IMG/VR virus record: IMGVR_UViG_2695420886_000004
DNA: 64,000 nucleotides
Origin: a virus
Strand: one strand, 5' to 3'
Shown here: positions 1 through 64,000 of the stretch, piece after piece
How the letters are laid out: each line of letters begins with the position of its first letter
Numbering within the stretch: position 1 is the stretch's first letter
Program-made: the position numbers and the translations under genes
Notes under the pieces: model-generated
The model's input: the letters and a program-made list of their open reading frames with translations, nothing else
What the model was told of the DNA's origin: nothing
The model's database searches: none

Positions 1-136
1 GCTGCTGATCTGTCCGGAGTTGGCCCCACTTCACGCCGGGGGCACCGTCCAGGGTGCGCCCGCGGTCCCGGTGGGGGCTACTGCGACCGAAGAGGGAGAG
101 CAATTTGGCATTGCTTTCGCAACGCTGCGCGCCGCC

Positions 137-292
137 ATGCGTACTGACATCCAGAGCGATGAAACGGATCAGCTTCGCGCGTCGGGGCGGAACCTGCCGC
201 CCGGATGGTGGATCCTGCCCGCGATCATTCTTGGCGCCGCGATGTGGATTGGCGCGGCGCTGGCCATCAGCGATGTTGCGGGGTGGCTGTGA
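137..292 (+). CDS. small membrane peptide (PGWW motif)
   Basis: LPPGWWILPAIILGAAMW hydrophobic stretch; similar to 36067..36177; stop overlaps next ATG; start uncertain. Confidence 0.5.
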   Translation: MRTDIQSDETDQLRASGRNLPPGWWILPAIILGAAMWIGAALAISDVAGWL

Positions 293-525
293 TGACCGAT
301 TTTCCTGCCGAATACCGCGCCCCCGAAGCCACCACCGACAAAGTCGGGCGCGGCGGGCGCCGGAGCATCCTCCCCACCCTGCTCCGGCGCCTCAAACTTT
401 TCTCCGATTGGCTCGACGGCTGTTGGGTCGGCGATGTGCTCGGCGCGGCGACGATCCTGACCTTCATGCTGATCATTCCCGTTTTTCTTCCCCTGATCTT
501 CGAGGTGCTCCACCATGCAAACTGA
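292..525 (+). CDS. small membrane protein (WVGDxLGA motif)
   Basis: C-terminal TM helix; similar to 35939..36070; TGATG coupling. Confidence 0.6.
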   Translation: MTDFPAEYRAPEATTDKVGRGGRRSILPTLLRRLKLFSDWLDGCWVGDVLGAATILTFMLIIPVFLPLIFEVLHHAN

Positions 526-808
526 TGTTCTGAGTGACGAAACCCGCCCGGCCGACATGGCGCCGCGGGCGCGGATGTCGGTGATCCGGCGGCTGACGAA
601 GGCCGCGAATGACGCCGCGGTCGAAGCCGGGCGCAGCCAGGCGGATGCCGACCAGATGCAGCCGGATGATCCGCGCATGTGGGCTGTGCTCGATCGGGCT
701 GACGGTCTGTGGGTCTCGCATGACCAGATCGTGACCGAGCTGCTGGAGTGCCTGCATCAGGCCGAGCTGGCCGGGGATCTGGCGGTCTGCGAAGCGGCGC
801 TGGGGTGA
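515..808 (+). CDS. hypothetical phage early protein
   Basis: 97-aa ORF overlapping upstream gene in operon. Confidence 0.55.
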   Translation: MQTDVLSDETRPADMAPRARMSVIRRLTKAANDAAVEAGRSQADADQMQPDDPRMWAVLDRADGLWVSHDQIVTELLECLHQAELAGDLAVCEAALG

Positions 809-813
809 CACAG

Positions 814-1143
814 ATGGTTGGCATGGCAGACTACGCCCGCCCCGGCTGTTATCGGGTGCAGCATCTGTCCGGCATGGGCTATGTGGTGCTGGACCCCAGC
901 GGACAGGTGATCCGGGACAGCCAGACCCCCTTCAAGATTCGAGCGGAACAGCAGCGCGACGCGCTGCAGCGCGAGGCCGACCAGAAGGCGAAACGGTTCG
1001 ATCGACCCTGCCTGTGCTGCCAGCGGGTTTTCGCGTCAGCGGGCATCCATAACAGGATGTGCGATGCGTGCCGTCGGCAGAGCAATGCTCTTGCGGACGA
1101 GGTGCGCCCGTCGCTGCCGCGTGCCCGCGGCGGGAGGTCGTGA
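814..1143 (+). CDS. Zn-finger protein
   Basis: RPCLCC...F.S.G..NRMCDAC Cys motif; coupled to ParB start. Confidence 0.65.
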   Translation: MVGMADYARPGCYRVQHLSGMGYVVLDPSGQVIRDSQTPFKIRAEQQRDALQREADQKAKRFDRPCLCCQRVFASAGIHNRMCDACRRQSNALADEVRPSLPRARGGRS

Positions 1144-2024
1144 TGGCGCCCTCCAATCGGCTTGAGAAAGTGCACGTTGCGGAGATCGTGGTCGGTCAGC
1201 GGTTGCGTCCGGTGACCGAGGCCGGGGTGCAAAGCCTGCTGGCCTCGATCGCGGAAACCGGGGTCATGAAGGACCCGATCCATACGCGGAAGAAAAAGGA
1301 CGGCAGCCTGCACCTGATTGCGGGCGGGCACCGGTTGGAAACGGCGCGGCGTCGCGGCACCGAATGGATCGACGCGTGGGTTTGGACCGGGGTCACCGAC
1401 GACTGGGCGCGGTTGATGGAGATCGACGACAACCTGGCGGGCGCGGAGATGAACGCGCTCGACACGGCGGTGTTCCTGGCCACCCGCAAGGAAGTCTATG
1501 AGCGGATCCATCCGCAGGCCAAGGCGGCTACCGGCGCGGCGCTTGCCGCGAAACGCTGGAGTGCGGCGGACACGATGTCCGTCGCAAGCTTCGCCGCCTC
1601 GACCGCCGAGAAATTCGGGATGACGGACCGCCATGTGCGGCGCCTGATCGAGGCAGGAGCGAAGCTCGGCCCCGACGAAGTGGCGAAGCTGCGCGCGGCG
1701 CCGCGCGCGGTGACGCTGAAGGATTTGACCGAGATCGCCAAGATCGGCCCTGCGCCGGAGCGCTATGACGTGGTGGCCCGTCTGGCCGAAGGCCGGGCGA
1801 AATCGGCGGCTGACGCGCGCCGCGCGCTGCGCCTTGAACGGGAGGGTGAAGCCCCCGTTCAAGACCCGGCTGATCAGCAGTTCTTGGCGCTGCAGGCGGC
1901 GTGGAACCGGGCCGGAGCGAAGGCGCGTACCAAGTTCGTCGATGCCAACGGCACCCGTCTGATCGAGATGCTGGGCCTGCAGCTGGGCGTCGAAATGCCC
2001 GCGCGCCAGGAGGCCGCAGAATGA
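1143..2024 (+). CDS. ParB N-terminal domain protein
   Basis: GQRLRPV...LIAGGHRLE ParB box, EIDDNL motif, HTH-like middle; ATGA overlap with MuA. Confidence 0.85.
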   Translation: MAPSNRLEKVHVAEIVVGQRLRPVTEAGVQSLLASIAETGVMKDPIHTRKKKDGSLHLIAGGHRLETARRRGTEWIDAWVWTGVTDDWARLMEIDDNLAGAEMNALDTAVFLATRKEVYERIHPQAKAATGAALAAKRWSAADTMSVASFAASTAEKFGMTDRHVRRLIEAGAKLGPDEVAKLRAAPRAVTLKDLTEIAKIGPAPERYDVVARLAEGRAKSAADARRALRLEREGEAPVQDPADQQFLALQAAWNRAGAKARTKFVDANGTRLIEMLGLQLGVEMPARQEAAE

Positions 2025-4141
2025 CGCAAGCAACCCCCGACCGCGAATGGTGGACGGCCGAGGCCCTGGCGGCGGCGGGCCTGCCCGATGTGCCGACGAG
2101 CCAGAAGGGCGTCGATCTGCTCGCAAAGCGTCTCGACTGGCGGGCGCATCCGACCTATGCGCGCCGCCGCGCTGGCCGCGGGGGTGGCTGGGAATATCAC
2201 TGGAAGCTGTTGCCGGTGCGGGCGCAGGCAGCACTGCTGAAGGCGGCGAATGCGCCCCATCACGCCCCGGCGCCGCAGCGGGCGCGGGGCGAGGTCTGGT
2301 CCTGGTATGACGGTCTGCCGGAGGCGGTGAAGGCGCAGGCGGCGGCGCGGCTGGCGGTGATCCAGAAGGTCGAGGCGCTGGAGGCCCCTATGGGCAAGGC
2401 GCTGGCGGTCGATACGGTGGCGGCTGAGGCCGATGTGGCGGCGCGCACGATCTGGAACTGGTTCGAGATGATCGAGGGCGTCGATCCGGCAGACCGGCTG
2501 GCCTATCTGGCGCCGCGCCATCGCGCCGCCGAGGCGAAGCGCGAGCGGGCGGAGTGCAGTCAGGAGTTTCTGGACTGGTTGAAGGCGGATTACCTGCGGG
2601 TGGACGGCGGCAGTTTCAAGGCCTGCTACGACCGGGTCAAGGCGCTTTGCAAGACGCGGGGCCTCAAGGTGCTTGCGGATCGCACGGCGCGGCGCTGGAT
2701 GGATGCGAACGTGCCGCGCGTGACGCAGGTCTATGCCCGCGAGGGGCTGAAGGGGCTGGAGAAGTGCTTCCCGCCGCAGATCCGGGATCGCTCGACGATG
2801 GTCGCGCTCGAAGGCGTCAACGCGGACTGCCACAAGATCGACGTCTTCGTGCAATGGCCCGGCATCGACAAGCCGGTGCGTCCGCAGATCGTCGCGTTTC
2901 AGGATCTCTATTCGAACAAGATCCTGTCCTGGCGCGTCGATCTGGACCCCAACAAGGTCGCGGTCATGTCCGCCTTTGGCGAGCTGATCGAGACTTGGGG
3001 CATTCCGCGGCACTGTCTTTTCGACAACGGCCACGAGTTTGCGAACAAATGGCTGACCGGCGGCACGCCGACCCGGTTCCGTTTCACGGTTCGGGATGAT
3101 GACGCGCTTGGAGTGCTGCCGCAAATGGGCATCCAGGTGCATTGGGCCACCCCTGCGCATGGACAGGCCAAGCCTATCGAGCGGGCGTTCCGCGATATCG
3201 CCGATCGTCTGGCGCGGCATCCCGCCTTTGCCGGGGCCTATGTCGGCAACAAACCCACGGCGAAGCCCGAAAACTATGGGTCGCGCGCAATCCCGCTGGC
3301 TGATTTTCTGGCGATCACCGCGCAGGAGATCGCGGACCACAACGCCCGGCCTGGGCGCCTCACGCCCAATGCGAAGGGCCGCAGCTTCGACGACACCTTC
3401 GCCGAGAGCTACGGGACCGCGCCGATCCGCAAGGCGACTCCGGAACAGCACCGGCTTTGGCTGATGGGACAGGAAGTCTGCACGTTGCATCGCACCCATG
3501 GGGCGCTGGCGCTGTTCAAGAACAGCTACTGGGCGGATTGGATGAACGAATTCGCCGGTCAGAAGGTTGTGGCGCGGTTTGACCCGGAGAACCTGCATGC
3601 GGGCCTGTGGATCTACACGCTGGCTGGAGAATTCCTTGGCGAAGCCGAGTGCCGCGAGAAGGTCGGTTTCTTCGACCTGGTCGGGGCACGCCTGCATGCG
3701 AAAGCGAAGGCGCAACGTCGCCGGGCCGAGAAGGAGCTGCTGAAAGCGCAGCTGCCGGTATCGGTCGAAGCCTTGGTCGCCGAGCTGGCGACGGTACCCG
3801 CGCCCGAAACGCCGCTGATCGAGGCCAAGGTGGTGGATATCGCCCCCGTCCGGCACCGCAAGGTGATGACGATGGAGCGCAGCCTGCCTGTTCCGGACAC
3901 GTCGCGCGACGCTGAACTGCGGGTGCTGCAGGTCGATTTCACCGCGCCGCGTCCGGCAGCCGAACCGGAAGAAACCGACGTCACCAGGTTCTGGCGGGTG
4001 ATCGACATCGAGCGGCGGTCCGAGGCTGGAGAGCCGATCTCGGCCGAGGATGCAGATTTTTACGAGCGCATGCAGCGCCATCCGATCTACCGCGCCCAGA
4101 GGGCGATGTTTGATCGGGATGGGGACGCGGCGATCGGCTGA
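2021..4141 (+). CDS. Mu-like transposase A (DDE)
   Basis: N-terminal Mu HTH (RRRAGRGGGWEY); catalytic NADCH, FDNGHEF, KPIERAF. Confidence 0.95.
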   Translation: MTQATPDREWWTAEALAAAGLPDVPTSQKGVDLLAKRLDWRAHPTYARRRAGRGGGWEYHWKLLPVRAQAALLKAANAPHHAPAPQRARGEVWSWYDGLPEAVKAQAAARLAVIQKVEALEAPMGKALAVDTVAAEADVAARTIWNWFEMIEGVDPADRLAYLAPRHRAAEAKRERAECSQEFLDWLKADYLRVDGGSFKACYDRVKALCKTRGLKVLADRTARRWMDANVPRVTQVYAREGLKGLEKCFPPQIRDRSTMVALEGVNADCHKIDVFVQWPGIDKPVRPQIVAFQDLYSNKILSWRVDLDPNKVAVMSAFGELIETWGIPRHCLFDNGHEFANKWLTGGTPTRFRFTVRDDDALGVLPQMGIQVHWATPAHGQAKPIERAFRDIADRLARHPAFAGAYVGNKPTAKPENYGSRAIPLADFLAITAQEIADHNARPGRLTPNAKGRSFDDTFAESYGTAPIRKATPEQHRLWLMGQEVCTLHRTHGALALFKNSYWADWMNEFAGQKVVARFDPENLHAGLWIYTLAGEFLGEAECREKVGFFDLVGARLHAKAKAQRRRAEKELLKAQLPVSVEALVAELATVPAPETPLIEAKVVDIAPVRHRKVMTMERSLPVPDTSRDAELRVLQVDFTAPRPAAEPEETDVTRFWRVIDIERRSEAGEPISAEDADFYERMQRHPIYRAQRAMFDRDGDAAIG

Positions 4142-4185
4142 CGAACACCGCTGTTTGCACGGCGGCTGGAAGATGAGGAGAGAGC

Positions 4186-4941
4186 ATGTTGGACGACATC
4201 AAGAAGGCCAAGACCATCGCGAATGTGGCCCCCCTGCGCAACGTCATGCTGTTGGGGGCGGCCATCCAGCAGCTGCGGGATCGCGATCCTGACTTGCCGG
4301 GGATGGGCTGCTTCCACGGATTTTCGGGTTACGGAAAATCCAGCGCGGCCATCTACAACGCGCAGGTTTATAACGCCTGCTGGGTCGAGGTCAAATCGGT
4401 CTGGACGCGCAAAGTGCTGGTGACGAAGATCGTCAAAGCGCTTGGCATGGAGCCGAGTGGGCAGATCAGCGACATGGTCGAGCAGATCGGCGAGGAGCTG
4501 GCAAAATCCGGCCGCCCGCTGCTGATCGACGAGGCCCACAAGCTCTGCCGTGATGACATGATGGGCGTGATCCACGACATCTACATCAGCTCGTTTGGCA
4601 GCGCGATGATCCTGATCGGGGAGGAGGTCCTGCCCCAGCGGCTGCGCCGTTGGGAGCGTGTCCACAACAGGATCGGCGCCTGGCCCGCGGCGCAACCCGC
4701 AGATCTGCGCGAGACCAGGGTGCTGGCTCAGCTCAAGCAGCCGCAGCTGACCCTGCCGGATGACGTGCTGCAAGTCGTGCTCGAAAAGTCCGCCGCGAAC
4801 TTTCGGCGTGTTGTGGCCAACCTCAACCAGGTCAATCTGTATTCGCTGACCTCCGGCCGGTCCGAAATCACCATGGCTGACGTCCCGAAGATCGAATTCT
4901 TCTTGGGCGAGGCGCCGACTCCGCGGAGGGGCATGGCATGA
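4186..4941 (+). CDS. MuB-like AAA+ transposition ATPase
   Basis: Walker A GFSGYGKS, Walker B LLIDEA; follows transposase. Confidence 0.92.
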   Translation: MLDDIKKAKTIANVAPLRNVMLLGAAIQQLRDRDPDLPGMGCFHGFSGYGKSSAAIYNAQVYNACWVEVKSVWTRKVLVTKIVKALGMEPSGQISDMVEQIGEELAKSGRPLLIDEAHKLCRDDMMGVIHDIYISSFGSAMILIGEEVLPQRLRRWERVHNRIGAWPAAQPADLRETRVLAQLKQPQLTLPDDVLQVVLEKSAANFRRVVANLNQVNLYSLTSGRSEITMADVPKIEFFLGEAPTPRRGMA

Positions 4942-5525
4942 CGCGCGCTTCGTTCACGGGGCGGCGCCCGGCCGATCAGGTCGGTGCCGGTCGGCAGGAA
5001 ATGTGGCTGGCGATGAAAGCCAACCCGAAGGAGATCACGACCAAGGCCATCGTCGAAGCCACCGGGCTCGGAAAATCGTCGGTGCTGCGGTATCTGAAAG
5101 CGTTGACCACTGCCGGTTACCTGGAGGCCCGGGAAACCGAAAATGGGCAACAGGGGTGTTGGGAGCTGATCCTTGACACTGGCTATCACGCTCCGCGGCT
5201 GCGCCCGGATGGCAGCAAAGTCACCCACGGCGAGAACTACGAGCAGCTGTGGCGCGGCATGTATATGCTCAAGACCTTCAGCGCCCGGGACCTGATCCAG
5301 CACGCCAGTGTCGAGATCCGCGAGTCGACGGCGCGCGACTACTGCAAGCGGCTGCTGGCGGCGGGCTATCTGCAGGTCAAGACCAAGGCGGATCCGCACC
5401 GCTCATTGCTGGCCACCTATCGACTGATCCGCCACCGCGGCCCCAAAGCGCCGCAGATCCAGCGCGTGCAACAGGTCTACGACCCGAATTCGCGCGAGGT
5501 CTTTGCGCTTGGGGGTGGCAAATGA
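4938..5525 (+). CDS. winged-helix DNA-binding early protein
   Basis: Two HTH-like segments; homolog at 39439..40032 (GPKxPQIQRVxQVxDPN). Confidence 0.75.
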   Translation: MTRASFTGRRPADQVGAGRQEMWLAMKANPKEITTKAIVEATGLGKSSVLRYLKALTTAGYLEARETENGQQGCWELILDTGYHAPRLRPDGSKVTHGENYEQLWRGMYMLKTFSARDLIQHASVEIRESTARDYCKRLLAAGYLQVKTKADPHRSLLATYRLIRHRGPKAPQIQRVQQVYDPNSREVFALGGGK

Positions 5526-5893
5526 GCGGCCCGGTAGAAACGGCTCGCGAGCATTGGGGCGCGGATATGCCGGATTGGGTGTCCCTGCTGGCTGCACAAT
5601 GCGCGGAATCGAGCCAGAACAAGGTGGCGAAGCGGCTGAACCGCTCGGCCGCTCTGGTCTCGGCCGTGCTGCGCAACCGCTACGAGGGCGACATGGGCGC
5701 CGTCGAGGAAGTCGTGCGCGGCGTCTTCGAGCTGGCCACGGTCAGCTGCCCGGCGCAGGGCGAGCTGCAGACGAACCTCTGCCGCGACTTCCAGCTGGCG
5801 GCGCGGAAATACTCTGACATCAACAGCGAGATGATCCGGATGTATCGCGCCTGCAACAGCTGCCCGCGGTATCGCGCCGAGGGCCCGAAATGA
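5522..5893 (+). CDS. HTH plus Cys-motif early protein
   Basis: SQNKVAKRLNRSAALVS HTH, conserved Cys; homolog at 40032..40397. Confidence 0.72.
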   Translation: MSGPVETAREHWGADMPDWVSLLAAQCAESSQNKVAKRLNRSAALVSAVLRNRYEGDMGAVEEVVRGVFELATVSCPAQGELQTNLCRDFQLAARKYSDINSEMIRMYRACNSCPRYRAEGPK

Positions 5894-6360
5894 CCAAGGT
5901 CCTTGTTGATGCGGTCCGGGCCTGCCTCTCGATTTACCGCGAGCCGACGGCCGCCGAGGTGTCGCTGTGGGTTCTGGCGCTGCAGCCGTTCGAGCCCGTT
6001 GCCGAGGCAGCCCTGGCAGAGTGGGTGCGCAGCAACGACGCCGCGCCGACGCCCGCCGCCATTGTGCGGTTGATCGCGGCGCGGCGCCAACCGACCAAGA
6101 TGCGCTCGATCGCGGAGCTGGTGGCTGTGCAGCATGGCGTGACGTTCGCCGAACTGGTCGGGCCGATGAAGCCGCCGCATCTGGTGGCCGCGCGCCGGGA
6201 CGCAGTGGGCCGGATGAGGGCAGAGGGTTTTTCGACTGCGCAGATCGGGCGCGCGTTGAATCGCGACGCCAGCTCGATCCGCCATCTTGCCCAGCAATTC
6301 GCCGCGCGCTGTCACGACGATGGCCGCCTGAATGACAGCGGGTGCCAGGATGTCGCGTGA
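5890..6360 (+). CDS. protein with DnaA C-terminal-like HTH
   Basis: HGVTFAELVGP..PHLVAARRDAV....EGFSTAQIGRALNRDASSI resembles DnaA domain IV pattern. Confidence 0.65.
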   Translation: MTKVLVDAVRACLSIYREPTAAEVSLWVLALQPFEPVAEAALAEWVRSNDAAPTPAAIVRLIAARRQPTKMRSIAELVAVQHGVTFAELVGPMKPPHLVAARRDAVGRMRAEGFSTAQIGRALNRDASSIRHLAQQFAARCHDDGRLNDSGCQDVA

Positions 6361-6571
6361 TCCCGCCCCGATGGAAGACCGCCAGATGATCGAGCTTGCC
6401 GCCCGCGCCGTCGGGCGCATCGACAGCGAGGGTCTGCGCGGCGTGACGCTGGTCTCGACCGAGCAGATCTGGGCCATGGCGCTGACGCTGGTGCGCCTTG
6501 GCCTTGTGGCCGTGCCGCCCGGGGAGCCGACCCCGGATGTGCTGATCGTGTCGCCCCCGACCAACCCCTGA
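6350..6571 (+). CDS. conserved hypothetical early protein
   Basis: Homolog at 40636..40869 (RGVTLVS). Confidence 0.65.
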   Translation: MSRDPAPMEDRQMIELAARAVGRIDSEGLRGVTLVSTEQIWAMALTLVRLGLVAVPPGEPTPDVLIVSPPTNP

Positions 6572-6586
6572 ACCAAGGAGAGCAAG

Positions 6587-7249
6587 ATGGCTCGCATCGA
6601 AACCAAATTTGAACCGCACCCGGTGCCCACGGGCATTATCGAGGCGAATGGCAACCAGTACATGGCCGATGGCAAAGGCGGCCTGCGGGCGGTGGAAAAC
6701 ATCCCGCCGATGAAGAAGCTGCAAGACGAGCAGGTGCGAAAGATCTTCGGGTTTGCGCATGCTTTGGCTGCCCAGATCGCGCGTTTCAAGGGCCACGTCT
6801 ACGAAGATCTCGGTTCGCTCGACGCGCTGATGATGCAGGAATACGGGCTGAAGGTGGGCGGCCCGAAGGGCAACCGCACCTATGCGACGTTCGACGGGCT
6901 GATGAAGATCGAGGTCCGCATTCAGGATCGCATTGTCTATGGCCCGGAAATGCAGGTGGCCAAGGCCCTGTTCGACAAGGTGCTGAACGAACGTGCGGCG
7001 GGGGCCGATCCGCTGATCCGGTCGATCATCACCAGTGCCTTCGACACCGACAAGGAGGGCCAGATCAACCGGGCGAACGTGTTCGTGCTGCTCAACGTGA
7101 AGGACGAAGATCCCGACTTCAAGCGGGGGCAGGATGCGATCCGCGATGCGATGTATGTCATCGGCTCGAAGAGCTATCTGCGCTTCCAGTTCCGCGATGC
7201 CTATGACGCGCCCTGGCAAACGCTGACCATCGATCTGGCGAGCGCGTGA
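6587..7249 (+). CDS. DUF3164 family Mu-like protein
   Basis: GGPKGNRTY..FDGLMKIEVR; homolog at 40862..41512. Confidence 0.85.
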   Translation: MARIETKFEPHPVPTGIIEANGNQYMADGKGGLRAVENIPPMKKLQDEQVRKIFGFAHALAAQIARFKGHVYEDLGSLDALMMQEYGLKVGGPKGNRTYATFDGLMKIEVRIQDRIVYGPEMQVAKALFDKVLNERAAGADPLIRSIITSAFDTDKEGQINRANVFVLLNVKDEDPDFKRGQDAIRDAMYVIGSKSYLRFQFRDAYDAPWQTLTIDLASA

Positions 7250-7259
7250 GGGGGCGGGC

Positions 7260-7526
7260 ATGTTCATCCTTTCGCCTCTCGACGAGGGCACGCGCCTGAA
7301 GTCCTACTCTGCGACCGTTCGGGGCACGGCCTCGGTGATCAAGATCGAGATCGAATGCTCCGACCACGACGAATTCAGCTGGCGGCTTCGCGCGCTTGCC
7401 GAGATCGAAGCGGAGCAGAAGGCGCAGAAAGCTGCCAAGGCGAAACCCCGCAAGGCCGCGCCGCCGCGGTTGGCGCTGCCCGCCCCGGTCAAGGCGTTGC
7501 CGCCCCCGAAAGGTGGTGAAGCATGA
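7260..7526 (+). CDS. conserved hypothetical protein
   Basis: MFILS..DE.TRLxSYSAT; homolog at 42383..42592. Confidence 0.7.
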   Translation: MFILSPLDEGTRLKSYSATVRGTASVIKIEIECSDHDEFSWRLRALAEIEAEQKAQKAAKAKPRKAAPPRLALPAPVKALPPPKGGEA

Positions 7527-7621
7527 AAGGCTGGTGTTGGGTCTGCCGTCGCACCGAGGTCCAGCCGGACGGTTGGTGCCGCAAATGCGGCAACTGGCAC
7601 GCGAAAGGCGGTGACGCATGA
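7523..7621 (+). CDS. 32-aa Zn-finger microprotein
   Basis: MKGWCWVCRRTEVQPDGWCRKCGNWHAKGGDA; ATGA overlaps at both ends. Confidence 0.55.
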   Translation: MKGWCWVCRRTEVQPDGWCRKCGNWHAKGGDA

Positions 7622-7836
7622 CCGAGAAACTGCACCCCGGCATGCCGATCCATCAGCGCATCGCTCTGATCGCCGAGGCGCTTGCCGTGGTGCTGAACCG
7701 CGGCCCGCTGATGGAAATCGGAGGCACCGGAAATGGCGATGGGCAATTCGTTTGGGTCAGGGGCCCGGGCGAAAAGGACATGGATACCGGCATCCATGTG
7801 GATGAGATCGCCCGCGAATTGGAGGTGCTGCTGTGA
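7618..7836 (+). CDS. hypothetical protein
   Basis: 72-aa ORF coupled to both neighbours. Confidence 0.6.
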   Translation: MTEKLHPGMPIHQRIALIAEALAVVLNRGPLMEIGGTGNGDGQFVWVRGPGEKDMDTGIHVDEIARELEVLL

Positions 7837-8177
7837 TCGCGAAGTGGCGCTGTCAGCTGGCATGGGGCAATCCCTACACTGCGCCGCCGTCCGGCATGCC
7901 GCGCATCCGCATGGCGGTGCTGTGCGATCGACCACACCCGATCCCTGACGAGATCCTGCAGGCGTGGATCCCGGGGGATGGCTGGGCCGTCCATTGGGTG
8001 ATGATCGAGCAGCGCCCCATCCGCCGGTGGAGCCAGGAGGCGCGGGCCAGAGTTCGCCAAGGCAACCTGCGCAAGCGCATGCAAAAGAATTTCCCCCTCT
8101 TCGCGGAGGATTTCATCGCGGCCGAGCTTGCGGCGCGCCCCAGCTATTACGAGGGTTCCCATGACATCCGCCCTTAA
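7833..8177 (+). CDS. conserved hypothetical protein
   Basis: C-half (EQRP.RRWS...FPLFAE.FI..ELA) matches 42589..42753. Confidence 0.7.
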   Translation: MIAKWRCQLAWGNPYTAPPSGMPRIRMAVLCDRPHPIPDEILQAWIPGDGWAVHWVMIEQRPIRRWSQEARARVRQGNLRKRMQKNFPLFAEDFIAAELAARPSYYEGSHDIRP

Positions 8178-8634
8178 TCTTCAGCGCATGATCCATGTCG
8201 GCTGCAAGCAGCTCGGGCTGGACGAGGACACGCGGCACGATCTGCAGCTTGTCGTCACCGGCAAGGCCAGCATGGCCGAGATGACCGAGGCGGAGCTTGT
8301 CCGCGTCGTCGATGCGCTCAAGGCGCGCGGGTTTCAACCCTTCGGCAAAGCCGCGTTCAAGGGCCGTAAAAGCGGCGTGAAGGCTGCTGTGAAGCCCGCC
8401 GCGTCGCGCGCCGATCTGCGCTTTGTGCATGTGCTGTGGCGCAAGCTTGGCGAGGCCGGGGCGGCGAAGAAGCCGGGCCGTGACGGGCTGAACGCCTTCA
8501 TCAGGTCGCGGTTCGAGGGCAAGTGGCAATCGGTGCCGATCGATGTCGATGCGCTGCGCGACGCCGGGCAGATCAACGACGTGATCCGGGCGCTGAAGGA
8601 CATGTGCAAGCGCGCCAATGTGGTGATCAAATGA
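8161..8634 (+). CDS. gemA: Mu gp16/GemA family protein
   Basis: IHVGCKQLGLDEDTRHDLQ..VTGKASMAEMTEAEL..V...LKARGF; homolog at 42750..43379. Confidence 0.78.
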   Translation: MTSALNLQRMIHVGCKQLGLDEDTRHDLQLVVTGKASMAEMTEAELVRVVDALKARGFQPFGKAAFKGRKSGVKAAVKPAASRADLRFVHVLWRKLGEAGAAKKPGRDGLNAFIRSRFEGKWQSVPIDVDALRDAGQINDVIRALKDMCKRANVVIK

Positions 8635-9206
8635 CCATGCTGCACACATTCCATGCGCTGCGGCCGGTGGGCGGGTTTGACCTGATCATGGCCGATCCGC
8701 CCTGGCACTATGAAATGCGCAGCGAAAAGGGCGAGGCGAAGTCCCCCCAGGCGCATTACCGCACGATGACGATCGACGCCATCAAGGCGCTGCCGGTCGA
8801 GGCGCTGGCCGCGCGCGATTGCCTGCTGTGGCTCTGGGCCGTGGGGCCGATGCTGCCCGAGGCGCTGGAGGTCATCACTGCCTGGGGCTTCCAGTTCAAG
8901 ACGCAGGGGGAATGGGCCAAGATCACGAAGGCCGGAAAGCAGCCGATCGGCCTTGGCTACATCCTGCGCAATGCCGGAGAGCCCTTTCTGATTGCGACGC
9001 GCGGCGCCCCCAAGACCACGCGCGGCGTGCGCAACGTGGTCTTCGGCGTGGCGCGCGAGCACAGCCGCAAGCCGGTCGAAGCATTTGCGGCGGCCGAGAA
9101 GCTGATGCCGCATGCGCAGCGGCTGGAGTTGTTCAGCCGGGATCGCCGCCCGGGCTGGACCAGCTGGGGCGACGAAGTCGGCAAGTTCGAGGGAGAAGTG
9201 GCATGA
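8631..9206 (+). CDS. MT-A70 family adenine methyltransferase
   Basis: ADPPW catalytic motif, LWLW, HSRKP, LELFSR. Confidence 0.9.
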   Translation: MTMLHTFHALRPVGGFDLIMADPPWHYEMRSEKGEAKSPQAHYRTMTIDAIKALPVEALAARDCLLWLWAVGPMLPEALEVITAWGFQFKTQGEWAKITKAGKQPIGLGYILRNAGEPFLIATRGAPKTTRGVRNVVFGVAREHSRKPVEAFAAAEKLMPHAQRLELFSRDRRPGWTSWGDEVGKFEGEVA

Positions 9207-9457
9207 AACGGGTTCGGGTGTCTGATCATGCGGTGCTGCGCTACCTGGAGCGGCAGGGCGGTTTCGAGATCGAGAAACTGCGCCGGTCGATCGAGCTGCG
9301 ATTGACGCCGCTGGCGCAGACGGGCGCGCCGCGCATCAAGCTTGATGGCATCGTGTTCGTGCTGCGGCGGGACGCAGATGGCGGCAGGACGGTGGCAACC
9401 GTGCTTGACCCCCAAAACGCTGTGCCGCGGATCGAGCGGGACGCCCCCCATGACTGA
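9203..9457 (+). CDS. conserved small protein (SDHAVLRYLER)
   Basis: ATGA overlap with MTase; beta-rich C-terminus ending ATVL. Confidence 0.65.
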   Translation: MKRVRVSDHAVLRYLERQGGFEIEKLRRSIELRLTPLAQTGAPRIKLDGIVFVLRRDADGGRTVATVLDPQNAVPRIERDAPHD

Positions 9458-9842
9458 TCGCGCGGCCCCGGCCACTCCGGCCCATGTCGAGCCTTTCGTG
9501 CGCGTTCTGGGCGAAGACGAGGCGATCCGCTTCCTGCTGACCTTCGGCGGGGCGGAACTCTATCATGCTACCTCTCCAAAAGGCCGCTCGCGTCTGGCCG
9601 AGGAATTCGGCATCGAACGCGCCGCGGCGATTGCCCGGGCCGCCGAGCATCTGCCGCGGCGGGTGCCGCTGGCCAAGGAATGGATCGCCGCCGTCTGGTC
9701 CAATCAGGGTTTGACGGATGCCGAAATTGCCCGCAGATTGCACGTGACCGACGTCACCGTCCGCGCCTGGCGCGCGAAAAAGCCTTGGCGTGGTCTGCGC
9801 AAGGCGAAGTCTGCAGATCCCCGACAGCTCCCCCTGATCTGA
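9450..9842 (+). CDS. Mor/C-like late transcription activator
   Basis: FLLTFGGAELY, C-terminal HTH (GLTDAEIARRLHVTDVTVR); last gene before lysis block; homolog at 44948..45319. Confidence 0.75.
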   Translation: MTDRAAPATPAHVEPFVRVLGEDEAIRFLLTFGGAELYHATSPKGRSRLAEEFGIERAAAIARAAEHLPRRVPLAKEWIAAVWSNQGLTDAEIARRLHVTDVTVRAWRAKKPWRGLRKAKSADPRQLPLI

Positions 9843-9862
9843 CCCCGCAAGGTCTTGCGGAT
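9843..9862 (+). promoter_or_regulatory. late-promoter box of prophage A, copy 1
   Basis: CCCCGCAAGGTCTTGCGGAT; arms CCGCAA/TTGCGG; 19/20 identical to 18131..18150. Confidence 0.7.
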
Positions 9863-9931
9863 GTTTTGACCGCCCCCGCCGCCCGATAACGAAACTGGGG
9901 CGCGTGGCCCCATGTTTTGTGGGGATCATCC

Positions 9932-10816
9932 ATGCGTATCAGGGCGCACAAGCTTGACGGTGTCGAGTACCGGGCCGCGGCCAATATCGGCCCCGTGATC
10001 GTGCCGACGATCGTGGTTTTGCACGACACCGCGGGGCCGCTGACCAAGGGCAGTTCGGCGGCCTATCTCGCCTCGAAAAACACTGCGGGCGTGAGCGTGC
10101 ATTTCGTCGTCGAAACCGACGGCACGATCACGCAGCTGGTGCCGGTGAATCGCCGCGCCAACCATGCCGGGGCCTCGATCTACCACGGCCGGGAGTATTG
10201 CAACGGGTTCTCGGTCGGGATCGAGATCATCAACCCGGGCCGAATGGAACCGGTTGACGGCCGTGACGGCGTGATGCGCGGGCGCGCCTGGTGGGGGCAG
10301 CTCTTCGAGGACCCGGTGGGAATTCTGGGCCTTGTGCGCAAGGCGACGCCGCAGCATGGCGACGGTGTCTGGATGTCCTACCCGCAAGCGCAGATCGACG
10401 CCGTGGTGACGCTGTTGTCGGCGCTCTTCGACGGGATCAAGAGCCTCGAAGCCATCACGACGCACTGGTACGTCAGCCCCGGCCGGAAAGTGGATGTCAA
10501 CCCGCTGTTCCCGCTCGACGAGCTGCGCGCCCGGGTCTTGGGCGATCATCAACCCGAAGATGCTGACGCCATCGTGGCCTCGGAACCTGCCCCGGCGCAG
10601 CAAGAGGTTCAGGTGGCAGCTGCGGGCGGTCTGAACCTGCGCTCCTGGCCGAGCTGGAACCCGAACGTCATCACCTCGATCCCGGACGGCACGGTCCTGC
10701 CCGTCCTGCGCTCCGGCACCATCAACGGGCGGCTGTGGCATCGGGTGATCTACGGCGGCCGCGAGGGCTGGATCCTCGCCTCCTACACCAAACCCGTCTC
10801 GCAGAAAGGGGCCTGA
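9932..10816 (+). CDS. endolysin: N-acetylmuramoyl-L-alanine amidase with C-terminal SH3-like domain
   Basis: VVLHDTAG, SVHFVV, ANHAG, SVGIEI, ITTHW..SPGRKVD; LNLRSWP SH3-like repeat. Confidence 0.9.
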   Translation: MRIRAHKLDGVEYRAAANIGPVIVPTIVVLHDTAGPLTKGSSAAYLASKNTAGVSVHFVVETDGTITQLVPVNRRANHAGASIYHGREYCNGFSVGIEIINPGRMEPVDGRDGVMRGRAWWGQLFEDPVGILGLVRKATPQHGDGVWMSYPQAQIDAVVTLLSALFDGIKSLEAITTHWYVSPGRKVDVNPLFPLDELRARVLGDHQPEDADAIVASEPAPAQQEVQVAAAGGLNLRSWPSWNPNVITSIPDGTVLPVLRSGTINGRLWHRVIYGGREGWILASYTKPVSQKGA

Positions 10817-10817
10817 C

Positions 10818-11189
10818 ATGGACAACCTGCTGTCCGCACTGCAATCCGAGATCCTGCCGCTGATGCTGCAGGTGATTTCCGCCATCGTCGGCCTGATCAT
10901 CGCCTGGGCGGCCGCCACCGCGAAACAGCGCTGGGGCATCGAGATCGAGGGGCGCCACCGGGAGGCGCTGCACAGCGCCATCATGTCCGGGGTCCGGGCC
11001 GCCCTGCTGGCGCGGCTGCCGCGCGAGGCCGTGATCTCGGCCGCGCTGGACTATACGCGGGCAAGCGTGCCCGACGCGCTCAAGGCCCTGCAGCCGAATG
11101 ATGCGGTGCTGACCCGGATCGTCGCCGCGAAGCTGAAGGAGGCGCTGGACCAAGTGCCGCAAACGGCGACGGTGGGTGGCGGCGCATGA
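10818..11189 (+). CDS. holin-like membrane protein
   Basis: N-terminal TM helix directly after endolysin. Confidence 0.5.
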   Translation: MDNLLSALQSEILPLMLQVISAIVGLIIAWAAATAKQRWGIEIEGRHREALHSAIMSGVRAALLARLPREAVISAALDYTRASVPDALKALQPNDAVLTRIVAAKLKEALDQVPQTATVGGGA

Positions 11190-11551
11190 GCGGTGAGGTG
11201 CTGAACATCTCGCCCATCGTGGTCTGGGCCGTCGCGCTGTCGCAGCTGCTGACCTTCGGCCTGACGATCTGGAACCTGATGGCCTCGGGCAGCCGCGCCA
11301 ATGCCAAGCGGTTGGCCGAGCAGGCGGCGGTGCTCGATGCCCACAACCTGCGCATCACCGGCCTTGAAACCGGCCGGTCCCAGCTGCCGTCGAACAAGGA
11401 TCTGCACGAGCTCGAACTGGCTATGGAGCAGCTCAAGGGCGACATCCGCGCCATGACCGCCGCGATGACGGGGCAATCCGCGATCATGGAACGGCTCGAA
11501 CAGATCGTGGCACGGCACGAGCAACACCTTTTGGACGGGGGCAAGCGATGA
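11186..11551 (+). CDS. DUF2730-like TM/coiled-coil protein
   Basis: TM helix then coiled coil; homolog at 46860..47210. Confidence 0.72.
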   Translation: MSGEVLNISPIVVWAVALSQLLTFGLTIWNLMASGSRANAKRLAEQAAVLDAHNLRITGLETGRSQLPSNKDLHELELAMEQLKGDIRAMTAAMTGQSAIMERLEQIVARHEQHLLDGGKR

Positions 11552-11847
11552 CCGATTACCTGAAGACCATCAATCGGCACCGGCGGCTGGCGATCCTGCG
11601 CCATCTGGAGGCGATTCCGGAATACACCGGCAATGCCTCGATCCTGCAGGACGTGCTGCGGGGCCTTGGGCTGACGTCGTCGCGCGACCAGATCGTGACC
11701 GAGCTGGCGTGGCTGCGCGAACAGGGCTTTGTCTCCTTCGATCCGGCGGCGGATTTTGTGGTGGTGACGGCTACGGCGCGCGGTGTCGATATCGCGCGCG
11801 GGCTTGCCACCCACCCCGAGATCCAGCGCCCCAGCCCGAGGGTCTGA
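11548..11847 (+). CDS. Mu gp26-like winged-helix protein
   Basis: RLAILRHL...ELAWLREQG..TARG; homolog at 47207..47509. Confidence 0.7.
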   Translation: MTDYLKTINRHRRLAILRHLEAIPEYTGNASILQDVLRGLGLTSSRDQIVTELAWLREQGFVSFDPAADFVVVTATARGVDIARGLATHPEIQRPSPRV

Positions 11848-11848
11848 C

Positions 11849-12388
11849 ATGCCGCCGCCCCGCAAGATCGACCTGTTGCCCCAAGAGTTGCGGAGCTGGC
11901 TTCAAGAAGAGCTGCGCGCCCGTGGCTTCGGCCAGTACGAGGAACTGGCCGAGGCGCTGAATTTTCGGCTGGAAGAAGCCGGGCTCGACCTGCGGATCCG
12001 CAAGTCGGCCATCCATGCCTGGGGCACCGAATATCAGGAGTTCGTCCGGCTGCAGGAGCAGGCGTCCGACTGGGCAAAGGAATGGCTGGGCGACATGGGG
12101 ATGGAAGACCAGGCGCAGCGCCAGAACGTGCTGTTCCAGATGCTGACCACGCTCGCGTTCAAGGTGATGCAGGCCGAGGTGTCCAAAGAGGGCGCCGAGA
12201 TCAGCCCGCAGAACCTGCACTTCCTCGCCCGGATGATGAAGGACGTCATGTCGTCGTCGGGCATCGTCCAGGCGATGCAGGAGAAGGAGAAGAAGGCGCA
12301 GGCGGCCAAGCTCGATGCTGCCGTCACCACCGGCGACATCGACGCCGAGGCGGCCGAGAAGGCCCGGCGTATTTTGGGGTTCGCGTGA
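11849..12388 (+). CDS. DUF3486/Mu gp27 small terminase-like protein
   Basis: PRKIDLLP..LRSWL...KSAIH pattern; position before large terminase. Confidence 0.83.
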   Translation: MPPPRKIDLLPQELRSWLQEELRARGFGQYEELAEALNFRLEEAGLDLRIRKSAIHAWGTEYQEFVRLQEQASDWAKEWLGDMGMEDQAQRQNVLFQMLTTLAFKVMQAEVSKEGAEISPQNLHFLARMMKDVMSSSGIVQAMQEKEKKAQAAKLDAAVTTGDIDAEAAEKARRILGFA

Positions 12389-12519
12389 TGACGCTCTGGG
12401 ACAAGCTCTGCATCCACGCCTGTTACCACTGGTGGAACCCGATCGGTCTCATTCTCAATGACGACTGGGTCGAGGAGGTGTGGCGGACCTACGGTCTCGA
12501 CTATCCCGGGTGGCGGTGA
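12388..12519 (+). CDS. 43-aa Trp-rich hypothetical protein
   Basis: TGATG coupling at both ends. Confidence 0.45.
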   Translation: MTLWDKLCIHACYHWWNPIGLILNDDWVEEVWRTYGLDYPGWR

Positions 12520-12737
12520 TGGCTCGAAAATCCACCGCCCGATTCCGCTTCGTTCGGCCTGATGGAACGAAATCCCCCCGGCCGTACAAGACGAGAGGCG
12601 GGGCCATTCGCGCGGCGGTCAAGGACAAGTTCTCGAACGGCGGCGTGACGGTTTCCGGCAATGCGGAGTTCATCAACTTCGCCTGGGCGCAATTGATGCC
12701 CGAGTGGCAAATCAGCCGCGAGCTGGTGGCCGCATGA
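12519..12737 (+). CDS. 72-aa basic hypothetical protein
   Basis: Coupled to upstream ORF and terminase ATG. Confidence 0.5.
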   Translation: MARKSTARFRFVRPDGTKSPRPYKTRGGAIRAAVKDKFSNGGVTVSGNAEFINFAWAQLMPEWQISRELVAA

Positions 12738-14158
12738 GCGCCGTCAACCCGATCTCGCCCGTCGTGCAGTTCCTGCCCTATCAACGGGCGTGGATCGCCG
12801 ACGACTCGCGCTTCAAGATCGGCATGTTCTCGCGCCAGACCGGCAAGACGTTCTCGACCTGCGGCGAGTGCGTCGATGATTGCTTCACCGCCTGGAAGGA
12901 CGATCGCAAAACGCGCTGGGTGATCCTGTCGCGCGGCGAGCGGCAGGCGGCCGAGGCGATGACCGAGGTGATCAAGCCGTTCACGAAGGCCTTTTACGAG
13001 GTCTACAATACCCTTGTGAAAGGCGGTGAACCCCGCTTTGAAGAGGGCGAGTTTCGCGCGCCCCAGGAGCGCGGGCCGGACGCTGTCTACAAGGCGCTCG
13101 AAGTCGCGTTCCCGAACGGCTCGCGCATCACGGCACTGCCCGCCAACCCCGACACCGCCCGCGGCTTTTCCGCGAACGTGATCCTGGACGAATTTGCATT
13201 TCATGCAAAGAGCCGCGAGATCTGGGCCGCGCTCTTCCCCGTGATCTCGAAGGGGCGGCAGAAGCTGCGGGTGATTTCGACTCCGAACGGCAAGGGCAAC
13301 AAGTTCTATGAGCTGATGACGGCCGAGGGCTCGGTCTGGTCACGCCACATCGTCGATATCTACGAGGCGGTGCGCCAGGGCCTTGACCGCGACATCGACA
13401 TGCTGCGCGCCGGGATGGCGGACGAGGATGCCTGGGCGCAGGAATACGAACTGAAATGGCTCGACGAGGCCAGCGCCTGGCTCGATTACGATCTGATTTC
13501 GGCTTGCGAAAGCAACAGTGCGGGCATCCCCGAGCTTTACATGGGCGGGCCGTGCTTCGTCGGCGTCGATATCGCGGCCCGCAACGACCTGTTTGTCATC
13601 TGGGTGCTGGAGCTGGTTGGCGATGTGCTGGTGACCCGGGAGGTGATCGCCCGGCGCCGGATCTCGTTTGCCGAACAAGACGCGCTGCTGGATGACGTGA
13701 TGGCCCGCTATCGCGTCGTGCGGGTGCGGATGGACCAGACCGGCATGGGCGAAAAGCCGGTCGAAGATGCCAAGCGCCGCCACGGGCAGCTGCGCGTGGA
13801 AGGCATCCTGTTCTCAAGCGCGGCCAAGCTCGACATGGCGACGGCGCTCAAGGAGAGCCTGCAGGATCGCAAGACCCGCCTTCCGGCCGGGGACCCGGTG
13901 CTGCGCGCCGATCTGCACTCGGTCAAGAGCCAGGTGGGGATCAGCGGCACGCGGCGGCTGGTGGCGGATGGCGAAAGCGACGGCCACGCGGACCGCTTCT
14001 GGGCGGCTGCGCTGGCCTGTTCGGCCGCGCAGGGGGGCACGCCGACCTACAGCTATCGGCCGGTGACGCAGGCAGAAACCGCGGGTCAAGGGCTTGGCTT
14101 TGGCAGCACTGACGGTTGGCGCCGCCCGCTTGGGGCGCGTCTGCGCGGGCGGTTGTGA
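12734..14158 (+). CDS. terminase large subunit (Mu gp28-like)
   Basis: FLPYQ, SRQTGKT, VILDEFAFH, ISTPNG, GVDIA, GHADRFWA. Confidence 0.93.
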   Translation: MSAVNPISPVVQFLPYQRAWIADDSRFKIGMFSRQTGKTFSTCGECVDDCFTAWKDDRKTRWVILSRGERQAAEAMTEVIKPFTKAFYEVYNTLVKGGEPRFEEGEFRAPQERGPDAVYKALEVAFPNGSRITALPANPDTARGFSANVILDEFAFHAKSREIWAALFPVISKGRQKLRVISTPNGKGNKFYELMTAEGSVWSRHIVDIYEAVRQGLDRDIDMLRAGMADEDAWAQEYELKWLDEASAWLDYDLISACESNSAGIPELYMGGPCFVGVDIAARNDLFVIWVLELVGDVLVTREVIARRRISFAEQDALLDDVMARYRVVRVRMDQTGMGEKPVEDAKRRHGQLRVEGILFSSAAKLDMATALKESLQDRKTRLPAGDPVLRADLHSVKSQVGISGTRRLVADGESDGHADRFWAAALACSAAQGGTPTYSYRPVTQAETAGQGLGFGSTDGWRRPLGARLRGRL

Positions 14159-14175
14159 TGAAGGGAGAATAACCA

Positions 14176-15804
14176 ATGGCGCGTCTTCTGGGGCCTGACG
14201 GGCGGCCCGTCGATATGGTGACGCTGAAATCCGAAATCGCCGGGGCGAAGATGGCCACCGTGCGATCGCCGCTCTCGTCCTATCCGGCGGATGGGCTGGA
14301 GCCGGTGCGGCTGGCCAATATCCTGCGCGAGGCGGATGCGGGGCATCCGGTGCGCCAGCTGGAACTTTACGAGGCAATCGAGGAGCGCGACCCGCATTAC
14401 ATCGGCGTGCTGGGCACCCGGCGCCGGTCGGTCAGCCAGATCCCGATCACGATCGAGGCGGCCTCGGACAGCCCCGAGGACGAGGCCCGGGCGCAGATGG
14501 TGCGTGACTGGCTGGCCCGGGATGAGCTGACCGAAGAGGTCTTCGACATCCTCGATTGCATCGGCAAGGGCTACAGCTTCACCGAAATCGTCTGGGACAC
14601 CTCCGAGGGGCAATGGATGCCCGCCAAGCTGGAGTGGCGTGACCCGCGCTGGTTCCGCTTCGATCGGCTGGCGATGAAGGAGCCGATGCTGATCACCGGA
14701 TCGCTGGCCGAAGAGCCCTTGCCCTGGGGCAAGTTCATCTTCGCGAAGATCGCCGCCAAGTCCGGTCTGACGCTGCGCTCCGGCCTGACCCGCGTCGCGG
14801 CTTGGGGCTGGATGTTCAAGATGTTCACGGTCAAGAGCTGGCAGATTTTTACGCAAAATTATGGTCAGCCCATCCGCGTCGGGCGGTTTTCGCCACAGGC
14901 CACCGATGAGCAGCAGGAGACGCTTTATCGGGCCGTCGCAAATATCGCGGGGGACTGCGCCGCGATCATCCCCGAGGACATGCAGATCGAATTCATCGAG
15001 TCCGGCAACTTGGGGCCAGCGTCTGGCCTCTACCGCGAGAGCGTGGACTGGCTCGACCAGCAGATCTCCAAAGCCGTGTTGGGACAGACCGCGACCACGG
15101 ATGCGGTGGTTGGCGGGCTCGGATCCGGCAAGGAACACCGCGCCGTTCAAAAGGATATTGAAACCGCCGATGCCAAGGCCTTGGCCGCGATCCTGAATAG
15201 GGATTTGATCCGGCCCTGGATGCAGCTCAACTTCGGGCCGCTGAAGCGCTACCCGCGGCTGAAGATCGAGCAGCCGGAACAGGAAGACCTCAAGGCGCTG
15301 GCCGAGGCGATCGTGCCGCTGATCGATCGCGGGCTTGAGGTCGAGCAGGCGACGATCATGGGCCGGTTCGGCCTGCCCGAACCGAAACCGGGGGCGAAAC
15401 TGCTGCGGCCGCAGTCGGATGCGGCATCCGCACCAACCGGCAGCCCGCCGCCAGCGCCGTTGAACGGTCAAAGCGCCGTTTTTGAACGGTCTGCGCCTCT
15501 GGCGGGGATCACGACAGCCCTGCAGGCGGAAGGCGCGTCTGCGGCGAAGCCACGCGAGGGGTCGAATGACGCCGCCTCGGCGCTTGGCGACCGGGCCGCG
15601 ATCGAGGCGCAAGCGCCGATGGAAGCGATGCTGGGCCAAATCGAGGCGATGCTGCAGACAGCGGGCAGTCTGGAAGAATTCCGGGCGATGTTGCTGGCCG
15701 CGTTTCCGATGCTCGACAGTGGCCCGCTGGCCGGTGTGCTGTCCCAGGCGCTGACGGTGGCGAATGCGACCGGGCGGGCGGATGTCGAGGCCGAGAATGG
15801 CTGA
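14176..15804 (+). CDS. portal protein (DUF935/Mu gp29)
   Basis: EERDPHY, QISKAVLGQTAT; strongly similar to 52014..53654. Confidence 0.93.
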   Translation: MARLLGPDGRPVDMVTLKSEIAGAKMATVRSPLSSYPADGLEPVRLANILREADAGHPVRQLELYEAIEERDPHYIGVLGTRRRSVSQIPITIEAASDSPEDEARAQMVRDWLARDELTEEVFDILDCIGKGYSFTEIVWDTSEGQWMPAKLEWRDPRWFRFDRLAMKEPMLITGSLAEEPLPWGKFIFAKIAAKSGLTLRSGLTRVAAWGWMFKMFTVKSWQIFTQNYGQPIRVGRFSPQATDEQQETLYRAVANIAGDCAAIIPEDMQIEFIESGNLGPASGLYRESVDWLDQQISKAVLGQTATTDAVVGGLGSGKEHRAVQKDIETADAKALAAILNRDLIRPWMQLNFGPLKRYPRLKIEQPEQEDLKALAEAIVPLIDRGLEVEQATIMGRFGLPEPKPGAKLLRPQSDAASAPTGSPPPAPLNGQSAVFERSAPLAGITTALQAEGASAAKPREGSNDAASALGDRAAIEAQAPMEAMLGQIEAMLQTAGSLEEFRAMLLAAFPMLDSGPLAGVLSQALTVANATGRADVEAENG

Positions 15805-17287
15805 TCTCGGCGCCAGCTTCGGCAAGCCCTTCGATCTGCAACTGGCCGCACTGCGGCTGCGGCTGGCCAATCAGGTCGGCACCGCCGCCTGGGACGATCT
15901 TGTCAAGGCGCAGCATGATCGCGCCTTTGTCGTGGCCGGGGCGATGAAGGCGGACTTGCTGGCGGATCTGGCGAAGGCGGTCGAGAAGTCGATTGCCCAG
16001 GGCACGACGCTGGAAGAGTTCCGGCGCGATTTCCGCGCGCTGGTCGAGCGGCATGGCTGGCACGGCTGGACCGGCGAGGGCTCGGCCCGGGGCGAGGCGT
16101 GGCGGACCAAGGTGATCTATCGCACCAACATGGCCACGAGCTATGCGGCCGGGCGGTGGGCGCAGCTGCTCGAGTCGGGCGTGCCTTACATCATCTACAT
16201 GCGCGGAAACGCGCTGGAGCATCGCCAAGAGCATCTGCCATGGCATGGTCTTGTGTTGCCGGTTGGACATCCCTTTTGGCGGACGCATGCCACGCCCAAC
16301 GGTTGGGGCTGCACATGCTACCTGTCGGGGGCCAGATCGCTGGACGCGGCGCGGCGGCGCGGCGGTGATCCGAACAAGGCTTTGCCCGCCGGATGGGATG
16401 CGATCGATCCGCGAACCGGCGCGCCCGTGGGCATCGACAAAGGGTGGGACTATGCGCCAGGGGCGTCGGTCGCTCAAGAACTGGCGGGGATCGTCGAGAA
16501 GAAGGCCGCCACGCTGCCGCCTCAGATCGCGAAAGACTTCAAGGACAGCATGAAGTCGATCGTGCAGGCGGGCGTAGATCCGGCGGACCAAAGCCCGAAA
16601 ACCCCGGCCGAGGCGATTGCACGCGGCAAGGCGGTGATGGCCCGACTGCGCGCGCAGGCTACCGATTTGGCCGCCGCTGAACAGGCGGGTGACCTGACGG
16701 GCGCGGCGATGGCGCTGCAGGATGCGGTGCGTGCCGAGCTGCGAAAGGTGCGCCCGGTCGGAGAGGCGCCCATCGCCCTTGTCCCCGGATCGCGCAAGCA
16801 GGCCAAGGAGGTGATGCAGTCGGTCGCCGATGTCATGCCGTCGGACTGGGTGCGGGCGGCGAATGCGATCCCCCTGAAAGTGTATGTCTCCGAAACCAAG
16901 CGCGGCGGATACCTGCCTGGCAATCCGCCGCAAATCACCACCTCGGAGTCGAGTACTGCGGTGCATGAATATCTGCACCACCTGCAGGCGGTGTGTCCTG
17001 ACCTTGATCTGCTGTTCCAGGATCTGCACCGGAAGCGCACCAAAGGCGAGCCGCTGGTCCAGATCCGCAGGGGCGAGTGGGCGCGCAAAGACCACTATTA
17101 CAACGCCTATCAAGGCCGCGAATATGCCTTCGCCAAACCAAACCCGGCGCTGGAAATGTTGACGATGGCCCTGCAACCGGTTCTGGGGTCCGATATCAAA
17201 TCGGTCCGGATGCTGCGAGATTTGATGAAAGTCGATCCCGAGATGCTTGAAATGGCGCTTGGCGTGCTTTTCTATTGGAAGGTGTGA
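15797..17287 (+). CDS. long MuF (gpF) head protein with C-terminal HExxH domain
   Basis: MuF core (AFVVAGA, YRTNMATSY, PNGWGCTC) plus ~250-aa extension containing AVHEYLHH...EML. Confidence 0.88.
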   Translation: MADLGASFGKPFDLQLAALRLRLANQVGTAAWDDLVKAQHDRAFVVAGAMKADLLADLAKAVEKSIAQGTTLEEFRRDFRALVERHGWHGWTGEGSARGEAWRTKVIYRTNMATSYAAGRWAQLLESGVPYIIYMRGNALEHRQEHLPWHGLVLPVGHPFWRTHATPNGWGCTCYLSGARSLDAARRRGGDPNKALPAGWDAIDPRTGAPVGIDKGWDYAPGASVAQELAGIVEKKAATLPPQIAKDFKDSMKSIVQAGVDPADQSPKTPAEAIARGKAVMARLRAQATDLAAAEQAGDLTGAAMALQDAVRAELRKVRPVGEAPIALVPGSRKQAKEVMQSVADVMPSDWVRAANAIPLKVYVSETKRGGYLPGNPPQITTSESSTAVHEYLHHLQAVCPDLDLLFQDLHRKRTKGEPLVQIRRGEWARKDHYYNAYQGREYAFAKPNPALEMLTMALQPVLGSDIKSVRMLRDLMKVDPEMLEMALGVLFYWKV

Positions 17288-17294
17288 GGTTCAG

Positions 17295-17627
17295 ATGTCG
17301 AAGACGCGCGTCATTGCTGTTCACGACCACCCGCGCGGCGCGGGGCGGATCGAGTTTGACATCGACTTCGCAACGGGGACAATCGACGGGTTGGTTGTCG
17401 ATCCGGCTCACGAGGCCTACGTCCGGTCAGTCCTGAATGACCTGTCTGCCCATCCGGATGAGCCCGCGCATTTTGCCTGGCAGCAAAGCTACCCCGCACC
17501 CGATCCGATGCATGTGCCCAAGTCCATGGCGTGGCAACTGATGGCGATCGGCTGGACGCTGGAAGGCGAGCTGGCGAAATATCCGCCCCCCGAAGCCGAT
17601 CCTCTGCCCGACGGCGCACTGTCGTGA
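17295..17627 (+). CDS. hypothetical protein, candidate MuF immunity
   Basis: 110 aa, directly after MuF and overlapping gpG; no equivalent in prophage B. Confidence 0.6.
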   Translation: MSKTRVIAVHDHPRGAGRIEFDIDFATGTIDGLVVDPAHEAYVRSVLNDLSAHPDEPAHFAWQQSYPAPDPMHVPKSMAWQLMAIGWTLEGELAKYPPPEADPLPDGALS

Positions 17628-18079
17628 TCACCATCGAATTCCGTGACGGCGAGATCCTGGCGGGCATCGACCGGCTCCAGGATCAGCTGGGCGACATGAC
17701 CACGTTCATGGGCGACCTTGGCGAGCTGCTGGTGGCCTCGACCAAGGCACGATTTCCGGCAGGTACGGCTCCGGATGGCACGGCCTGGGCTGCGAACTCC
17801 GCAGCGACGTTGGCGCGCAAGACCGACAGTCGGCCGCTCTTTGGCACGTCCGGCAGCCTCAACAGCCAGATTTTCGCGACGGCTGGCGCAGATTTCGTGC
17901 AGGTCGGGTCGAGCCGCGTGCAAGCCGCGATGATGCAGTTTGGCGGCACGAAAGACCGCTGGCCGCACCTTTGGGGTGATATCCCTGCGCGGCCCTATCT
18001 GGGCCTCTCGGACGAGGACAAGGATAACATCCTGGCCGAAACCCGGGATTGGCTGAGCGGCGCGTTTACCGGCGATTGA
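17624..18079 (+). CDS. virion morphogenesis protein (Mu gpG)
   Basis: F..GTAPDG..W, AAMMQFGG, IPARPYLG. Confidence 0.88.
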   Translation: MITIEFRDGEILAGIDRLQDQLGDMTTFMGDLGELLVASTKARFPAGTAPDGTAWAANSAATLARKTDSRPLFGTSGSLNSQIFATAGADFVQVGSSRVQAAMMQFGGTKDRWPHLWGDIPARPYLGLSDEDKDNILAETRDWLSGAFTGD

Positions 18080-18130
18080 CAGCACCCCCATTGCCCGCGC
18101 AGGCTGCGCGGGACAGGCTTGATCTGACCA

Positions 18131-18150
18131 CCCCGCAAGGTGTTGCGGAT
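18131..18150 (+). promoter_or_regulatory. late-promoter box of prophage A, copy 2
   Basis: CCCCGCAAGGTGTTGCGGAT upstream of protease gene. Confidence 0.7.
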
Positions 18151-18184
18151 TATTTGGCCCCGTCTTTGCCGCCATTGTGTCGGC

Positions 18185-19285
18185 ATGACGCACAAACCCT
18201 CCACCTCCCTTGCGCTCTGCGCTGCCCAGCCGCTCCCCGAAGGGGATGCGCCCGAGTGGGTGCATCTGTTGCCCTCGGCCGGTGGCACGATCTTCACCCG
18301 TGATGGGCGCGGCCCGTTCCGGGTCACTGATCCGGCCGCGATCATCGCCGCATCGCTGCAGGCCGATGAGCGTGACACCAAAGGTCTGATCATCGACGAA
18401 AACCACGCCGCTGATCATGCCGCCCCCTTGGGGCTGCCATCGCCTGCCCGTGGGCACATTGTCGCCATGGAGACCCGCGCTGACGGGATTTGGGGGAAAG
18501 TCATTTGGGGCGCGACCGGCGCGGCGCTGCTTGCCGAACGGGCTTATCGCGGGATCTCGCCCGCTATCATCCACACCCCCGATGGCACGGTGCGCCGGAT
18601 CGCGCGGGCCTCCCTCGTCAATTACCCCAACCTGCGCGGCCTCGTCGCGCTCAACTCGGAGTCCGACATGGATCTGACAAAACTGGCGCGCGCGCTCGGC
18701 CTTGCCGAAACCGCGACGCTCGAGGAAATCATCGCCGCGGTCGAAGCCCTGACCGGGGCGAAGGGCAAGCCGGAAGAGGATGTGGCCCTGCAGTCCGAGC
18801 TGGGCACGATCCTGGGCGTCGATGGCAACCGCGATGCGCTGATCGCCGCCACGCGCCTGGCGGTCTCGGGCAAGGACACGCTGATCGCGCTGCAGGCGCA
18901 GGTGACGGCGCAGGCGGCCGAGCTGAAAGGCATCCGCGATGCGGCGACCCGCACGGCGGCCGAGGCCTTCGTGGATGGCGAGATCGCCCGCAAACGGGTC
19001 GGTCTGAACGCCGCGAACCGGGACGAGTTCATTTCGCTGCACATGTCGCAGCCCGAGACGGCGCGCAAGCTGATCGAGGGCATGCCGGTCGCGGGCGAGA
19101 CGCACACCGCGCAGCTGCCGAGCGCGATCAAGACCGGCGGCGAATTCCTGTCGCTGAACGCCGAACAGCAGGGGCGCGTCCTGCATGACAAGGCGAAGGC
19201 CTTCCAGACCGGTCAGGCCGGGAAAGGCCTGACCGTCACCCTGATCGACGCCATCCAGCATGTCAAAAAGGAGATGCGGCTGTGA
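18185..19285 (+). CDS. Mu-like I protease/scaffold
   Basis: PEWVHLLP, RDGRGP, IDENHA, YRGISP, LVNYPNL. Confidence 0.9.
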   Translation: MTHKPSTSLALCAAQPLPEGDAPEWVHLLPSAGGTIFTRDGRGPFRVTDPAAIIAASLQADERDTKGLIIDENHAADHAAPLGLPSPARGHIVAMETRADGIWGKVIWGATGAALLAERAYRGISPAIIHTPDGTVRRIARASLVNYPNLRGLVALNSESDMDLTKLARALGLAETATLEEIIAAVEALTGAKGKPEEDVALQSELGTILGVDGNRDALIAATRLAVSGKDTLIALQAQVTAQAAELKGIRDAATRTAAEAFVDGEIARKRVGLNAANRDEFISLHMSQPETARKLIEGMPVAGETHTAQLPSAIKTGGEFLSLNAEQQGRVLHDKAKAFQTGQAGKGLTVTLIDAIQHVKKEMRL

Positions 19286-19665
19286 TCCCCACCCTGATCC
19301 GGGCCTATGAGGCCAGCGCCGCGATCGGCCCTTACAAGATCGCCAAGTTTTCCGATGCCGCGGCCAGCACCAAGATCGGCCCGGCTGCCGCTAACACCGA
19401 TCCGGTGCTGGGCGTGACCGGCCAGTTCGGCGGTGCCGTGGGCGACATGGTCGATGTCACGCAAAGCGGTATCGGTCAGGTCACGCTTGGCGGCACCGTC
19501 ACCGCGGGCGCCGAGCTGACCTCTGACGCCAACGGCAACGCCATCGCCGCCGTGCCCACCGCCGGTGTCTACATGTCCGTCGTTGGCAAGGCGCAGGCCC
19601 CCGGCGTGGCGGGCGACGTCATCGAAATCCTGGTCGGTCCGCGCGCGTTCTATCGCGGCGCCTGA
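19282..19665 (+). CDS. capsid decoration/cement protein (DUF2190-like)
   Basis: Gly/Ala-rich beta protein between protease and capsid. Confidence 0.72.
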   Translation: MIPTLIRAYEASAAIGPYKIAKFSDAAASTKIGPAAANTDPVLGVTGQFGGAVGDMVDVTQSGIGQVTLGGTVTAGAELTSDANGNAIAAVPTAGVYMSVVGKAQAPGVAGDVIEILVGPRAFYRGA

Positions 19666-19687
19666 TCCCCCACAGCAAGAGGTTCCC

Positions 19688-20662
19688 ATGGCCACCAGCC
19701 GCCCGTTCGTCGTCGATGCCACGCTTACCGCTGTGACGATCGGCTTCCAGAATGGCTCCGCGATGCGGATTGCCGACAAGGTTCTGCCCCGCCTGCCGGT
19801 GTCGAACGAAAAGTTCAAATACACGGTCTATCCGATCAGCGAGGCCTTCAACACGCCCGACGCCCGCGTCGGCCGCAAGGGCGCGGTCAAGCAGCTCGAA
19901 TTCAGCGGTGCCGAAGTGACCTCGGACGTTGCTGACTACGGTCTCGACAGTCCGATCCCGCAATCGGACATCGATGCCGCCAATGCGGCCAAGGCCGAGG
20001 GTCGGACGATCTATGACCCGGAAGCCCATGCGACCGAGATGCTGACCGAGACCATCGAGAACATCCGCGAGTTGCGGGTCGCGAACATGGTCTTCAACGC
20101 GGCCTCCTATGCCGCGAGCCGCCGGATCACGCTGTCGGGCATGTCGCAGTTTTCGGACTATGCGAACTCCGACCCGATCGGCGTGATCGCGGCCGGGATG
20201 GATGCGACCCTGATCTATCGCCCGAACACCGTCGTGATGGGCCGCGCGGTCTGGTCGAAGCTGTCTTCGCATCCCAAGATCGTCAACGCCGTCAAGGGCA
20301 ACGTCTCCAACCAGGGCCGGATCTCGATCGACCAGTTCAAGGAGCTGCTGGCGGGCGACGGGATCACCGAGGTCTTGGTCGGCGATGCCTGGGCGAACAC
20401 CGCCAAGCCGGGCCAGAACCCGGCGCTGGCGCGCACCTGGGGCAATCATCTGGCGCTTCTGCATCTCAATCCGCTGGCGAGCGTCGAACAGGGCGGCATC
20501 ACCTTCGGCTTCACGGCGCAGTTCGGCGACCGGCTGGCCGGGCGGATCGAGGATCCGGATATCGGCCTTCAGGGCGGTTTCCGCATCCGCGTCGGCGAGC
20601 GGGTGCGCGAGCTGATCTCGGCGCAGGACGTCGGCTATTTCGTGCAAAACGCCATCGCCTGA
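19688..20662 (+). CDS. major capsid protein (not Mu gpT-type; gpE-like by recall)
   Basis: Position; IADKVLPRLPV, PNTVVMG..VW..L..HP; no visible similarity to 61481..62371. Confidence 0.82.
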   Translation: MATSRPFVVDATLTAVTIGFQNGSAMRIADKVLPRLPVSNEKFKYTVYPISEAFNTPDARVGRKGAVKQLEFSGAEVTSDVADYGLDSPIPQSDIDAANAAKAEGRTIYDPEAHATEMLTETIENIRELRVANMVFNAASYAASRRITLSGMSQFSDYANSDPIGVIAAGMDATLIYRPNTVVMGRAVWSKLSSHPKIVNAVKGNVSNQGRISIDQFKELLAGDGITEVLVGDAWANTAKPGQNPALARTWGNHLALLHLNPLASVEQGGITFGFTAQFGDRLAGRIEDPDIGLQGGFRIRVGERVRELISAQDVGYFVQNAIA

Positions 20663-20723
20663 TTGGCCTGATGCGACCGCGGCATGGCGCCCCCGCGCCG
20701 TGCCCCCCCACCCAGAGGAGAAG

Positions 20724-20966
20724 ATGATGGCGAAGAAGCCCGAACCCGCCCCCGAACCCGATACGGTCACCGCCCAGGTGATCGACGCCCTCGACCATGA
20801 CCGCACGGTCTATGGCCCCGGCGACACCGTCGATCTGCCGCGGCCCGAAGCGCTCAAGTTGCGCGGCCTTGGCGTCGTGACCTTCGCCGCGGCCGCGACG
20901 GCCCCCGAGGCGCCCGCCGAGGAAGACGGCGCGACGGACCCCGTGCCGCCCGTCGAAGCCACCTGA
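20724..20966 (+). CDS. small head-associated protein
   Basis: SD GAGGAG; LDHDRTVYGPGDTVDL. Confidence 0.65.
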   Translation: MMAKKPEPAPEPDTVTAQVIDALDHDRTVYGPGDTVDLPRPEALKLRGLGVVTFAAAATAPEAPAEEDGATDPVPPVEAT

Positions 20967-21084
20967 GATTTCAGGCAGCGAGCAAACGTCCTCCCTCAGC
21001 GTGAGGCCGCAAGGCCAGGCAACAGCGCAAAAAGCGGGCGTGACCGCCGGGAGAGACCGGCCCCACCTTTCAGGATCAGCCCCC

Positions 21085-21513
21085 ATGACCTATGCGACGC
21101 AACAGCAGATGATTGATCGTTACGGCGCCCCGGCGCTGGTGATGCTGACCGACCGCGCCGAGATCGCCACCGGCGCGATCGATGCGGCGATGATCACCCG
21201 CGCGCTGGCCGATGCCGATGCGACGATCGACGGCTATCTGGCCCGCCACTATGCGCTGCCGCTGGCCAGCGTGCCGCCGCAGCTGCCGCCGATCGCGCAG
21301 GTGCTGGCCTGGTGGTCGCTGCACCTGACCGAGCCCGACGCCAAGACCAAGACCGACTATGAAACCGCCCTGCGCGTGCTGAAGGATATCGCCGATGGAC
21401 GCGTCAAGCTGGCCGTGGCGGGGGCCGAGCCGCAGACGACGGCGGCGAGCGGTGTGCGGATGACCGACCGGCCCCGCCCGCTCTCGGCCGAGAGCATGAA
21501 GGGCTTCGTCTGA
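21085..21513 (+). CDS. Mu gp36/DUF1320 head-tail adaptor
   Basis: MTYAT...IDRYG...IDGYL...Y.LPL; homolog at 62848..63276. Confidence 0.88.
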   Translation: MTYATQQQMIDRYGAPALVMLTDRAEIATGAIDAAMITRALADADATIDGYLARHYALPLASVPPQLPPIAQVLAWWSLHLTEPDAKTKTDYETALRVLKDIADGRVKLAVAGAEPQTTAASGVRMTDRPRPLSAESMKGFV

Positions 21514-21953
21514 TGGCCGATGTGGATGAAATCACCGCCCGGCTCAAGGAGCGTGTACCCGGTCTGGGCGGGCGCGCCTGGGGGGCTGCCGAGTTCGGCG
21601 CCCTGACCGCCACGGGCCAGCTGCCACAAGTGACCCCCGCCGCCCATGTCATCCCCACCGGGATCAAGGGCGGACCGCAGGCCCCCCGCACCGGGGCCTA
21701 TGTCCAGTCGATCGAGCGGCTTTATTCGGTCGTCCTGACCGTCAAGGCGGGGGATGTCTCGGGCGCCCGGGCGCTGCCGGTGATCGGCGAGCTGATCGCA
21801 GCCATCATCGCCGCTTTGGCAGGGTGGGACTGGGGCGGCCGCGTCGGCGTGATGACCTTCCGCGGCTGCACCCTGAACCGCGCCGTCGCAGGCGCCTTCG
21901 TCTACGACATCGCTTTTTCGATCCCCGATCAGCTGAGGTTCACCCCCACATGA
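21513..21953 (+). CDS. tail terminator/completion protein (gp37-like)
   Basis: Position; similar to 63273..63701. Confidence 0.7.
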   Translation: MADVDEITARLKERVPGLGGRAWGAAEFGALTATGQLPQVTPAAHVIPTGIKGGPQAPRTGAYVQSIERLYSVVLTVKAGDVSGARALPVIGELIAAIIAALAGWDWGGRVGVMTFRGCTLNRAVAGAFVYDIAFSIPDQLRFTPT

Positions 21954-22153
21954 GCAAGAGCAAAACCACGCCCGCGCCGTCCGTCCAACCCTACCCCGAC
22001 CGGGGCGGGTCGTTCGTCCTCGATGAGGGCAGCATGACCCTGACGCCCGTGCCCAAACCCGGCGAGACGGCGGATGACACCTCCGTTCAAGCCCCCGTTG
22101 AAACCGACGTTGAACCCGGGCCTGAGCCCACCCCCGAGCAGGAGCCGCAGTGA
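21950..22153 (+). CDS. small Pro-rich protein
   Basis: GGSFV motif, counterpart GGSYI at 63698..63859; precedes tail tube. Confidence 0.6.
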   Translation: MSKSKTTPAPSVQPYPDRGGSFVLDEGSMTLTPVPKPGETADDTSVQAPVETDVEPGPEPTPEQEPQ

Positions 22154-23118
22154 TGTCCGACCGTCTGACCCGCCGCGCCGCCGTCATGGCGAAAGTCGAA
22201 GCCGTCTACGGCACGGCCGAAACGACCTTTGCGGCCACCGATGCGGTGCTGCTGGTCAATCCGCCGTCCTTTGCGATCGAGCCGGACAACGTGCCGCGCA
22301 ATCTGGCGCTGCCCTGGCTTGGCAATTCGGAGGAGCTGCCCGCCACCCGCCGCGCCCGGCTCAAGTTCGACGTCGAACTGGTGGGCTCGGGCACGCCCGG
22401 CACTCCGCCCGCCTGGGGCAAGTTCCTGCGCGGCTGCGGCTTTGCCGAGACGATCGTGGCGGGCAACCGGGTCGAGTACACGCCGGTCAACACGGGCTTC
22501 GAGGGGCTGACCTTTCGGTTTTTCCGCGACGGCGTGCGGTATGTGGCGCGCGGCGGCCGTGGCACCGTCAAGCTCAATCTCGCCGCCTATGCGGTGCCCA
22601 CCGCCTCGTTCGAGTTCCAGGCCTTCGACACCTTGGCGGTGCCCGCCGGGGTGCCCGCGATCGACCTTTCGGCCTTCATCGCGCCCGAAGTGGTGACTGA
22701 TGCCGCCTCGGGCGACATCCGACTGGGCGCGACGCTGGCCACCGGGACGATCAGCGGTGGCCAGGTGCTGGCCTCCAAGGGCCTCACGATCGACATGGGC
22801 AACAAGGTCTCGCATCGCAAGATGCTGGGCGGCGAGCAGATCCGGATCGGGGACCGGAGCGTGTCTGGTCAGATGGCAGTCGATCTGACGGCCGAGGACG
22901 AGATCACCTGGCGCAGCGACATCAATGCGGTGGCGCTGACCTCGGTCGCGTTCCAGCATGGCACGGCCGCGGGCAAACGGATCGCGGTTTTCGGCGGCCG
23001 GGTGCAGCGGACCAATCCGCAAGCGATCGACGATGACGGGTCCGTGCTGATCCAAAGCGATCTGCGCTACCTCCCCGGCCCGACCGGCGCCCCCGAAATC
23101 ACCATCATCGCGAGGTAA
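22153..23118 (+). CDS. tail tube protein (siphovirus-type)
   Basis: K.E..YGT, ELVGSGTPGTPP.WG..LRGCG; no sheath gene. Confidence 0.82.
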   Translation: MSDRLTRRAAVMAKVEAVYGTAETTFAATDAVLLVNPPSFAIEPDNVPRNLALPWLGNSEELPATRRARLKFDVELVGSGTPGTPPAWGKFLRGCGFAETIVAGNRVEYTPVNTGFEGLTFRFFRDGVRYVARGGRGTVKLNLAAYAVPTASFEFQAFDTLAVPAGVPAIDLSAFIAPEVVTDAASGDIRLGATLATGTISGGQVLASKGLTIDMGNKVSHRKMLGGEQIRIGDRSVSGQMAVDLTAEDEITWRSDINAVALTSVAFQHGTAAGKRIAVFGGRVQRTNPQAIDDDGSVLIQSDLRYLPGPTGAPEITIIAR

Positions 23119-23122
23119 CCCC

Positions 23123-23560
23123 ATGTCCAATTCCGAAGACCTCGAAGCGCTCTTCCCCGGGCAGCGGCACATCACTATCGCGGGCGTCGCGGTTGCGCTC
23201 GGCCCGCTCAAGGTGCGCCAGTTCGGGGCTTTTTCCAAGGCGGCGGAGCCCTTTGCGGGGTTCGTCATCGCCGGCGATTATCTGGCGGCCGTGGTGCGGC
23301 ATTACGACGCCGTCATCGCGGCTCTGGAGATCGCCACCGGCCAGCCCGCGGCGGTGTTCGAGGACATGACCTCTGACCAGGTGATGCAGGTCCTGGCCGA
23401 TGTGATGGAGGTCAACCTGCGTTTTTTTGCCGAGCGCCTGCTGCCGGTGCGGGACCAGCTGCGCGAGCGGATGCAGGCGATCACCGGGAACTCGATTGGG
23501 CAACCGCCGTCGCTCGCCTCGTCCGCTGGGGACACGACCTTGCCGCCGTTGGAGAGCTGA
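23123..23560 (+). CDS. tail assembly chaperone
   Basis: Between tube and tape measure; EVNLRFF motif. Confidence 0.75.
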   Translation: MSNSEDLEALFPGQRHITIAGVAVALGPLKVRQFGAFSKAAEPFAGFVIAGDYLAAVVRHYDAVIAALEIATGQPAAVFEDMTSDQVMQVLADVMEVNLRFFAERLLPVRDQLRERMQAITGNSIGQPPSLASSAGDTTLPPLES

Positions 23561-23724
23561 CGGTCGATCAGGTCGAGGTCCTGATGCGCGGCCATCGCGC
23601 GGTGGACGAGATCGAGCATCGCAATCTGGTGGCCGCAATCCATGCCGCCTTTGCCGACACCCAGCCGCGTGCGGCCGCACCCCGGCCCGGCGCCCCCATC
23701 GACGGCGATATCCGCTACCTCTGA
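23377..23724 (+). CDS. -1 frame extension of tail chaperone (frameshift product)
   Basis: Open -1 frame with no start before ELDWATAVARLVRWGH...; T TTT TTT at 23422..23428. Confidence 0.6.
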   Translation, partial: PGDAGPGRCDGGQPAFFCRAPAAGAGPAARADAGDHRELDWATAVARLVRWGHDLAAVGELTVDQVEVLMRGHRAVDEIEHRNLVAAIHAAFADTQPRAAAPRPGAPIDGDIRYL

Positions 23725-23733
23725 GGACCCCAA

Positions 23734-26052
23734 ATGACCGACATGGTTGCAGCCTTCGAAATCCGTGCCAAGGCCGATCAGGCCAAGGCCGAGATGTCGC
23801 AAGTGCGGGGCGACCTTGAAAAGGTGGGCACCGCTGCCGAACAGGCAAGCCAGAAGGGCAAGCAGATCGGCTGGGGGCTGGTCGCGACATTGGGCAATCT
23901 CGGCCCGGTGTTGGATCCGATCCCACCAAAGGTGCACAGGATCGGCGATGCCCTCGACCCGCTGCCGCCAAAGGTGCGGGTGCTGCAAGGCGAGTTCGAG
24001 GCCCTCGGCACGGCCGCCGCGACGGGTGGAACGAATGTCAGCTACATGGCGCGACAGCTGGCTTTCCAGTTCAACCAGATGATGCAGATGGGGTCGGTGA
24101 CCGGCAATTACGTGCAGGCCATCGCCGTCCAGATCCCTGACATCGCGTCGAGCTTCGGCTTCTTGGGCACGATCATCGGCGGGATCGCCGGTGTGTCACT
24201 TCCGCTGCTGGTCAACGCGATCACCGGCACGGCGAACAGCGGCAAGGAGCTTGAGAAAACCGTCTCCGAAACCAATGAGGCCTTCGACGCTTACGCCAGA
24301 TATGCCGAGATCGCGGCGATGCAGACGCTGGAGCTTAAGGAGAAGTTCCACGGCTTCGCCAGCGAGGTGCAGGGGTTTGCCGGGTACATGAAGGGCCTGG
24401 AAACCAGCAAAGCCCTTGATGGGCTAAGCGATTCGATCGATCCCCTGAAGGGGAAACTGCTCGGCATCCAACAAACATTTGCAGAGCTGACCAAGGCGCA
24501 AGCGGCGCTCGCAGATGCGCAAAGCAACCCGATGGCGAGCTCGGAACAGGTCCTGCTTTACGCGGACAACGTGCGGATGCTGCAAGAGGAAGCCGATGCG
24601 GCGGCCGCCAAAATCGGGATGTCCGCTGAAGAGGCGCGCCAACTTGCGGATGCCATGGATGACGTCGGGGCCTCGACATCTTTCGTCGACGTGGCAGCAT
24701 CCGCCGGTGCTGCGCTGGCCATCATCCAGCAGATCTACCCTTCCGCCGACGATGTGCCCGTGCCGCTGCGCGATGCCGTCGCGGCTTTGGCCGACATGCA
24801 GCGCCGCGCGGCCGAGGCCTCGGACAGCCTGACCGTGGCGCAGACCATGGGCGATGCTTTGATGACAGCGCTCGACTCGGCTGCGGGGGCGGCGTCGATG
24901 TTGGGGGCCAGCGTGCCCGGCGCCGGTTGGCTGGACGGGGCGATCTCTGGCGCCTCGCGGCTGGCCTCGCAGCTTTGGGATGCGGCCAAGGCCCGGGCGG
25001 CCGCGACGGCGACGACGGATCCGACTGGCTTGACGGCGATGGACGACGAGCGCGGATCGCAGCGCCCGCAGGTGCACAGCGGCACCGGGTACACCCGCGA
25101 CCGGCTGCGCGCCGAAGCCCGCCGCGGGGCGGCCGGAGGCGGTGGCGGCGGCAGGTCGGTTGATCGCGACAGCTTCGACGCCGTGACCAAGGCGGCCGAA
25201 GAGGCGCTGGCGGCCATGGACCTGGCCATTGCCGCGATCCACGAAAAGGTCGCTTTGGGGCTGATGTCCACGGCCGAGGGCGAGGAGGCAATCTCGCGCG
25301 CCAAGGACCGCGCCGCGGCCTCGATCGCCGAGCTGATCCCGAAGATGCAGGCCGCCAATGACGTGTCGGGCGATCAGGCCGCCAAGGCCGTCGAAAAGTG
25401 GCGGCTCGAAGTGCGCGGACTTGCCGACGACTATGACGACGTCAATGACAAGATCTCCGAGTCCGCGAAGAAGGCCGCGCAGTCGAGCCTTTACGATTGG
25501 ATCCGGAGCGCCAAGGGCGGCAAGGATGCGATCAGCGATTTCGGGCAGCATGTGCTGGACACTTTTGCCCGCATCGCGTCGCAGCGCATCGCCGATGCCG
25601 TCTTCAACCCGATCATCGACAGCCTGGTGGGCGCGGTCTTCGGTCCGACGGCCGTGACGGCAAACGCCAAAGGCGGCGTCTATTCCGGTCCCGGCATCGC
25701 CGCCTACAGTGGCACGATCGTCGATCGGCCGACCCTTTTCGCCTTTGCCAAGGGGGCGGGGCTGATGGGCGAGGCAGGTCCCGAGGCGATCTTGCCGCTC
25801 GATCGCGATTCGACGGGCAAGCTCGGGGTGCGGGCTTCCGGTGGCGCGAGCGCTCCGGTGACGGTCAACGTCTACAACAATGCCCCCGGCACCAAGGCCA
25901 CGACGGCCGAGCGGCAGGAGGGCGGGGACCGGATCATCGACGTGATGATCGATCAGATCCGCGGCGTGATCGCCGAGGACATTGCCACGGGGCGCGGGCC
26001 GCTGCCCGCCGTCATGGCCGGGACCTATGGTCTGGGCCGGGTGGGGAGGTGA
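23734..26052 (+). CDS. tape measure protein
   Basis: 772 aa, Ala-rich helical; C-terminal NAKGGV...GLMGEAGPEAILPL. Confidence 0.88.
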   Translation: MTDMVAAFEIRAKADQAKAEMSQVRGDLEKVGTAAEQASQKGKQIGWGLVATLGNLGPVLDPIPPKVHRIGDALDPLPPKVRVLQGEFEALGTAAATGGTNVSYMARQLAFQFNQMMQMGSVTGNYVQAIAVQIPDIASSFGFLGTIIGGIAGVSLPLLVNAITGTANSGKELEKTVSETNEAFDAYARYAEIAAMQTLELKEKFHGFASEVQGFAGYMKGLETSKALDGLSDSIDPLKGKLLGIQQTFAELTKAQAALADAQSNPMASSEQVLLYADNVRMLQEEADAAAAKIGMSAEEARQLADAMDDVGASTSFVDVAASAGAALAIIQQIYPSADDVPVPLRDAVAALADMQRRAAEASDSLTVAQTMGDALMTALDSAAGAASMLGASVPGAGWLDGAISGASRLASQLWDAAKARAAATATTDPTGLTAMDDERGSQRPQVHSGTGYTRDRLRAEARRGAAGGGGGGRSVDRDSFDAVTKAAEEALAAMDLAIAAIHEKVALGLMSTAEGEEAISRAKDRAAASIAELIPKMQAANDVSGDQAAKAVEKWRLEVRGLADDYDDVNDKISESAKKAAQSSLYDWIRSAKGGKDAISDFGQHVLDTFARIASQRIADAVFNPIIDSLVGAVFGPTAVTANAKGGVYSGPGIAAYSGTIVDRPTLFAFAKGAGLMGEAGPEAILPLDRDSTGKLGVRASGGASAPVTVNVYNNAPGTKATTAERQEGGDRIIDVMIDQIRGVIAEDIATGRGPLPAVMAGTYGLGRVGR

Positions 26053-26054
26053 CG

Positions 26055-26954
26055 ATGCGCCGCTGGCCCGATGTGCTGCCCACCCCGTCATTCCCCGGCT
26101 TCGGCTTGACACCTTATGACGCCGTGCTGCGCACCGACTTCGATGTCGGCGCCGCCCGCGTGCGGCGCACGACCCTGGCGCGGGCCGACAAGATCAGCTG
26201 CGCCTGGATTTTCTCGGATGCCGAAATGGCGGCGTTCCGGGCCTGGTTCGACGATCTGCCCGTGTCGGTCGCGGGCGACAGTGACGATCTGCGCGGCTGG
26301 GATGCGTCGGCCGCGACGCTGACGATCGCCCCGCTGACCGGCCCGGACGGTTGCCTCGCAACCCGGATCACCCAGACAAGCGCCGTGGCATCGCACGCGG
26401 CCAGCAAGGCCTTTCCGGCGCTGGCGCGCGATTCCGTCGGCGTCGTGATCTGGCTCTCGATTGCCTCGACCAGCACAGGCTTTGCCCGGATCAGATGGAC
26501 GGATCGCGCGGGTCTGTCGATCGAGGTCACCCTCGATCTGGCCAGCGGCGCGGTCACGGACGCGGCCGCCGTCGTCAATGCCGTCAGCGCGCGCGACGCG
26601 GGCTATTGGCGGCTGCGGCTCGACCTGTCCACCGGCATCGGCGCGGCTGATCCGCGGTTGGCCCTGATCGTGATGGCAAGCGCCGCCACGGAAGAGTTCG
26701 GCGGGGCCGGGCGCAGCATCGATGTCTGCGAAGTGATGGTGCGCGCGCGGACCGGCTTTGACCTGTTCGTACGCTCCGGCGCCGACGGGCGCGCTTTGGG
26801 GGCTGCGGGCGGTTCCGCCTGGGCCGAGATGCCGATCGCCACTGGCGGCGGCTTTTCGTTCGTCGAGACCCGTTTCGTCGGTCCCTGGAGTGCCCAGGGC
26901 GGCGCCGGGCTCGAATGGTCCGTCACCGCGACCGTGGAGAGCCGCAATGCCTGA
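26055..26954 (+). CDS. distal tail (Dit-like) protein with inserted carbohydrate-binding-like domain
   Basis: WP..LP, LRTDFDVGAARVRR, FRAWF N-half and RFVGPW C-half split by a ~155-aa insert. Confidence 0.7.
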   Translation: MRRWPDVLPTPSFPGFGLTPYDAVLRTDFDVGAARVRRTTLARADKISCAWIFSDAEMAAFRAWFDDLPVSVAGDSDDLRGWDASAATLTIAPLTGPDGCLATRITQTSAVASHAASKAFPALARDSVGVVIWLSIASTSTGFARIRWTDRAGLSIEVTLDLASGAVTDAAAVVNAVSARDAGYWRLRLDLSTGIGAADPRLALIVMASAATEEFGGAGRSIDVCEVMVRARTGFDLFVRSGADGRALGAAGGSAWAEMPIATGGGFSFVETRFVGPWSAQGGAGLEWSVTATVESRNA

Positions 26955-27474
26955 TCCCGCCATGAGTGCCGCGATTCGCGAAGCTTATGCCTCGGCCCCC
27001 GTAGGTCAGGTGATCTGGGAGACCCTGGAGATCTGGCATCCGAGCTGGACCGTGCCGATCCGCGTCGTGCGGGATCGGGTGGCGCTGGATGCCCGGATCG
27101 AGGCCACGGCCGCGCGCAACCCGGGCGAGATCGTCACCTTCGTGCCCTGGGCTTTCGACTTTGTCGCCCCCGACCTGTCGCGCGCGGCGCCGCCGCAAGC
27201 CCGGCTGGAGATCGACAACGTCTCGCGCGAGATCGGGCGGCAGCTCGATGCGGCGATCATGGCGGGCGATGTGACGCTGGTGATCTGGCGCACTTATCTG
27301 TCTGGCCACCAGCTGGACGGCCCCGAGCATCTGCCGCCGGTGCAGATGGAGCTCAAGACCGTGACCCAGGGGCCGCTGCGGGTCACCGCCACGATCGGCT
27401 TCAGGGACCTGTTGAACGCGGCATTCCCGGCCCTTGAATACGAGGCCGAAATCTTCCCGGGGCTCGTGCCATGA
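26947..27474 (+). CDS. DUF1833 family tail protein
   Basis: AIREAYASAP...ETLEIWHPS...L.IDNVSR. Confidence 0.8.
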   Translation: MPDPAMSAAIREAYASAPVGQVIWETLEIWHPSWTVPIRVVRDRVALDARIEATAARNPGEIVTFVPWAFDFVAPDLSRAAPPQARLEIDNVSREIGRQLDAAIMAGDVTLVIWRTYLSGHQLDGPEHLPPVQMELKTVTQGPLRVTATIGFRDLLNAAFPALEYEAEIFPGLVP

Positions 27475-27857
27475 AACACTGGGCAGCAAATTACGTCGGG
27501 GCCGAGGCGTCTGACTGCTGGGCCTTCGCTAGGCGGGTCTGGGCGGAGCATTTCGGTCTCCATCTGCCGACGATGCCCTATGACCCGACCGATCCGCGGC
27601 TGGTGCGGCGGGCCTTCGGCGAGGCGCCGCAGCATGGCTGGGCGCAGGTCGGGGCGCCGCGCGAAGGCGATGCGGTGCTGATGACCAAAGGTGTGCGGCC
27701 CTGCCATATCGGCGTCTGGATCGAGGCCGAGAGCCGGGGGTGCCTGCATTGGGTCGAGAGGACCGGCGTGGTCTTTACCACCCGGGCCATGCTGCGCGAT
27801 CTGGGCTATGGGGTCTGCGGATACTGGCGTCATCCGGCGCTGGGAGGCCGCGCATGA
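27471..27857 (+). CDS. NlpC/P60 family tail protein
   Basis: DCWAF...PCHIGVW...LH triad pattern. Confidence 0.85.
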   Translation: MKHWAANYVGAEASDCWAFARRVWAEHFGLHLPTMPYDPTDPRLVRRAFGEAPQHGWAQVGAPREGDAVLMTKGVRPCHIGVWIEAESRGCLHWVERTGVVFTTRAMLRDLGYGVCGYWRHPALGGRA

Positions 27858-30800
27858 GGGCCGTCTGTGTCATCGTCCGCAATCCGCTCGATCCGCTGCG
27901 CTCGCGCGAGGTCGCGGTCCTGCGCCGCCGGGTGCGGATCCGGGCACTGGCACCGCGGGACGTGCCGGTCGTTGCGATCCTCAACGGGCGCCCGGTGCTG
28001 CGGGCCGGGTGGCGGCGCAAGCTGGCCGAAGGCGATCAGCTGGTCTTTGCCGTCCTGCCCGCGGGCGGCGGCGGCGGCTCGAACCCGCTGCGCACGCTGC
28101 TGATGATCGCGCTGGCGGCGTTTGCCATGCCTCTGAGCGGGATGATGTTCGGAGGCATCGGCGGGACAGTTTTGGGCGTGTCGGCGACACGTCTCGGAGC
28201 AATGGGCATCATGTTGCTGGGCGCGGTGGCGATCAACGCGCTGTTCCCGATCCCGCGGCCGTCGCAATTGCCGAGCCCGTCGCCGACCTATCAGCTCGAC
28301 GCCCAGGGCAACTATGCCCGCCTGGGCGCGCCGATCCCGGTGCAATACGGGCGGCTGCTCGCCTATCCGGATCTGGCGGCCCAGCCCTATACCGAGTTCG
28401 CGGGCAATGAGCAGTATCTGTATCAGCTGCTGTGCCTCGGCGCGGGCGACTACGACATCGAGGAGATCCGGATCAAGGACACCGCGATCGACGCCTTCGC
28501 CGAGATCGAGACCGAGATCATCCCGCCGGGCGGCACTGTCACGCTGTTTCCGACCGCCGTGGTGATGTCGGAGGAGGTCTCGGGCCAGGAGCTCGCAGGG
28601 TCCAGGGGCGGGACCTATGTCCGGTCCGGCACCACGATCACCGTGGCCGAGGCCGCCCATGGCCGGGCCTCCGGGCAGATGGTGATGCTGATGTTCCCCT
28701 ATCCGGCGCCCGCCGCGGGGGTGCGGACTGTGACACCGACCGGACCGGGCACGATCACCGTGACGGCGCCGGGCGGCACCGGGTCCGGCACCGTTACCGG
28801 CAGCTGGACGGACACCCGAGGCGATGTTGACGTCTACAGGACGTTCAGTGGCACCTGGGTCTGGTCCGGCACCACGATCACCATTACCGGACCGGCCGCC
28901 CCGGAAACGTCCATCGGACACCCCTTTCTCTCGGCTGGCAGCTTCGTGCCGCCGGTCGCCGCCGACGTCGATCTGACCTTCGTCAGCCTGACCGGGCCGA
29001 GCGAGGTGCTGCAGATCGCCGCGATGCCCGATGACAACAGCTTCACCGTCACCTCGTCCCTGTCGATCGGGACCTCTGGCAGCGTCATCATCCGCGACGT
29101 GCTGGGCGGGGCGGTCGGATTTGTCAGCGCCCCGGCCGACACGATCACGCGCCATATCGGCGTCGATCTCGTGCTTCCCTACGGCCTGTTCGCGGGGGCG
29201 AGCGGGTCGCTCGAAACCAAGAGCCTGACCGTCACCTTCGAGGCGCGTGCGATCGATGATCAGGGCCAGCCGCTCGGCGACTGGCAGGTGCTTGGCACGC
29301 GCACGATCACCGACCGCACCAACACGCCGATCCGGAGGTCCTACCGGTTCGCGGTGGCCCCCGGCCGCTATGCCGTGCGCGCTGTGCGCGACGACGCCAA
29401 ATCGACCAGCACCTCGGACGGGCATGTCGTGCTCTGGGCCGGGCTGCGGGCCTATCTGCGCCAGCCGCAGAATTTCGGGCCGGTGACGCTGATCGCCGTG
29501 CGGATGCGGGCCACCAACAACCTGTCGATGCAGGCGTCGCGGCAAATCGCGGTCTTGGCCACGCGCCGTCTGCCGGTCTGGACCGGCACCGGCTGGACCG
29601 CCCCCGTCGCCACGCGTTCGATCGCCTGGGCAATCGCGGACGCCGCCCGCAACGCCGATTACGGCCCCGGCATGGCCGATGCCGAGATCGATCTGGATGC
29701 GCTGCTGGATCTGGATGCGATCTGGGCCGCCCGTGAGGATTGCTTCGATGCGCGCTTTGACCAGCCCGGGACCTGGTGGGACCAGATCCAGAAAATCGCC
29801 CGGGCGGGCCGGGCCGCCTGTTTCGTGCAGGGCGGCGTGTTGCGCACGGTGCGCGACGGCCCGGCCTCTGTGCCGACGCTGCATTTTTCCGAGCGCAACA
29901 TCACCCGCGGGTCGTTCGCGGTGGACTATCTGATGCCCACCGCGGACACGGCGGACACGATCCTCGCGAGCTATTTCGACGCGACATCCTGGTCCGACCA
30001 GACGGTGCGGTGCCGGATCCCGGGCAGCCGCGCCCCAAAGGCGGCCAAGGTGCAGCTGTTCGGCGTCACCGGCCGCGATCAGGCCGTGCGCGACGGCACC
30101 TATCTTGCCGCCGCAAATCAGCGCCGTCGTCGCATCGTGCGCTTCGACGTCGAGCTGGAGGGCCGGATGCCGATGATCGGCGAGCTGATCTCGGTGCAGC
30201 ATTCCATGCCCGCCTGGGGCGCGCAGGCAGAGGTGCTGGACTGGGATCCGGCCGCGCGGCTGTTGACAGTGTCAGAGCCGATGACCTTTGCCCCGAGCGG
30301 CACCCATCATCTCGGTTTGCGGCGCCCCGACGGATCGCTTTGCGGTCCGATCGTCGTCACGGCCGGGCCGCGGCCCGAGCAGGTCGTCCTGGCCGAGGCG
30401 CCGGATTTCGAGATCGCGACCGGCACCGGGATGGAGCGCACGCGGATTTCCTTTGGCGTCGGCACCACATGGGCGGCGCTGGCCAAGGTTGCCGACATCA
30501 AGGCAAAATCCCTCACCGATTACACCCTTCAAGCGGTCGTTGAAGACCCGTCCGTGCATACCGCCGAAGATGGCACGGTAGCCCCGCCGGTGGTCTGGTC
30601 GCAGCTGCCGTCGCGGGCCACCCGGCCCGTCGTGCGCGGCCTGATCGGGCGCCGATCGACCGACAGCCTGACCAAGGCGGTCTTCGCCTGGCAACCCGCA
30701 GCGGGCGCCGAGAGCTATCAGATCGAGATGGCCGAGGGGGACGATCCGAGCGCGGGCGATGTCACCTGGACCCGTGTCGGCGACACCACCTCGACCGCCT

Positions 30801-30970
30801 ATGCCTGCGATATCCTTTATCCCAACCGCACGATGATCCGGGTCCGCGCGATCGGTCTGACCGCGGGTCCCTGGGTGACCACCACTCTGGGCGCCCTGAT
30901 CCCTGATTTCTGGCTGGCCGATGACGCGCCCTTCTGGCTCGGCGACGCCACCGCGTTCTGGAGCACCTGA
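27854..30970 (+). CDS. host-specificity central tail fibre (TipJ-like)
   Basis: 1038 aa; G.PIPVQYGR...PDLAAQP, RSIAWA..D, FN3-like C-terminus. Confidence 0.88.
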   Translation: MRAVCVIVRNPLDPLRSREVAVLRRRVRIRALAPRDVPVVAILNGRPVLRAGWRRKLAEGDQLVFAVLPAGGGGGSNPLRTLLMIALAAFAMPLSGMMFGGIGGTVLGVSATRLGAMGIMLLGAVAINALFPIPRPSQLPSPSPTYQLDAQGNYARLGAPIPVQYGRLLAYPDLAAQPYTEFAGNEQYLYQLLCLGAGDYDIEEIRIKDTAIDAFAEIETEIIPPGGTVTLFPTAVVMSEEVSGQELAGSRGGTYVRSGTTITVAEAAHGRASGQMVMLMFPYPAPAAGVRTVTPTGPGTITVTAPGGTGSGTVTGSWTDTRGDVDVYRTFSGTWVWSGTTITITGPAAPETSIGHPFLSAGSFVPPVAADVDLTFVSLTGPSEVLQIAAMPDDNSFTVTSSLSIGTSGSVIIRDVLGGAVGFVSAPADTITRHIGVDLVLPYGLFAGASGSLETKSLTVTFEARAIDDQGQPLGDWQVLGTRTITDRTNTPIRRSYRFAVAPGRYAVRAVRDDAKSTSTSDGHVVLWAGLRAYLRQPQNFGPVTLIAVRMRATNNLSMQASRQIAVLATRRLPVWTGTGWTAPVATRSIAWAIADAARNADYGPGMADAEIDLDALLDLDAIWAAREDCFDARFDQPGTWWDQIQKIARAGRAACFVQGGVLRTVRDGPASVPTLHFSERNITRGSFAVDYLMPTADTADTILASYFDATSWSDQTVRCRIPGSRAPKAAKVQLFGVTGRDQAVRDGTYLAAANQRRRRIVRFDVELEGRMPMIGELISVQHSMPAWGAQAEVLDWDPAARLLTVSEPMTFAPSGTHHLGLRRPDGSLCGPIVVTAGPRPEQVVLAEAPDFEIATGTGMERTRISFGVGTTWAALAKVADIKAKSLTDYTLQAVVEDPSVHTAEDGTVAPPVVWSQLPSRATRPVVRGLIGRRSTDSLTKAVFAWQPAAGAESYQIEMAEGDDPSAGDVTWTRVGDTTSTAYACDILYPNRTMIRVRAIGLTAGPWVTTTLGALIPDFWLADDAPFWLGDATAFWST

Positions 30971-30971
30971 C

Positions 30972-32318
30972 ATGGCGACACCGCTGCCGAGCACCGCAAC
31001 CCTGACCACCCCGCCGTCCAGCCACGCGGCGATGCGGACCAACCTGGCCAATCTGCGCGCGTATCTGGCCGGGCTGCTGGGCGCCGATGGCGAGACGGCG
31101 ACAGCGCTTGCAACGCTGGGCGCGCCGATGGCGCGCTATCGCACCGAAGCGGCCGCCACGACGGTCGCCGTCACCGATCGCGGCACGTTCTTCAGCTGCA
31201 CCGGGATCTGGGCGCTGACATTGCCAAGCGCCGCGGCCGCCGGCGCGGGCTGGTGCATCGTCGTCGCGGCCTCCGGGGGGGCCAGTATTACCCTGACGCC
31301 CGCCGGGTCGGACCTGATCGCCGGGCTGGCGGCCTATGACATCAACGCGCAACGCGCGGTCATCGTGATCTGCACCGGCACCGGGTGGCGGATTCTGCGC
31401 TTCCTGCCTCAGACGCTCGCCGCAAAAACGATCCTGGGCAACAACGCCGCATCGGCGGGCGAGGCCAGGGAGCTGACCGCCGCGGATGTGCTGGCGATGC
31501 TGCCGGTCGTTACTGCGCTTGGCGCGGGGCTGGCTCCCGCCACGGGTGGGGTCGCGGGGGCGTTCCTGCGCTCTGACGGCACCTGGACTGCTGACAATCT
31601 GGTGCTGATGGATGCGACCCAGACCATCGCTGGCACCAAGCGGTTTTCGCCCCTCGGCGCGTTCGTTCTGCAGCCCCGCGCGGCCGATCCCGCGTCACCC
31701 GAGTCGGGGCAGCTCTGGCAGGACGGGACGCACCTCAAGGCCTACATCAACGGGGCGGTGCGGGTGCTGGACGGGCAGGCAGACATCCCGATGCTGGTGC
31801 CTCCTGCCGGTCAATATGTGATGACGACGCTGGGCGCGGGCGGCACCGCGCTGGAGGTCGCGGCCGGGATCGCCAATTCGATCGACCTTTATCCTTATGT
31901 GCCGCGCGCCGATCTGGCGGTGGCCGCGCTCGCGGTCAATTGCGTGACGGCCGTGGCGGGGGCGCAGGGCAAGTTCGTCGTGTATTGGTCCGACGCAAAC
32001 GGGCAACCGGCGGCCTTGGCGGTCGAGAGCGGGACCGTCGATCTGTCGAGTACCGGCGTCAAGGAGGCGGTGATGACCGGCCTCAACCTGCGTGCCGGGG
32101 CCACTTATTGGCTCGGATTCAGGCACTCGTCCACCGCATCGATCTCCAGGTGGCCCGTGACGGCTACGCCCTGCATCAACGGCGGCGCGCCGTCCACTGC
32201 TGCCCGCAAGATCCTGCGCCGCACGAGGACATTCGGCACGGCTGCAGCAAGCACCTGGGGCTTCAACGCAGCCGAGATCAATGCTGCGTCCGCCCCCGCG
32301 ATCTGGCTCAAACTGTAA
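30972..32318 (+). CDS. tail fibre protein
   Basis: After TipJ; Ala/Gly/Thr-rich; beta-rich C-terminal domain. Confidence 0.72.
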   Translation: MATPLPSTATLTTPPSSHAAMRTNLANLRAYLAGLLGADGETATALATLGAPMARYRTEAAATTVAVTDRGTFFSCTGIWALTLPSAAAAGAGWCIVVAASGGASITLTPAGSDLIAGLAAYDINAQRAVIVICTGTGWRILRFLPQTLAAKTILGNNAASAGEARELTAADVLAMLPVVTALGAGLAPATGGVAGAFLRSDGTWTADNLVLMDATQTIAGTKRFSPLGAFVLQPRAADPASPESGQLWQDGTHLKAYINGAVRVLDGQADIPMLVPPAGQYVMTTLGAGGTALEVAAGIANSIDLYPYVPRADLAVAALAVNCVTAVAGAQGKFVVYWSDANGQPAALAVESGTVDLSSTGVKEAVMTGLNLRAGATYWLGFRHSSTASISRWPVTATPCINGGAPSTAARKILRRTRTFGTAAASTWGFNAAEINAASAPAIWLKL

Positions 32319-32327
32319 AGGTGTAAG

Positions 32328-32591
32328 ATGAGCGATCTGATCTATGACATTCCCGATCTGACCGGCCCGGCCCTGTCCTCGTTTGCGGTCACCCCCAATG
32401 ATGCGGCGGACCTGCCCGCGCCCGTGCGCGCCTTGACGATCGGCGAGCGGGGCGGCGTCGTCAAATATACCGCCGCGCGCGGCGGCGCCGTTTGCACCAC
32501 CGGCTATCTGCCGGTCGGGCAATACCCGATCTGGGCCAGCCGCATCTGGGCGACCGGCACCACGGCCGAGGGGATGACGGGGTGGGTCTGA
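32328..32591 (+). CDS. ghsA: GTA head-spike base-like protein (GhsA/Rcc01079-like)
   Basis: 87 aa, P...F.VTP.D..DL....RAL...GG...RIWATGTTA...GW pattern recalled for the RcGTA spike base; TGATG-coupled to fibre gene. Confidence 0.72.
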   Translation: MSDLIYDIPDLTGPALSSFAVTPNDAADLPAPVRALTIGERGGVVKYTAARGGAVCTTGYLPVGQYPIWASRIWATGTTAEGMTGWV

Positions 32592-33568
32592 TGACGGGGC
32601 TTCCGGGGTGCGGGATGGGCGGCGGCGGCGTGGCACCGCTTGCAGGCTATGCCGTGGGCGGGGTCATGCCCGTGCTGCTGCATGATTTTGTGGCGGGTCT
32701 CACCCTCGGGTCGCCTTGGGCCCTGACGCGGGCCAGCCCGGCGACCTATGTGGGTGCCGACGGGCTGATCAGGTCTGCCCCCGCCGATCAGCCCCGCTAT
32801 GATTACAGCACCGGTAAGCGGGCGCTTCTGCTTGAGGCATCCGCGACCAACCTGCTGCCCAACAGCGCGCAGTTCGATGCCGCGTCCTGGGGGAAAACCC
32901 GGGCCAGCGTGCTGGCAAATGCCGCGCTGGCCCCGGATGGCACCATGACGGCCGACAAGCTTGTCGAAGACACCAGCAACAACAGCCATTTCGTCGCCCG
33001 CACCGGAACGCAGATCGCGGCGGGGACCTCCGTGACCGCCTCGATCTTCGTCAAGGCGGCCGAGCGTCGGTGGTTTGCCCTGGTCACCGCCGACAGCGCG
33101 AATGCCTTCCGCACCAGCTATTTCGACCTGCAGACGGGGACGCTCGGGGTGGTGTCGCAGGGCGCGGCGGGGCATGTGGCGCAGATCGTGGCGGCGGGGA
33201 ACGGCTGGTATCGCTGCAGCGTGACGCAGACGCAGGCGGCAAGCGGCAATTTCAACGTCTATCCGAGCGTCGTCAGCGCGAATGGCGCGACCTCTTACCC
33301 GGGGGATGGCGCCTCCGGGCTTTACCTGTGGGGGGCGCAGCTGGAGACCGGCGCCGCGGTCAGTTCGGTCATTCCGACCGAGGCCGCGGCGGTGACCCGG
33401 GCGGCGGATCTGGCCAGCGTGGCGGTGGCGGCGGGAAGCTATGATCTCCGCCGCATCGACGCCGCAGGAACGACCGTCACCAAAGGCGTCGCGCATCCTG
33501 GCGGGGCGCTGACGATCGGCGCCGGAAGCCTCTACCTGCTCAGCCTTTATCCGGCCGGAGCGCTCTGA
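32591..33568 (+). CDS. ghsB: GTA head-spike fibre-like protein (GhsB/Rcc01080-like)
   Basis: 325 aa; PRYDYSTGKRALLLEASATNLLPNS...LSLYPAGAL matches the recalled RcGTA fibre; near-identical to 48402..49397. Confidence 0.82.
   Translation: MTGLPGCGMGGGGVAPLAGYAVGGVMPVLLHDFVAGLTLGSPWALTRASPATYVGADGLIRSAPADQPRYDYSTGKRALLLEASATNLLPNSAQFDAASWGKTRASVLANAALAPDGTMTADKLVEDTSNNSHFVARTGTQIAAGTSVTASIFVKAAERRWFALVTADSANAFRTSYFDLQTGTLGVVSQGAAGHVAQIVAAGNGWYRCSVTQTQAASGNFNVYPSVVSANGATSYPGDGASGLYLWGAQLETGAAVSSVIPTEAAAVTRAADLASVAVAAGSYDLRRIDAAGTTVTKGVAHPGGALTIGAGSLYLLSLYPAGAL
32841..33453 (+). repeat. shared spike-domain segment, copy 1
   Basis: About 20 substitutions and one 3-bp indel versus 48664..49279 (manual count). 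Confidence 0.95.
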
Positions 33569-33613
33569 CCGGATCGACCGGGGCTTTGCCACGGCAGAGG
33601 CGGTCATGTAGCG

Positions 33614-33656
33614 CGACAAAAATACCCGGGACAAAACGACAAAAATACCCGGGACA
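33614..33656. repeat. tandem 20-bp direct repeat, candidate transposase-binding sites at a prophage end
   Basis: CGACAAAAATACCCGGGACA at 33614..33633 and 33637..33656 (23-bp period), 7 bp inside TG at 33607. Confidence 0.75.
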
Positions 33657-33701
33657 CAGCGTGACCAGAGAAAGAGGGTAGCTATGCGCTGAGAGCAACG
33701 C

Positions 33702-34196
33702 TCAATGTGCTTTGAGCTTAACCGCAGTGCCGCTAGCAACCAGAAAAAGCATGCTTTTCCCGCCCCCTGATATCTCGGAATAATCAAGATCAATCGCCAC
33801 AACCGCGTCGGCCCCCATGGTCAGCGCCTGCTCTCTCAGCTCCGTTAGGGCTGCTTCTTTCGCTTCCTTCAGCCCACGCTGCATGGTTTGGGATCGACCT
33901 CCAAAGAAGTCGCGGGCCGACGACGCAATGTCCCTGAAAACGTTGAGGCCGACCACATACTCGGCAGCGATCACTCCGATCCTTGTCTCGACACCAAGAT
34001 CTGATGACGACTCGGTCGTGAGCATGATTTTTGCCAGACAAGCCCCGTGAGCTTCGCTTGCAGCTCGCTCCGCCTCATCAGCCGCTGCCTTCTCGGCAGC
34101 CTCAAGCTGTCGTTTCAATGCATGACAATCGGGGCACAAACCCTCGAACAAGTCGAACCGTGAAACTTTCTCACCGCATTTCGCGCAGTTTGCCAT
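33702..34196 (-). CDS. YbjQ/UPF0145 family protein with N-terminal Zn ribbon
   Basis: CAKC...CPDC, then [11 protein letters not shown]...FFGGRS...[12 protein letters not shown]...GTAV. Confidence 0.85.
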
Positions 34197-34200
34197 CCCA

Positions 34201-34884
34201 CTACTCCGTGCTTGTGTGGCCCCACCAAAGAACTCTTCCGATGATCCGCATGGAGCTGATCGTCGCCAATCTCTTGAACTCTGTCTTGAACTCCGGGTTG
34301 TCTGACATCACCGCGAAGAAGTCCGTGTCAACAAGCTCGATGCGCTTCACACGCGCAACCCCATCCTCGACGAAAGCGTAGATCGGCGGCGCTCGCCGAG
34401 AGGACTTGGAGCGCGCCAAAACGTCCGTTTTTGACGTGTCGATTAAGATCATGTCGCCATCCGACAACGTGGGCGCCATGCTGTCACCGTGTACCCGCGC
34501 AACCCTGGCCCTAGATGCCGAGATGCCAAGCCTCTTTAGCCAATCGCGCCTAAACGCCAGCGCTCCAACAACGACATCGTCGCCATTCACGTAGCCGTTC
34601 CCAGCGGACAACGTAGCTTCGTGCAGCGGGATCTTCGCAAAATCATCGTCTTTTGGCGGAAGGATATTGACCGGCTGGTAGTCTCTAGGCGGGCCGAAAT
34701 ACAACTCCAAGCCAAGCGCGTCAGCTATCTTGGCGGCTTTGTCGATGTTCGGAACGGCCCGCTTCTCATCCTCGCGGACCACACCGCGGATGTAGCCCTG
34801 TGGCAAACCAGCTCTTGCCTCCGCCTGATTCACGTTCAGGCCAAGCTCAGCTAGTCGGGCAAGAACAACGTCAGCAAACGCCAT
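34201..34884 (-). CDS. CI-type repressor (HTH plus S24 autopeptidase)
   Basis: N-terminal HTH, SAG cleavage site, GDSMAPTL (Ser), VKRI (Lys). Confidence 0.92.
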
Positions 34885-34903
34885 TTTCTCTCCAAGTCAG
34901 AGA

Positions 34904-34976
34904 TTGGGATAATGCCCAACTTTTTCAGCGTTGACAATTGGGCAATGTCCAACTTAGTATATTGGGCAATAGCCAA
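34904..34976. promoter_or_regulatory. divergent cI/cro control region with three operators
   Basis: TTGGGATAATGCCCAA (34904), TTGGGCAATGTCCAA (34938), TTGGGCAATAGCCAA (34962); TTGACA at 34931, TAGTAT at 34955. Confidence 0.8.
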
Positions 34977-34987
34977 ACACTGAGGCA

Positions 34988-35251
34988 ATGATGCAGCCCC
35001 ACGACTTGATGACCTTAGCTGACCGTTACACCGGACATGTCGGGATCAAACTTTCGACGGTCGGCGTTTACTCGGCGAACGACGGCAAGTTCTTCTTGCG
35101 GTTGGGCGAAGGTTTCGACTGCCGCACCAAGACCGCACAGAAAGTTGCAAACTGGTTCTCGACCAACTGGCCCACCGACCTTGAGTGGCCGCGCGACATC
35201 CCGCGGCCGACGCCCACGACGGATGCCTCCCGCAAGCGGAGGGCCGCGTGA
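34988..35251 (+). CDS. Cro/Ner-equivalent small DNA-binding protein
   Basis: Divergent from CI; DGKFF.RL..G.D...WFS.NWP.DL.WP. Confidence 0.78.
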   Translation: MMQPHDLMTLADRYTGHVGIKLSTVGVYSANDGKFFLRLGEGFDCRTKTAQKVANWFSTNWPTDLEWPRDIPRPTPTTDASRKRRAA

Positions 35252-35268
35252 TGGAGGTAGGGCAACCC

Positions 35269-35778
35269 CTAGATGAACCCGTCGAAATCGGGACGCCGAA
35301 CCCGGCCGACCAAAATCCCGCTTCCTTGCCCGTCTGGCTTGAAAAACTTGCCACCGCAAACGTGGCAACCAAGCGTGTTGCGCGCGACGGGCTGAAGGAT
35401 CGATTTGACCTGCTTCTGATAGCAGGTTGCGCATATGCAATGCGGGGGCTCGGTCTGAGCGTGTTCGGGCTTCAGTTCGTACACCAACGCGCCCTGTTCG
35501 GTTTTGGTGAGGGCATAGCGAACCGCATCGGCCTCAAACTTCTCGACGCGGCGCTGTTCCTGCTCGAGATCTCGAATGGTGCCATGCATCGCTATCTGGG
35601 CCGTTTGAAGGCTGATCAGACGATCGAGCAGGTCCGAGATCAGCTGTTTCGTCGCGGTGGCATCGACCTCGGGCTTATCGAACAAAGCCTTCAGGCTCTG
35701 CGCAGTTTCCGTCGCGCTCTTGGTGAGGCCCAGCGTGCTGGTGCCAACGGCAACGAGGGCGGAAATGGTCTCTAACAT
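35269..35778 (-). CDS. coiled-coil plus Zn-ribbon hypothetical protein
   Basis: YELK...PPHCICATCY...KSILQ...CHVC; opposite strand to early operon. Confidence 0.7.
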   Translation of the reverse strand: MLETISALVAVGTSTLGLTKSATETAQSLKALFDKPEVDATATKQLISDLLDRLISLQTAQIAMHGTIRDLEQEQRRVEKFEADAVRYALTKTEQGALVYELKPEHAQTEPPHCICATCYQKQVKSILQPVARNTLGCHVCGGKFFKPDGQGSGILVGRVRRPDFDGFI

Positions 35779-35938
35779 CGGAACAGTCCTTGAGTTGGGG
35801 TTCTTGAGCTCAGGGGCTCAGGTGGCGAGGGGTGCTCGTTACACCCTTCGTCACCGCCATTCTGCCGACTTTGCGCGGCGCTTCCATCCGCAACGGTTTG
35901 CGGGTGTTTCCCGAAAATCAACCGGAAGGAGCAGCGGC

Positions 35939-36070
35939 ATGACCCTGTTTCGGACCATCGCGGCGGCCGCGCGGCGGCTGGAAGAGAGCTGGGTCGGTGA
36001 TCTGCTCGGGGCGGTGAGCCTCTTTGTGACCGGCTATCTGCTGATCCTTTTCGCGGGGGTGCTGCAATGA
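35939..36070 (+). CDS. small membrane peptide (WVGDxLGA motif)
   Basis: SD AGGAG; similar to 292..525. Confidence 0.6.
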   Translation: MTLFRTIAAAARRLEESWVGDLLGAVSLFVTGYLLILFAGVLQ

Positions 36071-36177
36071 ACGACCGCGATCCCCGCTTGCCTCCCGGTT
36101 GGTGGCTGCTGCCCGCAGCCATCGTCAGCGCCCTGATGTGGGCCGCCTTTTTCAACGCCCTCGCGGGCCATTTCTGA
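36067..36177 (+). CDS. 36-aa membrane peptide (PGWW motif)
   Basis: MNDRDPRLPPGWWLLPAAIVSALMW; similar to 137..292. Confidence 0.55.
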   Translation: MNDRDPRLPPGWWLLPAAIVSALMWAAFFNALAGHF

Positions 36178-36187
36178 GGAGACCGAG

Positions 36188-36466
36188 ATGAAAGACCATC
36201 CGCAAAGCCCGCCGCCCGCCAATACGATCAATCCGAGCACGCTCTGGCGCCGGTCCATCGAGAACCTGCGCGAGGCACGGCGTCAGGCGCCGATCATGAT
36301 GGATTTCGAGGGTCGTGACGGCCGGACGCGGGATGCCGCGGCCGAGGCCTATGTCACCGCGGCCGAGGCCCTGGTGATCGATCTCGGGACGCTGCTCGAA
36401 CTTGGGCAGCTCGAAGCGGTCGAGGAGTGCATGACCCTCGGCGGCTCCTGGCGCATCCCCGCCTGA
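36188..36466 (+). CDS. hypothetical early protein
   Basis: 92 aa, SD GAGGAG. Confidence 0.6.
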   Translation: MKDHPQSPPPANTINPSTLWRRSIENLREARRQAPIMMDFEGRDGRTRDAAAEAYVTAAEALVIDLGTLLELGQLEAVEECMTLGGSWRIPA

Positions 36467-36526
36467 TCCTTTCCTTCCCGAGCTGAGCCCTTCCTTCGCG
36501 AGACCTTCAAGCATCGTTGAACGATC

Positions 36527-38641
36527 ATGAAACGCTGGATGACCATCGCCGAGATCGCCGAGGCCAAGCTGCCTGGCCTGCCGCCGTCGCCCCGAGGAGT
36601 GGCGAAACGGGCGCAGTCCGAGGGCTGGGCGACGCGGACGACCCAGGTGCGCAAGCGCAAGGGCCGCGGCGGTGGTCTGGAGTTCTCGGTTGAACTGCTG
36701 CCGGACGAGGCCCGCGCCGAGCTGATCCGGCGCGAGGCGAACCCGGGTGAACCGGTCAACGTGATCACGCTGCGCGAGAATGACCCGCTGACAGGTGCCG
36801 AGCGCGATCGGCGCGACGCGCGACTGCATGTGCTCGCTGCGTTTGACGAGTTCTTGGAAGCGAACCATCTGACTGTTCGCGCGGGATACACGATGTTCGC
36901 GGATGCATGGAACGGCGACTTGATCGGCGCTCCAGAGCCCGTCAAGGCGCTCGTGCCCAGACTCACGCGTGACCGCCTGATCGAATGGGCCGCCATCCGT
37001 CGCCGGGACGGTGACGACGCCCTGGGCATTGACCGCCGTGGACGCCCGGCCAAGATCGAGGCCGCGGCCGACGGTGCGGTGGTCACGGCGCTCTTGGGGG
37101 CGATCGCGAAGCAATCCTTCCTTTCGGCGGATCAGCTTGGTGCCTATCTGCGCGACCGCTTCGGCGATGCGCTGCCCGAGATCAGCGAACGGACCATCCA
37201 GCGTGCCAGGACCAAGTATGAGGCGGAACACCGCAACGCGCTGATGTCGATCCGCGACCCGGACCGGTTCCGGTCCACGGTCGAACACAGCGCCACCAAC
37301 TCGACCTTCGCCGCGGGCCTCAATGACCTCTGGCAGATCGACGCCTCGCCTGCCGACGTGATGCTGGCGGGCAAACGGCGGCACTCGATCTATCTGGCGA
37401 TCGACATCTGGAGCCGCCGGGTGCGGGTGCTGGTCACCCGCTCGCCCCGCGCCGAAGCGGTGGCGATGCTGCTGCGCGCCTGCATCCTCGCCTGGGGCGT
37501 GCCGCGGCGCGTCAAGACCGACAACGGCAGCGATTTCAAGGCCAAGTCGATCACCCGCCTCTTCGCCGCGATGCAGATCGAACACGAGCTGTCCGCCCCT
37601 TACGAGCCGAAGAGCAAGGGCAACGTCGAGCGCGCCATCGGCACCTTCCAGCGTGACCTTGCCACCTGCCCGGGCTTCATCGGCCACTCGGTCGCCGACC
37701 GCAAAGTGATCGAGAGCCGCAAAGCCTTCTCGAAACGCCTCGGCATGTCGGAGCTGGATCTCTTCGACGTGCAGATGGACCTGCCCGAGTTCCAGCAATG
37801 GTGCAACGACTGGTCCGACAAGGTCTACGCGCACCGGCAGCACTCCGGGCTGAAAAAGCTCACGCCGTTCATGCGGGCGGCCAGCTGGCGGGGCGAGCTG
37901 CGCCGCCTGGAACATCCGAAGGCGCTCGACATCCTCCTCGCCCCGATCGCGGGCCGGGACGGGGTGCGCACGGTCGGCAAGCAAGGGCTGAAGATCGGCT
38001 CCGAACACTACCAGACCAGCGCCGCGCCGGTCGGCAGCGAAGTGCTCGTCCGGATGGACCCCTGCGACCTCGGCCGGGCCATCGTCTTCTCGCTCGACGG
38101 GGAAACCTACCTCGGCGACGCGATCTGCCCGCACCTGGCGGGAGAGGATCCGGTGGAGGTCACGATGCGCGTCAAGGCCGCGCAGAAGGCACTACTCAAG
38201 GAAGAAACCGACCGGATCAAAGGCGAGATGAGAAAGATCAAGCCGCGCGATTTCTCGGACGCGCTGATCCGTCAGGGCGAAAAGCGGGCGGCGAACCTCG
38301 CCTACATCGAGCGCCCGGCGACCCCGTTCAGCACCCCTGCGCTCGATGCGGCCAAGGCGGCGCTCGACGGTGCCACTCCGACCGCCCCCACCGCCTACGA
38401 CCCGGTGGTCGTCGCGACACAGCTGGCCGAGGTGGTGCGCCTGCCCGCGCAGCGCCGTCCGATCCAGCAAGACCGTATGCAGGACCATTTCCGCCGCGCC
38501 ATCGACCTCGAAGAGGCGATCGCGGCCGGGGAACAGATCAGCGAGGCCGATGCGGCCTGGCTGCGCAGCTATCAGCAGCACCCCGACTACCGGGGCGCGA
38601 AGCGGATTTTCGAGATCCACGGTCGACGGATGTTCGGCTGA
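36527..38641 (+). CDS. Mu-like transposase A (DDE)
   Basis: KRWMTIAEIA HTH; WQIDASP, KTDNGSDF, GNVERAIG. Confidence 0.95.
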   Translation: MKRWMTIAEIAEAKLPGLPPSPRGVAKRAQSEGWATRTTQVRKRKGRGGGLEFSVELLPDEARAELIRREANPGEPVNVITLRENDPLTGAERDRRDARLHVLAAFDEFLEANHLTVRAGYTMFADAWNGDLIGAPEPVKALVPRLTRDRLIEWAAIRRRDGDDALGIDRRGRPAKIEAAADGAVVTALLGAIAKQSFLSADQLGAYLRDRFGDALPEISERTIQRARTKYEAEHRNALMSIRDPDRFRSTVEHSATNSTFAAGLNDLWQIDASPADVMLAGKRRHSIYLAIDIWSRRVRVLVTRSPRAEAVAMLLRACILAWGVPRRVKTDNGSDFKAKSITRLFAAMQIEHELSAPYEPKSKGNVERAIGTFQRDLATCPGFIGHSVADRKVIESRKAFSKRLGMSELDLFDVQMDLPEFQQWCNDWSDKVYAHRQHSGLKKLTPFMRAASWRGELRRLEHPKALDILLAPIAGRDGVRTVGKQGLKIGSEHYQTSAAPVGSEVLVRMDPCDLGRAIVFSLDGETYLGDAICPHLAGEDPVEVTMRVKAAQKALLKEETDRIKGEMRKIKPRDFSDALIRQGEKRAANLAYIERPATPFSTPALDAAKAALDGATPTAPTAYDPVVVATQLAEVVRLPAQRRPIQQDRMQDHFRRAIDLEEAIAAGEQISEADAAWLRSYQQHPDYRGAKRIFEIHGRRMFG

Positions 38642-38701
38642 GGAAGGTGCCGCCGGGAGCGTGCAGGCCCCACGGCGGCGAGCAGTGAAGTGAGGAAGAA
38701 C

Positions 38702-39442
38702 ATGACAGAGAGCAACAGGCAGTTCAACAGCGTCGCGCCCCTGCGCAACGTGGTGGCGATGGTGCAGCTCGTTGACCGCGTGATCTCGCGGGCGCCGACG
38801 CTGCCGGGCATGGCGGTCTTCTACGGGCCGTCGGGCTACGGCAAAAGCTCGGCCGCCACCTACGCGATGAACACCTTCGGCGCCTATTACATCCAGGCAG
38901 AAAGCACCTGGTCGAAGAAGAGCCTGTGCGAAGCGATCTCGCTTGAGATCGGCATCGAGCCCTCGGGCCGCATCGATCAGATGGTGCGGGCGATCTACCG
39001 CGAGATCAGCGCCACCGGCCGCCCGCTTCTGATCGACGAGGCCGATCACATCGTCGCCCGCGGCCTGATCGAACTGGTCCGCGACATCTATGAGAAATCC
39101 GAGGCCAGCATCATCCTGATCGGCGAGGAAGACCTGCCGCGCAAGCTGATGCGCTGGGAACGGGTGCATGGCCGGATGCTGGCCTGGGTGGCGGCCGAGC
39201 CGGGCACGATCACCGATGTGACGCTCCTGCAGGAGATCTACTGCCCCGGCGTCGAGATCGAAGAGGCCCTGAAACAGCGCCTGCTGACCGAGTCGCGCAA
39301 CTCGATCCGCCGCATCTGCGTGAACCTCAACGAAATCTCGCTGCTGGCGCGGCGCAACGGCACGCAGACGGTCACCGCGGCCGACTGGGGGCAAGGCAGT
39401 TTCTTCACCGGCGAACCGCCGCGCCCGCGGGGGCTGAAATGA
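38702..39442 (+). CDS. MuB-like AAA+ ATPase
   Basis: GPSGYGKS, LLIDEAD. Confidence 0.92.
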   Translation: MTESNRQFNSVAPLRNVVAMVQLVDRVISRAPTLPGMAVFYGPSGYGKSSAATYAMNTFGAYYIQAESTWSKKSLCEAISLEIGIEPSGRIDQMVRAIYREISATGRPLLIDEADHIVARGLIELVRDIYEKSEASIILIGEEDLPRKLMRWERVHGRMLAWVAAEPGTITDVTLLQEIYCPGVEIEEALKQRLLTESRNSIRRICVNLNEISLLARRNGTQTVTAADWGQGSFFTGEPPRPRGLK

Positions 39443-40032
39443 GAAAGCGCGTCGATACCATGCAGAAGGAAGGCATGACGAACCCGCGCCAGACGATCTG
39501 GACCGCGATCCGGGATCTGGCGGGCGAGGATCTTGCGGGCCAGTTCACCGTGACGGACATCGTCGATCGCACCGGCGTGCATCGCAAAACCGCGTCGGAC
39601 TATTTCGCCTGCCTAGTGGCGGCCGAGTACCTTACGGCGACTGCCGACACCCCGCCGGTCTTCGTTCTCCGCAAGGATGGTGGCGTGCATGCTCCCCGCG
39701 TGCGTCGCGACGGCTCGGCCGTGACCCAGGGCGCAGGCGCGCTGAACATGTGGAGGTCGATGCGCGGGCTGGCGCAGTTCAGCTATCGCGATATCGCGTT
39801 GCATTCGACTACGCCGACCGTCTCAGTGAACGAGGAAACGGCGAAGAGCTTTTGCGCGATGCTGCTCGCCACCGGGTTCCTGCGCGTCGTTCAGAAAGCT
39901 GACCCGGCCAAGGCTCGCCTTGCCATCTATCGCCTCATTCGCAACGACGGTCCGAAGCCGCCGCAGATCCAGCGCGTCAAGCAGGTCTTCGACCCGAACA
40001 CCGGCAAGGTCTATCAGCGGGGGGCGAACTGA
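39439..40032 (+). CDS. winged-helix early protein
   Basis: Homolog of 4938..5525. Confidence 0.75.
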   Translation: MRKRVDTMQKEGMTNPRQTIWTAIRDLAGEDLAGQFTVTDIVDRTGVHRKTASDYFACLVAAEYLTATADTPPVFVLRKDGGVHAPRVRRDGSAVTQGAGALNMWRSMRGLAQFSYRDIALHSTTPTVSVNEETAKSFCAMLLATGFLRVVQKADPAKARLAIYRLIRNDGPKPPQIQRVKQVFDPNTGKVYQRGAN

Positions 40033-40397
40033 TGTCCTTCGTCGAAACCGCTGAAAAGGCTTGGGGCAAGCCGCTGCCCGACTGGATCGCCGTGCTGGCC
40101 CGCCAGTGCGATGAGGGCACGCAGCGCAAGGCGGCCGAGCGGCTGGGCTATTCGGCAGGCCTCGTCAGCAACGTCCTGCGCAAGAGTTACGCGGGCAACA
40201 TGGCGGCGGTCGAGGAAGCCGTGCGCGGCGCCTGGATGGGCGACACCGTCGTCTGCCCGGCCATGGGCACGATCCCCTCGGACACCTGTCTCGACTGGCG
40301 GCGCAAGGCGAAGAAGTTCGCGGCAACGAACAACCATCGCGTCCGGATGTTCAAGGCCTGCAAGGCCTGCGCCCGCAACCAAAAGGAGGGCGCATGA
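40032..40397 (+). CDS. HTH plus Cys-motif early protein
   Basis: Homolog of 5522..5893. Confidence 0.72.
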   Translation: MSFVETAEKAWGKPLPDWIAVLARQCDEGTQRKAAERLGYSAGLVSNVLRKSYAGNMAAVEEAVRGAWMGDTVVCPAMGTIPSDTCLDWRRKAKKFAATNNHRVRMFKACKACARNQKEGA

Positions 40398-40639
40398 TGT
40401 TCGCCAGCCTCGGCATTGACGCACTGCCCGAACGACTGCGCGCGGCGATCGAGCTCAGTAACATCACGATCGCCGAAGCCGCTCGCCGCTGCGAAATGCC
40501 CCAGCCGTCGATCGAAGGCTATCTCGCGGGCAAGAACATGCCCGGCGCCCGCGCCATCGCCGCGATCTGTGTCGGACTGAAAATCTCGGCGGACTGGCTG
40601 CTGTTCGGCACCGGCCATGCCCGGCGGGGGTGGCAATGA
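40394..40639 (+). CDS. XRE-family HTH protein
   Basis: RLRAAI...TIAEAARRCEMPQPSIEGYL.GKNMP...ISADWLLFG. Confidence 0.8.
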   Translation: MMFASLGIDALPERLRAAIELSNITIAEAARRCEMPQPSIEGYLAGKNMPGARAIAAICVGLKISADWLLFGTGHARRGWQ

Positions 40640-40869
40640 CCGAGGACATCGTCCGGCTGACCAACGACGAGCTGATGAACCGGGCCGCGCGCGCCCTGGG
40701 CAAGATCGATCAGCACGGCCCGCGCGGCGTGACCCTCGTCTCCTTCGAAGAAATCGAGGCCATGGCGGGCCTGCTCGCCTGCCTCGGGCTTGTCCCGGCC
40801 TACCCGGGGCAAGCCATCCCGAAAACCCGCTTCCTCACCACCTACACCAAGGGCAGGACCGATGTCTGA
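40636..40869 (+). CDS. conserved hypothetical protein
   Basis: Homolog of 6350..6571. Confidence 0.65.
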   Translation: MTEDIVRLTNDELMNRAARALGKIDQHGPRGVTLVSFEEIEAMAGLLACLGLVPAYPGQAIPKTRFLTTYTKGRTDV

Positions 40870-41512
40870 TTTCTCCCCCGCCGCGGTGCCCACGGGCATC
40901 ATCGACGTCAACGGCAAGGCCTACATGACAGACGCGAAGGGCGCGCTCATGCCGGTCGAGCTGATCAAACCCCAGCATGTCCTTGAGGACGAGACGGTGC
41001 GCAAGATCATGGGCTTCGCACTGGCGCTCTCGGCGCAGGTGACCCGGTTCAAGGAACACACCTACGAGGATCTCGGAGCGTTCGATGCGCTGCTGGAGCA
41101 GGAATATGGCCTGACCAAGGGCGGACCGAAGGGCAACCGCACCTATCAGAGCTTCGACGGGCTGATGAAGATCGAGGTCCGCGTCAACGACCTGATCGAC
41201 TTCGGGCCCGAGCTGCAGATCGGCAAGGCGCTCCTGGACGAATGCCTCACTGAATGGGCCGAGGACAGCCGCCCCGAGGTTCGGGCGCTGATCACCAAGA
41301 CCTTCAACACGGAAAAAGAGGCCCAGGTGAACCGGGCGCTGCTGTTCACGCTGCTCAGCCTCGAAGTCGAGGACGCGCGCTGGAACCGCGCCATGGATGC
41401 TATCCGCGAGGCGATCCGGATCGTGGGCTCGAAGACCTACTACCGCATCCAGATGCGCGCCGCGCCCGATGCGCCTTGGACCTCGGTCACGATCGATCTC
41501 GCCAAGGCCTGA
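40862..41512 (+). CDS. DUF3164 family protein
   Basis: Homolog of 6587..7249. Confidence 0.85.
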   Translation: MSDFSPAAVPTGIIDVNGKAYMTDAKGALMPVELIKPQHVLEDETVRKIMGFALALSAQVTRFKEHTYEDLGAFDALLEQEYGLTKGGPKGNRTYQSFDGLMKIEVRVNDLIDFGPELQIGKALLDECLTEWAEDSRPEVRALITKTFNTEKEAQVNRALLFTLLSLEVEDARWNRAMDAIREAIRIVGSKTYYRIQMRAAPDAPWTSVTIDLAKA

Positions 41513-41588
41513 CCCCATTCCCGGCCGCCCACCCGGCCGGGGCCAGCCCGCCACTCACGGAACACCCCGAAACAGACAGGAGGCCCAG

Positions 41589-41867
41589 ATGGGCAAAACA
41601 CCGACTTTCTCGAAATCCGACCTCGCCCGGACACTCTCGGAACCGCTCAATCTGCCCAAGAGCAAAGTCGAGGCGCTGATCGACATCGTCTTCACCTCGA
41701 TCCGTGCCCGCGCCGAAGCCGGTGCCACCGTCGCCATCGCGGGCTTTGGCCGTTTCGAGGTAAAAACCAAGCCCGCTCGCGCCGGGCGCAACCCGCGCAC
41801 GGGCGAGAGCGTGCAGATCCCCGAGAGCCGCAAGCTGACCTTCCGCCCCTCGAAATCGAAAGCCTGA
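41589..41867 (+). CDS. hup: HU-family DNA-binding protein
   Basis: IAGFGRFEV...ARAGRNPRTGESVQIP..RKLTFRPS. Confidence 0.92.
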   Translation: MGKTPTFSKSDLARTLSEPLNLPKSKVEALIDIVFTSIRARAEAGATVAIAGFGRFEVKTKPARAGRNPRTGESVQIPESRKLTFRPSKSKA

Positions 41868-41930
41868 GCGAAACGCGCTCGGGCAACCGGGTGCGTCGTC
41901 GGGGTGTTGTGGCCCCGGCCTGATGAGCAG
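41868..41930 (+). ncRNA. type II hammerhead ribozyme
   Basis: GAAA 41870..73; 10-bp stem III with GCAA loop; GUC site (C41897); 7-bp stem I; CUGAUGA 41920..26; 2-bp stem II. Confidence 0.8.
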
Positions 41931-41946
41931 CTGGAGGGTAAGCAGT

Positions 41947-42180
41947 ATGTTCGAACTGAAACCGATTTCCACGGCACCCAAGACAGGCGCAAACTGGGTC
42001 GCCTACGCGTTTTTGGGGTGGTGCCCAGATGAAACCGCCGTCGATGGTGGCGACTGGCGTGTCTGCTGGTGGGAACCGGCGGTGAACGGCGGCTGCTGGT
42101 GGGGGGATCGAGATCTTCCCGAAACCCCGACACTCTGGACCGAGTTGCCCCCGGTGCCGAGCAACGGAGGGCGGGCGTGA
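41947..42180 (+). CDS. Trp-rich hypothetical protein
   Basis: LKPISTAPK...CWW...PTLWTELPPVP (DUF551-like pattern). Confidence 0.62.
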   Translation: MFELKPISTAPKTGANWVAYAFLGWCPDETAVDGGDWRVCWWEPAVNGGCWWGDRDLPETPTLWTELPPVPSNGGRA

Positions 42181-42383
42181 TGTCTTTGCTCCCTGCCGAA
42201 AATGATCCGCGTTTCGGTGTTGTCCCTCACTACGACCAAGATGGTCGACCGATGACGCCAACGGCCATCGGGTACCCCGCGGCGGCGTTCTATCGCTACC
42301 GGGCCCGTCTGGGGGCTGACGTTGAGAGCAGGATCGAAATGTGTCCGACCTCTCAATGGGGCATGCTCGGGGAAAGCTTCTGA
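42180..42383 (+). CDS. hypothetical protein
   Basis: TGATG-coupled at both ends. Confidence 0.5.
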   Translation: MSLLPAENDPRFGVVPHYDQDGRPMTPTAIGYPAAAFYRYRARLGADVESRIEMCPTSQWGMLGESF

Positions 42384-42592
42384 TGTTCATCCTTAGCGCC
42401 AGCGACGAGCACACACGCCTGCGGTCCTATTCCGCGACCACCAAGGGCACGGTCTCGATCGTCAAGATCGAGGTCGAATGCACCTCCAGCTGGGAATTCG
42501 GCTATCTGCTTCGCTCCCTGGAAGAACTCGACACCGAGACGAAGGCGGTGCGCGCGGCCAAGGCGGCGGCTGGTCGGTCGGGTGGGAAATGA
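42383..42592 (+). CDS. homolog of 7260..7526, C-terminus altered by deletion
   Basis: MFILS..DE.TRLRSYSAT; similarity stops at AAKA. Confidence 0.65.
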   Translation: MFILSASDEHTRLRSYSATTKGTVSIVKIEVECTSSWEFGYLLRSLEELDTETKAVRAAKAAAGRSGGK

Positions 42593-42753
42593 TCGAGCAG
42601 CGCCCCGTCCGCCGCTGGAGTGCCGAGGCCAAGGGGAGGGTCAGACGGCTGAACCTCCGCCGCCGGATCGAGAAACGGTTTCCGCTCTTTGCGGAAATCT
42701 TCATCGCGGACGAGCTCGCACGGCGTCCCCAGTATTTCAAAGGTGAAGCATGA
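42589..42753 (+). pseudogene. 3' remnant of the 7833..8177 homolog
   Basis: GWSVGWEMIEQRPVRRWS aligns with GWAVHWVMIEQRPIRRWS; 5' half missing. Confidence 0.6.
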
Positions 42754-43379
42754 GTGCCGTCAAGATGATCTACGCCGGAATCCGTGCCCTCGGGATCGAG
42801 GAGGAGGACGACCGCCGCGACCTTTATCAGCGCATCACCGGCAAGCGCCGCCTGCGCGAAATGACCCCGGCCGAGAAGGACGCCGTGGTGTCCGAACTGC
42901 GCCGCCTCGGCTTCAAGGTGGCGGGGCCGCCCCGCAAGCTCGATGGCCCCTTCGCCAAGAAGCTGCAGGCGCTCTGGATTGCCGGGTGGAACCTCGGCCT
43001 GATCCGCTCGGCCGACGATGCCGCGCTTCTGGCCTTCATCAAGCGTCAGACCGGCATCGATCACCCGCGCTGGCTGCGCGACCCGAAGCGGGCCGACAAG
43101 GCGATCGAGGCGTTGAAGGCCTGGACCGCCCGCGACGGCGGCGTGATGTGGGGCAACACGCAGGGTTTCAGCTGGCTGCGCCTGCCCGGCGCCCGTGTGG
43201 CCTGGGCGCAATGGCGCAAGATCCGGCCCGAGGCCACGCTGACGCAGTGGCAGCCGTTTTCGGCGGTGGTGCTGCAGGAGATGATGGGCGGCCAGCGCGC
43301 CAACCTCGACGCCTTGACGGCCGCCGACTGGCGCAATGTCAACAACGCCCTGGGCGAGATCATCCGGGGGGCGAAATGA
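42750..43379 (+). CDS. gemA: Mu gp16/GemA family protein
   Basis: IYAGIRALGIEEEDDRRDLY..ITGK..LREMT. Confidence 0.8.
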   Translation: MSAVKMIYAGIRALGIEEEDDRRDLYQRITGKRRLREMTPAEKDAVVSELRRLGFKVAGPPRKLDGPFAKKLQALWIAGWNLGLIRSADDAALLAFIKRQTGIDHPRWLRDPKRADKAIEALKAWTARDGGVMWGNTQGFSWLRLPGARVAWAQWRKIRPEATLTQWQPFSAVVLQEMMGGQRANLDALTAADWRNVNNALGEIIRGAK

Positions 43380-43864
43380 CCATTCTTCGGTTTCACGAGC
43401 GCTTCGCCGACAAGATCATCGCCGGGACCAAAAGCTCGACGTTCAAGCTCGGCGATGTCTACTTCAAACCCGGCGACTTTGTTCAGCTGCGCAAGCGCAA
43501 AGGCGATGACCCGAACGATACGGATCTGATCCCGCCCTCGCTGGTCTGGCAGGTTCAGCCGATGATTTTCCATTTTTCCGCCATTCGTGGGTTGATCGAG
43601 ACAATCTCGATCAACGGTGCCGCGCTTGGGCCGCTCGACTCTGAAGCCTTTGCGATCCTCGAAGGGTTCGAGCCGGTCGGCATCTGGCAAGAAGCCGAAA
43701 CTGCGCTCGAGGAAATGGGCCAGTTCTTCACGACACTCTGGCCCGAGCAGCGCGTTGTCACCGGGCATGTCATCCAGTGGGTGCCGACGGGCGGGTTCGA
43801 TCAGGTCGCGAACAACCTGTTTGCGGCTGTCATGCTCGCGAAGGAGCGCCTCGATGTCGCATGA
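43376..43864 (+). CDS. ASCH/PUA-like domain protein
   Basis: LRF...FADKIIAGTKSSTF...GD.VQL...FA..EGF. Confidence 0.62.
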   Translation: MTILRFHERFADKIIAGTKSSTFKLGDVYFKPGDFVQLRKRKGDDPNDTDLIPPSLVWQVQPMIFHFSAIRGLIETISINGAALGPLDSEAFAILEGFEPVGIWQEAETALEEMGQFFTTLWPEQRVVTGHVIQWVPTGGFDQVANNLFAAVMLAKERLDVA

Positions 43865-44048
43865 TCTCCGCACCAAGGTCGCTGCCGAAATCCTGACCGA
43901 GGTCAGAGCCCGCCGCCCGCACTGGATCGGAGGCGAACCGCAACCCTCGGATCTGCGCGGAATCGTGGGCGCGGTTCGCGTGCATACCCGGGCCGACGAA
44001 GCGCTGATCCGCCAGATCATGGACGAGGTGGTCGGTCATGCCGTCTGA
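43854..44048 (+). CDS. hypothetical protein
   Basis: SD AAGGAG; overlaps neighbours. Confidence 0.55.
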   Translation: MSHDLRTKVAAEILTEVRARRPHWIGGEPQPSDLRGIVGAVRVHTRADEALIRQIMDEVVGHAV

Positions 44049-44358
44049 AGTCGAACTGCGCGCGGCCGTGGCGCTTGCGGTCGGGGACCGGGCGCTGCGA
44101 ATGATCACCGAGCAATGCGATCATCTCGCCTTCAATGCCGATCTCGGGCGGCTTGAAGGGGTCTTCAAATCGCATGATGACAACGGCCCTAAGGAGTTCA
44201 CGGTCCGGATCGCCCTGACCGAGCCCGCGGTGCCCTTCGGGGGCCGCGCCATCGTTGTCCACATGTGCAGCGAGGACGGCTGGCAGATCGAGATGAGCGT
44301 CGTCATCCCCGCCGCTGCCTTGGCAGCTGCCGTTACCGGCGCTGAGGTGCGTGGATGA
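44038..44358 (+). CDS. hypothetical protein
   Basis: 106 aa within coupled operon. Confidence 0.55.
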   Translation: MPSEVELRAAVALAVGDRALRMITEQCDHLAFNADLGRLEGVFKSHDDNGPKEFTVRIALTEPAVPFGGRAIVVHMCSEDGWQIEMSVVIPAAALAAAVTGAEVRG

Positions 44359-44951
44359 TCTGGCCGTTCGAGACCCTGACCCCGATGAAATACGGCGCCA
44401 TCCTGTGTGACCCGCCTTGGGCCTATGTGATGCGCTCGGAAAAGGGCCATGCCAAATCGCCCGAGGCCCATTACGGAACGATGAGCCCCGAAGAACTGGC
44501 GGCGCTGCCGGTCGGCCAGCTTGCGGGGCCGGATTGCCTGATCTTCATGTGGTCGACCTGGCCGCACCTGAAGATCGCCCAGCATCTGCTCGAAGATTGG
44601 GGCTTCGCCTACATCACCGGTGGCTCCTGGAACAAGCGTGGCCGTTCCGGCAAGGCAATGGTCGGCACTGGCTATTTTCTGCGCAGCAGCTGCGAGCCCT
44701 ACCTGGTGGGCAAGATCGGCAGGCCGTCGCCGGGGTCGCGCTCGGTCACCAACCTGATCGATGCGGCCGAGATCCCCGACACGATCGAGGCGCTGCGGCG
44801 CGAGCATTCCCGCAAACCTGCCGAGATGCGCGAGATGATCGAGCGGCTGCTGCCCCGGGCCTATTGCTGCGAGCTGTTCGCGCGCGAGCCTTGGCCGGGC
44901 CATGACGTCTGGGGCAACGAGACCACCAAGTTTGCGGAGGGGACACCATGA
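44355..44951 (+). CDS. MT-A70 family adenine methyltransferase
   Basis: CDPPW, IFMW, HSRKP, ELFAR. Confidence 0.9.
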   Translation: MIWPFETLTPMKYGAILCDPPWAYVMRSEKGHAKSPEAHYGTMSPEELAALPVGQLAGPDCLIFMWSTWPHLKIAQHLLEDWGFAYITGGSWNKRGRSGKAMVGTGYFLRSSCEPYLVGKIGRPSPGSRSVTNLIDAAEIPDTIEALRREHSRKPAEMREMIERLLPRAYCCELFAREPWPGHDVWGNETTKFAEGTP

Positions 44952-45319
44952 CGAATGCCCCCAAGCCCCCCGCCCATGTCGAACCCTATGTCCGGGTGCT
45001 GGGCGTCGATCTGGCGATCAAGTTCCTGCTCGCCTTCGGTGGGGCCGAGCTTTACATCCCGGCCGTGCCGAACGGGCGATCGCGGCTGGTCGAAGTGATC
45101 GGCCGCGAGGCCGCCGAGCGGCTGGCGGCGATCGCACACACGCTGCCCCGCCGCGTGCCGACGGCAAAGCCCTGGATCGCCCAGGTGTTTGACTCAAGGG
45201 GCTTGCCTAGAGCCGACATTGCCCGCACATTGCACTCGTCAGATGTTGCGGTTCGCCGCTGGCTGTCTGGCCACCACTCGCATCGCGACCAGGACAGCAG
45301 GCAATTGCGCCTGTTCTGA
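44948..45319 (+). CDS. Mor/C-like late transcription activator
   Basis: Homolog of 9450..9842. Confidence 0.75.
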   Translation: MTNAPKPPAHVEPYVRVLGVDLAIKFLLAFGGAELYIPAVPNGRSRLVEVIGREAAERLAAIAHTLPRRVPTAKPWIAQVFDSRGLPRADIARTLHSSDVAVRRWLSGHHSHRDQDSRQLRLF

Positions 45320-45330
45320 GGACCGCTCCG

Positions 45331-45343
45331 CACACCGTTGTGG
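45331..45343 (+). promoter_or_regulatory. late-promoter box of prophage B, copy 1
   Basis: CACACCGTTGTGG identical to 59949..59961; upstream of lysis operon. Confidence 0.65.
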
Positions 45344-45421
45344 GCGGTTTTCTCATTTCAAATCAATCATTCTGAACCCAATCCGAGGGCGGCCTGCGCC
45401 CTCATCCACATTGGGGGCAGC

Positions 45422-46354
45422 ATGCAGACCAGCGACAAGGGGATCGAGGCACTCGCGCTCGAAGAGGGGGATGTCCTTCGGGCGTATCGGTGCCCCGCGG
45501 GCCGGTGGACCATCGGCATGGGGCTGACCGCAGCCTCGGGCGTGATCAAGCCGCGGCCGGGCATGGTGATCACCGCCCAGCAGTCGCGTGATCTGACCCG
45601 CAAGGCGCTCGCCGCCAAGTACGAGCCCCGTGTCGCTCTGGTGATGACTGGGGCCAAGCAGCACGAATTTGACGCCGGGGTGCTCTTCGACTGGAACACC
45701 GGCGCGATCCAGAAGGCCTCTTGGGTGCCGCTCTGGGCGCGCAAGGCCGCGCGGTCGGCGATCGAGACGAAGTACAGGCTCTGGAACAAGGGTGGCGGCG
45801 AGGTGTTGCCGGGCCTTGTTGCGCGGCGCGAACGCGAACTGCTCATCCTGTTCTATGCCAGTTACCCGGTCGCCAAGGAAAGCCGGTTTCGGCCCTCGGT
45901 CAGCATTGCCCGGTGGGCGCTGCCTGTCGATTTCGCGGAAAAACTGGCCGCGATGCTTGCCTTCGACAAGCTCGGTTACAAGGTCGGAACAGATCCTGGC
46001 GCGATCCCCGCTGCCGAGATCCGGCGCTTCCAGTCCGACCACGGCCTGACCGCTGACGGCCGGATCGGCCGCGCCACGCTCTCGACCCTGCAAAGGCGGA
46101 TCGATGCCGCCGCCAAGACGAAGCCCGTCGCCCTGGCTGCGGTGGGCACTGCCGGGGCGTCGTCCGGCGCGACGGTGCCCACCGGCACTTCCGAGGTGAC
46201 CGACTGGATCGCCGCCCAGCCCTGGGCGATGGGCGCTGCGGCCGGTGTCGTCGGGATCTGGGGCCTGTGGCTCGCCTGGCGCTATCGCGACGTGATCGCC
46301 GCCAAAGTCTCCGCCCGCGCCCCGCGCCTTGCCGCTTTCCTCCGGAGCATCTGA
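45422..46354 (+). CDS. endolysin: T4/GH24-type lysozyme, PG-binding domain and C-terminal hydrophobic helices
   Basis: EEG...AYRCPAGRWTIGMG, GLVARRERE; FQSDHGLTADGRIG. Confidence 0.88.
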   Translation: MQTSDKGIEALALEEGDVLRAYRCPAGRWTIGMGLTAASGVIKPRPGMVITAQQSRDLTRKALAAKYEPRVALVMTGAKQHEFDAGVLFDWNTGAIQKASWVPLWARKAARSAIETKYRLWNKGGGEVLPGLVARRERELLILFYASYPVAKESRFRPSVSIARWALPVDFAEKLAAMLAFDKLGYKVGTDPGAIPAAEIRRFQSDHGLTADGRIGRATLSTLQRRIDAAAKTKPVALAAVGTAGASSGATVPTGTSEVTDWIAAQPWAMGAAAGVVGIWGLWLAWRYRDVIAAKVSARAPRLAAFLRSI

Positions 46355-46863
46355 TGTCCGCGCTTGTCACGCTTGCCGGTTCGGCCGGTTTGAAAATTGT
46401 CGAGAAGATCATCGCGAACAAGCTCGGCGACGGTGCCGGTCAGCTGGCTGGGGATGTGCTGGGCGCGATTGCCGAACAGGTCGGCGTGCCGGTCGATCAG
46501 CTCGACCAGGCGGCCGAGGATCAGCCCGTGGTCGTCACCCGGGCGCTGATGACGGTCGAGGAGCGCAGCCCCGAGCTGATCGCGCTCTACGCAGCCGGGC
46601 TGGAACTGCAAAAAGCTCAGCTCGCGGCCGATGCGGCCGAGCCGCGCTGGATGCGCGCCTGGCGCCCGGCCGGGATGTATCTGCTGGGCCTCTTCTGGAT
46701 CTGGTCGGTGATCATCGTGCATGTCGTCAACGCCGCGGCGGGGACGGCGCTGCCGCCGGTGCCGCTGGACCAGCTGGTGCAGATTTCGGGGCTCTACATG
46801 GGGCTCTACATGGGCGGTCACACGATCAAGGACGCGATGACCAAGTGGGCGGGGGCGAAATGA
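46354..46863 (+). CDS. holin-like membrane protein
   Basis: WRPAGMY plus 2 TM helices, YMGGHT.KD. Confidence 0.62.
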   Translation: MSALVTLAGSAGLKIVEKIIANKLGDGAGQLAGDVLGAIAEQVGVPVDQLDQAAEDQPVVVTRALMTVEERSPELIALYAAGLELQKAQLAADAAEPRWMRAWRPAGMYLLGLFWIWSVIIVHVVNAAAGTALPPVPLDQLVQISGLYMGLYMGGHTIKDAMTKWAGAK

Positions 46864-47210
46864 CGGAACCCCTCGACATCGGGCCGCTGGTCGTCTGGGC
46901 CGCAGGCGCGTCGACGCTGATCTCTCTCGGCACGACCGTCTTCGCTTGGCTGACGGCTGGCTCTCGCAAGAATGACGCGCGCCTCGATAAGCTTGGCGTC
47001 CGCGTCGACGAGTTGGAGCGCGAAGTCCAGACGCATGGCGACAAGATCGATCAGCTGCCCAACCAGGAGATGATGCACCGCCTCGAACTGAGCCTCGTCC
47101 GGATGGAGGGGCACATCGACCGGATGGACGAGCGGCTGAAACCGGTCGCGGCGATCGCCGAGCGCATGCAGGAGCTGATGCTCGAACAAGCCAAAGAGGG
47201 CCGCAAATGA
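46860..47210 (+). CDS. DUF2730-like protein
   Basis: Homolog of 11186..11551. Confidence 0.72.
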   Translation: MTEPLDIGPLVVWAAGASTLISLGTTVFAWLTAGSRKNDARLDKLGVRVDELEREVQTHGDKIDQLPNQEMMHRLELSLVRMEGHIDRMDERLKPVAAIAERMQELMLEQAKEGRK

Positions 47211-47509
47211 CCGACATGCAGACCCTGATCCGGGAACAGGCCCGCCTGATCATCCTGAAAGCCCTCGTGCAGCAGGTGGACGAAACGCTGAACTCGGATC
47301 TGATGATCCCCGAGCTGAAGGCCTTTGGCATCCGCAAATCGCGCGAGTGGGTGCACGACGAACTCGCTTGGCTCAGCGAGATGGGCGCGGTCACCACCGT
47401 CGCCGTCGGCACGATCATGGTGGCGACACTGACCGACAAGGGCCATCGCCACCTTGATCGTGAAATCGCGATCGAGGGTATCCAGCGCCCGTCGCGGCCG
47501 GGGGGCTGA
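47207..47509 (+). CDS. Mu gp26-like protein
   Basis: Homolog of 11548..11847. Confidence 0.72.
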   Translation: MTDMQTLIREQARLIILKALVQQVDETLNSDLMIPELKAFGIRKSREWVHDELAWLSEMGAVTTVAVGTIMVATLTDKGHRHLDREIAIEGIQRPSRPGG

Positions 47510-47510
47510 A

Positions 47511-48122
47511 ATGGCCGAGACCAGCCGCGGCCGCGGTCGCCTGTCTTCGATCGACCTTATGCCGTCCGAGTGTGACGGGATCATCGCCTGGGCGGCGCAG
47601 GAACTGGGCAACCGCGAGCGTACCCAGACCGAGATCTACGCCCAATTCGTCGAACGGTGCGAGGCGCTGATGCGCGAGCATCGGGGCGAGCTTGAATTCA
47701 AGATCCCGGCCTTCAGCTCGTTCAACCGTTACGCCATCCGCATGGCGCGGTTGACGCGGCGGCTCGATCAGACGCGGGCGATCGTTTCGCAGCTCGCCGA
47801 CCGGTTCGACCCGGCCGACGCTGACAACCTGACCGTGATGGCGGCCGAGACGATCAAGGCGCTCGTGCTGCAGATGCTGGCCGAGGCCGACGAGGACAGC
47901 GTCGATCCGCTCGGCGTCATGCAGTTGGCCGCCGGGTTCAAGAACGCGGTTCAGGCGCAAAGCATCTCGACTGATCGGCGCCGCAAGGCCGAGGCCGACA
48001 TGGCGAAAAAGGTCGATCAGGCCGTGACCGCTGTTGCGAAGGCCAAAGGCATGACCGCCGAAACGGCCGAGGCGATCAAAGCGCAAATTCTGGGGGTTCA
48101 AGCCCCGCAAAACGGAGGTTGA
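47511..48122 (+). CDS. DUF3486/gp27 small terminase-like protein
   Basis: RGRLSSIDLMP...SSFNRY. Confidence 0.82.
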   Translation: MAETSRGRGRLSSIDLMPSECDGIIAWAAQELGNRERTQTEIYAQFVERCEALMREHRGELEFKIPAFSSFNRYAIRMARLTRRLDQTRAIVSQLADRFDPADADNLTVMAAETIKALVLQMLAEADEDSVDPLGVMQLAAGFKNAVQAQSISTDRRRKAEADMAKKVDQAVTAVAKAKGMTAETAEAIKAQILGVQAPQNGG

Positions 48123-48124
48123 TC

Positions 48125-48409
48125 ATGCCGCGTTCTGCCACTGTGCCCGTGCCCGCCCGCACGTTTGTTGCTCTGACCACCGCCGATGTCACCCGGGCGC
48201 GGGTGCAAAACCCCACGAATATACCGGTGCGCCTGATCGGGACCACGACGGACACCGCACCCACGGGTCTCGACGGTGCGCTGTGGCTCTTCGCCCGGCA
48301 AACCTTCGCGGCTGATATCCTCTTCGATCAGATTTGGCCTGATGCGGGCATCAAGCGGCTCTGGGCCTGGTCGGAGGGAGCGACAGCTCTCGAAGTCGCT
48401 CATGGGTGA
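48125..48409 (+). CDS. candidate alternative spike-base protein
   Basis: 94-aa beta-rich ORF overlapping the spike fibre start; no visible similarity to 32328..32591. Confidence 0.6.
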   Translation: MPRSATVPVPARTFVALTTADVTRARVQNPTNIPVRLIGTTTDTAPTGLDGALWLFARQTFAADILFDQIWPDAGIKRLWAWSEGATALEVAHG

Positions 48410-49397
48410 CTGGTTTGGCAACGACTTTCGGCTTCCAGGGCCGGGGCGATCACGGTCATTTGCGGGCAGCAAACACACGGTAGCAGGGGTGCCGCCCGTA
48501 GCTCTGCTCGACTTCGAGCAGGGCATCTATACCACGCCGCTGGTCCTCACCCGGGCCTCGACAGCGACGTATTTTGACGCCTCCGGTGCGTTGCAAATTG
48601 CAGCCGCAGATGCCGCAAGGTACGATTACAGCGCCGGGCGGAGGGCGCTGCTGATCGAGGCGGCCGCGACCAACCTGCTGCCGAACAGTGCGCAGTTCGA
48701 TGCCGCGTCCTGGGGGAAAACCCGGGCCAGCGTTCTGGCAAATGCCGCGCTGGCCCCGGATGGCACCATGACGGCCGACAAGCTTGTCGAAGATACCAGC
48801 AACAACAGCCATTTCGTCGCCCGCACCGGAACGCAGATCGCGGTGGGGACCTCCGTGACCGCCTCGATCTTCGTCAAGGCGGCCGAGCGTCGGTGGTTTG
48901 CCCTTGTGACCGCGGACAGCGCGAATGCCTTCCGCACCACCTATTTCGACCTGCAGACGGGGACGCTCGGGGTGGTGTCGCAGGGCGCGGCGGGGCATGT
49001 GGCGCAGATCGCGGCGGCGGGGAATGGCTGGTATCGCTGCAGCGTGACGCAGACGCAGGCGGCGGCGAGCGGCAATTTCAACGTCTATCCGAGCGTTGTC
49101 AGTGCGAATGGCGCGACCTCTTATCTGGGGGATGGCGCCTCCGGGCTTTACCTGTGGGGCGCGCAGCTGGAGGTCGGCGCCGCCGTCAGTTCGGTCATTC
49201 CGACCGAGGCCGCGGCGGTGACCCGGGCGGCGGATCTGGCCAGCGTGGCGGTGGCGGCGGGAAGCTATGATCTCCGCCGGGTCGATGCCGCGGGAACAGT
49301 GGATGCCAAGGGCATCGTGCATGGCGGGGGGGCCGTCAGCATCGGCGCCGGATCGCTTTATTCGCTGGCCTATTACCCGGTTGGGACGCTGCCATGA
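48402..49397 (+). CDS. ghsB: GTA head-spike fibre-like protein (GhsB-like)
   Basis: 331 aa; near-identical core to 32591..33568, different N-terminal ~25 aa. Confidence 0.82.
   Translation: MGDWFGNDFRLPGPGRSRSFAGSKHTVAGVPPVALLDFEQGIYTTPLVLTRASTATYFDASGALQIAAADAARYDYSAGRRALLIEAAATNLLPNSAQFDAASWGKTRASVLANAALAPDGTMTADKLVEDTSNNSHFVARTGTQIAVGTSVTASIFVKAAERRWFALVTADSANAFRTTYFDLQTGTLGVVSQGAAGHVAQIAAAGNGWYRCSVTQTQAAASGNFNVYPSVVSANGATSYLGDGASGLYLWGAQLEVGAAVSSVIPTEAAAVTRAADLASVAVAAGSYDLRRVDAAGTVDAKGIVHGGGAVSIGAGSLYSLAYYPVGTLP
48664..49279 (+). repeat. shared spike-domain segment, copy 2
   Basis: ~96% identical to 32841..33453 by manual count. Confidence 0.95.
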
Positions 49398-49433
49398 CGC
49401 TGATTTATCTGACGTTTATCACCGAGGTCTGAA

Positions 49434-49682
49434 ATGTCGAACGATGCCTACACCGTGGCCGCGGACGAACTGCGCCAGTTCATCGAGCAATACGAGCATC
49501 TCGAAGCCGAAAAGAAGGACATCACCGAGCAGCAAAAGGACATCATGTCCGAAGCCAAGGCGCGCGGTTACGACACCAAGGTGATCAAGAAGATCATCGC
49601 CATGCGCAAGCGGGACAAGAACGATCTGGCCGAGGAAGACGCGATTCTGGACGTCTACAAGGCTGCACTCGGCATGCCCTGA
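49434..49682 (+). CDS. gapR: DUF2312/GapR-like nucleoid-associated protein
   Basis: VAADELRQFIE..E.LE.EKK......K....EAKARGYDTK....II..RK.D...E..AIL..YK.ALGM. Confidence 0.88.
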   Translation: MSNDAYTVAADELRQFIEQYEHLEAEKKDITEQQKDIMSEAKARGYDTKVIKKIIAMRKRDKNDLAEEDAILDVYKAALGMP

Positions 49683-49812
49683 AACCAAGGCCGACGCGGG
49701 TGATCGCATCGGCCAGCGGGCAAACTTGCAGGACCCATCACCAGTCTTCATTCGCGCCGCCTGAGCCTTCTACCACAGACCGCGCTCGAAGCCAACTTCT
49801 AGGGAAAGACCA

Positions 49813-51507
49813 ATGACCGCGCCGATCAGCCAGACCGAATGGGAACGCCAGCGCCGCGACGCCACCGAGGCGCTGCCGCAGGTGATCGACGCCGTCGGCC
49901 TGCCCAAGGTGCTGCTGCCGTATCAGGCGAAGGCGGTGGGCCTCCTCGACTCGGTCTCGCGCAACATTCTCTTCGTCGAGAAGTCCCGCCGGGTGGGCCT
50001 CACCTGGGGGCTGGCCGCCTATGCCGTTCTGCGCGCCGGGCGCGAGCGGGCTGCCAAGGGCATGGACGTGATGTACATCTCCTACAGCCAGGAGATGACC
50101 CGCGAATTCATCGACGCCTGCGCGATGTGGGCCAAGGCCTTCTCGATCGCCGCGATGGACTCGGACGAGCTGCTTTTCGAGGACGCCAACCCGGCCGACC
50201 CGACCGACACCAAGCACATCCAGGCGTTCCGGATCCGCTTCGCCTCGGGCTTCGAGATCCTCGCGCTCAGCTCGGCCCCGCGCGGGCTGCGCGGCAAGCA
50301 GGGCGCGGTGATCATCGACGAGGCGGCCTTCGTCGACAGCCTGCCCGAGCTGCTGAAATCCGCGCTGGCCTTCCTGATGTGGGGCGGTCAAGTCGTCGTC
50401 TGCTCCACCCACAACGGCACCGACAACCCGTTCAACCAGACCATTCAGGACATTCTGGCCGGGCGCTCGCGCTATCAGCATCTGCGGATCGATTTCGACG
50501 ATGCGCTGCGCGACGGGCTTTACCAGCGCATCTGCCTGGTGACGGGCGAGACCTGGACGCCCGAGGCCGAGGCCGAGTGGCGGCAGAACATCATCGACTC
50601 TTACGGTGACGGCGCCGACGAGGAACTCTTCTGCATCCCGACGCAGGGCACGGGGGCATGGCTGCCCGCGCCGCTGATCGAGGCGCGCATGACGGCCGAG
50701 GCGCCGGTGCTGCGCCTCGAACTGCCCGCGACCTACATGCAGATGAACCACCTGGAGCAGGCGATCCTGCTGACCCCGTTCATGAAGCAGCTGGCCGATG
50801 CGGTGGTGGCGCTAGATCTGCGCCCGCATTACGCGATGGGCTTCGACTTTGGGCGCGTTGCCGACCTTTCAACCCTGTCTTTGCTCGCCATTGAACAACG
50901 CTTGAAACGGCGTGAAGCGCTCTCGATCGAGATGCGCAACGTGCCCGGCAAGGAACAGAAGCTGATCGTCGGCGCGGTGCTGGAGCATGTGAAGGGGCGT
51001 CTGGTCGGTGCAGCCTTCGACGCCACCGGCATGGGCTGGACGGTGGCCGAGGACATGGGCCGGAAATATGGCCTCAAGGAAGCCGAGGACAGCCCCGGCC
51101 TCGTCTGGGCGATCAAGTTCACCGAGGAATGGTATAGGCTGCAGATGCCGCCGCTGAAGGGCGCGTTCGAGGACGATCAGATCCAGTTGATCCCCGATCC
51201 CGAGCACCTTGCGGATCTGCGCATGGTCAAGCTGATCCGGGGCATCCCCCGGGTGCCTCCGGTGCGCGAGGGCGAGACCGGGAAGAAGCGGCACGGCGAC
51301 TATGCCATCGCGCTGGCCTTGGCGCATTTCGCGTCGCGGATGCGCTGGGTCGAATACGGCTACCAGCCGGTGGCGCACCGCCACGAGATCCAGCCCGGCC
51401 AGATGCACATGACCGCCGACGCGGCGGATTGGGAGGAGCTGGCCCTCGGCGCCGAGCGCGGTTGGTGGGATGGGCCGCTCGGGGCCAGCTTCAGGGGGAG
51501 CGTGTGA
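49813..51507 (+). CDS. terminase large subunit (Mu gp28-like)
   Basis: LLPYQ, EKSRRVGLTW, VIIDEAAF, STHNG, GFDFGR, RHGDYAIA. Confidence 0.93.
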   Translation: MTAPISQTEWERQRRDATEALPQVIDAVGLPKVLLPYQAKAVGLLDSVSRNILFVEKSRRVGLTWGLAAYAVLRAGRERAAKGMDVMYISYSQEMTREFIDACAMWAKAFSIAAMDSDELLFEDANPADPTDTKHIQAFRIRFASGFEILALSSAPRGLRGKQGAVIIDEAAFVDSLPELLKSALAFLMWGGQVVVCSTHNGTDNPFNQTIQDILAGRSRYQHLRIDFDDALRDGLYQRICLVTGETWTPEAEAEWRQNIIDSYGDGADEELFCIPTQGTGAWLPAPLIEARMTAEAPVLRLELPATYMQMNHLEQAILLTPFMKQLADAVVALDLRPHYAMGFDFGRVADLSTLSLLAIEQRLKRREALSIEMRNVPGKEQKLIVGAVLEHVKGRLVGAAFDATGMGWTVAEDMGRKYGLKEAEDSPGLVWAIKFTEEWYRLQMPPLKGAFEDDQIQLIPDPEHLADLRMVKLIRGIPRVPPVREGETGKKRHGDYAIALALAHFASRMRWVEYGYQPVAHRHEIQPGQMHMTADAADWEELALGAERGWWDGPLGASFRGSV

Positions 51508-51770
51508 TGGGCGCATTGGGTTCGAAGCTGAGATCGCCTGCGGAAATCATCGGGCTGGATGCCATGACGCAGTTGACCTTTGAAGGCTATGTTGTCCTGC
51601 CGCTCGATACCGTCTTAGGGCTGCGCGAATGCGTTGAGGCATCCATTGAGGGGCCGAAGCGTGATCGCAAGATCCTCATGCGCAGCATCGGTGACCTAGT
51701 GCCGCTGCCTACGTTCATTCTCAAGGGGCAGGTGCTGCGGGCAATCCGGCTTCTGCGCGAAATCCAGTGA
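51507..51770 (+). CDS. hypothetical protein
   Basis: TGATG-coupled to terminase. Confidence 0.5.
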   Translation: MGALGSKLRSPAEIIGLDAMTQLTFEGYVVLPLDTVLGLRECVEASIEGPKRDRKILMRSIGDLVPLPTFILKGQVLRAIRLLREIQ

Positions 51771-51782
51771 AGGAGGGCGGCT

Positions 51783-52004
51783 ATGGTCGATGAATTGCCC
51801 ATCGTTCCCATCAGCGCAGTCGAGGTGGCGGCGTTGCGCTGCACCTGCGGCTGCTGCGACCATGCTTTCCTCGTCGAATATGAGGCGCTGGATCAGAACG
51901 CGGGCTCGGTCGACCCGGAGCATGATTTCCAAGAGTGTCCCGAATGCGGAACGCTTTTTGATGCACAAGCGGCGCGATTCAGCGCGCTGCTGGAGTCCAG
52001 ATAG
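51783..52004 (+). CDS. small Zn-binding protein
   Basis: CTCGCCDH...CPECG; SD AAGGAGG. Confidence 0.62.
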   Translation: MVDELPIVPISAVEVAALRCTCGCCDHAFLVEYEALDQNAGSVDPEHDFQECPECGTLFDAQAARFSALLESR

Positions 52005-52013
52005 GAGCCCGCA

Positions 52014-53654
52014 ATGGCCGCAAAGCTGATCCTGACCGACCGCTGGGGCAACCCTGTCGAACGCCAAAACCTGTCGCAGGAGGTGGCGGCCCCGACCTTG
52101 GGCGGGGTGCGATCGCCGCTCTCGGGCTATCCGGGCGACGGGCTCAACCCGGTGCGGCTGGCCAATATCCTGCGCGCGGCCGACCAGGGAGACCCGGTCG
52201 ACTATCTGGAGCTCGCCGAAACGATCGAGGAGCGCGACCCGCACTTCCTGGGCGTCATCGGCACCCGCAAGCGGGCCGTCAGCCAGCTTGATGTCACGGT
52301 CGAACCCGCCTCGGATGCTGCGATCGACATGCAGATCGCCGACATGGTCCGCGACTGGCTCAAGCGTGAAGAGCTGCAGCAGGAGGTGTTCCACATCCTC
52401 GACTGTATCTCGAAGGGCTATTCGGCGACGGAAATCGTCTGGGACACCTCCGAGAGCCAATACATGCCGGGCAAGCTGATCTGGCGCGACCCGCGGCACT
52501 TCCGCTTCGAGCGCCGGGATCTGAGCACGCCGCGCCTTCTGGAAGAGGGCGGTCAGGAAGTGCCGCTGCCCGCGTTTCGTTTCATCTTCGCCGACATCCC
52601 CGCGAAGTCTGGCTTGCCGCTGCGCTCGGGCCTCTCCCGGGTGGCGGCCTGGGGCTGGATGTTCAAAGCCTTCACGGCGCGCGACTGGGCGATCTTCACC
52701 CAGACCTATGGCCAGCCGCTGCGGGTCGGCAAATGGGCCCCCGGGGCATCGGACGCCGACAAGGCGACCCTGTTCCGCGCGGTGGCGAACATCGCCGGCG
52801 ACTGCGCCGCGATCATCCCCGACACGATGTCGATCGACTTCGTCGAAACGAAATCCGTCGGCGCCTCGATCGACCTTTACGAAAAGCGCATCGCCCACCT
52901 CGATCAGCAGATCTCGAAGGCGGTATTGGGCCAGACCGCGACCACCGACGCCATTGCGGGCGGACATGCGGTCGGCCAGGAGCACCGGCTTGTCCAGGAG
53001 GACATCGAGACCGCCGACGCGATGGCTCTGGCGGCGATCCTCAACCGCGACCTGATCCGGCCGTGGATCCAGCTCGAATATGGGCCGCAGAAACGTTACC
53101 CTCGCCTCAAGATCGCCCGCCCGAAAGCCGAGGATCTGAAGCTGATCGCCGAGTCGCTCGATGTGCTCGTGCGCAACGGCGTCGAGATCGAGGAGGCCGA
53201 GGCCCGGGCGCGGTTCGGATGGGCGCAACCGAAGCCCGGCGCGCGCATCCTCCGGCCGGTTTCCAGTGGCAACCAGACGTTAACCACCGACCCGACCGAC
53301 CCCACGGGGCGTAAAGGGGCCATTGAAGCGATCTCCGGGAAAATTAAAGGGGGTGCGGGGCGGTCTGGAGGTGACGTGGCCCTGCAACAAGAAGGGGCCT
53401 CCACGGGCGAAATTTCGGGGGGTGACCAGATCGGCGCGCTGGCTGAGCGTCTGGGGGTCGAAGCGCAGCCCGTCGTCGTGGCGATGATCGAGCGGATCGA
53501 GGCCATGCTGACCGCCGCCAGCACGATCGAGGAATTCCGGGCGATGCTCGAAGAAGGCTTCGGCGAGGCCGAGACGCAGCGCCTGGCAAACCGTCTCGCG
53601 GCCGCGATGCTGGCGGCCGAGTTCGCCGGGCGCGAGGACGCGCTCGATGGCTGA
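52014..53654 (+). CDS. portal protein (DUF935/gp29)
   Basis: Homolog of 14176..15804. Confidence 0.93.
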   Translation: MAAKLILTDRWGNPVERQNLSQEVAAPTLGGVRSPLSGYPGDGLNPVRLANILRAADQGDPVDYLELAETIEERDPHFLGVIGTRKRAVSQLDVTVEPASDAAIDMQIADMVRDWLKREELQQEVFHILDCISKGYSATEIVWDTSESQYMPGKLIWRDPRHFRFERRDLSTPRLLEEGGQEVPLPAFRFIFADIPAKSGLPLRSGLSRVAAWGWMFKAFTARDWAIFTQTYGQPLRVGKWAPGASDADKATLFRAVANIAGDCAAIIPDTMSIDFVETKSVGASIDLYEKRIAHLDQQISKAVLGQTATTDAIAGGHAVGQEHRLVQEDIETADAMALAAILNRDLIRPWIQLEYGPQKRYPRLKIARPKAEDLKLIAESLDVLVRNGVEIEEAEARARFGWAQPKPGARILRPVSSGNQTLTTDPTDPTGRKGAIEAISGKIKGGAGRSGGDVALQQEGASTGEISGGDQIGALAERLGVEAQPVVVAMIERIEAMLTAASTIEEFRAMLEEGFGEAETQRLANRLAAAMLAAEFAGREDALDG

Positions 53655-54936
53655 CGATCCGCTCGCGCTCCTGTTGCGCCGCCCCTTCGACGAACAGGTG
53701 GCGGCATTCCGGCTGCGCCTGCGCAATCTGGTGGGCACGACGCGATGGGACGACATTTCGGGCCCGATGCATGACCGGGCGGGCATGGTGGCAGGCGCGA
53801 TCAAGCAGGATCTGATCGCCGACATCCTGGGTGCCGTCGATCGCTCGCTGACCGAGGGCACCGGGCTGGAGGTGTTCCGGCGCGATTTCCGGGCGATCGT
53901 CGAGAAACACGGCTGGCACGGCTGGACCGGCGAAGGCACCGCGAAGGGCGAGGCCTGGCGCACCAAGGTGATCTGGAAGACGAACATCTCGACCTCCTAC
54001 GCTGCGGGCCGCTGGGCGCAGCTGAATGCCAAGGGCTTCAAGTTCCTCGTCTATCGGCACAGCCATGCCGAGCATCCCCGCCTGCAGCATCTTGCCTGGG
54101 ACGGCCTGATCCTGCCGATCGACCATCCCTTCTGGCAAAGCCACTTCCCGCCGAACGGCTGGGGCTGCGGCTGTTCCGTGCGCGGCGCGATGTCCATGGC
54201 GATGGCGATACGGCTGGGCGGCGATCCGGCGAAGACACTGCCGACGGACTGGGCGATGCCGGATCCGCGTACCGGCGCCCCAAAGGGCATAGACCGCGGC
54301 TGGGATCACGCCCCTGGCGCCACCGTCGCCAACACCATCACGGCGCTGGCCGAAAAGGCCGGGAAATGGCCGACCAGCCTAGCGACGAACTTCATGCACG
54401 AGGTTCCGGCCGCGACCCGCGATGCCATCGCCACCGGCTATCGCGATGCGCCGTCCACCGCCGACACCATCCGACGCTGGGTCGAGCGTGTTCAGGGCGA
54501 GCGCGGCGGGGCGCCGATCTCGCCCGATGTCTTGGTCGAGCCGCGGCGCACGCTTGGGCTGGTTACGACCCTCGACACCACGCGCATCGAGGGGGCTCTG
54601 GGGCAACCGCTCAAGCCCGCGCTCTATGACTATATAGTAGAGGAGGGCGCCGTTCGGCATGCGATCGCCGAGCACGGCACGCCCGAGCTGGAGCGGACCC
54701 GGGGGCAGCGCGCCGTGACGGCCTATGATTTCGGCCGCCTCGGCGCTCTCTTGAACGCTCCCGACAGCCTTGAATCAGCCGACCAGAAACCCGGGCGCGG
54801 GCCGCGGATCCTGCTGACGAAGCGCTTCGGCGAAGAAACCCTCGTCGCGGTCTTCGAGCTGCTGGCCGGACGCCGCAGGCTTTCTCTCGTCACGATGTGG
54901 GTGAAGACTGGCGCGTCCCCGACCTTTACGCCCTGA
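53647..54936 (+). CDS. long MuF protein with C-terminal PBECR-like RNase domain
   Basis: MuF core (FPPNGWGCGC) plus VRHAIAEHG...GQ.AVT..DF..L..LLN.PD...LSLVTMW. Confidence 0.85.
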   Translation: MADDPLALLLRRPFDEQVAAFRLRLRNLVGTTRWDDISGPMHDRAGMVAGAIKQDLIADILGAVDRSLTEGTGLEVFRRDFRAIVEKHGWHGWTGEGTAKGEAWRTKVIWKTNISTSYAAGRWAQLNAKGFKFLVYRHSHAEHPRLQHLAWDGLILPIDHPFWQSHFPPNGWGCGCSVRGAMSMAMAIRLGGDPAKTLPTDWAMPDPRTGAPKGIDRGWDHAPGATVANTITALAEKAGKWPTSLATNFMHEVPAATRDAIATGYRDAPSTADTIRRWVERVQGERGGAPISPDVLVEPRRTLGLVTTLDTTRIEGALGQPLKPALYDYIVEEGAVRHAIAEHGTPELERTRGQRAVTAYDFGRLGALLNAPDSLESADQKPGRGPRILLTKRFGEETLVAVFELLAGRRRLSLVTMWVKTGASPTFTP

Positions 54937-54995
54937 GCGCACCCACGGCCAATCCGCAGCGGTCGATGTCCCGCGCCAGCCCAAGGAGTATAGCA

Positions 54996-55502
54996 GTGAT
55001 TTCCGTTGAAGTGAACGACAAGCACACTGCCACGCTGGCCGGGATCGAGGGCAAGCTGGCCAATCAGGCCGATCTCATGGCGCAGATCGCTGAGCTCCTG
55101 CTCGACAGTACCGTCGAACGGTTTCAGACGGGCACGGCGCCCGACGGCACGCCCTGGGCGCCGAAAAGCTCGACCACGATTGCCGCTTACGAGGCCCGCA
55201 AGGAGCCCGTCTCCCTCAAACCGCTGATCGGGCCGACGAAGAGCCTGAGCTCGATTGCCAACTTCGCCACTGCTTCAGGCGACGACTGGGCCCGGATCAG
55301 CTCGCGCGCCATTCAGTCGGCCGTGATGCAATTCGGGGCCGAGAAAGGCGCCTTCGGGGCCTTCATGGGCATCGACAAGCGCGGTCGGCGGCATTTCCAC
55401 TCAATCCCCTGGGGCGACATCCCGGCACGACCGTTCCTCGGGATTTCGTCCGAGGATGAGGAGAACGTGATCGCGGCGATCAGGGAATGGATGTTCGGCT
55501 GA
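54996..55502 (+). CDS. virion morphogenesis protein (gpG)
   Basis: RFQTGTAPDG.PW, AVMQFG, IPARPFLG; SD AAGGAG before GTG. Confidence 0.88.
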   Translation: MISVEVNDKHTATLAGIEGKLANQADLMAQIAELLLDSTVERFQTGTAPDGTPWAPKSSTTIAAYEARKEPVSLKPLIGPTKSLSSIANFATASGDDWARISSRAIQSAVMQFGAEKGAFGAFMGIDKRGRRHFHSIPWGDIPARPFLGISSEDEENVIAAIREWMFG

Positions 55503-55512
55503 GCCGAACGCA

Positions 55513-57252
55513 TCAGGCAACGTTCCTGCTCCTGTCCGGAAGTACCTGAGGCTCAGCACTTTGAGTGTTCGTTCCGGTGAAAGTGAATAGCATTTGACGC
55601 TGCCGCGCCATTTCTCGCGGATCGACGAACCCAGAACTTGGCGCTTTCTTACGACCTGCCGCAGCCGCCGAAATGCTATCATAGAGGAGCGGAACTCGAA
55701 TGCTTCCACCTGAAAAAATGTCTGCAACTGATAGGATCTGCAACGATGGATACTCGCCAAAATCAGTTTGTATCGTGCCTGCTTTCCTCGCCTCGTCGAG
55801 CATGCCCTTGGTCGGTTCTCGTGCGCAAACAAAAACTGCAATGGCATAGCTATCTCTAGTCTGTGAGCGCTCTCGATGCAGAGTCCCTACAAGATCCCGA
55901 ATCATGCCGGGATGAACATGTTGACCACCCTTTACCGAGACGATACCGCGGCTGTGGGCATCTTTCCCTCGCAAAAAATAGAAGTAGCCATCAATCCCAT
56001 GGTCGTTTCGATAACGCCCTGAGTGCATTGCCCCAATTCTTGATACTGCCCATTCCTCAAATTTGAATGGATCATTGGCGGCGAGCCAAACAGCACCATC
56101 AACACTGTTCGGCAAACCAAAGACATCAAATTGTGCCATCGGGAAGGCGTTCTTAATTCTGTCTCGAACGACGGTCATGGCTTGAACCGCCACATCAATG
56201 CCTAGCCAATGCCTTCCCAGCATTTCGGCGGCGTGCAATGTAGTTCCGCATCCACAGAAGGGGTCGAGCACTACATCGCCGGGTCTCGACGACGCACTCA
56301 AGATCCTCTCTAGCAGTGCAATTGGCTTCTGAGTTGGATAGCCGAGTCGCTCTCTTGCAGTCTGGTTGAGGCGATCAATATCCGTCCACACGTCTCCAAC
56401 TGTGACTTCGCGGCTGCTGGGATCAAATGGTTCGGCGCCCCTACGCCGTGGAAAGCCGTTGTTCGGCGGGAAATGTATTAGACCAGCATCTGCCCAAGCA
56501 TCAAGTTGGGCGTGCGAATTTCCCCAATGCCTCCCAAGAGCTGATACATCAAAACCTCGCCAAGGCTTACCAGTCTCGCCCTCTCTTGTGACGCCCGCAC
56601 CTGTGAGTTCATACGTTTGATACTTCAGGCCATCTGCCCCGGTGATCAAAGTATGAGGCATTTTTGCATTGTCGGCCTTCACCTTTGGAATCTGGTGTAC
56701 GCTTTTTTCCGAAGAATAATGAAATATTGCGTCGTGAAGATGCGGCCAGTTTTTTGGCGTGCCGCGGGCATTGGTTCGCTTCCAGATGATCTCAGCACGA
56801 TACCACTCTGCCCCGAAAACACCATCGAGAAGTATCTTCAGATAGTGACTAGCAGTTGGATCGCAGTGCAGATACAAGCTTCCAGTCCTTTTGAGAACCC
56901 GTCTTAGCTCGACCATTCTTGCCGCCATCATGGACAAATATGCCATCATGTCGTTTTCGCCCAGAACGCTCCTGAGAGCCAACATCAGATCTGCGAGTTT
57001 ACCTGGCCGCTTGGACAACTCCGAAAACTGATCTTCAGCAACGTCACCCCAGCGCCAGGTATCATCGAAGGTAGCGATCTGAGCATCGGACCAACGCGCC
57101 TTATCTGGAGACTTGAAGAGCAGATTGTAGGTTGCGTTCGAGTTGAAGGGGGGGTCGAGATAAATCAGGTCGACGGACTCGTCGGCCACGTATTCCCTGA
57201 GTACGTGAAGGTTGTCTCCGAAGAAGAACGCGTTGCGCTGCGGATTTTTCAT
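55513..57252 (-). CDS. beta-class amino-methyltransferase fused to a Mrr/PD-(D/E)xK-like domain
   Basis: YLDPPF precedes LDPFCGCGTT; YPTQKP; C-terminal DHGIDG...IVSVKGG; visibly lower GC. Confidence 0.88.
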   Translation of the reverse strand: MKNPQRNAFFFGDNLHVLREYVADESVDLIYLDPPFNSNATYNLLFKSPDKARWSDAQIATFDDTWRWGDVAEDQFSELSKRPGKLADLMLALRSVLGENDMMAYLSMMAARMVELRRVLKRTGSLYLHCDPTASHYLKILLDGVFGAEWYRAEIIWKRTNARGTPKNWPHLHDAIFHYSSEKSVHQIPKVKADNAKMPHTLITGADGLKYQTYELTGAGVTREGETGKPWRGFDVSALGRHWGNSHAQLDAWADAGLIHFPPNNGFPRRRGAEPFDPSSREVTVGDVWTDIDRLNQTARERLGYPTQKPIALLERILSASSRPGDVVLDPFCGCGTTLHAAEMLGRHWLGIDVAVQAMTVVRDRIKNAFPMAQFDVFGLPNSVDGAVWLAANDPFKFEEWAVSRIGAMHSGRYRNDHGIDGYFYFLRGKDAHSRGIVSVKGGQHVHPGMIRDLVGTLHRERSQTRDSYAIAVFVCAREPTKGMLDEARKAGTIQTDFGEYPSLQILSVADIFSGGSIRVPLLYDSISAAAAGRKKAPSSGFVDPREMARQRQMLFTFTGTNTQSAEPQVLPDRSRNVA

Positions 57253-57760
57253 TGCTCTGCCTCGAATGCTTTTTCAGAAAGCCTGCATGAGTATCCTTCG
57301 CACACAAAGAATATTGCTAAGTCGATCAACGCAACAATTTAGGGTGTTGCTGAAAATCGTCACGCTTGATGGGCGTCAGCGTGACGCTGGATGCCTCAGA
57401 GGCCTTGCGCGCAATATGATGTGTCAAACGAAAAGTGACCAGAAGTGGAAGAATCTGCGCGCACCCGTCATCTTAGCAAGTCAACCTTAAAACTAGGGCA
57501 AAAATGGTGAAAATCCCATTGACGACGGATGTCACTGCGCGGAAGATTATGTCCGTCAGCAGCCCCACGCTCCAGATCTAGTGAGTACGGAACAGCTGGC
57601 ACGCTCGAGAGACGAATCTTACCACGGACAGTCTCTCGAGCGTTCAAACACGGAACGCCTTTCGGCAGTCTCCCCCTGTTCTGAGGCAAAGAGTGCCATT
57701 GATCAGGCGTGATTTCAAGTCGAAAGGGGCAACGCCCTTGAGGCAGAAAGACGCAAGAAA

Positions 57761-58516
57761 ATGCAGTATTCGCTGCAATTGATCGAGCACGTAGTTCAGG
57801 GAGCCCCTGTTCAGCAACGTGCAAAAGATGGCTACATCAATGCCACGGCCATGTGCCGGATAGCCGGGAAGTTGTGGTCTGACTACAATCGCCTAGCAAC
57901 GACCCAAGCGTTCTTCTCCGCGCTGAGTTCCGATATGGGAATTCCCATATCGGAACTCGTTCAGTCCTCTAAAGGTGGTGACCCACGCCTCCAGGGCACT
58001 TGGGTACACCCGCAGATCGCGCTTCATCTCGCCCAGTGGCTGTCGCCCGAGTTCGCGGTGAAGGTCAGCAAGTGGGTCTACGATTGGCTCAGCGGCAACC
58101 GCGCTCAATCGAACGGCAGCTACCATCTTCGGCGGTACACCTCGAACATGCGTAACATCCCCTACGGTCACTGGTCGATGCTTCAGGAGATGATGATCCA
58201 GTTGATCGGTCCCATGGAATCGATGGGCTATGTCCTGCCGGAAAACATGCTACCGGACATCTCGGAAGGGCGCATGTTCTGCAAATTCCTCAGGGAACAG
58301 CATAACTTGGACACCGATAGACTGCCGACGTATGAGCACGTCTTCGAGGACGGTAGAGTCGTTCGGCCGAAGGCATATCCAAATGCGCTTCTCCCCGGCT
58401 TCAGGGCCCATTTCTTCGAGGTCTGGATGCCCCAAAAGGCGATCGACTACTTCAAAGTTAAAGACCCGGTCGCACTCGACTTTTTACCGTATTTACTGAC
58501 GAAGCCCGCGCTTTGA
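57761..58516 (+). CDS. KilA-N domain protein
   Basis: QRAKDGYINATAMC...GTWVHP.IA..LAQWLSPEFAVKV..WV. Confidence 0.9.
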   Translation: MQYSLQLIEHVVQGAPVQQRAKDGYINATAMCRIAGKLWSDYNRLATTQAFFSALSSDMGIPISELVQSSKGGDPRLQGTWVHPQIALHLAQWLSPEFAVKVSKWVYDWLSGNRAQSNGSYHLRRYTSNMRNIPYGHWSMLQEMMIQLIGPMESMGYVLPENMLPDISEGRMFCKFLREQHNLDTDRLPTYEHVFEDGRVVRPKAYPNALLPGFRAHFFEVWMPQKAIDYFKVKDPVALDFLPYLLTKPAL

Positions 58517-58529
58517 AAACCAACTACGG

Positions 58530-58554
58530 GGAGGGGCAGCTGCGTTGCCCCTCC
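58530..58554. terminator. hairpin between convergent KilA-N and dam genes
   Basis: GGAGGGGCA / TGCCCCTCC 9-bp perfect stem. Confidence 0.6.
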
Positions 58555-58558
58555 ATCT

Positions 58559-59359
58559 TCAGAAGCCAATTGACGAAGAAATCACCAGTTCACCCCGCAT
58601 CGGAGCCCGATCGGTGTTCGCCCCGACTGTGTAGCTGACCTTCACCTCCTCGATCATCGCCCAGGCGAACATCTCGCGGATCTCCGGCATGTCGTTGATC
58701 GACAGGATGAAGCGCCCTTTGATGCCGCGCAGCACCTCGACCATCCGCCCGAAATCCTCCCGGCTGAACATCGCTTTGCCGTAATCGTCCTCGCAGCCCC
58801 AGTACGGCGGATCCAGGTAGAACAGCGTTTCCGGCCCGTCATAACGAGGGATGAAGTCCGCCCAGTCCAGGCACTCGATCACCACGCCGGAGAGCCGCGA
58901 GTGCAGATCCTCAAGCATCGGCTCCAGCGTTGTCAGGTTGAAGCGCCCAGGGCGGTCCTTCGAGACGCCGAAATTGCGCCCGCTCACCTTGCCGCCGAAG
59001 GCGGTGCGCTGAAGGTAAAGGAAACGCGCCGCGCGTTCGAGGTCGGTCAGCGTTTCCGGGTTGGTGTCGACCAGGCGGTTGAACTCGGCGCGGGTGGTGA
59101 GCTGGAAGCGCAGCACCTCAAGGAACTGCGGATAGTGACGCTGCAGGATCCGGAACAGGTTCGACACGTCCCGGCCGCGATCGTTGATCACCTCGGCTTT
59201 CGGGCGGCGCGTGCGGCGCAGGAACACCCCGCCCATGCCCACGAAGGGCTCGCAATAGGTGGTGCAATCGATCGCATCGATCATGGCGCAGAGTCGCTTG
59301 GCAAGGTTGCGCTTGCCGCCCAGCCAAGGGGCGACGGGGGACGTGGGCTCAACGATCAT
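58559..59359 (-). CDS. dam: Dam/D12-class DNA adenine methyltransferase
   Basis: PWLGGKR, EPFVGMGGV, EVIND, FYLDPPY; ATG at 59359 with SD. Confidence 0.92.
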   Translation of the reverse strand: MIVEPTSPVAPWLGGKRNLAKRLCAMIDAIDCTTYCEPFVGMGGVFLRRTRRPKAEVINDRGRDVSNLFRILQRHYPQFLEVLRFQLTTRAEFNRLVDTNPETLTDLERAARFLYLQRTAFGGKVSGRNFGVSKDRPGRFNLTTLEPMLEDLHSRLSGVVIECLDWADFIPRYDGPETLFYLDPPYWGCEDDYGKAMFSREDFGRMVEVLRGIKGRFILSINDMPEIREMFAWAMIEEVKVSYTVGANTDRAPMRGELVISSSIGF

Positions 59360-59383
59360 GGTGATTTCCTCATTTCCGAGTGA

Positions 59384-59398
59384 GAACATAGCACGAAC
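59384..59398 (-). promoter_or_regulatory. alphaproteobacterial LexA (SOS) box
   Basis: GAAC-ATAGCAC-GAAC (GTTC-N7-GTTC on - strand), 25 bp upstream of dam. Confidence 0.6.
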
Positions 59399-59580
59399 AT
59401 TCTGCAAGAACGAAGCCGAATCGAAGGCACTTGACGATTCGGCTTTGGGCGCGCAGCCTTAAATCCGTCGCAGCGAGAACATCGCGAACATGGTTGGCTA
59501 GTGGCCCCCAACACTGAACGGCAGCTGCGCGCCGTGGTGTCTGATCTTCCAAAACACACGTTGGATCGAAAGGAGACCTC

Positions 59581-59823
59581 ATGTCTGAGGACCACCTGAA
59601 ACTTGCGTTTCTCCTGCAGCAGGGCTGGGACATTCCGTCCCTGTCGAAGGAGAGCGGCATTCCCGTCACCGCGCTGGATCGCATTCGATCGAGGACGGGT
59701 GAGATGACCTTGAACCAGTCGACACAGCTGCACAGGCAGGTTGAAATCGAGCGTTCGTTCGGTTGCGGCCTGCCTGGCATAACGATCGATCGTCGATCGC
59801 TCGGCCTCAGCCTGGACGATTGA
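59581..59823 (+). CDS. small HTH-like protein
   Basis: SD AAGGAG; LLQQGWDIPSLSKESGIPVTALDRIR fits an XRE-like HTH. Confidence 0.58.
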   Translation: MSEDHLKLAFLLQQGWDIPSLSKESGIPVTALDRIRSRTGEMTLNQSTQLHRQVEIERSFGCGLPGITIDRRSLGLSLDD

Positions 59824-59828
59824 CACAA

Positions 59829-59870
59829 GGCATTGAGGCGGCGGCGAGCCGCCGCCTCAATGCCAGTTTT
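59829..59870 (+). terminator. strong intrinsic terminator
   Basis: 16-bp perfect stem GGCATTGAGGCGGCGG / CCGCCGCCTCAATGCC, then AGTTTT. Confidence 0.78.
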
Positions 59871-59948
59871 GGTCCGAATATCCCCCCCCCTTGACCGCCT
59901 CGCGCGATCTCGCGCAGGATGATCTTGCGGCCTGAGGCCGCGTCTCCA

Positions 59949-59961
59949 CACACCGTTGTGG
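59949..59961 (+). promoter_or_regulatory. late-promoter box of prophage B, copy 2
   Basis: CACACCGTTGTGG upstream of protease gene. Confidence 0.65.
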
Positions 59962-59998
59962 CTGAAATCGTGTTCATCGACCTGCGATTGTCGCAGGC

Positions 59999-61027
59999 AT
60001 GAGCACATCGAAACCCCATATAGCCCTCATGCAAGCCCAGCCTCTGCCCCACCAGGGCGAGGTGCCGGACTGGATCCACCTGATCCCGGCCGGGGCCGAG
60101 ATCATGACGCAGGACCGGCGCGGGCCGTATCGGCTCGACACCAACAGCGTCGTGGCCTCGCTGGCCCCGGGCGCGAAGCTGCCCATCGACGAAAACCATG
60201 CCATCGACCTCGCCGGGCCGCGGGGCGAACCCTCGCCTGCGCGGGGCTACATCACTGAGCTGCAGGCGCGGTCCGATGGTATCTGGGGCCGCGTCGACTG
60301 GACCGAGGCCGGTCGCGCGCTGATGGCCGACCGGGCCTATCTCGGGATCAGCCCGGCCGTCGTGCATGACGGCGACAAGCTGATCATCGGCCTCGCCCGG
60401 GCCTCGCTCACCAACAAACCCAACCTGCGCGGGCTGACCGCGCTCCACCAGGAGACCAGCATGTCCCTTGCGGCTGTGGCCAAGGCCCTTGGCCTGTCCG
60501 ATGATGCGGGCGAGGATCAGATCCTCGGCGCGATCGGCGAAATCAAGAAACCCAGCGCGACCGAGACCGCGCTGCAATCGAGCCTGGCCGAGATCGGCGT
60601 GGCGCTCGGCGTGACCTCGGCCAAGCCCGAGGACATCCTGGCGGCGGCGAAAGCGGGCAAAGGCCCCGATCAGGCCGTCGTGGCGCTGCAGGCCGAACTG
60701 GCCACCGTCACCACCGAGCTCAACACCCTGAAGACGACCGGTGCGCGGGACAAGGCGACGACCTTCGTCGATGGGGCGATCAAGGACGGGCGGGTCGGCG
60801 TGAAGCCGCTGCGCGAACATTACATCGCCATGCACATGCAGGACCCGGCCCGGGTCGAGAAAGAGATCGGCGCGATGCCGGTGCTGAACGGTGGCGTTGT
60901 CGTGCCGCCCACGCCGCAGCCGGCCAATGGCGAGGTTGCCCTGCAATCGGCGCAGATCGAAGCCGCGAAAGCGCTCGGCATCGATCCCAAGGATTACGCC
61001 GCCACCCTGAAAACGGAGACCCTCTGA
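59999..61027 (+). CDS. Mu-like I protease/scaffold
   Basis: PDWIHLIP, LPIDENHA, YLGISP, LTNKPNL. Confidence 0.9.
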   Translation: MSTSKPHIALMQAQPLPHQGEVPDWIHLIPAGAEIMTQDRRGPYRLDTNSVVASLAPGAKLPIDENHAIDLAGPRGEPSPARGYITELQARSDGIWGRVDWTEAGRALMADRAYLGISPAVVHDGDKLIIGLARASLTNKPNLRGLTALHQETSMSLAAVAKALGLSDDAGEDQILGAIGEIKKPSATETALQSSLAEIGVALGVTSAKPEDILAAAKAGKGPDQAVVALQAELATVTTELNTLKTTGARDKATTFVDGAIKDGRVGVKPLREHYIAMHMQDPARVEKEIGAMPVLNGGVVVPPTPQPANGEVALQSAQIEAAKALGIDPKDYAATLKTETL

Positions 61028-61461
61028 TGGCCCTCGTCGCTGACCGCAACACGCCTGCCTATGCGGGCGACCTTCGCGAGGGGCCGGTGGCCGCTGCGCA
61101 GCTCATCTACGGCGGTGCCATGGTGATGGTGAATGCCGCCGGTTACCTGGTGAAGGGCCAGACGGCGACCGGCCTGATCGGCGTCGGCCGGGCCGAGAGC
61201 CGCGTCGACAACTCGGCCGGTGCCGCCGGGGCGATCACGCTGCGCTACAAGCCGGGCACCTACCGGTTCAAGAACTCGACCGCGGGCGATCTGATCACCG
61301 CCGCCGACATCGGCAAGGCCTGCTACGCGGTCGATGACGAAACCGTCGCGCTGACCTCCGCCACCAACACGCGCTCTCCGGCCGGAACCATCGACTCGGT
61401 CGATGCGAATGGCGTCTGGGTGCGCTTCGACGCTGCGCTCACCCGCGCCGTGCTCTCGTGA
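61027..61461 (+). CDS. capsid decoration protein (DUF2190-like)
   Basis: MAL.ADRNT...IYGG...DIGK.CY.VDD.TV...GVWV. Confidence 0.75.
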   Translation: MALVADRNTPAYAGDLREGPVAAAQLIYGGAMVMVNAAGYLVKGQTATGLIGVGRAESRVDNSAGAAGAITLRYKPGTYRFKNSTAGDLITAADIGKACYAVDDETVALTSATNTRSPAGTIDSVDANGVWVRFDAALTRAVLS

Positions 61462-61480
61462 TCCCCGGAAAGGACTGACC

Positions 61481-62371
61481 ATGCTCGTCAATGCCGCAAC
61501 CCTCGACGCGCTGCGCGTCGGCTTCAAGACCTCGTTCCAGAATGGGCTCGGCCAGGCGCCGAGCCAGTACGAGCGCATCGCCACCATCGTGCCCGCCAAC
61601 ACCAAGGAAGTGAAATACGGCTGGCTCGGCAAGATCCCGAACGTGCGCGAATGGATCGGCGCCCGGGCCGTGCAGAACCTGTCGCAGTCCGACTATTCGA
61701 TCAAGGAAAAGGCCTGGGAACTCACCCTCGGCGTCGATCGCGATGACATCGAGACCGACAACCTCGGGATCTACACGCCGCTCTTCACCGAATTTGGCCG
61801 CTCGACCGGTGCGAAGTGGGATCAGCTGGTGTTCGCCCAGCTCAAGGCCGGGTTCACCACCAACTGTTACGACGGGCAGTATTTTTTCGACACCGATCAC
61901 CCGGTCCTCGATGCCGACGGCAACACCATCACCGTCTCGAACACGGGGGGCGGGGCGGGCACGCCCTGGTTCCTGCTCGACACCACGCGGGCGCTGAAGC
62001 CGATCATCCTGCAGCGCCGCCGCGACTTCGAATTCGTGTCGAAGACCAAGACCGACGACGACCACGTCTTCATGAACAAGGAATTCCTCTACGGCACCGA
62101 TGCCCGCGCCAACGTCGGGTTCGGCTTCTGGCAGATGGCCTACGGCTCGAAGCAGACGCTGGACGCGACGAACTATGCCACCGCCCGGGCGGCGCTGATG
62201 GGGATGAAGGGCGATTACGACCGGCCGATGGGCATCACGCCCAACCTGCTCGTCGTGCCGCCCGCGCTCGAAGGGGCGGCGAACAAGCTGATGAAGAACG
62301 ATCAGATCAACGGCTCGGACAACGAGTGGAAGGGCACGGCCGAGGTGCTGGTGGTGCCGTGGCTCGCATAA
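61481..62371 (+). CDS. Mu gpT-type major capsid protein
   Basis: YGWLG.IP..REWIG, ELTLGVDRDDIE.DNLG, YFFDTDHP, PNLLVVPPALE. Confidence 0.93.
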   Translation: MLVNAATLDALRVGFKTSFQNGLGQAPSQYERIATIVPANTKEVKYGWLGKIPNVREWIGARAVQNLSQSDYSIKEKAWELTLGVDRDDIETDNLGIYTPLFTEFGRSTGAKWDQLVFAQLKAGFTTNCYDGQYFFDTDHPVLDADGNTITVSNTGGGAGTPWFLLDTTRALKPIILQRRRDFEFVSKTKTDDDHVFMNKEFLYGTDARANVGFGFWQMAYGSKQTLDATNYATARAALMGMKGDYDRPMGITPNLLVVPPALEGAANKLMKNDQINGSDNEWKGTAEVLVVPWLA

Positions 62372-62445
62372 GGGGCTGATCGCCGGAAGGCGGTCGGTTT
62401 CCCGAGGGGGCGGGTCAACCGCCCCCGACGATAAGCCGACAGGAG

Positions 62446-62844
62446 ATGAACATGGCGCGCAGCCCCAAAACCAAGGCCGAACCCGAAGCCGTGGCCGAAG
62501 AGACGACCGCGATCGAAGCCGATGCCGTGGCGATCGAAGCCGACGGCACGGACAGCGACGGCACCTGGCCGATCGAAGACGAAAGCGCCCCGGTGGCGCC
62601 CGAAGAACAGAATACCCCCCCGAGCCGCACCGAAGACAGCCTCGACACCGCCCAGACGGAAAACCAGGCCGAGGTGCAACCAGCCGGTGGCATCACGGTG
62701 ACGATCACCGGCCCGAAACAGGGCCGCTGGCGTGCGGGCCGTCATTTCTCGGCCGATCCCACCGTGATCGGGATCGACACGTTGACCGAGGATGAGCTCG
62801 AAGCGCTGCGGGGCGATCCGATGCTCTCCATCGTGGTGGGCTGA
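62446..62844 (+). CDS. HI1506-like (Mu gp35-type) protein
   Basis: ITG..GRWRAGRHF...LT..EL..L..DPML. Confidence 0.72.
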   Translation: MNMARSPKTKAEPEAVAEETTAIEADAVAIEADGTDSDGTWPIEDESAPVAPEEQNTPPSRTEDSLDTAQTENQAEVQPAGGITVTITGPKQGRWRAGRHFSADPTVIGIDTLTEDELEALRGDPMLSIVVG

Positions 62845-62847
62845 GCC

Positions 62848-63276
62848 ATGGCCTACACGACGCAGGCAGACCTGATCACGCGGTACGGCGAGGCGATGAT
62901 CCTCGGTTTGACCGATATCGCCATGCCCGCTTCGGGCCAGATCGACGCCGACATGGTCGGCCGGGCGATCGCTGACGCCGATGCGATGATCGATGGCTAT
63001 CTGCGCGAACGCTATGTCGTTCCGCTGGCCTCGCCGCCGCCGGAGATCTCCGCGATTTCCGCGGCCATCGCTATCTGGAAGCTGCACAGCTTCGAGCCCG
63101 GAAAGAAGATCGAGACCGATTATCGCGATGCGCTGGCGGCGTTGAAGGACATCGCGAAGGGCCTGATCACGCTGGACGCTGCAACCGTCGCCCCGGTCAC
63201 CACCGGCAGCACCGGGGCGATGATCACCGACCGCGAGCGCCCCTTCACCGAGGCGAACATGAAGGGCTTCATATGA
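62848..63276 (+). CDS. Mu gp36/DUF1320 adaptor
   Basis: Homolog of 21085..21513. Confidence 0.88.
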   Translation: MAYTTQADLITRYGEAMILGLTDIAMPASGQIDADMVGRAIADADAMIDGYLRERYVVPLASPPPEISAISAAIAIWKLHSFEPGKKIETDYRDALAALKDIAKGLITLDAATVAPVTTGSTGAMITDRERPFTEANMKGFI

Positions 63277-63701
63277 TCGAGGCGATCATCCAGAAGCTCA
63301 CGGCCGAGGTGCCCGAACTGGGGCCTGTGATGGGCGCGGTGGATTTCGGTGCGCTGGTCGCGGGCGGGAAGATGCCGCAGACCACCTACAGCGCCTTCGT
63401 CCTGCCCGCCGGTCTGATCGGACGCACTGCAGAGGCGGCAGCTGGCGCCTTTGTGCAGACCTTCGACGAGGCGGCGAGCATCATCTTGGCGATCCGGTCT
63501 TTCGAGGCGGCGGGCACCAGGTCGATCGATCCGCTGCGCGCCCTGGTGATGAAGGTCTTCGAGACGCTCGGCGGCTGGACCCCGGGCGACGAGAGCGGCG
63601 CGCTTGTCCTGCGCACCGGGCGGCTGGTGAGCATGCAGGCCGGTCTCATCGTCTACCAGATCGATTTCACCCTGACCGATCAGATGAGGATCGCACGATG
63701 A
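63273..63701 (+). CDS. tail terminator/completion protein
   Basis: Homolog of 21513..21953. Confidence 0.7.
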   Translation: MIEAIIQKLTAEVPELGPVMGAVDFGALVAGGKMPQTTYSAFVLPAGLIGRTAEAAAGAFVQTFDEAASIILAIRSFEAAGTRSIDPLRALVMKVFETLGGWTPGDESGALVLRTGRLVSMQAGLIVYQIDFTLTDQMRIAR

Positions 63702-63859
63702 CGGACCCTGTCACCCCTGTGCTGCCCACCGAGGGCGGCAGCTACATTCGCCAGCCCGACGGCTCCCTGGAACGGCAGGTCGAGCCCCAGGCGGCGCCCG
63801 AGAAACCTGCCGCCGAGGCGGTCGTGCCGAAAGGCAAACCCACCGTGAAGGAGGCTTGA
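63698..63859 (+). CDS. 53-aa protein (GGSYIR.PDGSL)
   Basis: Counterpart of 21950..22153. Confidence 0.6.
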   Translation: MTDPVTPVLPTEGGSYIRQPDGSLERQVEPQAAPEKPAAEAVVPKGKPTVKEA

Positions 63860-63860
63860 A

Positions 63861-64000
63861 ATGGCCATCAACTGGAAATCCAAGGTGCTGCTCTTCAAGA
63901 TCGATACGGTCTACGGCACCGATCCGACGCCCACTGGCGCCCTCAACGCCATTCTCGCGACGCAGATCCGGCTTTCGCCGATGGAAGGTCAGGACAAGAG
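63861..64000 (+). CDS. tail tube protein (5' part, truncated by window)
   Basis: MAINWKSKVLLFKIDTVYGTD; same position and K..YGT motif as 22153. Confidence 0.75.
   Translation, partial: MAINWKSKVLLFKIDTVYGTDPTPTGALNAILATQIRLSPMEGQDK

What the first reader, a model, noticed from the sequence alone, without database searches (positions are those of the whole stretch)
32328..33568. Mu-like phages carrying gene-transfer-agent head spikes as a swappable capsule-binding module
Seen: A ends with an 87-aa plus 325-aa gene pair; B has a 94-aa plus 331-aa pair in its terminase region. The fibres share ~613 bp at ~96% identity while other A/B paralogs are far more diverged; N-terminal peptides, partner base proteins and capsid families differ. 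Recalled, unverified: the A pair resembles RcGTA GhsA/GhsB (Rcc01079/80), the spikes that bind recipient capsular polysaccharide and dock through the fibre N-terminus, and the fibre core looks nearly identical. Inference: a receptor-binding domain is recently exchanged among GTA and transposable phages and grafted onto different capsids via matched base/N-peptide adaptors, so the phages would use, or compete for, the GTA receptor.
Basis: partly seen in the sequence, partly recalled or inferred. Interest (0 to 1): 0.9.

Follow-up and report, generated by a model that had tools for sequence, protein, structure and literature searches.

The report
Shared capsule-binding spike module in prophages
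Two Mu-like prophages in a Rhodobacter capsulatus chromosome each carry a small "base + fibre" gene pair whose sugar-binding core is about 96% identical to that of the host gene transfer agent's head-spike fibre. The homology is already published; what appears new is that this core is repeatedly recombined among the agent and the prophages, while the attachment ends stay particle-specific.

Summary
Window 32328-33568 holds an 87-aa and a 325-aa gene. The 87-aa protein belongs to the Rcc01079 (GhsA) spike-base family. The 325-aa protein matches the solved Rcc01080 (GhsB) head-spike fibre at E=1e-168.

Prophage B has a 94-aa + 331-aa pair (48125-49397) between its gp27-like small terminase and its large terminase. 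The two fibre cores are 95.7% identical over 629 nt. Other A/B homologues are 66-70% identical.

New points:
- Prophage A is not RcapMu. Only the cassette is shared with it (97%), starting exactly at codon 10 of the base gene.
- The exchange units are nested: whole cassette, fibre from codon 68 to the end, and core only.
- Core dS is 0.10-0.15, against 0.7 to saturated in the flanks, and a PHI test gives 0 of 2000 permutations. A shares private variants with this genome's own ghsB. In strain SP108 ghsB is closest to the co-resident B-type fibre.
- B's 94-aa partner is a confident jelly-roll with no detectable homology to Rcc01079. Its relatives precede variable fibres that share an N-terminal motif.

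The ghsB homology to RcapMu is already published (Hynes 2016; Rapala 2021; NCBIfam). Head versus tail location in the phages, and capsule dependence, remain untested. I rate this a new variant of a known kind, of moderate interest.

The parts
32328..32591 (+). Spike-base gene of prophage A (87 aa). It is an RcapMu gp57 orthologue and a member of the Rcc01079/GhsA family.
   Evidence: NCBIfam NF048002 equivalog, 73.8 bits against a cut-off of 28. PDB 6tb9_E3, E=5e-5, 35% identity. phrog_12296. Identical to RcapMu57 from codon 10 on; the first 9 codons are unrelated.
32591..33568 (+). Spike-fibre gene of prophage A (325 aa; alternative GTG start at 32582). It combines an RcapMu gp58-type N-terminus with a GhsB-type core and C-terminus.
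   Evidence: PDB 6tb9_F3 Rcc01080, E=1.3e-168. NF048003, 174.7 bits, residues 80-272. 97% nt identity to RcapMu.
32354..33606 (+). Cassette block shared at about 97% with RcapMu and RcWaterboi. The rest of prophage A shows no detectable nucleotide similarity to RcapMu.
   Evidence: blastn maps; junction alignment.
32792..33568 (+). Segment of the A fibre (codon 68 to the stop) shared at 93-100% with chromosomal GTA ghsB.
   Evidence: Sliding codon identity jumps from about 0.57 to 0.98 at this point. blastn gives 851 bp at 94.2%.
32846..33472 (+). Carbohydrate-binding core shared by A, B and ghsB (A residues 86-294).
   Evidence: dS is 0.10-0.15 in the core. PHI test: 0 of 2000 permutations.
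48125..48409 (+). 94-aa partner gene of prophage B: a small jelly-roll with no detectable homology to Rcc01079.
   Evidence: No Pfam, NCBIfam or PHROG hit. 103 distant relatives of about 95 aa. AF2 model with pLDDT 93.9. Fold hits are generic jelly-rolls, including viral turret and spike proteins, Z 5.8-8.6, and small uncharacterised Caudovirales proteins, TM up to 0.93.
48402..49397 (+). Spike-fibre gene of prophage B (331 aa), with its own N-terminal peptide and C-terminal domain.
   Evidence: NF048003, 176.3 bits. AF2 model with pLDDT 88; residues 1-20 disordered. Fold matches Pa193/E217 baseplate proteins and carbohydrate-binding modules.
48669..49298 (+). Core of the B fibre, 95.7% identical to the A core.
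47454..48122 (+). Mu gp27-like small terminase of B, immediately upstream of the B cassette.
   Evidence: PF11985, 112.9 bits; phrog_426.
49813..51507 (+). Gene at the large-terminase position of B (564 aa), downstream of the cassette and of the GapR-like gene.
   Evidence: 79% nt identity to the RS1 gene at that position, RHVG_00032, which the record annotates only as hypothetical protein. No Pfam hit; the terminase reading rests on position and size.
19565..20662 (+). Major capsid protein candidate of A (gpE-like, weak). It shares 23% aa with the RcapMu capsid protein.
61403..62371 (+). Major capsid protein of B (Mu gpT family).
   Evidence: PF10124, 420 bits.

Best explanation
The finding is the right-end cassette of a Mu-like siphophage prophage (A). 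It encodes an 87-aa jelly-roll 'spike base' of the Rcc01079/GhsA family, translationally coupled to a 325-aa lectin-like 'spike fibre' of the Rcc01080/GhsB family. It is the RcapMu gp57/gp58 cassette, carried in a phage backbone that is otherwise unrelated to RcapMu at the nucleotide level. The neighbouring prophage B carries an analogous cassette in its packaging region, with a non-homologous 94-aa jelly-roll partner.

Shown here: all three fibres (A, B and this chromosome's own GTA ghsB, about 220 kb away) share a core of about 630 nt. This core coincides with the carbohydrate-binding domain NF048003. It is kept 94-97% identical by repeated homologous recombination (gene conversion) between the chromosomal GTA gene and co-resident prophage genes. 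The flanking parts are unrelated or saturated.

The exchange units are nested:
1. The whole cassette minus the first 9 base codons (A and RcapMu).
2. The fibre from codon 68 to the end (A/RcapMu and ghsB).
3. The core only (B and the others).

Inferred:
- The core binds the R. capsulatus capsular polysaccharide, as shown experimentally for GhsB, and gives reversible primary adsorption.
- The variable parts are particle-specific adaptors. The disordered fibre N-terminal peptide plugs into a pentamer of the base. The base N-terminal arm grips the capsid penton, as in the RcGTA cryo-EM structure.
- For A this rests on family membership. For B it is a hypothesis based on analogy of gene arrangement, size, fold class and a conserved partner N-terminal motif.
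For: Family identity.

Nested breakpoints.

Recombination rather than selection:
- dS is 0.10-0.15 in the core, against 0.7 to saturated in the N-terminus and 0.9-1.4 in B's C-terminus. dN/dS is about 0.1-0.2.
- Mutually incompatible site patterns: 451 of 1081 informative site pairs are incompatible, and PHI is 0.287 against 0.418 with 0 of 2000 permutations.

Exchange inside cells:
- A against RcapMu58 has N-terminal dS of 0.017 but core dS of 0.11.
- 19 of the 22 A/RcapMu58 core differences are shared with the co-resident ghsB and/or B. Five are private to this genome and shared only by A and its ghsB.
- The A core is 9-11 differences per 306 nt from its own genome's ghsB and B, but 33 from another A-type prophage (L091).
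- SP108 ghsB is 14 per 306 from the co-resident B-type fibre and 39-41 from other strains' ghsB. Both SP108 contigs end in a 321-nt contig of about 1.6x coverage, which looks like a collapsed repeat.
- Core allele classes cross contexts in the protein clusters.

Adaptor reading:
- Bardy 2020 (PMC7296036): fibre residues 2-10 (IALGLGLGL) dock in five hydrophobic pockets of the base pentamer, and the base N-termini bind the capsid penton.
- Here the base N-arm differs between A and RcapMu, whose capsid proteins are only 23% identical. It follows the phage backbone in 2 A-type and 4 RcapMu-type cases.
- Partners of Rcc01079-family bases start with alternating hydrophobic/small residues, e.g. MIDVGVDVW and MSLGLSGCGM.
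- Partners of B-94 relatives overlap by 8 nt and share M[RG][DE]..(F/L)xLP.
- Residues 1-20 of the B fibre are predicted disordered.

Glycan binding: fold matches to carbohydrate-binding modules and to tailspike glycan-binding domains. GhsB binds capsule (Alim 2023, PMC10218006; Hynes 2016).
Against: - No virion-location data exist for any phage copy. RcapMu, RcWaterboi and PHROGs annotate these proteins as tail or tail-fibre proteins. The A cassette sits after the tail genes.
- The closest full-length structural relatives of the fibre are baseplate proteins of Pa193 and E217.
- Glu12 of Rcc01079, which coordinates the cation with the capsid, aligns with Thr in the A base.
- B-94 did not retrieve Rcc01079 in any sequence or fold search.
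- The complex prediction could not be run.
- Clustering by genome is not universal. One strain's RcapMu-type fibre (P0264) carries a core allele unlike that strain's ghsB.
- Prophage A lacks a visible right end because B's left end starts 38 bp after the fibre stop. A may therefore be defective.
Confidence: 0.7

Rival explanations
1. The genes and the recombination are the same, but in the phages the cassette is a tail appendage (side or baseplate fibre), not a head spike. The small partner would be a tail-attachment or assembly adaptor.
For: Annotations as tail or tail-fibre protein. The A/RcapMu cassette follows the gpJ-like central fibre gene. The fibre fold is closest to Pa193 gp46 and E217 gp45 baseplate proteins and to a gp17 tail fibre. 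In L086 the B-94 relative and its 689-aa fn3 fibre lie after a lysozyme gene at the end of a structural block.
Against: The annotations are by position, not experiment. RcGTA's pair was also first called a tail fibre and turned out to be head-borne. The A base is a scored equivalog of a protein solved as a pentamer on capsid pentons. The cassette also occurs far from tail genes: between the small and large terminase genes in B and SP108, and between Q and holin in L093.
Confidence: 0.3
2. The near-identity of the cores reflects strong purifying selection on an old shared domain, not exchange.
For: dN/dS in the core is low, 0.1-0.2.
Against: Synonymous divergence drops about ten-fold inside the core, with sharp edges. 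The site patterns are incompatible and the PHI test is significant. Genome-private synonymous variants are shared between paralogues.
Confidence: 0.03
3. One or both prophage cassettes are inert cargo or decaying remnants, serving only as donors and acceptors in recombination and playing no part in phage adsorption.
For: Prophage A has no right end in place. SB1003 carries truncated or frameshifted copies in another prophage region (P0278, P0275). No independent promoter was found.
Against: Both pairs are intact, translationally coupled and embedded in late operons. The cores are under purifying selection. The B cassette is conserved in the same slot in SP108. The A-type cassette recurs in L091, and in the plaque-forming phages RcapMu and RcWaterboi.
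Confidence: 0.1

Closest known systems
RcGTA head spike GhsA/GhsB (Rcc01079/Rcc01080; PDB 6TB9, 6TBA, 6TSU, 6TUI; Westbye 2016, Hynes 2016, Bardy 2020, Alim 2023)
   Same: Two overlapping genes: a jelly-roll base of about 85 aa and a fibre of about 325 aa. The A base scores as a family equivalog. The A fibre is about 97% aa identical from residue 68 to the end. The B fibre shares the core, with 8-13 amino-acid changes in 209 residues.
   Different: The phage copies lie in Mu-like prophages, not next to the capsule genes. The fibre N-terminal peptide differs: TGLPGCGMG (A) and GDWFGNDFRLPGPG (B), against IALGLGLGL. The A base is only 35% identical to Rcc01079 and lacks Glu12. B's partner is not detectably homologous. 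The capsid proteins are gpE-like (A) and gpT (B), not the RcGTA capsid protein.
Rhodobacter phages RcapMu gp57/gp58 and RcWaterboi gp55/gp56 (Fogg 2011; Rapala 2021)
   Same: The A cassette is 96-97% nt identical to them from base codon 10 to about 40 nt past the fibre stop. It occupies the same position at the right end, after the tail genes.
   Different: The rest of prophage A has no nucleotide similarity to RcapMu. Its nearest relatives are vB_PeaS-P1 and vB_RhkS_P1, at 78% in the large terminase gene. The first 9 base codons and the upstream gene differ. The A core carries patches matching its own host's ghsB.
Mosaic receptor-binding proteins of tailed phages (domain-level swapping of tail-fibre tips; prophage-prophage fibre recombination)
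   Same: Homologous recombination replaces a receptor-binding domain and keeps the virion-attachment end.
   Different: One partner here is a domesticated chromosomal GTA gene. The attachment system, a peptide docked in a pentameric base, differs between carriers.
Vertex turrets and spikes built on small jelly-rolls (HFTV1 turret, STIV A223, PM2 P1, PRD1/PR772 vertex proteins)
   Same: B-94 is a jelly-roll of 94 aa. These proteins are among its structural neighbours (Z 5.8-7.7). The B fibre weakly matches HFTV1 turret chain TA (E=8.6e-4).
   Different: The scores are in the range of generic jelly-roll similarity. There is no sequence homology, and no evidence of location.

Membership tests
Spike base protein, RCAP_Rcc01079/GhsA family (NF048002) | Sequence scores above the curated family cut-off | tested here: met
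   A 87-aa protein: 73.8 bits against 28; PDB 6tb9_E3, E=5e-5.
Spike base protein, RCAP_Rcc01079/GhsA family (NF048002) | The same criterion applied to B's 94-aa partner | tested here: not met
   No NCBIfam, Pfam or PHROG hit. A profile of 60 relatives finds nothing in the PDB. hhalign against the Rcc01079-family profile gives probability 0.6%. The jelly-roll fold class is shared, but Rcc01079 is not among the listed matches.
Spike base protein, RCAP_Rcc01079/GhsA family (NF048002) | Gene lies immediately upstream of, and overlaps, the fibre gene | tested here: met
   A: TGATG overlap. The GTA loci have the same arrangement. B: 8-nt overlap.
Spike base protein, RCAP_Rcc01079/GhsA family (NF048002) | Pentamer seated on capsid pentons through its N-terminal arm, with a Glu12-cation-Asp210 bridge | tested here: inconclusive
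   Glu12 aligns with Thr in the A base and RcapMu57. The arm (residues 1-9) is the one part not shared between A and RcapMu.
Head spike fibre, Rcc01080/GhsB (NF048003 domain) | Carries the spike-fibre domain above the cut-off | tested here: met
   A 174.7 bits and B 176.3 bits against 36. A matches PDB Rcc01080 at E=1.3e-168.
Head spike fibre, Rcc01080/GhsB (NF048003 domain) | N-terminal residues 2-10 with (I/L)-x repeats that fill five pockets of the base pentamer | tested here: inconclusive
   A has T-G-L-P-G-C-G-M-G, which is Gly-alternating but not a strict repeat. SP108's RcapMu-type fibre has M-S-L-G-L-S-G-C-G-M, and the L093 partner has I-D-V-G-V-D-V-W. B has a different motif.
Head spike fibre, Rcc01080/GhsB (NF048003 domain) | Binds the R. 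capsulatus capsular polysaccharide | not testable with these tools
   Shown for GhsB only. For A and B it is inferred from about 97% core identity and a carbohydrate-binding-module fold.
Head spike fibre, Rcc01080/GhsB (NF048003 domain) | Located on the capsid, not the tail | not testable with these tools
   No virion data for the phage copies were found in the searchable literature.
Mu-like transposable phages | Mu-type transposase, Mu portal, protease I, gp27, and TG-initiated end with tandem transposase sites | tested here: met
   Both A and B have a transposase with Mu-transpos_C, a Portal_Mu and a Mu-like protease. B also has gp27 and gpT. B's left end TGTAGCGCG with two 20-bp repeats starts at 33607.

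The most novel reading that the evidence does not exclude
In R. capsulatus the capsule-binding domain of the domesticated GTA head spike and those of resident transposable prophages form one recombining pool. The GTA's recipient range would then be continually reset by, or imposed on, the phages that prey on the same cells. B's 94-aa protein would define a second, non-homologous family of vertex adaptors that lets the same lectin domain be mounted on gpT-type capsids through a matched N-terminal peptide.
Probability: 0.35. Interest if true: 0.65.

Novelty: new variant of a known kind. Interest (0 to 1): 0.5.

Why it matters
GTAs are usually treated as host-controlled elements that evolve apart from phages. 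These data show a GTA receptor-binding gene exchanging sequence, inside the cell, with prophage genes. That ties GTA recipient range to the phage-host arms race.

It also gives a concrete model for how one sugar-binding domain can be moved between particles. Short docking parts are swapped: the fibre N-terminal peptide and the base N-terminal arm.

The system can be tested directly. RcapMu and RcWaterboi form plaques. Capsule mutants and fluorescent GhsB already exist. The RcGTA spike base has a solved structure.

The B-94 family is widespread in uncharacterised phage genomes, so a function for it would annotate many small ORFs.

Tried and rejected
- Whole-genome search of the window's assembly: none is held. 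The genome's own ghsAB locus was reached instead through exact-protein look-ups.
There is therefore no verdict on binding.
- Sequence or fold link between B-94 and Rcc01079: nothing found by PDB profile search, hhalign, Foldseek PDB, VIA wide or VIA second look. Only generic jelly-roll similarity appeared, so homology is neither shown nor excluded.
- ESM Atlas for B-94: only unnamed, mostly viral clusters. A PRD1_P5_spike_N lead scored 0.75, below the usable level.
- Viral-contig scan with the B-94 alignment or the single protein: no usable pattern and no relatives.
- Westbye 2016 (J Mol Biol) is not held. What that paper says about RcapMu identity levels could not be checked; only citations of it could.
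- Promoter and terminator scans around both cassettes were uninformative.
- I first assumed that prophage A is RcapMu, because of the 97% hit. The whole-window map rejected this.
No profile or fold test was done.
- The direction of transfer (GTA to phage or phage to GTA) was considered and left open. The history is reticulate and unrooted.
Full report
**What is there.** The window lies in a complete Rhodobacter capsulatus chromosome (CP198956.1, 3,707,158 bp). It holds two Mu-like prophages side by side.

- Prophage A (from before position 1 to about 33606) has a Mu-type transposase, a Mu portal, a Mu I protease and a weakly gpE-like capsid protein.
- Prophage B (from 33607 to beyond 64000) is 66-79% identical in nucleotides to Rhodovulum phage RS1 and Rhodobacter phage RC1. 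It has gp27, a Mu portal, protease I and a gpT capsid protein.

**The observation.**

- A ends with an 87-aa gene (32328-32591) and a 325-aa gene (32591-33568) that overlap as TGATG.
- B has a 94-aa gene (48125-48409) and a 331-aa gene (48402-49397) overlapping by 8 nt. They lie between its gp27-like small terminase and its large terminase. RS1 holds an unrelated reverse-strand gene in that slot.
- The two fibre genes align over 677 bp at 94.4%. The strict core (A 32846-33472, B 48669-49298) is 95.7% identical over 629 columns.
- Other A/B homologues are 66-70% identical or not alignable.

**Identity of the proteins.**

- The A base scores 73.8 bits against NCBIfam NF048002, 'spike base protein, RCAP_Rcc01079 family' (cut-off 28). 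It matches PDB chain 6tb9_E3 at E=5e-5.
- The A fibre matches PDB 6tb9_F3, 'Head spike fiber Rcc01080', at E=1.3e-168.
- Both fibres carry NF048003 at about 175 bits.
- The recalled resemblance to GhsA/GhsB is therefore confirmed.
- B's 94-aa protein hits no Pfam, NCBIfam or PHROG family.

**A correction: prophage A is not RcapMu.** The first phage search suggested that A was RcapMu (97% identity). The whole-window map shows that only 32354-33618 matches RcapMu. A's tail region has no phage match at the nucleotide level, and its nearest relatives are vB_PeaS-P1 and vB_RhkS_P1, at 78% in the large terminase gene.

The gene upstream of the cassette is unrelated to RcapMu56. The capsid proteins of A and RcapMu are 23% identical. 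The junction is exact: from codon 10 of the base gene (DLTGPALSS...) the two phages are identical, while the first nine codons (MSDLIYDIP against MNDYFKGESI) are unrelated.

**Nested exchange units.** Codon-aligned sliding identity and blastn show three blocks:

1. The whole cassette minus the base N-arm is shared by A, RcapMu and RcWaterboi at 96-97%.
2. The fibre from codon 68 (PRYDYSTGK) to the stop is shared by A/RcapMu and chromosomal ghsB. Identity rises from about 0.57 to 0.98 at that point.
3. Only the core is shared by B too. B's N-terminal 85 codons and last 35 codons are at 0.5-0.65.

The core coincides with the NF048003 domain (residues 80-272 of A).

**Exchange, not conservation.**

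- Synonymous divergence is 0.10-0.15 in the core. It is 0.7 to saturated in the N-terminus and 0.9-1.4 in B's C-terminus. Core dN/dS is about 0.1-0.2.
- Site patterns in the core conflict with one another.
- Among seven distinct cores, 451 of 1081 informative site pairs are incompatible. PHI is 0.287 against a permuted mean of 0.418, with 0 of 2000 permutations as low.

**Exchange inside cells.** The chromosome's own ghsA/ghsB locus sits upstream of capsule glycosyltransferases, about 220 kb from the window (L089).

- A and RcapMu58 differ by one synonymous site in the first 75 codons (dS 0.017) but by dS 0.11 in the core.
- Of the 22 core sites where they differ, 19 carry in A the base found in the co-resident ghsB and/or B. 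Five are variants seen only in this genome, shared by A and its ghsB.
- In the first 306 nt of the core, A is 9-11 differences from its own genome's B and ghsB. It is 33 from the fibre of another A-type prophage (L091).
- In strain SP108, which holds all three cassette types, ghsB is 14 differences from the co-resident B-type fibre and 39-41 from ghsB of other strains.
- Both SP108 contigs break in the core and continue into a 321-nt contig of about 1.6x coverage, which is best read as a collapsed repeat.
- At protein level, three core allele classes each occur in more than one context.
- Clustering by genome is not universal. P0264, an RcapMu-type fibre, has a core unlike its strain's ghsB. 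The history is reticulate, and I do not infer a direction.

**How it probably works.** In RcGTA, eleven spikes sit on capsid pentons. Each is a pentamer of Rcc01079 plus one Rcc01080. The base N-termini grip the capsid protein. Fibre residues 2-10 (IALGLGLGL) fill five hydrophobic pockets of the base, and the rest of the fibre is flexible and binds the capsule (Bardy 2020; Alim 2023; Hynes 2016). The parts that are not exchanged here are those docking parts.

- The base N-arm follows the phage backbone. The A-type arm occurs in the window and in L091. The RcapMu-type arm occurs in RcapMu, L092, RcWaterboi and SP108.
- Fibres paired with Rcc01079-family bases begin with alternating hydrophobic and small residues.
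- The B fibre model (pLDDT 88) has a disordered first 20 residues. Its folded part resembles carbohydrate-binding modules and the glycan-binding parts of tailspikes.
- From about 97% core identity I infer that A and B fibres bind the same capsular polysaccharide as GhsB. This was not tested.

**B's partner.**

- B-94 has 103 distant relatives of about 95 aa.
- Where context could be read, the next gene starts 8 nt before the small gene's stop codon ends and encodes a variable fibre-like protein. One example is a 689-aa fn3 protein in L086.
- Four of five such partners share an N-terminal motif, M[RG][DE]..(F/L)xLP.
- The AF2 model (pLDDT 93.9) is a jelly-roll.
- Its structural neighbours are generic jelly-rolls, among them viral turret and spike proteins: STIV A223 (Z 7.7), PM2 P1 (6.9) and the HFTV1 turret (5.8). 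It also resembles many small uncharacterised Caudovirales proteins, with TM up to 0.93.
- No search linked it to Rcc01079.
- It is therefore an analogue in size, fold class and gene arrangement, not a demonstrated homologue. Its role as a vertex adaptor is a hypothesis.

**Position is not decisive.** The cassette sits after the tail genes in A and RcapMu. It sits between the small and large terminase genes in B and SP108, between Q and holin in a lambdoid metagenomic phage (L093), and next to the capsule genes for the GTA. This fits a self-contained mobile module. It leaves head against tail location open for the phages, whose records call these proteins tail proteins by position only.

**What is already known.**

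- Hynes 2016 reported rcc01080 homologues in RcapMu. That paper also reported several rcc01079/rcc01080 paralogues in SB1003 prophage regions and suggested frequent horizontal exchange.
- Rapala 2021 repeated the RcapMu and RcWaterboi match.
- NCBI names these proteins with dedicated models.
- I found no report of the following: the nested breakpoints, intragenomic conversion between ghsB and prophage fibres, the base-arm swap, or the B-type cassette. B-type cassettes are absent from SB1003. Westbye 2016 could not be read.

**Verdict.** The core claim of a swappable capsule-binding module is well supported by sequence. Head location, receptor use and direction of transfer are inferences. I rate it a new variant of a known kind, of moderate interest.

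Noticed in passing
window 33569-33701: B's left end (TGTAGCGCG, then two 20-bp repeats ACAAAAATACCCGGGACA at 23-bp spacing) starts at 33607, only 38 bp after the A fibre stop. No A right end (attR) lies between them. Either B is inserted inside A just upstream of A's attR, or A is truncated. RcapMu's ends are TGTAGGGG... and ...GCGCGCTACA.
   Followed up: partly
window 55513-59400: Low-GC island (52-60%) in prophage B between the G-like gene and the protease gene. It includes a 578-aa N6_N4 DNA methylase on the minus strand and a KilA-N protein (57761-58516).
   Followed up: partly
window 49434-49682: A GapR-like DNA-binding protein (PF10073, 108.7 bits) is encoded between the B spike cassette and the large terminase gene, in the late operon.
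   Followed up: partly
window 33702-34196 (minus strand): The first gene at B's left end is a YbjQ-family protein with an N-terminal zinc-ribbon-like CxxC...CxxC. It is 63% aa identical to RS1 gene 1, and an S24/HTH repressor gene follows it (34201-34884).
   Followed up: partly
L093:7971-8758: A lambdoid metagenomic phage carries an Rcc01079-family base (49% aa identity to the A base) plus an unrelated 174-aa partner starting MIDVGVDVW. The pair sits right after a Q-like antiterminator and before the holin. The base family therefore pairs with different 'fibres' and sits at different genome positions.
   Followed up: partly
L003, L004, L005 (R. capsulatus SP108 draft): The contigs carrying the B-type fibre and ghsB both end inside the core and share their last 86 nt with a 321-nt contig of higher coverage. 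The assembly collapsed a repeat shared by the GTA gene and a prophage gene.
   Followed up: partly
No profile or fold test was done.
   Followed up: partly
P0278, P0281, P0282, P0275 (SB1003 and other strains): Truncated or frameshifted fibre copies (283 aa with a scrambled C-terminus; 266 aa lacking the N-terminus) persist in another prophage region of several strains. They carry core alleles of different classes and could act as further donors for conversion.
   Followed up: no

Follow-up and report, generated by a model that had tools for sequence, protein, structure and literature searches.

In the 64,000-nt stretch of viral DNA analysed here (the window), the short interval behind an HU gene is in our judgement likely best explained as an ordinary, almost certainly active type II hammerhead ribozyme, which lies within the long early mRNA of an RcapMu-like transposable prophage and is predicted to cut that mRNA after C41897. 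Searching the entire window with the Rfam models gave a single match above threshold, Hammerhead_II (RF02276) at 41866-41936 (+) with 60.1 bits (E 6.3e-10); it spans the full model (positions 1-66 of 66), whose gathering score is 37 bits. The type II hammerhead with a 2-bp stem II of the original prediction is thus borne out by the very search, Infernal with the Rfam hammerhead models, that had been proposed as a check on it. Our own covariance model (R1) scores the window ribozyme at 92.9 bits. Its parts are as follows.

41866-41936 (+): type II hammerhead ribozyme, full Rfam match (RF02276; own model R1).
41868-41869 (+): 5' strand of stem II, pairing with 41927-41928 (Rfam alignment).
41870-41873 (+): core G12 A13 A14 plus A15.1 (GAAA), from the sequence, invariant in alignments A1 and A2.
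41873-41896 (+): stem III hairpin, 10 bp, GCAA tetraloop (sequence, folding, covariation).
41897-41898 (+): predicted scissile bond C17 (41897) / G1.1 (41898), from its position in the hammerhead consensus.
41898-41919 (+): stem I hairpin, 7+1 bp, with loop GUUGUG at 41906-41911 (sequence, folding, covariation).
41920-41928 (+): core CUGAUGA (41920-41926) and 3' strand of stem II, GC (41927-41928) (sequence, Rfam match).
41929-41938 (+): 3' tail AGCUG, overlapping the Shine-Dalgarno (SD) motif GGAGGG of the next gene (sequence, covariation).

All residues that define a hammerhead core are in place: C3 U4 G5 A6 N7 G8 A9 reads CUGAUGA (41920-41926), GAA stands at 41870-41872, and position 17, a non-G, is C41897 at the end of the GUC triplet (41895-41897). 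The core-adjacent pairs are A15.1-U16.1 (A41873-U41896), G10.1-C11.1 (G41927-C41869) and N1.1-N2.1 (G41898-C41919). Type II topology follows from the order GC-GAAA-stem III-C-stem I-CUGAUGA-GC, in which stems I and III are capped and stem II, open and of 2 bp (G41868-C41928, C41869-G41927), carries the 5' and 3' ends; this GC/CG pair is invariant in 95 of 96 relatives. Stem III joins 41873-41882 to 41887-41896 with two G-U pairs among its ten (folding energy -17.6 kcal/mol), and stem I joins 41898-41904 to 41913-41919 and can be extended by U41905-G41912 (-14.5 kcal/mol). Reading the sequence therefore confirms every part that had been listed beforehand (complete core, stems I and III, GCAA loop), and the cleavage site placed after C41897 agrees with the hammerhead consensus. 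The span first given, 41868-41930, is correct to within a few bases but too short at its 3' end, since the 3' tail is predicted to pair with loop I and the functional unit hence reaches ~41933-41936. The bare core pattern without stems is expected by chance 0.3 times per window; the full sequence-plus-structure score at 41866-41936 is far beyond chance. No second ribozyme of any class was found in the whole window with the Rfam scan relaxed to E<=1, and no second hammerhead with R1. The sole extra match at E<=1, a sub-threshold CRISPR-DR29 repeat match at 27971-28001 (-) with 26.9 bits (cut-off 39, E 0.16), falls in a large structural gene of prophage A and is probably due to chance.

Two Mu-like prophages are contained in the window, and the ribozyme sits in the second, B, whose early operon includes the following genes, with regulator genes placed between MuB and DUF3164.

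36188-46354 (+): early operon of Mu-like prophage B (gene calls, Pfam, PHROG).
36527-38641 (+): MuA-type transposase (HTH_Tnp_Mu_1 + rve + Mu-transpos_C; Pfam/PHROG).
38690-39442 (+): MuB-like ATPase (AAA_22/phrog_296; Pfam/PHROG).
40790-41512 (+): DUF3164 gene (Pfam/PHROG).
41589-41867 (+): gene for an HU-family DNA-binding protein, 92 aa (Pfam PF00216 Bac_DNA_binding, 86.8 bits; phrog_379).
41947-42180 (+): first downstream ORF, 77 aa, of no Pfam or PHROG family (library scans).
42180-42383 (+): second small ORF, 67 aa, of no matching family (library scans).
42750-43379 (+): GemA (PF06252; Pfam).
44355-44951 (+): MT-A70 methylase (Pfam/PHROG).
45338-46354 (+): lysozyme (Pfam/PHROG).

With MuA, MuB and GemA present and the early genes on one strand, prophage B classes as an RcapMu-type Mu-like phage. 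The prophage setting that the original prediction had assigned to the ribozyme thus holds by the Pfam and PHROG matches of the operon, and so does its statement that prophage A has no equivalent: we found no ribozyme there at E<=1, no R1 match and, by tblastn, no HU homologue. The HU gene is preceded by SD GGAGG (41579-41583) and ends with TGA at 41865-41867, so that stem II begins at the very next base and the ribozyme starts, as had been claimed, at the HU stop. On its other side, the ribozyme tail runs directly into GGAGGG (41933-41938), an SD motif that ends 8 nt ahead of the ATG at 41947; hence the entire intergenic space between HU and the 77-aa ORF is ribozyme. Neither the 77-aa nor the 67-aa ORF has a Pfam or PHROG match, loose thresholds included. 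A simple promoter/terminator scan of the + strand returned no promoter-like or terminator-like site near the ribozyme; on that strand, terminator-like sites come no closer than 36004 and 45327/45334. Given the tight packing of the + strand genes and the distance of such sites, we take the ribozyme to be internal to a polycistronic early transcript.

The same arrangement recurs in related phages. Across the DUF3164-HU region, prophage B shares 68-75% nucleotide identity with the Rhodobacterales Mu-like phages RC1, RS1 and vB_PeaS-P1, and these matches stop at the 3' edge of the ribozyme. At the equivalent site, Rfam scores hammerheads in RcapMu (71.9 bits), vB_PeaS-P1 (68.1), RcWaterboi (65.8), RS1 (65.4) and RC1 (65.4), each with 0-1 nt between the HU stop and stem II; the ribozyme is annotated in none of these five records. 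The RefSeq entry of RcapMu (NC_016165 ~11126-11201; L005:1855-1930) has the label 'potential -1 frameshift' where HU ends, exactly at the start of the 71.9-bit hammerhead. Our literature search found no paper connecting RcapMu with a ribozyme, and Rhodobacter is absent from the accessible part of the Perreault 2011 supplements. Among 14 Rhodobacteraceae genome loci located through their DUF3164 protein, eight have the ribozyme, and carrier hosts include Rhodobacter maris, R. aestuarii, R. capsulatus SP18 and SP108, Chachezhania and Pseudooceanicola. The copy in the R. capsulatus SP18 chromosome prophage (L130:2603-2675; 59.5 bits) has CUUGAUGA in place of CUGAUGA, a C3-to-U core change, and may be an impaired ribozyme.

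For a wider view, an IMG/VR pattern scan followed by a covariance model built from 13 Rhodobacterales/Rhodobacteraceae copies gave a set of 100 type II hammerheads. HU is the commonest gene upstream of this class (23-27 of 100 matches), its proteins ranging down to 29% identity to the window HU, and in 15 of 23 HU-linked cases only 0-1 nt separates stem II from the HU stop. A stop codon of any upstream gene lies within 2 nt in 43 of 91 matches, which makes abutment on a stop codon a habit of the family and not a peculiarity of the window locus. The gene 3' of the hammerhead belongs in most Rhodobacterales copies to an RcapMu22-like family (phrog_23215); elsewhere it is GemA-like or DUF2786-like (both as judged by eye from N-terminal sequence) or another gene, and in the window its place is taken by two unrelated small ORFs. 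An obligate module of HU and ribozyme, which we had considered, is rejected, as IMG/VR contig L154 has an equal ribozyme right after DUF3164 and no HU; with HU missing from so close a relative, HU is not a necessary companion of the ribozyme. In four further IMG/VR contigs (L078, L028, L039, L086), matches to the type II hammerhead pattern form arrays, with 4-10 of them in a few kb and roughly one to each small gene, an arrangement that resembles published multi-hammerhead prophage operons.

When window 38000-46000 was compared by blastn with its closest relatives, homology broke at the edge of the ribozyme. R. maris is 85.6% identical through 41938 and then without match; R. capsulatus SP108 is 93.7% identical through 41939 and, after a gap, 83-91% identical from 42381 on; L154 is 89.7% identical to the DUF3164 stop (41512), then matches the ribozyme only, and then matches again from 42381. 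In L154 (3755-3870) the ribozyme is fused directly onto the DUF3164 stop (alignment A3). The features involved are these.

41504-41512 (+): the 9-nt AAGGCCTGA, end of the DUF3164 gene (sequence, alignment A3).
41859-41867 (+): AAAGCCTGA, end of HU, an 8 of 9 repeat of AAGGCCTGA (sequence, alignment A3).
41940-42380 (+): swappable two-ORF cassette (77 aa, 67 aa) (blastn breakpoints, alignment A3).

The two repeats consist of the final codons and stop of the DUF3164 gene and of HU, respectively, and bracket the segment absent from L154; because both genes share the ending AARGCCTGA, HU is a clean insertion or deletion between repeats. The cassette behind the ribozyme is replaced by unrelated sequence in SP108, R. 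maris and L154, its left breakpoint being the ribozyme/SD edge (41938/41939) and its right one the stop codon of the second ORF. Three different downstream cassettes thereby stand behind ribozymes that are 94-98% identical, with divergence starting right after GGAGGG. As divergence begins just past this motif and HU is optional, what stays constant is the ribozyme and its ribosome-binding site, between flanking genes that can be exchanged. From this we tentatively put forward, as a possibility that we would not yet favour, that the unit acts as a natural insulator junction, at which Mu-like phages swap early accessory genes exactly at hammerheads and where self-cleavage would place each cassette on an mRNA of its own, whose ends are capped by hairpins and do not depend on context. 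If true, the early operon could take up foreign genes with the expression of transposase and HU left undisturbed, and bacterial hammerheads would gain a concrete role in phage genome mosaicism.

The same breakpoints might be read in another way, namely that the main role of the ribozyme-plus-SD block is played at the DNA level, as a recombination boundary for early accessory cassettes, with cleavage secondary or serving only to ensure cassette expression. That the breakpoints of three relatives coincide with the 3' edge of the element and a fourth arrangement, lacking HU, joins it to the DUF3164 stop via the shared ending would suit such a role, as would the variable downstream genes among HU-linked copies and the 97.5% identity of the 81-nt element (41859-41939) to L154, where flanking genes reach 88-90%. 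To our minds, this is nonetheless improbable as the main role. Many relatives (the RcapMu group) retain both flanking genes and, more importantly, compensatory changes occur in all helices, so that the conservation of structure is left unexplained by selection on DNA. Among 97 distinct relatives, 96.8% of pair cells hold standard pairs, compared with 69.6% in shuffles; changes on both sides are seen in 20 of 24 pairs (8 of 10 in stem III, all 8 in stem I), the pseudoknot helix is 91.5% paired, and the signal collapses when pair partners are shifted by 1-3 columns. Between RcapMu and the window alone, two C-G pairs of stem III have become G41877-U41892 and U41879-G41890. These pairing figures are flattered by an alignment that was fitted to the covariance model; even so, their effect size together with the invariant core leaves, at the level of comparative sequence evidence, no doubt about a conserved structure. 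A boundary in DNA is, moreover, compatible with an active hammerhead in the early mRNA, not exclusive of it.

Where the window copy departs from the class is in the pseudoknot between loop I and the 3' tail. The norm is loop GUGGUG with tail AGCC(R), and covariation sets the register: loop U5 with tail G2 (U-G, C-G or U-A), loop G4 with tail C3 (G-C, once U-A), loop G3 with tail C4 (G-C in 69, G-U in 6 and A-U in 2 of 84 scored relatives) and loop U2 facing tail R5, a register supported by A-U and U-A compensations at neighbouring positions. In the window, G41930, C41931, U41932 and G41933 of the tail oppose U41910, G41909, U41908 and U41907 of the loop, giving three standard pairs (U41910-G41930, G41909-C41931, U41907-G41933) that flank U41908/U41932 at the loop G3 / tail C4 pair, usually G-C. 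Genome and viral collections were scanned for loop GUUGUG with either tail, AGCU or AGCC. All genuine hammerheads found with this loop carry AGCU (11 of 11) and none AGCC (0 of 11), the lone GUUGUG match with AGCC not being a hammerhead, even though tail U has a frequency of only ~10-15% across the class. These GUUGUG/AGCU hammerheads come in about seven separate stem contexts, including Marinomonas, Puniceibacterium and an AT-rich phage contig. A decayed pseudoknot is therefore rejected; that GUUGUG always goes with AGCU implies that U-U is a covarying, tolerated and apparently selected variant, which recurs in some seven lineages.

A second peculiarity concerns folding. The minimum-energy fold of 41860-41940 differs from that of the ribozyme and contains a competing 9-bp hairpin (41862-41870 with 41876-41884, -16.1 kcal/mol) that runs across the HU stop codon and ties up stem II together with half of stem III. 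With -10/+4 nt of flanking sequence the non-ribozyme fold is better by 9.2 kcal/mol, the largest gap among 99 relatives, and in a +/-30 nt context by 5.3 kcal/mol, a gap that 33 of 99 relatives reach. The competing hairpin was not found in the nearest relatives; it is specific to the window copy and we treat it as incidental. As a firm claim, a regulatory switch based on this fold is rejected, the gap being ordinary at +/-30 nt and the hairpin unconserved in the nearest relatives.

Both peculiarities bear on whether the window copy is slow, impaired or conditional, so that most transcripts would stay uncut and cleavage would be set by Mg2+ or by ribosomes that, while terminating on HU, would sit over stem II and the 5' arm of stem III. 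Damage to the pseudoknot is costly in vitro: in a metagenome ribozyme, shortening or mutating it lowered the rate 20- to >100-fold at 0.5 mM Mg2+ (PMC3088659). U-U takes the place of what is G-C in 69 of 84 scored relatives, and the rival fold is better in narrow context. Yet a combination kept in 11 of 11 hammerheads across about seven stem contexts looks selected rather than decayed, and the competing hairpin is missing from near relatives and has an unremarkable advantage at +/-30 nt; we hold impaired cleavage to be still less probable than a role confined mainly to DNA. Finally, a chance match or plain pair of hairpins, decay-protecting or terminator-like and without catalysis, is effectively refuted, for although core words arise by chance in a window of this size and a region of 70% G+C folds well anyway, the match has an E of 6e-10 and lacks none of the invariant core bases, many phages carry the element at this position, the core stays invariant where the stems covary, and neither hairpin is followed by a U-run.

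What the active hammerhead would do in the early mRNA can be sketched as follows. Once transcribed, the RNA would fold into capped stems I and III and an open 2-bp stem II, with the pseudoknot between loop I and the 3' tail aligning stems I and II. The backbone would then be cut in vivo between C41897 and G41898. Since only the two pairs of stem II join the products, they should part at once and irreversibly. The upstream product would retain the whole HU frame and its stop, and its 3' terminus, 30 nt farther on, would be the stem III hairpin bearing a 2',3'-cyclic phosphate; with the stop intact and the cut 30 nt past it, no non-stop mRNA should arise. In the downstream product, a flush stem I hairpin with a 5'-OH would come first, ahead of the ribosome-binding site and the 77-aa ORF. 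Hairpin-capped ends are of the kind that slow exonucleases and 5'-end-dependent RNase E, and a 5'-OH end may stabilise an mRNA or, with RNase J-type enzymes, destabilise it. The cut may leave the transposition/HU half of the message and its accessory half each with a stability and translation of its own, and the ribozyme with its ribosome-binding site may serve as a context-independent leader for any accessory genes inserted behind it. Uncoupling of HU from downstream genes by cleavage, which the original prediction had proposed, would fit the anatomy of the locus and is supported to the extent that sequence allows.

Published work lends this scheme precedent. Cleavage by hammerheads leaves 2',3'-cyclic phosphate and 5'-OH ends (PMC3088659, PMC8782182); rapid cleavage in vitro is on record for type II members that have a stem II of 1-2 bp and this pseudoknot between loop I and the 3' tail, as is cleavage of prophage copies inside long transcripts (PMC3088659). 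In total RNA of Desulfovibrio vulgaris, three type II hammerheads were caught cleaved (PMC8782182). That bacterial hammerheads uncouple their flanking genes is the usual hypothesis in the literature (PMC3088659, PMC6765202), though reviews still class their role as unresolved (PMC6765202, PMC10085705).

How, then, does the window ribozyme compare with known systems? It shares core, topology, 2-bp open stem II, a predicted loop I/3'-tail pseudoknot and prophage context with the type II hammerheads of Rfam RF02276 and Perreault 2011 (PMC3088659), and the RF02276 consensus, 3' tail included, is close to its sequence. Unlike theirs, in which the central pseudoknot pair is G-C, it has U-U. Its nearest counterparts are in the Rhodobacter phages RcapMu, RcWaterboi and RC1, Rhodovulum phage RS1 and Pelagibaca phage vB_PeaS-P1, which follow the same order, DUF3164 or Gam ... 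HU, ribozyme, SD and next gene, and likewise have GGAG within the tail; they differ in having the canonical GUGGUG/AGCC pseudoknot and mostly phrog_23215 downstream, where the window has U-U and two unrelated ORFs. Members of the same family are cleaved in vivo in D. vulgaris (cyPhyRNA-seq, PMC8782182) and flank ardA among prophage genes as a triple hammerhead in Agrobacterium tumefaciens (PMC3088659), albeit in other hosts and beside other genes, and in both cases several copies bracket genes, whereas the window has a single copy. Hammerheads and twisters associate with Mu-like phage genes (Weinberg 2015 and Roth 2014, as summarised in PMC10085705), and by that summary the Mu-like early region in which the window ribozyme lies represents the strongest published gene association for these ribozymes.

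Family, pseudoknot, short stem II, prophage context and enrichment near Mu-like genes are therefore already published, and the window find is largely ordinary; with hundreds of bacterial copies and thousands overall on record (PMC3088659), it is, as a sequence finding, expected and not surprising. What sequence comparison may modestly add is the recurrent U-U variant, HU as the commonest upstream neighbour, its novelty being weighed against the Mu-like association as summarised in PMC10085705, and the ribozyme edge as a cassette breakpoint. The locus contributes a further well-formed member to the type II hammerhead family. Because RcapMu-type phages of R. capsulatus can be grown and manipulated, it forms, together with its relatives, a practical test system. 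It offers a single fixed site between a well-understood HU and variable cargo, a natural U-U pseudoknot variant beside G-C and G-U relatives, and close relatives with clean cassette swaps at the ribozyme edge; with these assets, a core-dead prophage mutant could reveal what cleavage does for the phage. A parallel from engineering is RiboJ, a hammerhead-type insulator placed just before the SD, which gives a transcript a defined 5' end independent of upstream sequence. The natural element of the window would provide the same and, in addition, leave a hairpin-capped 3' end on the upstream gene.
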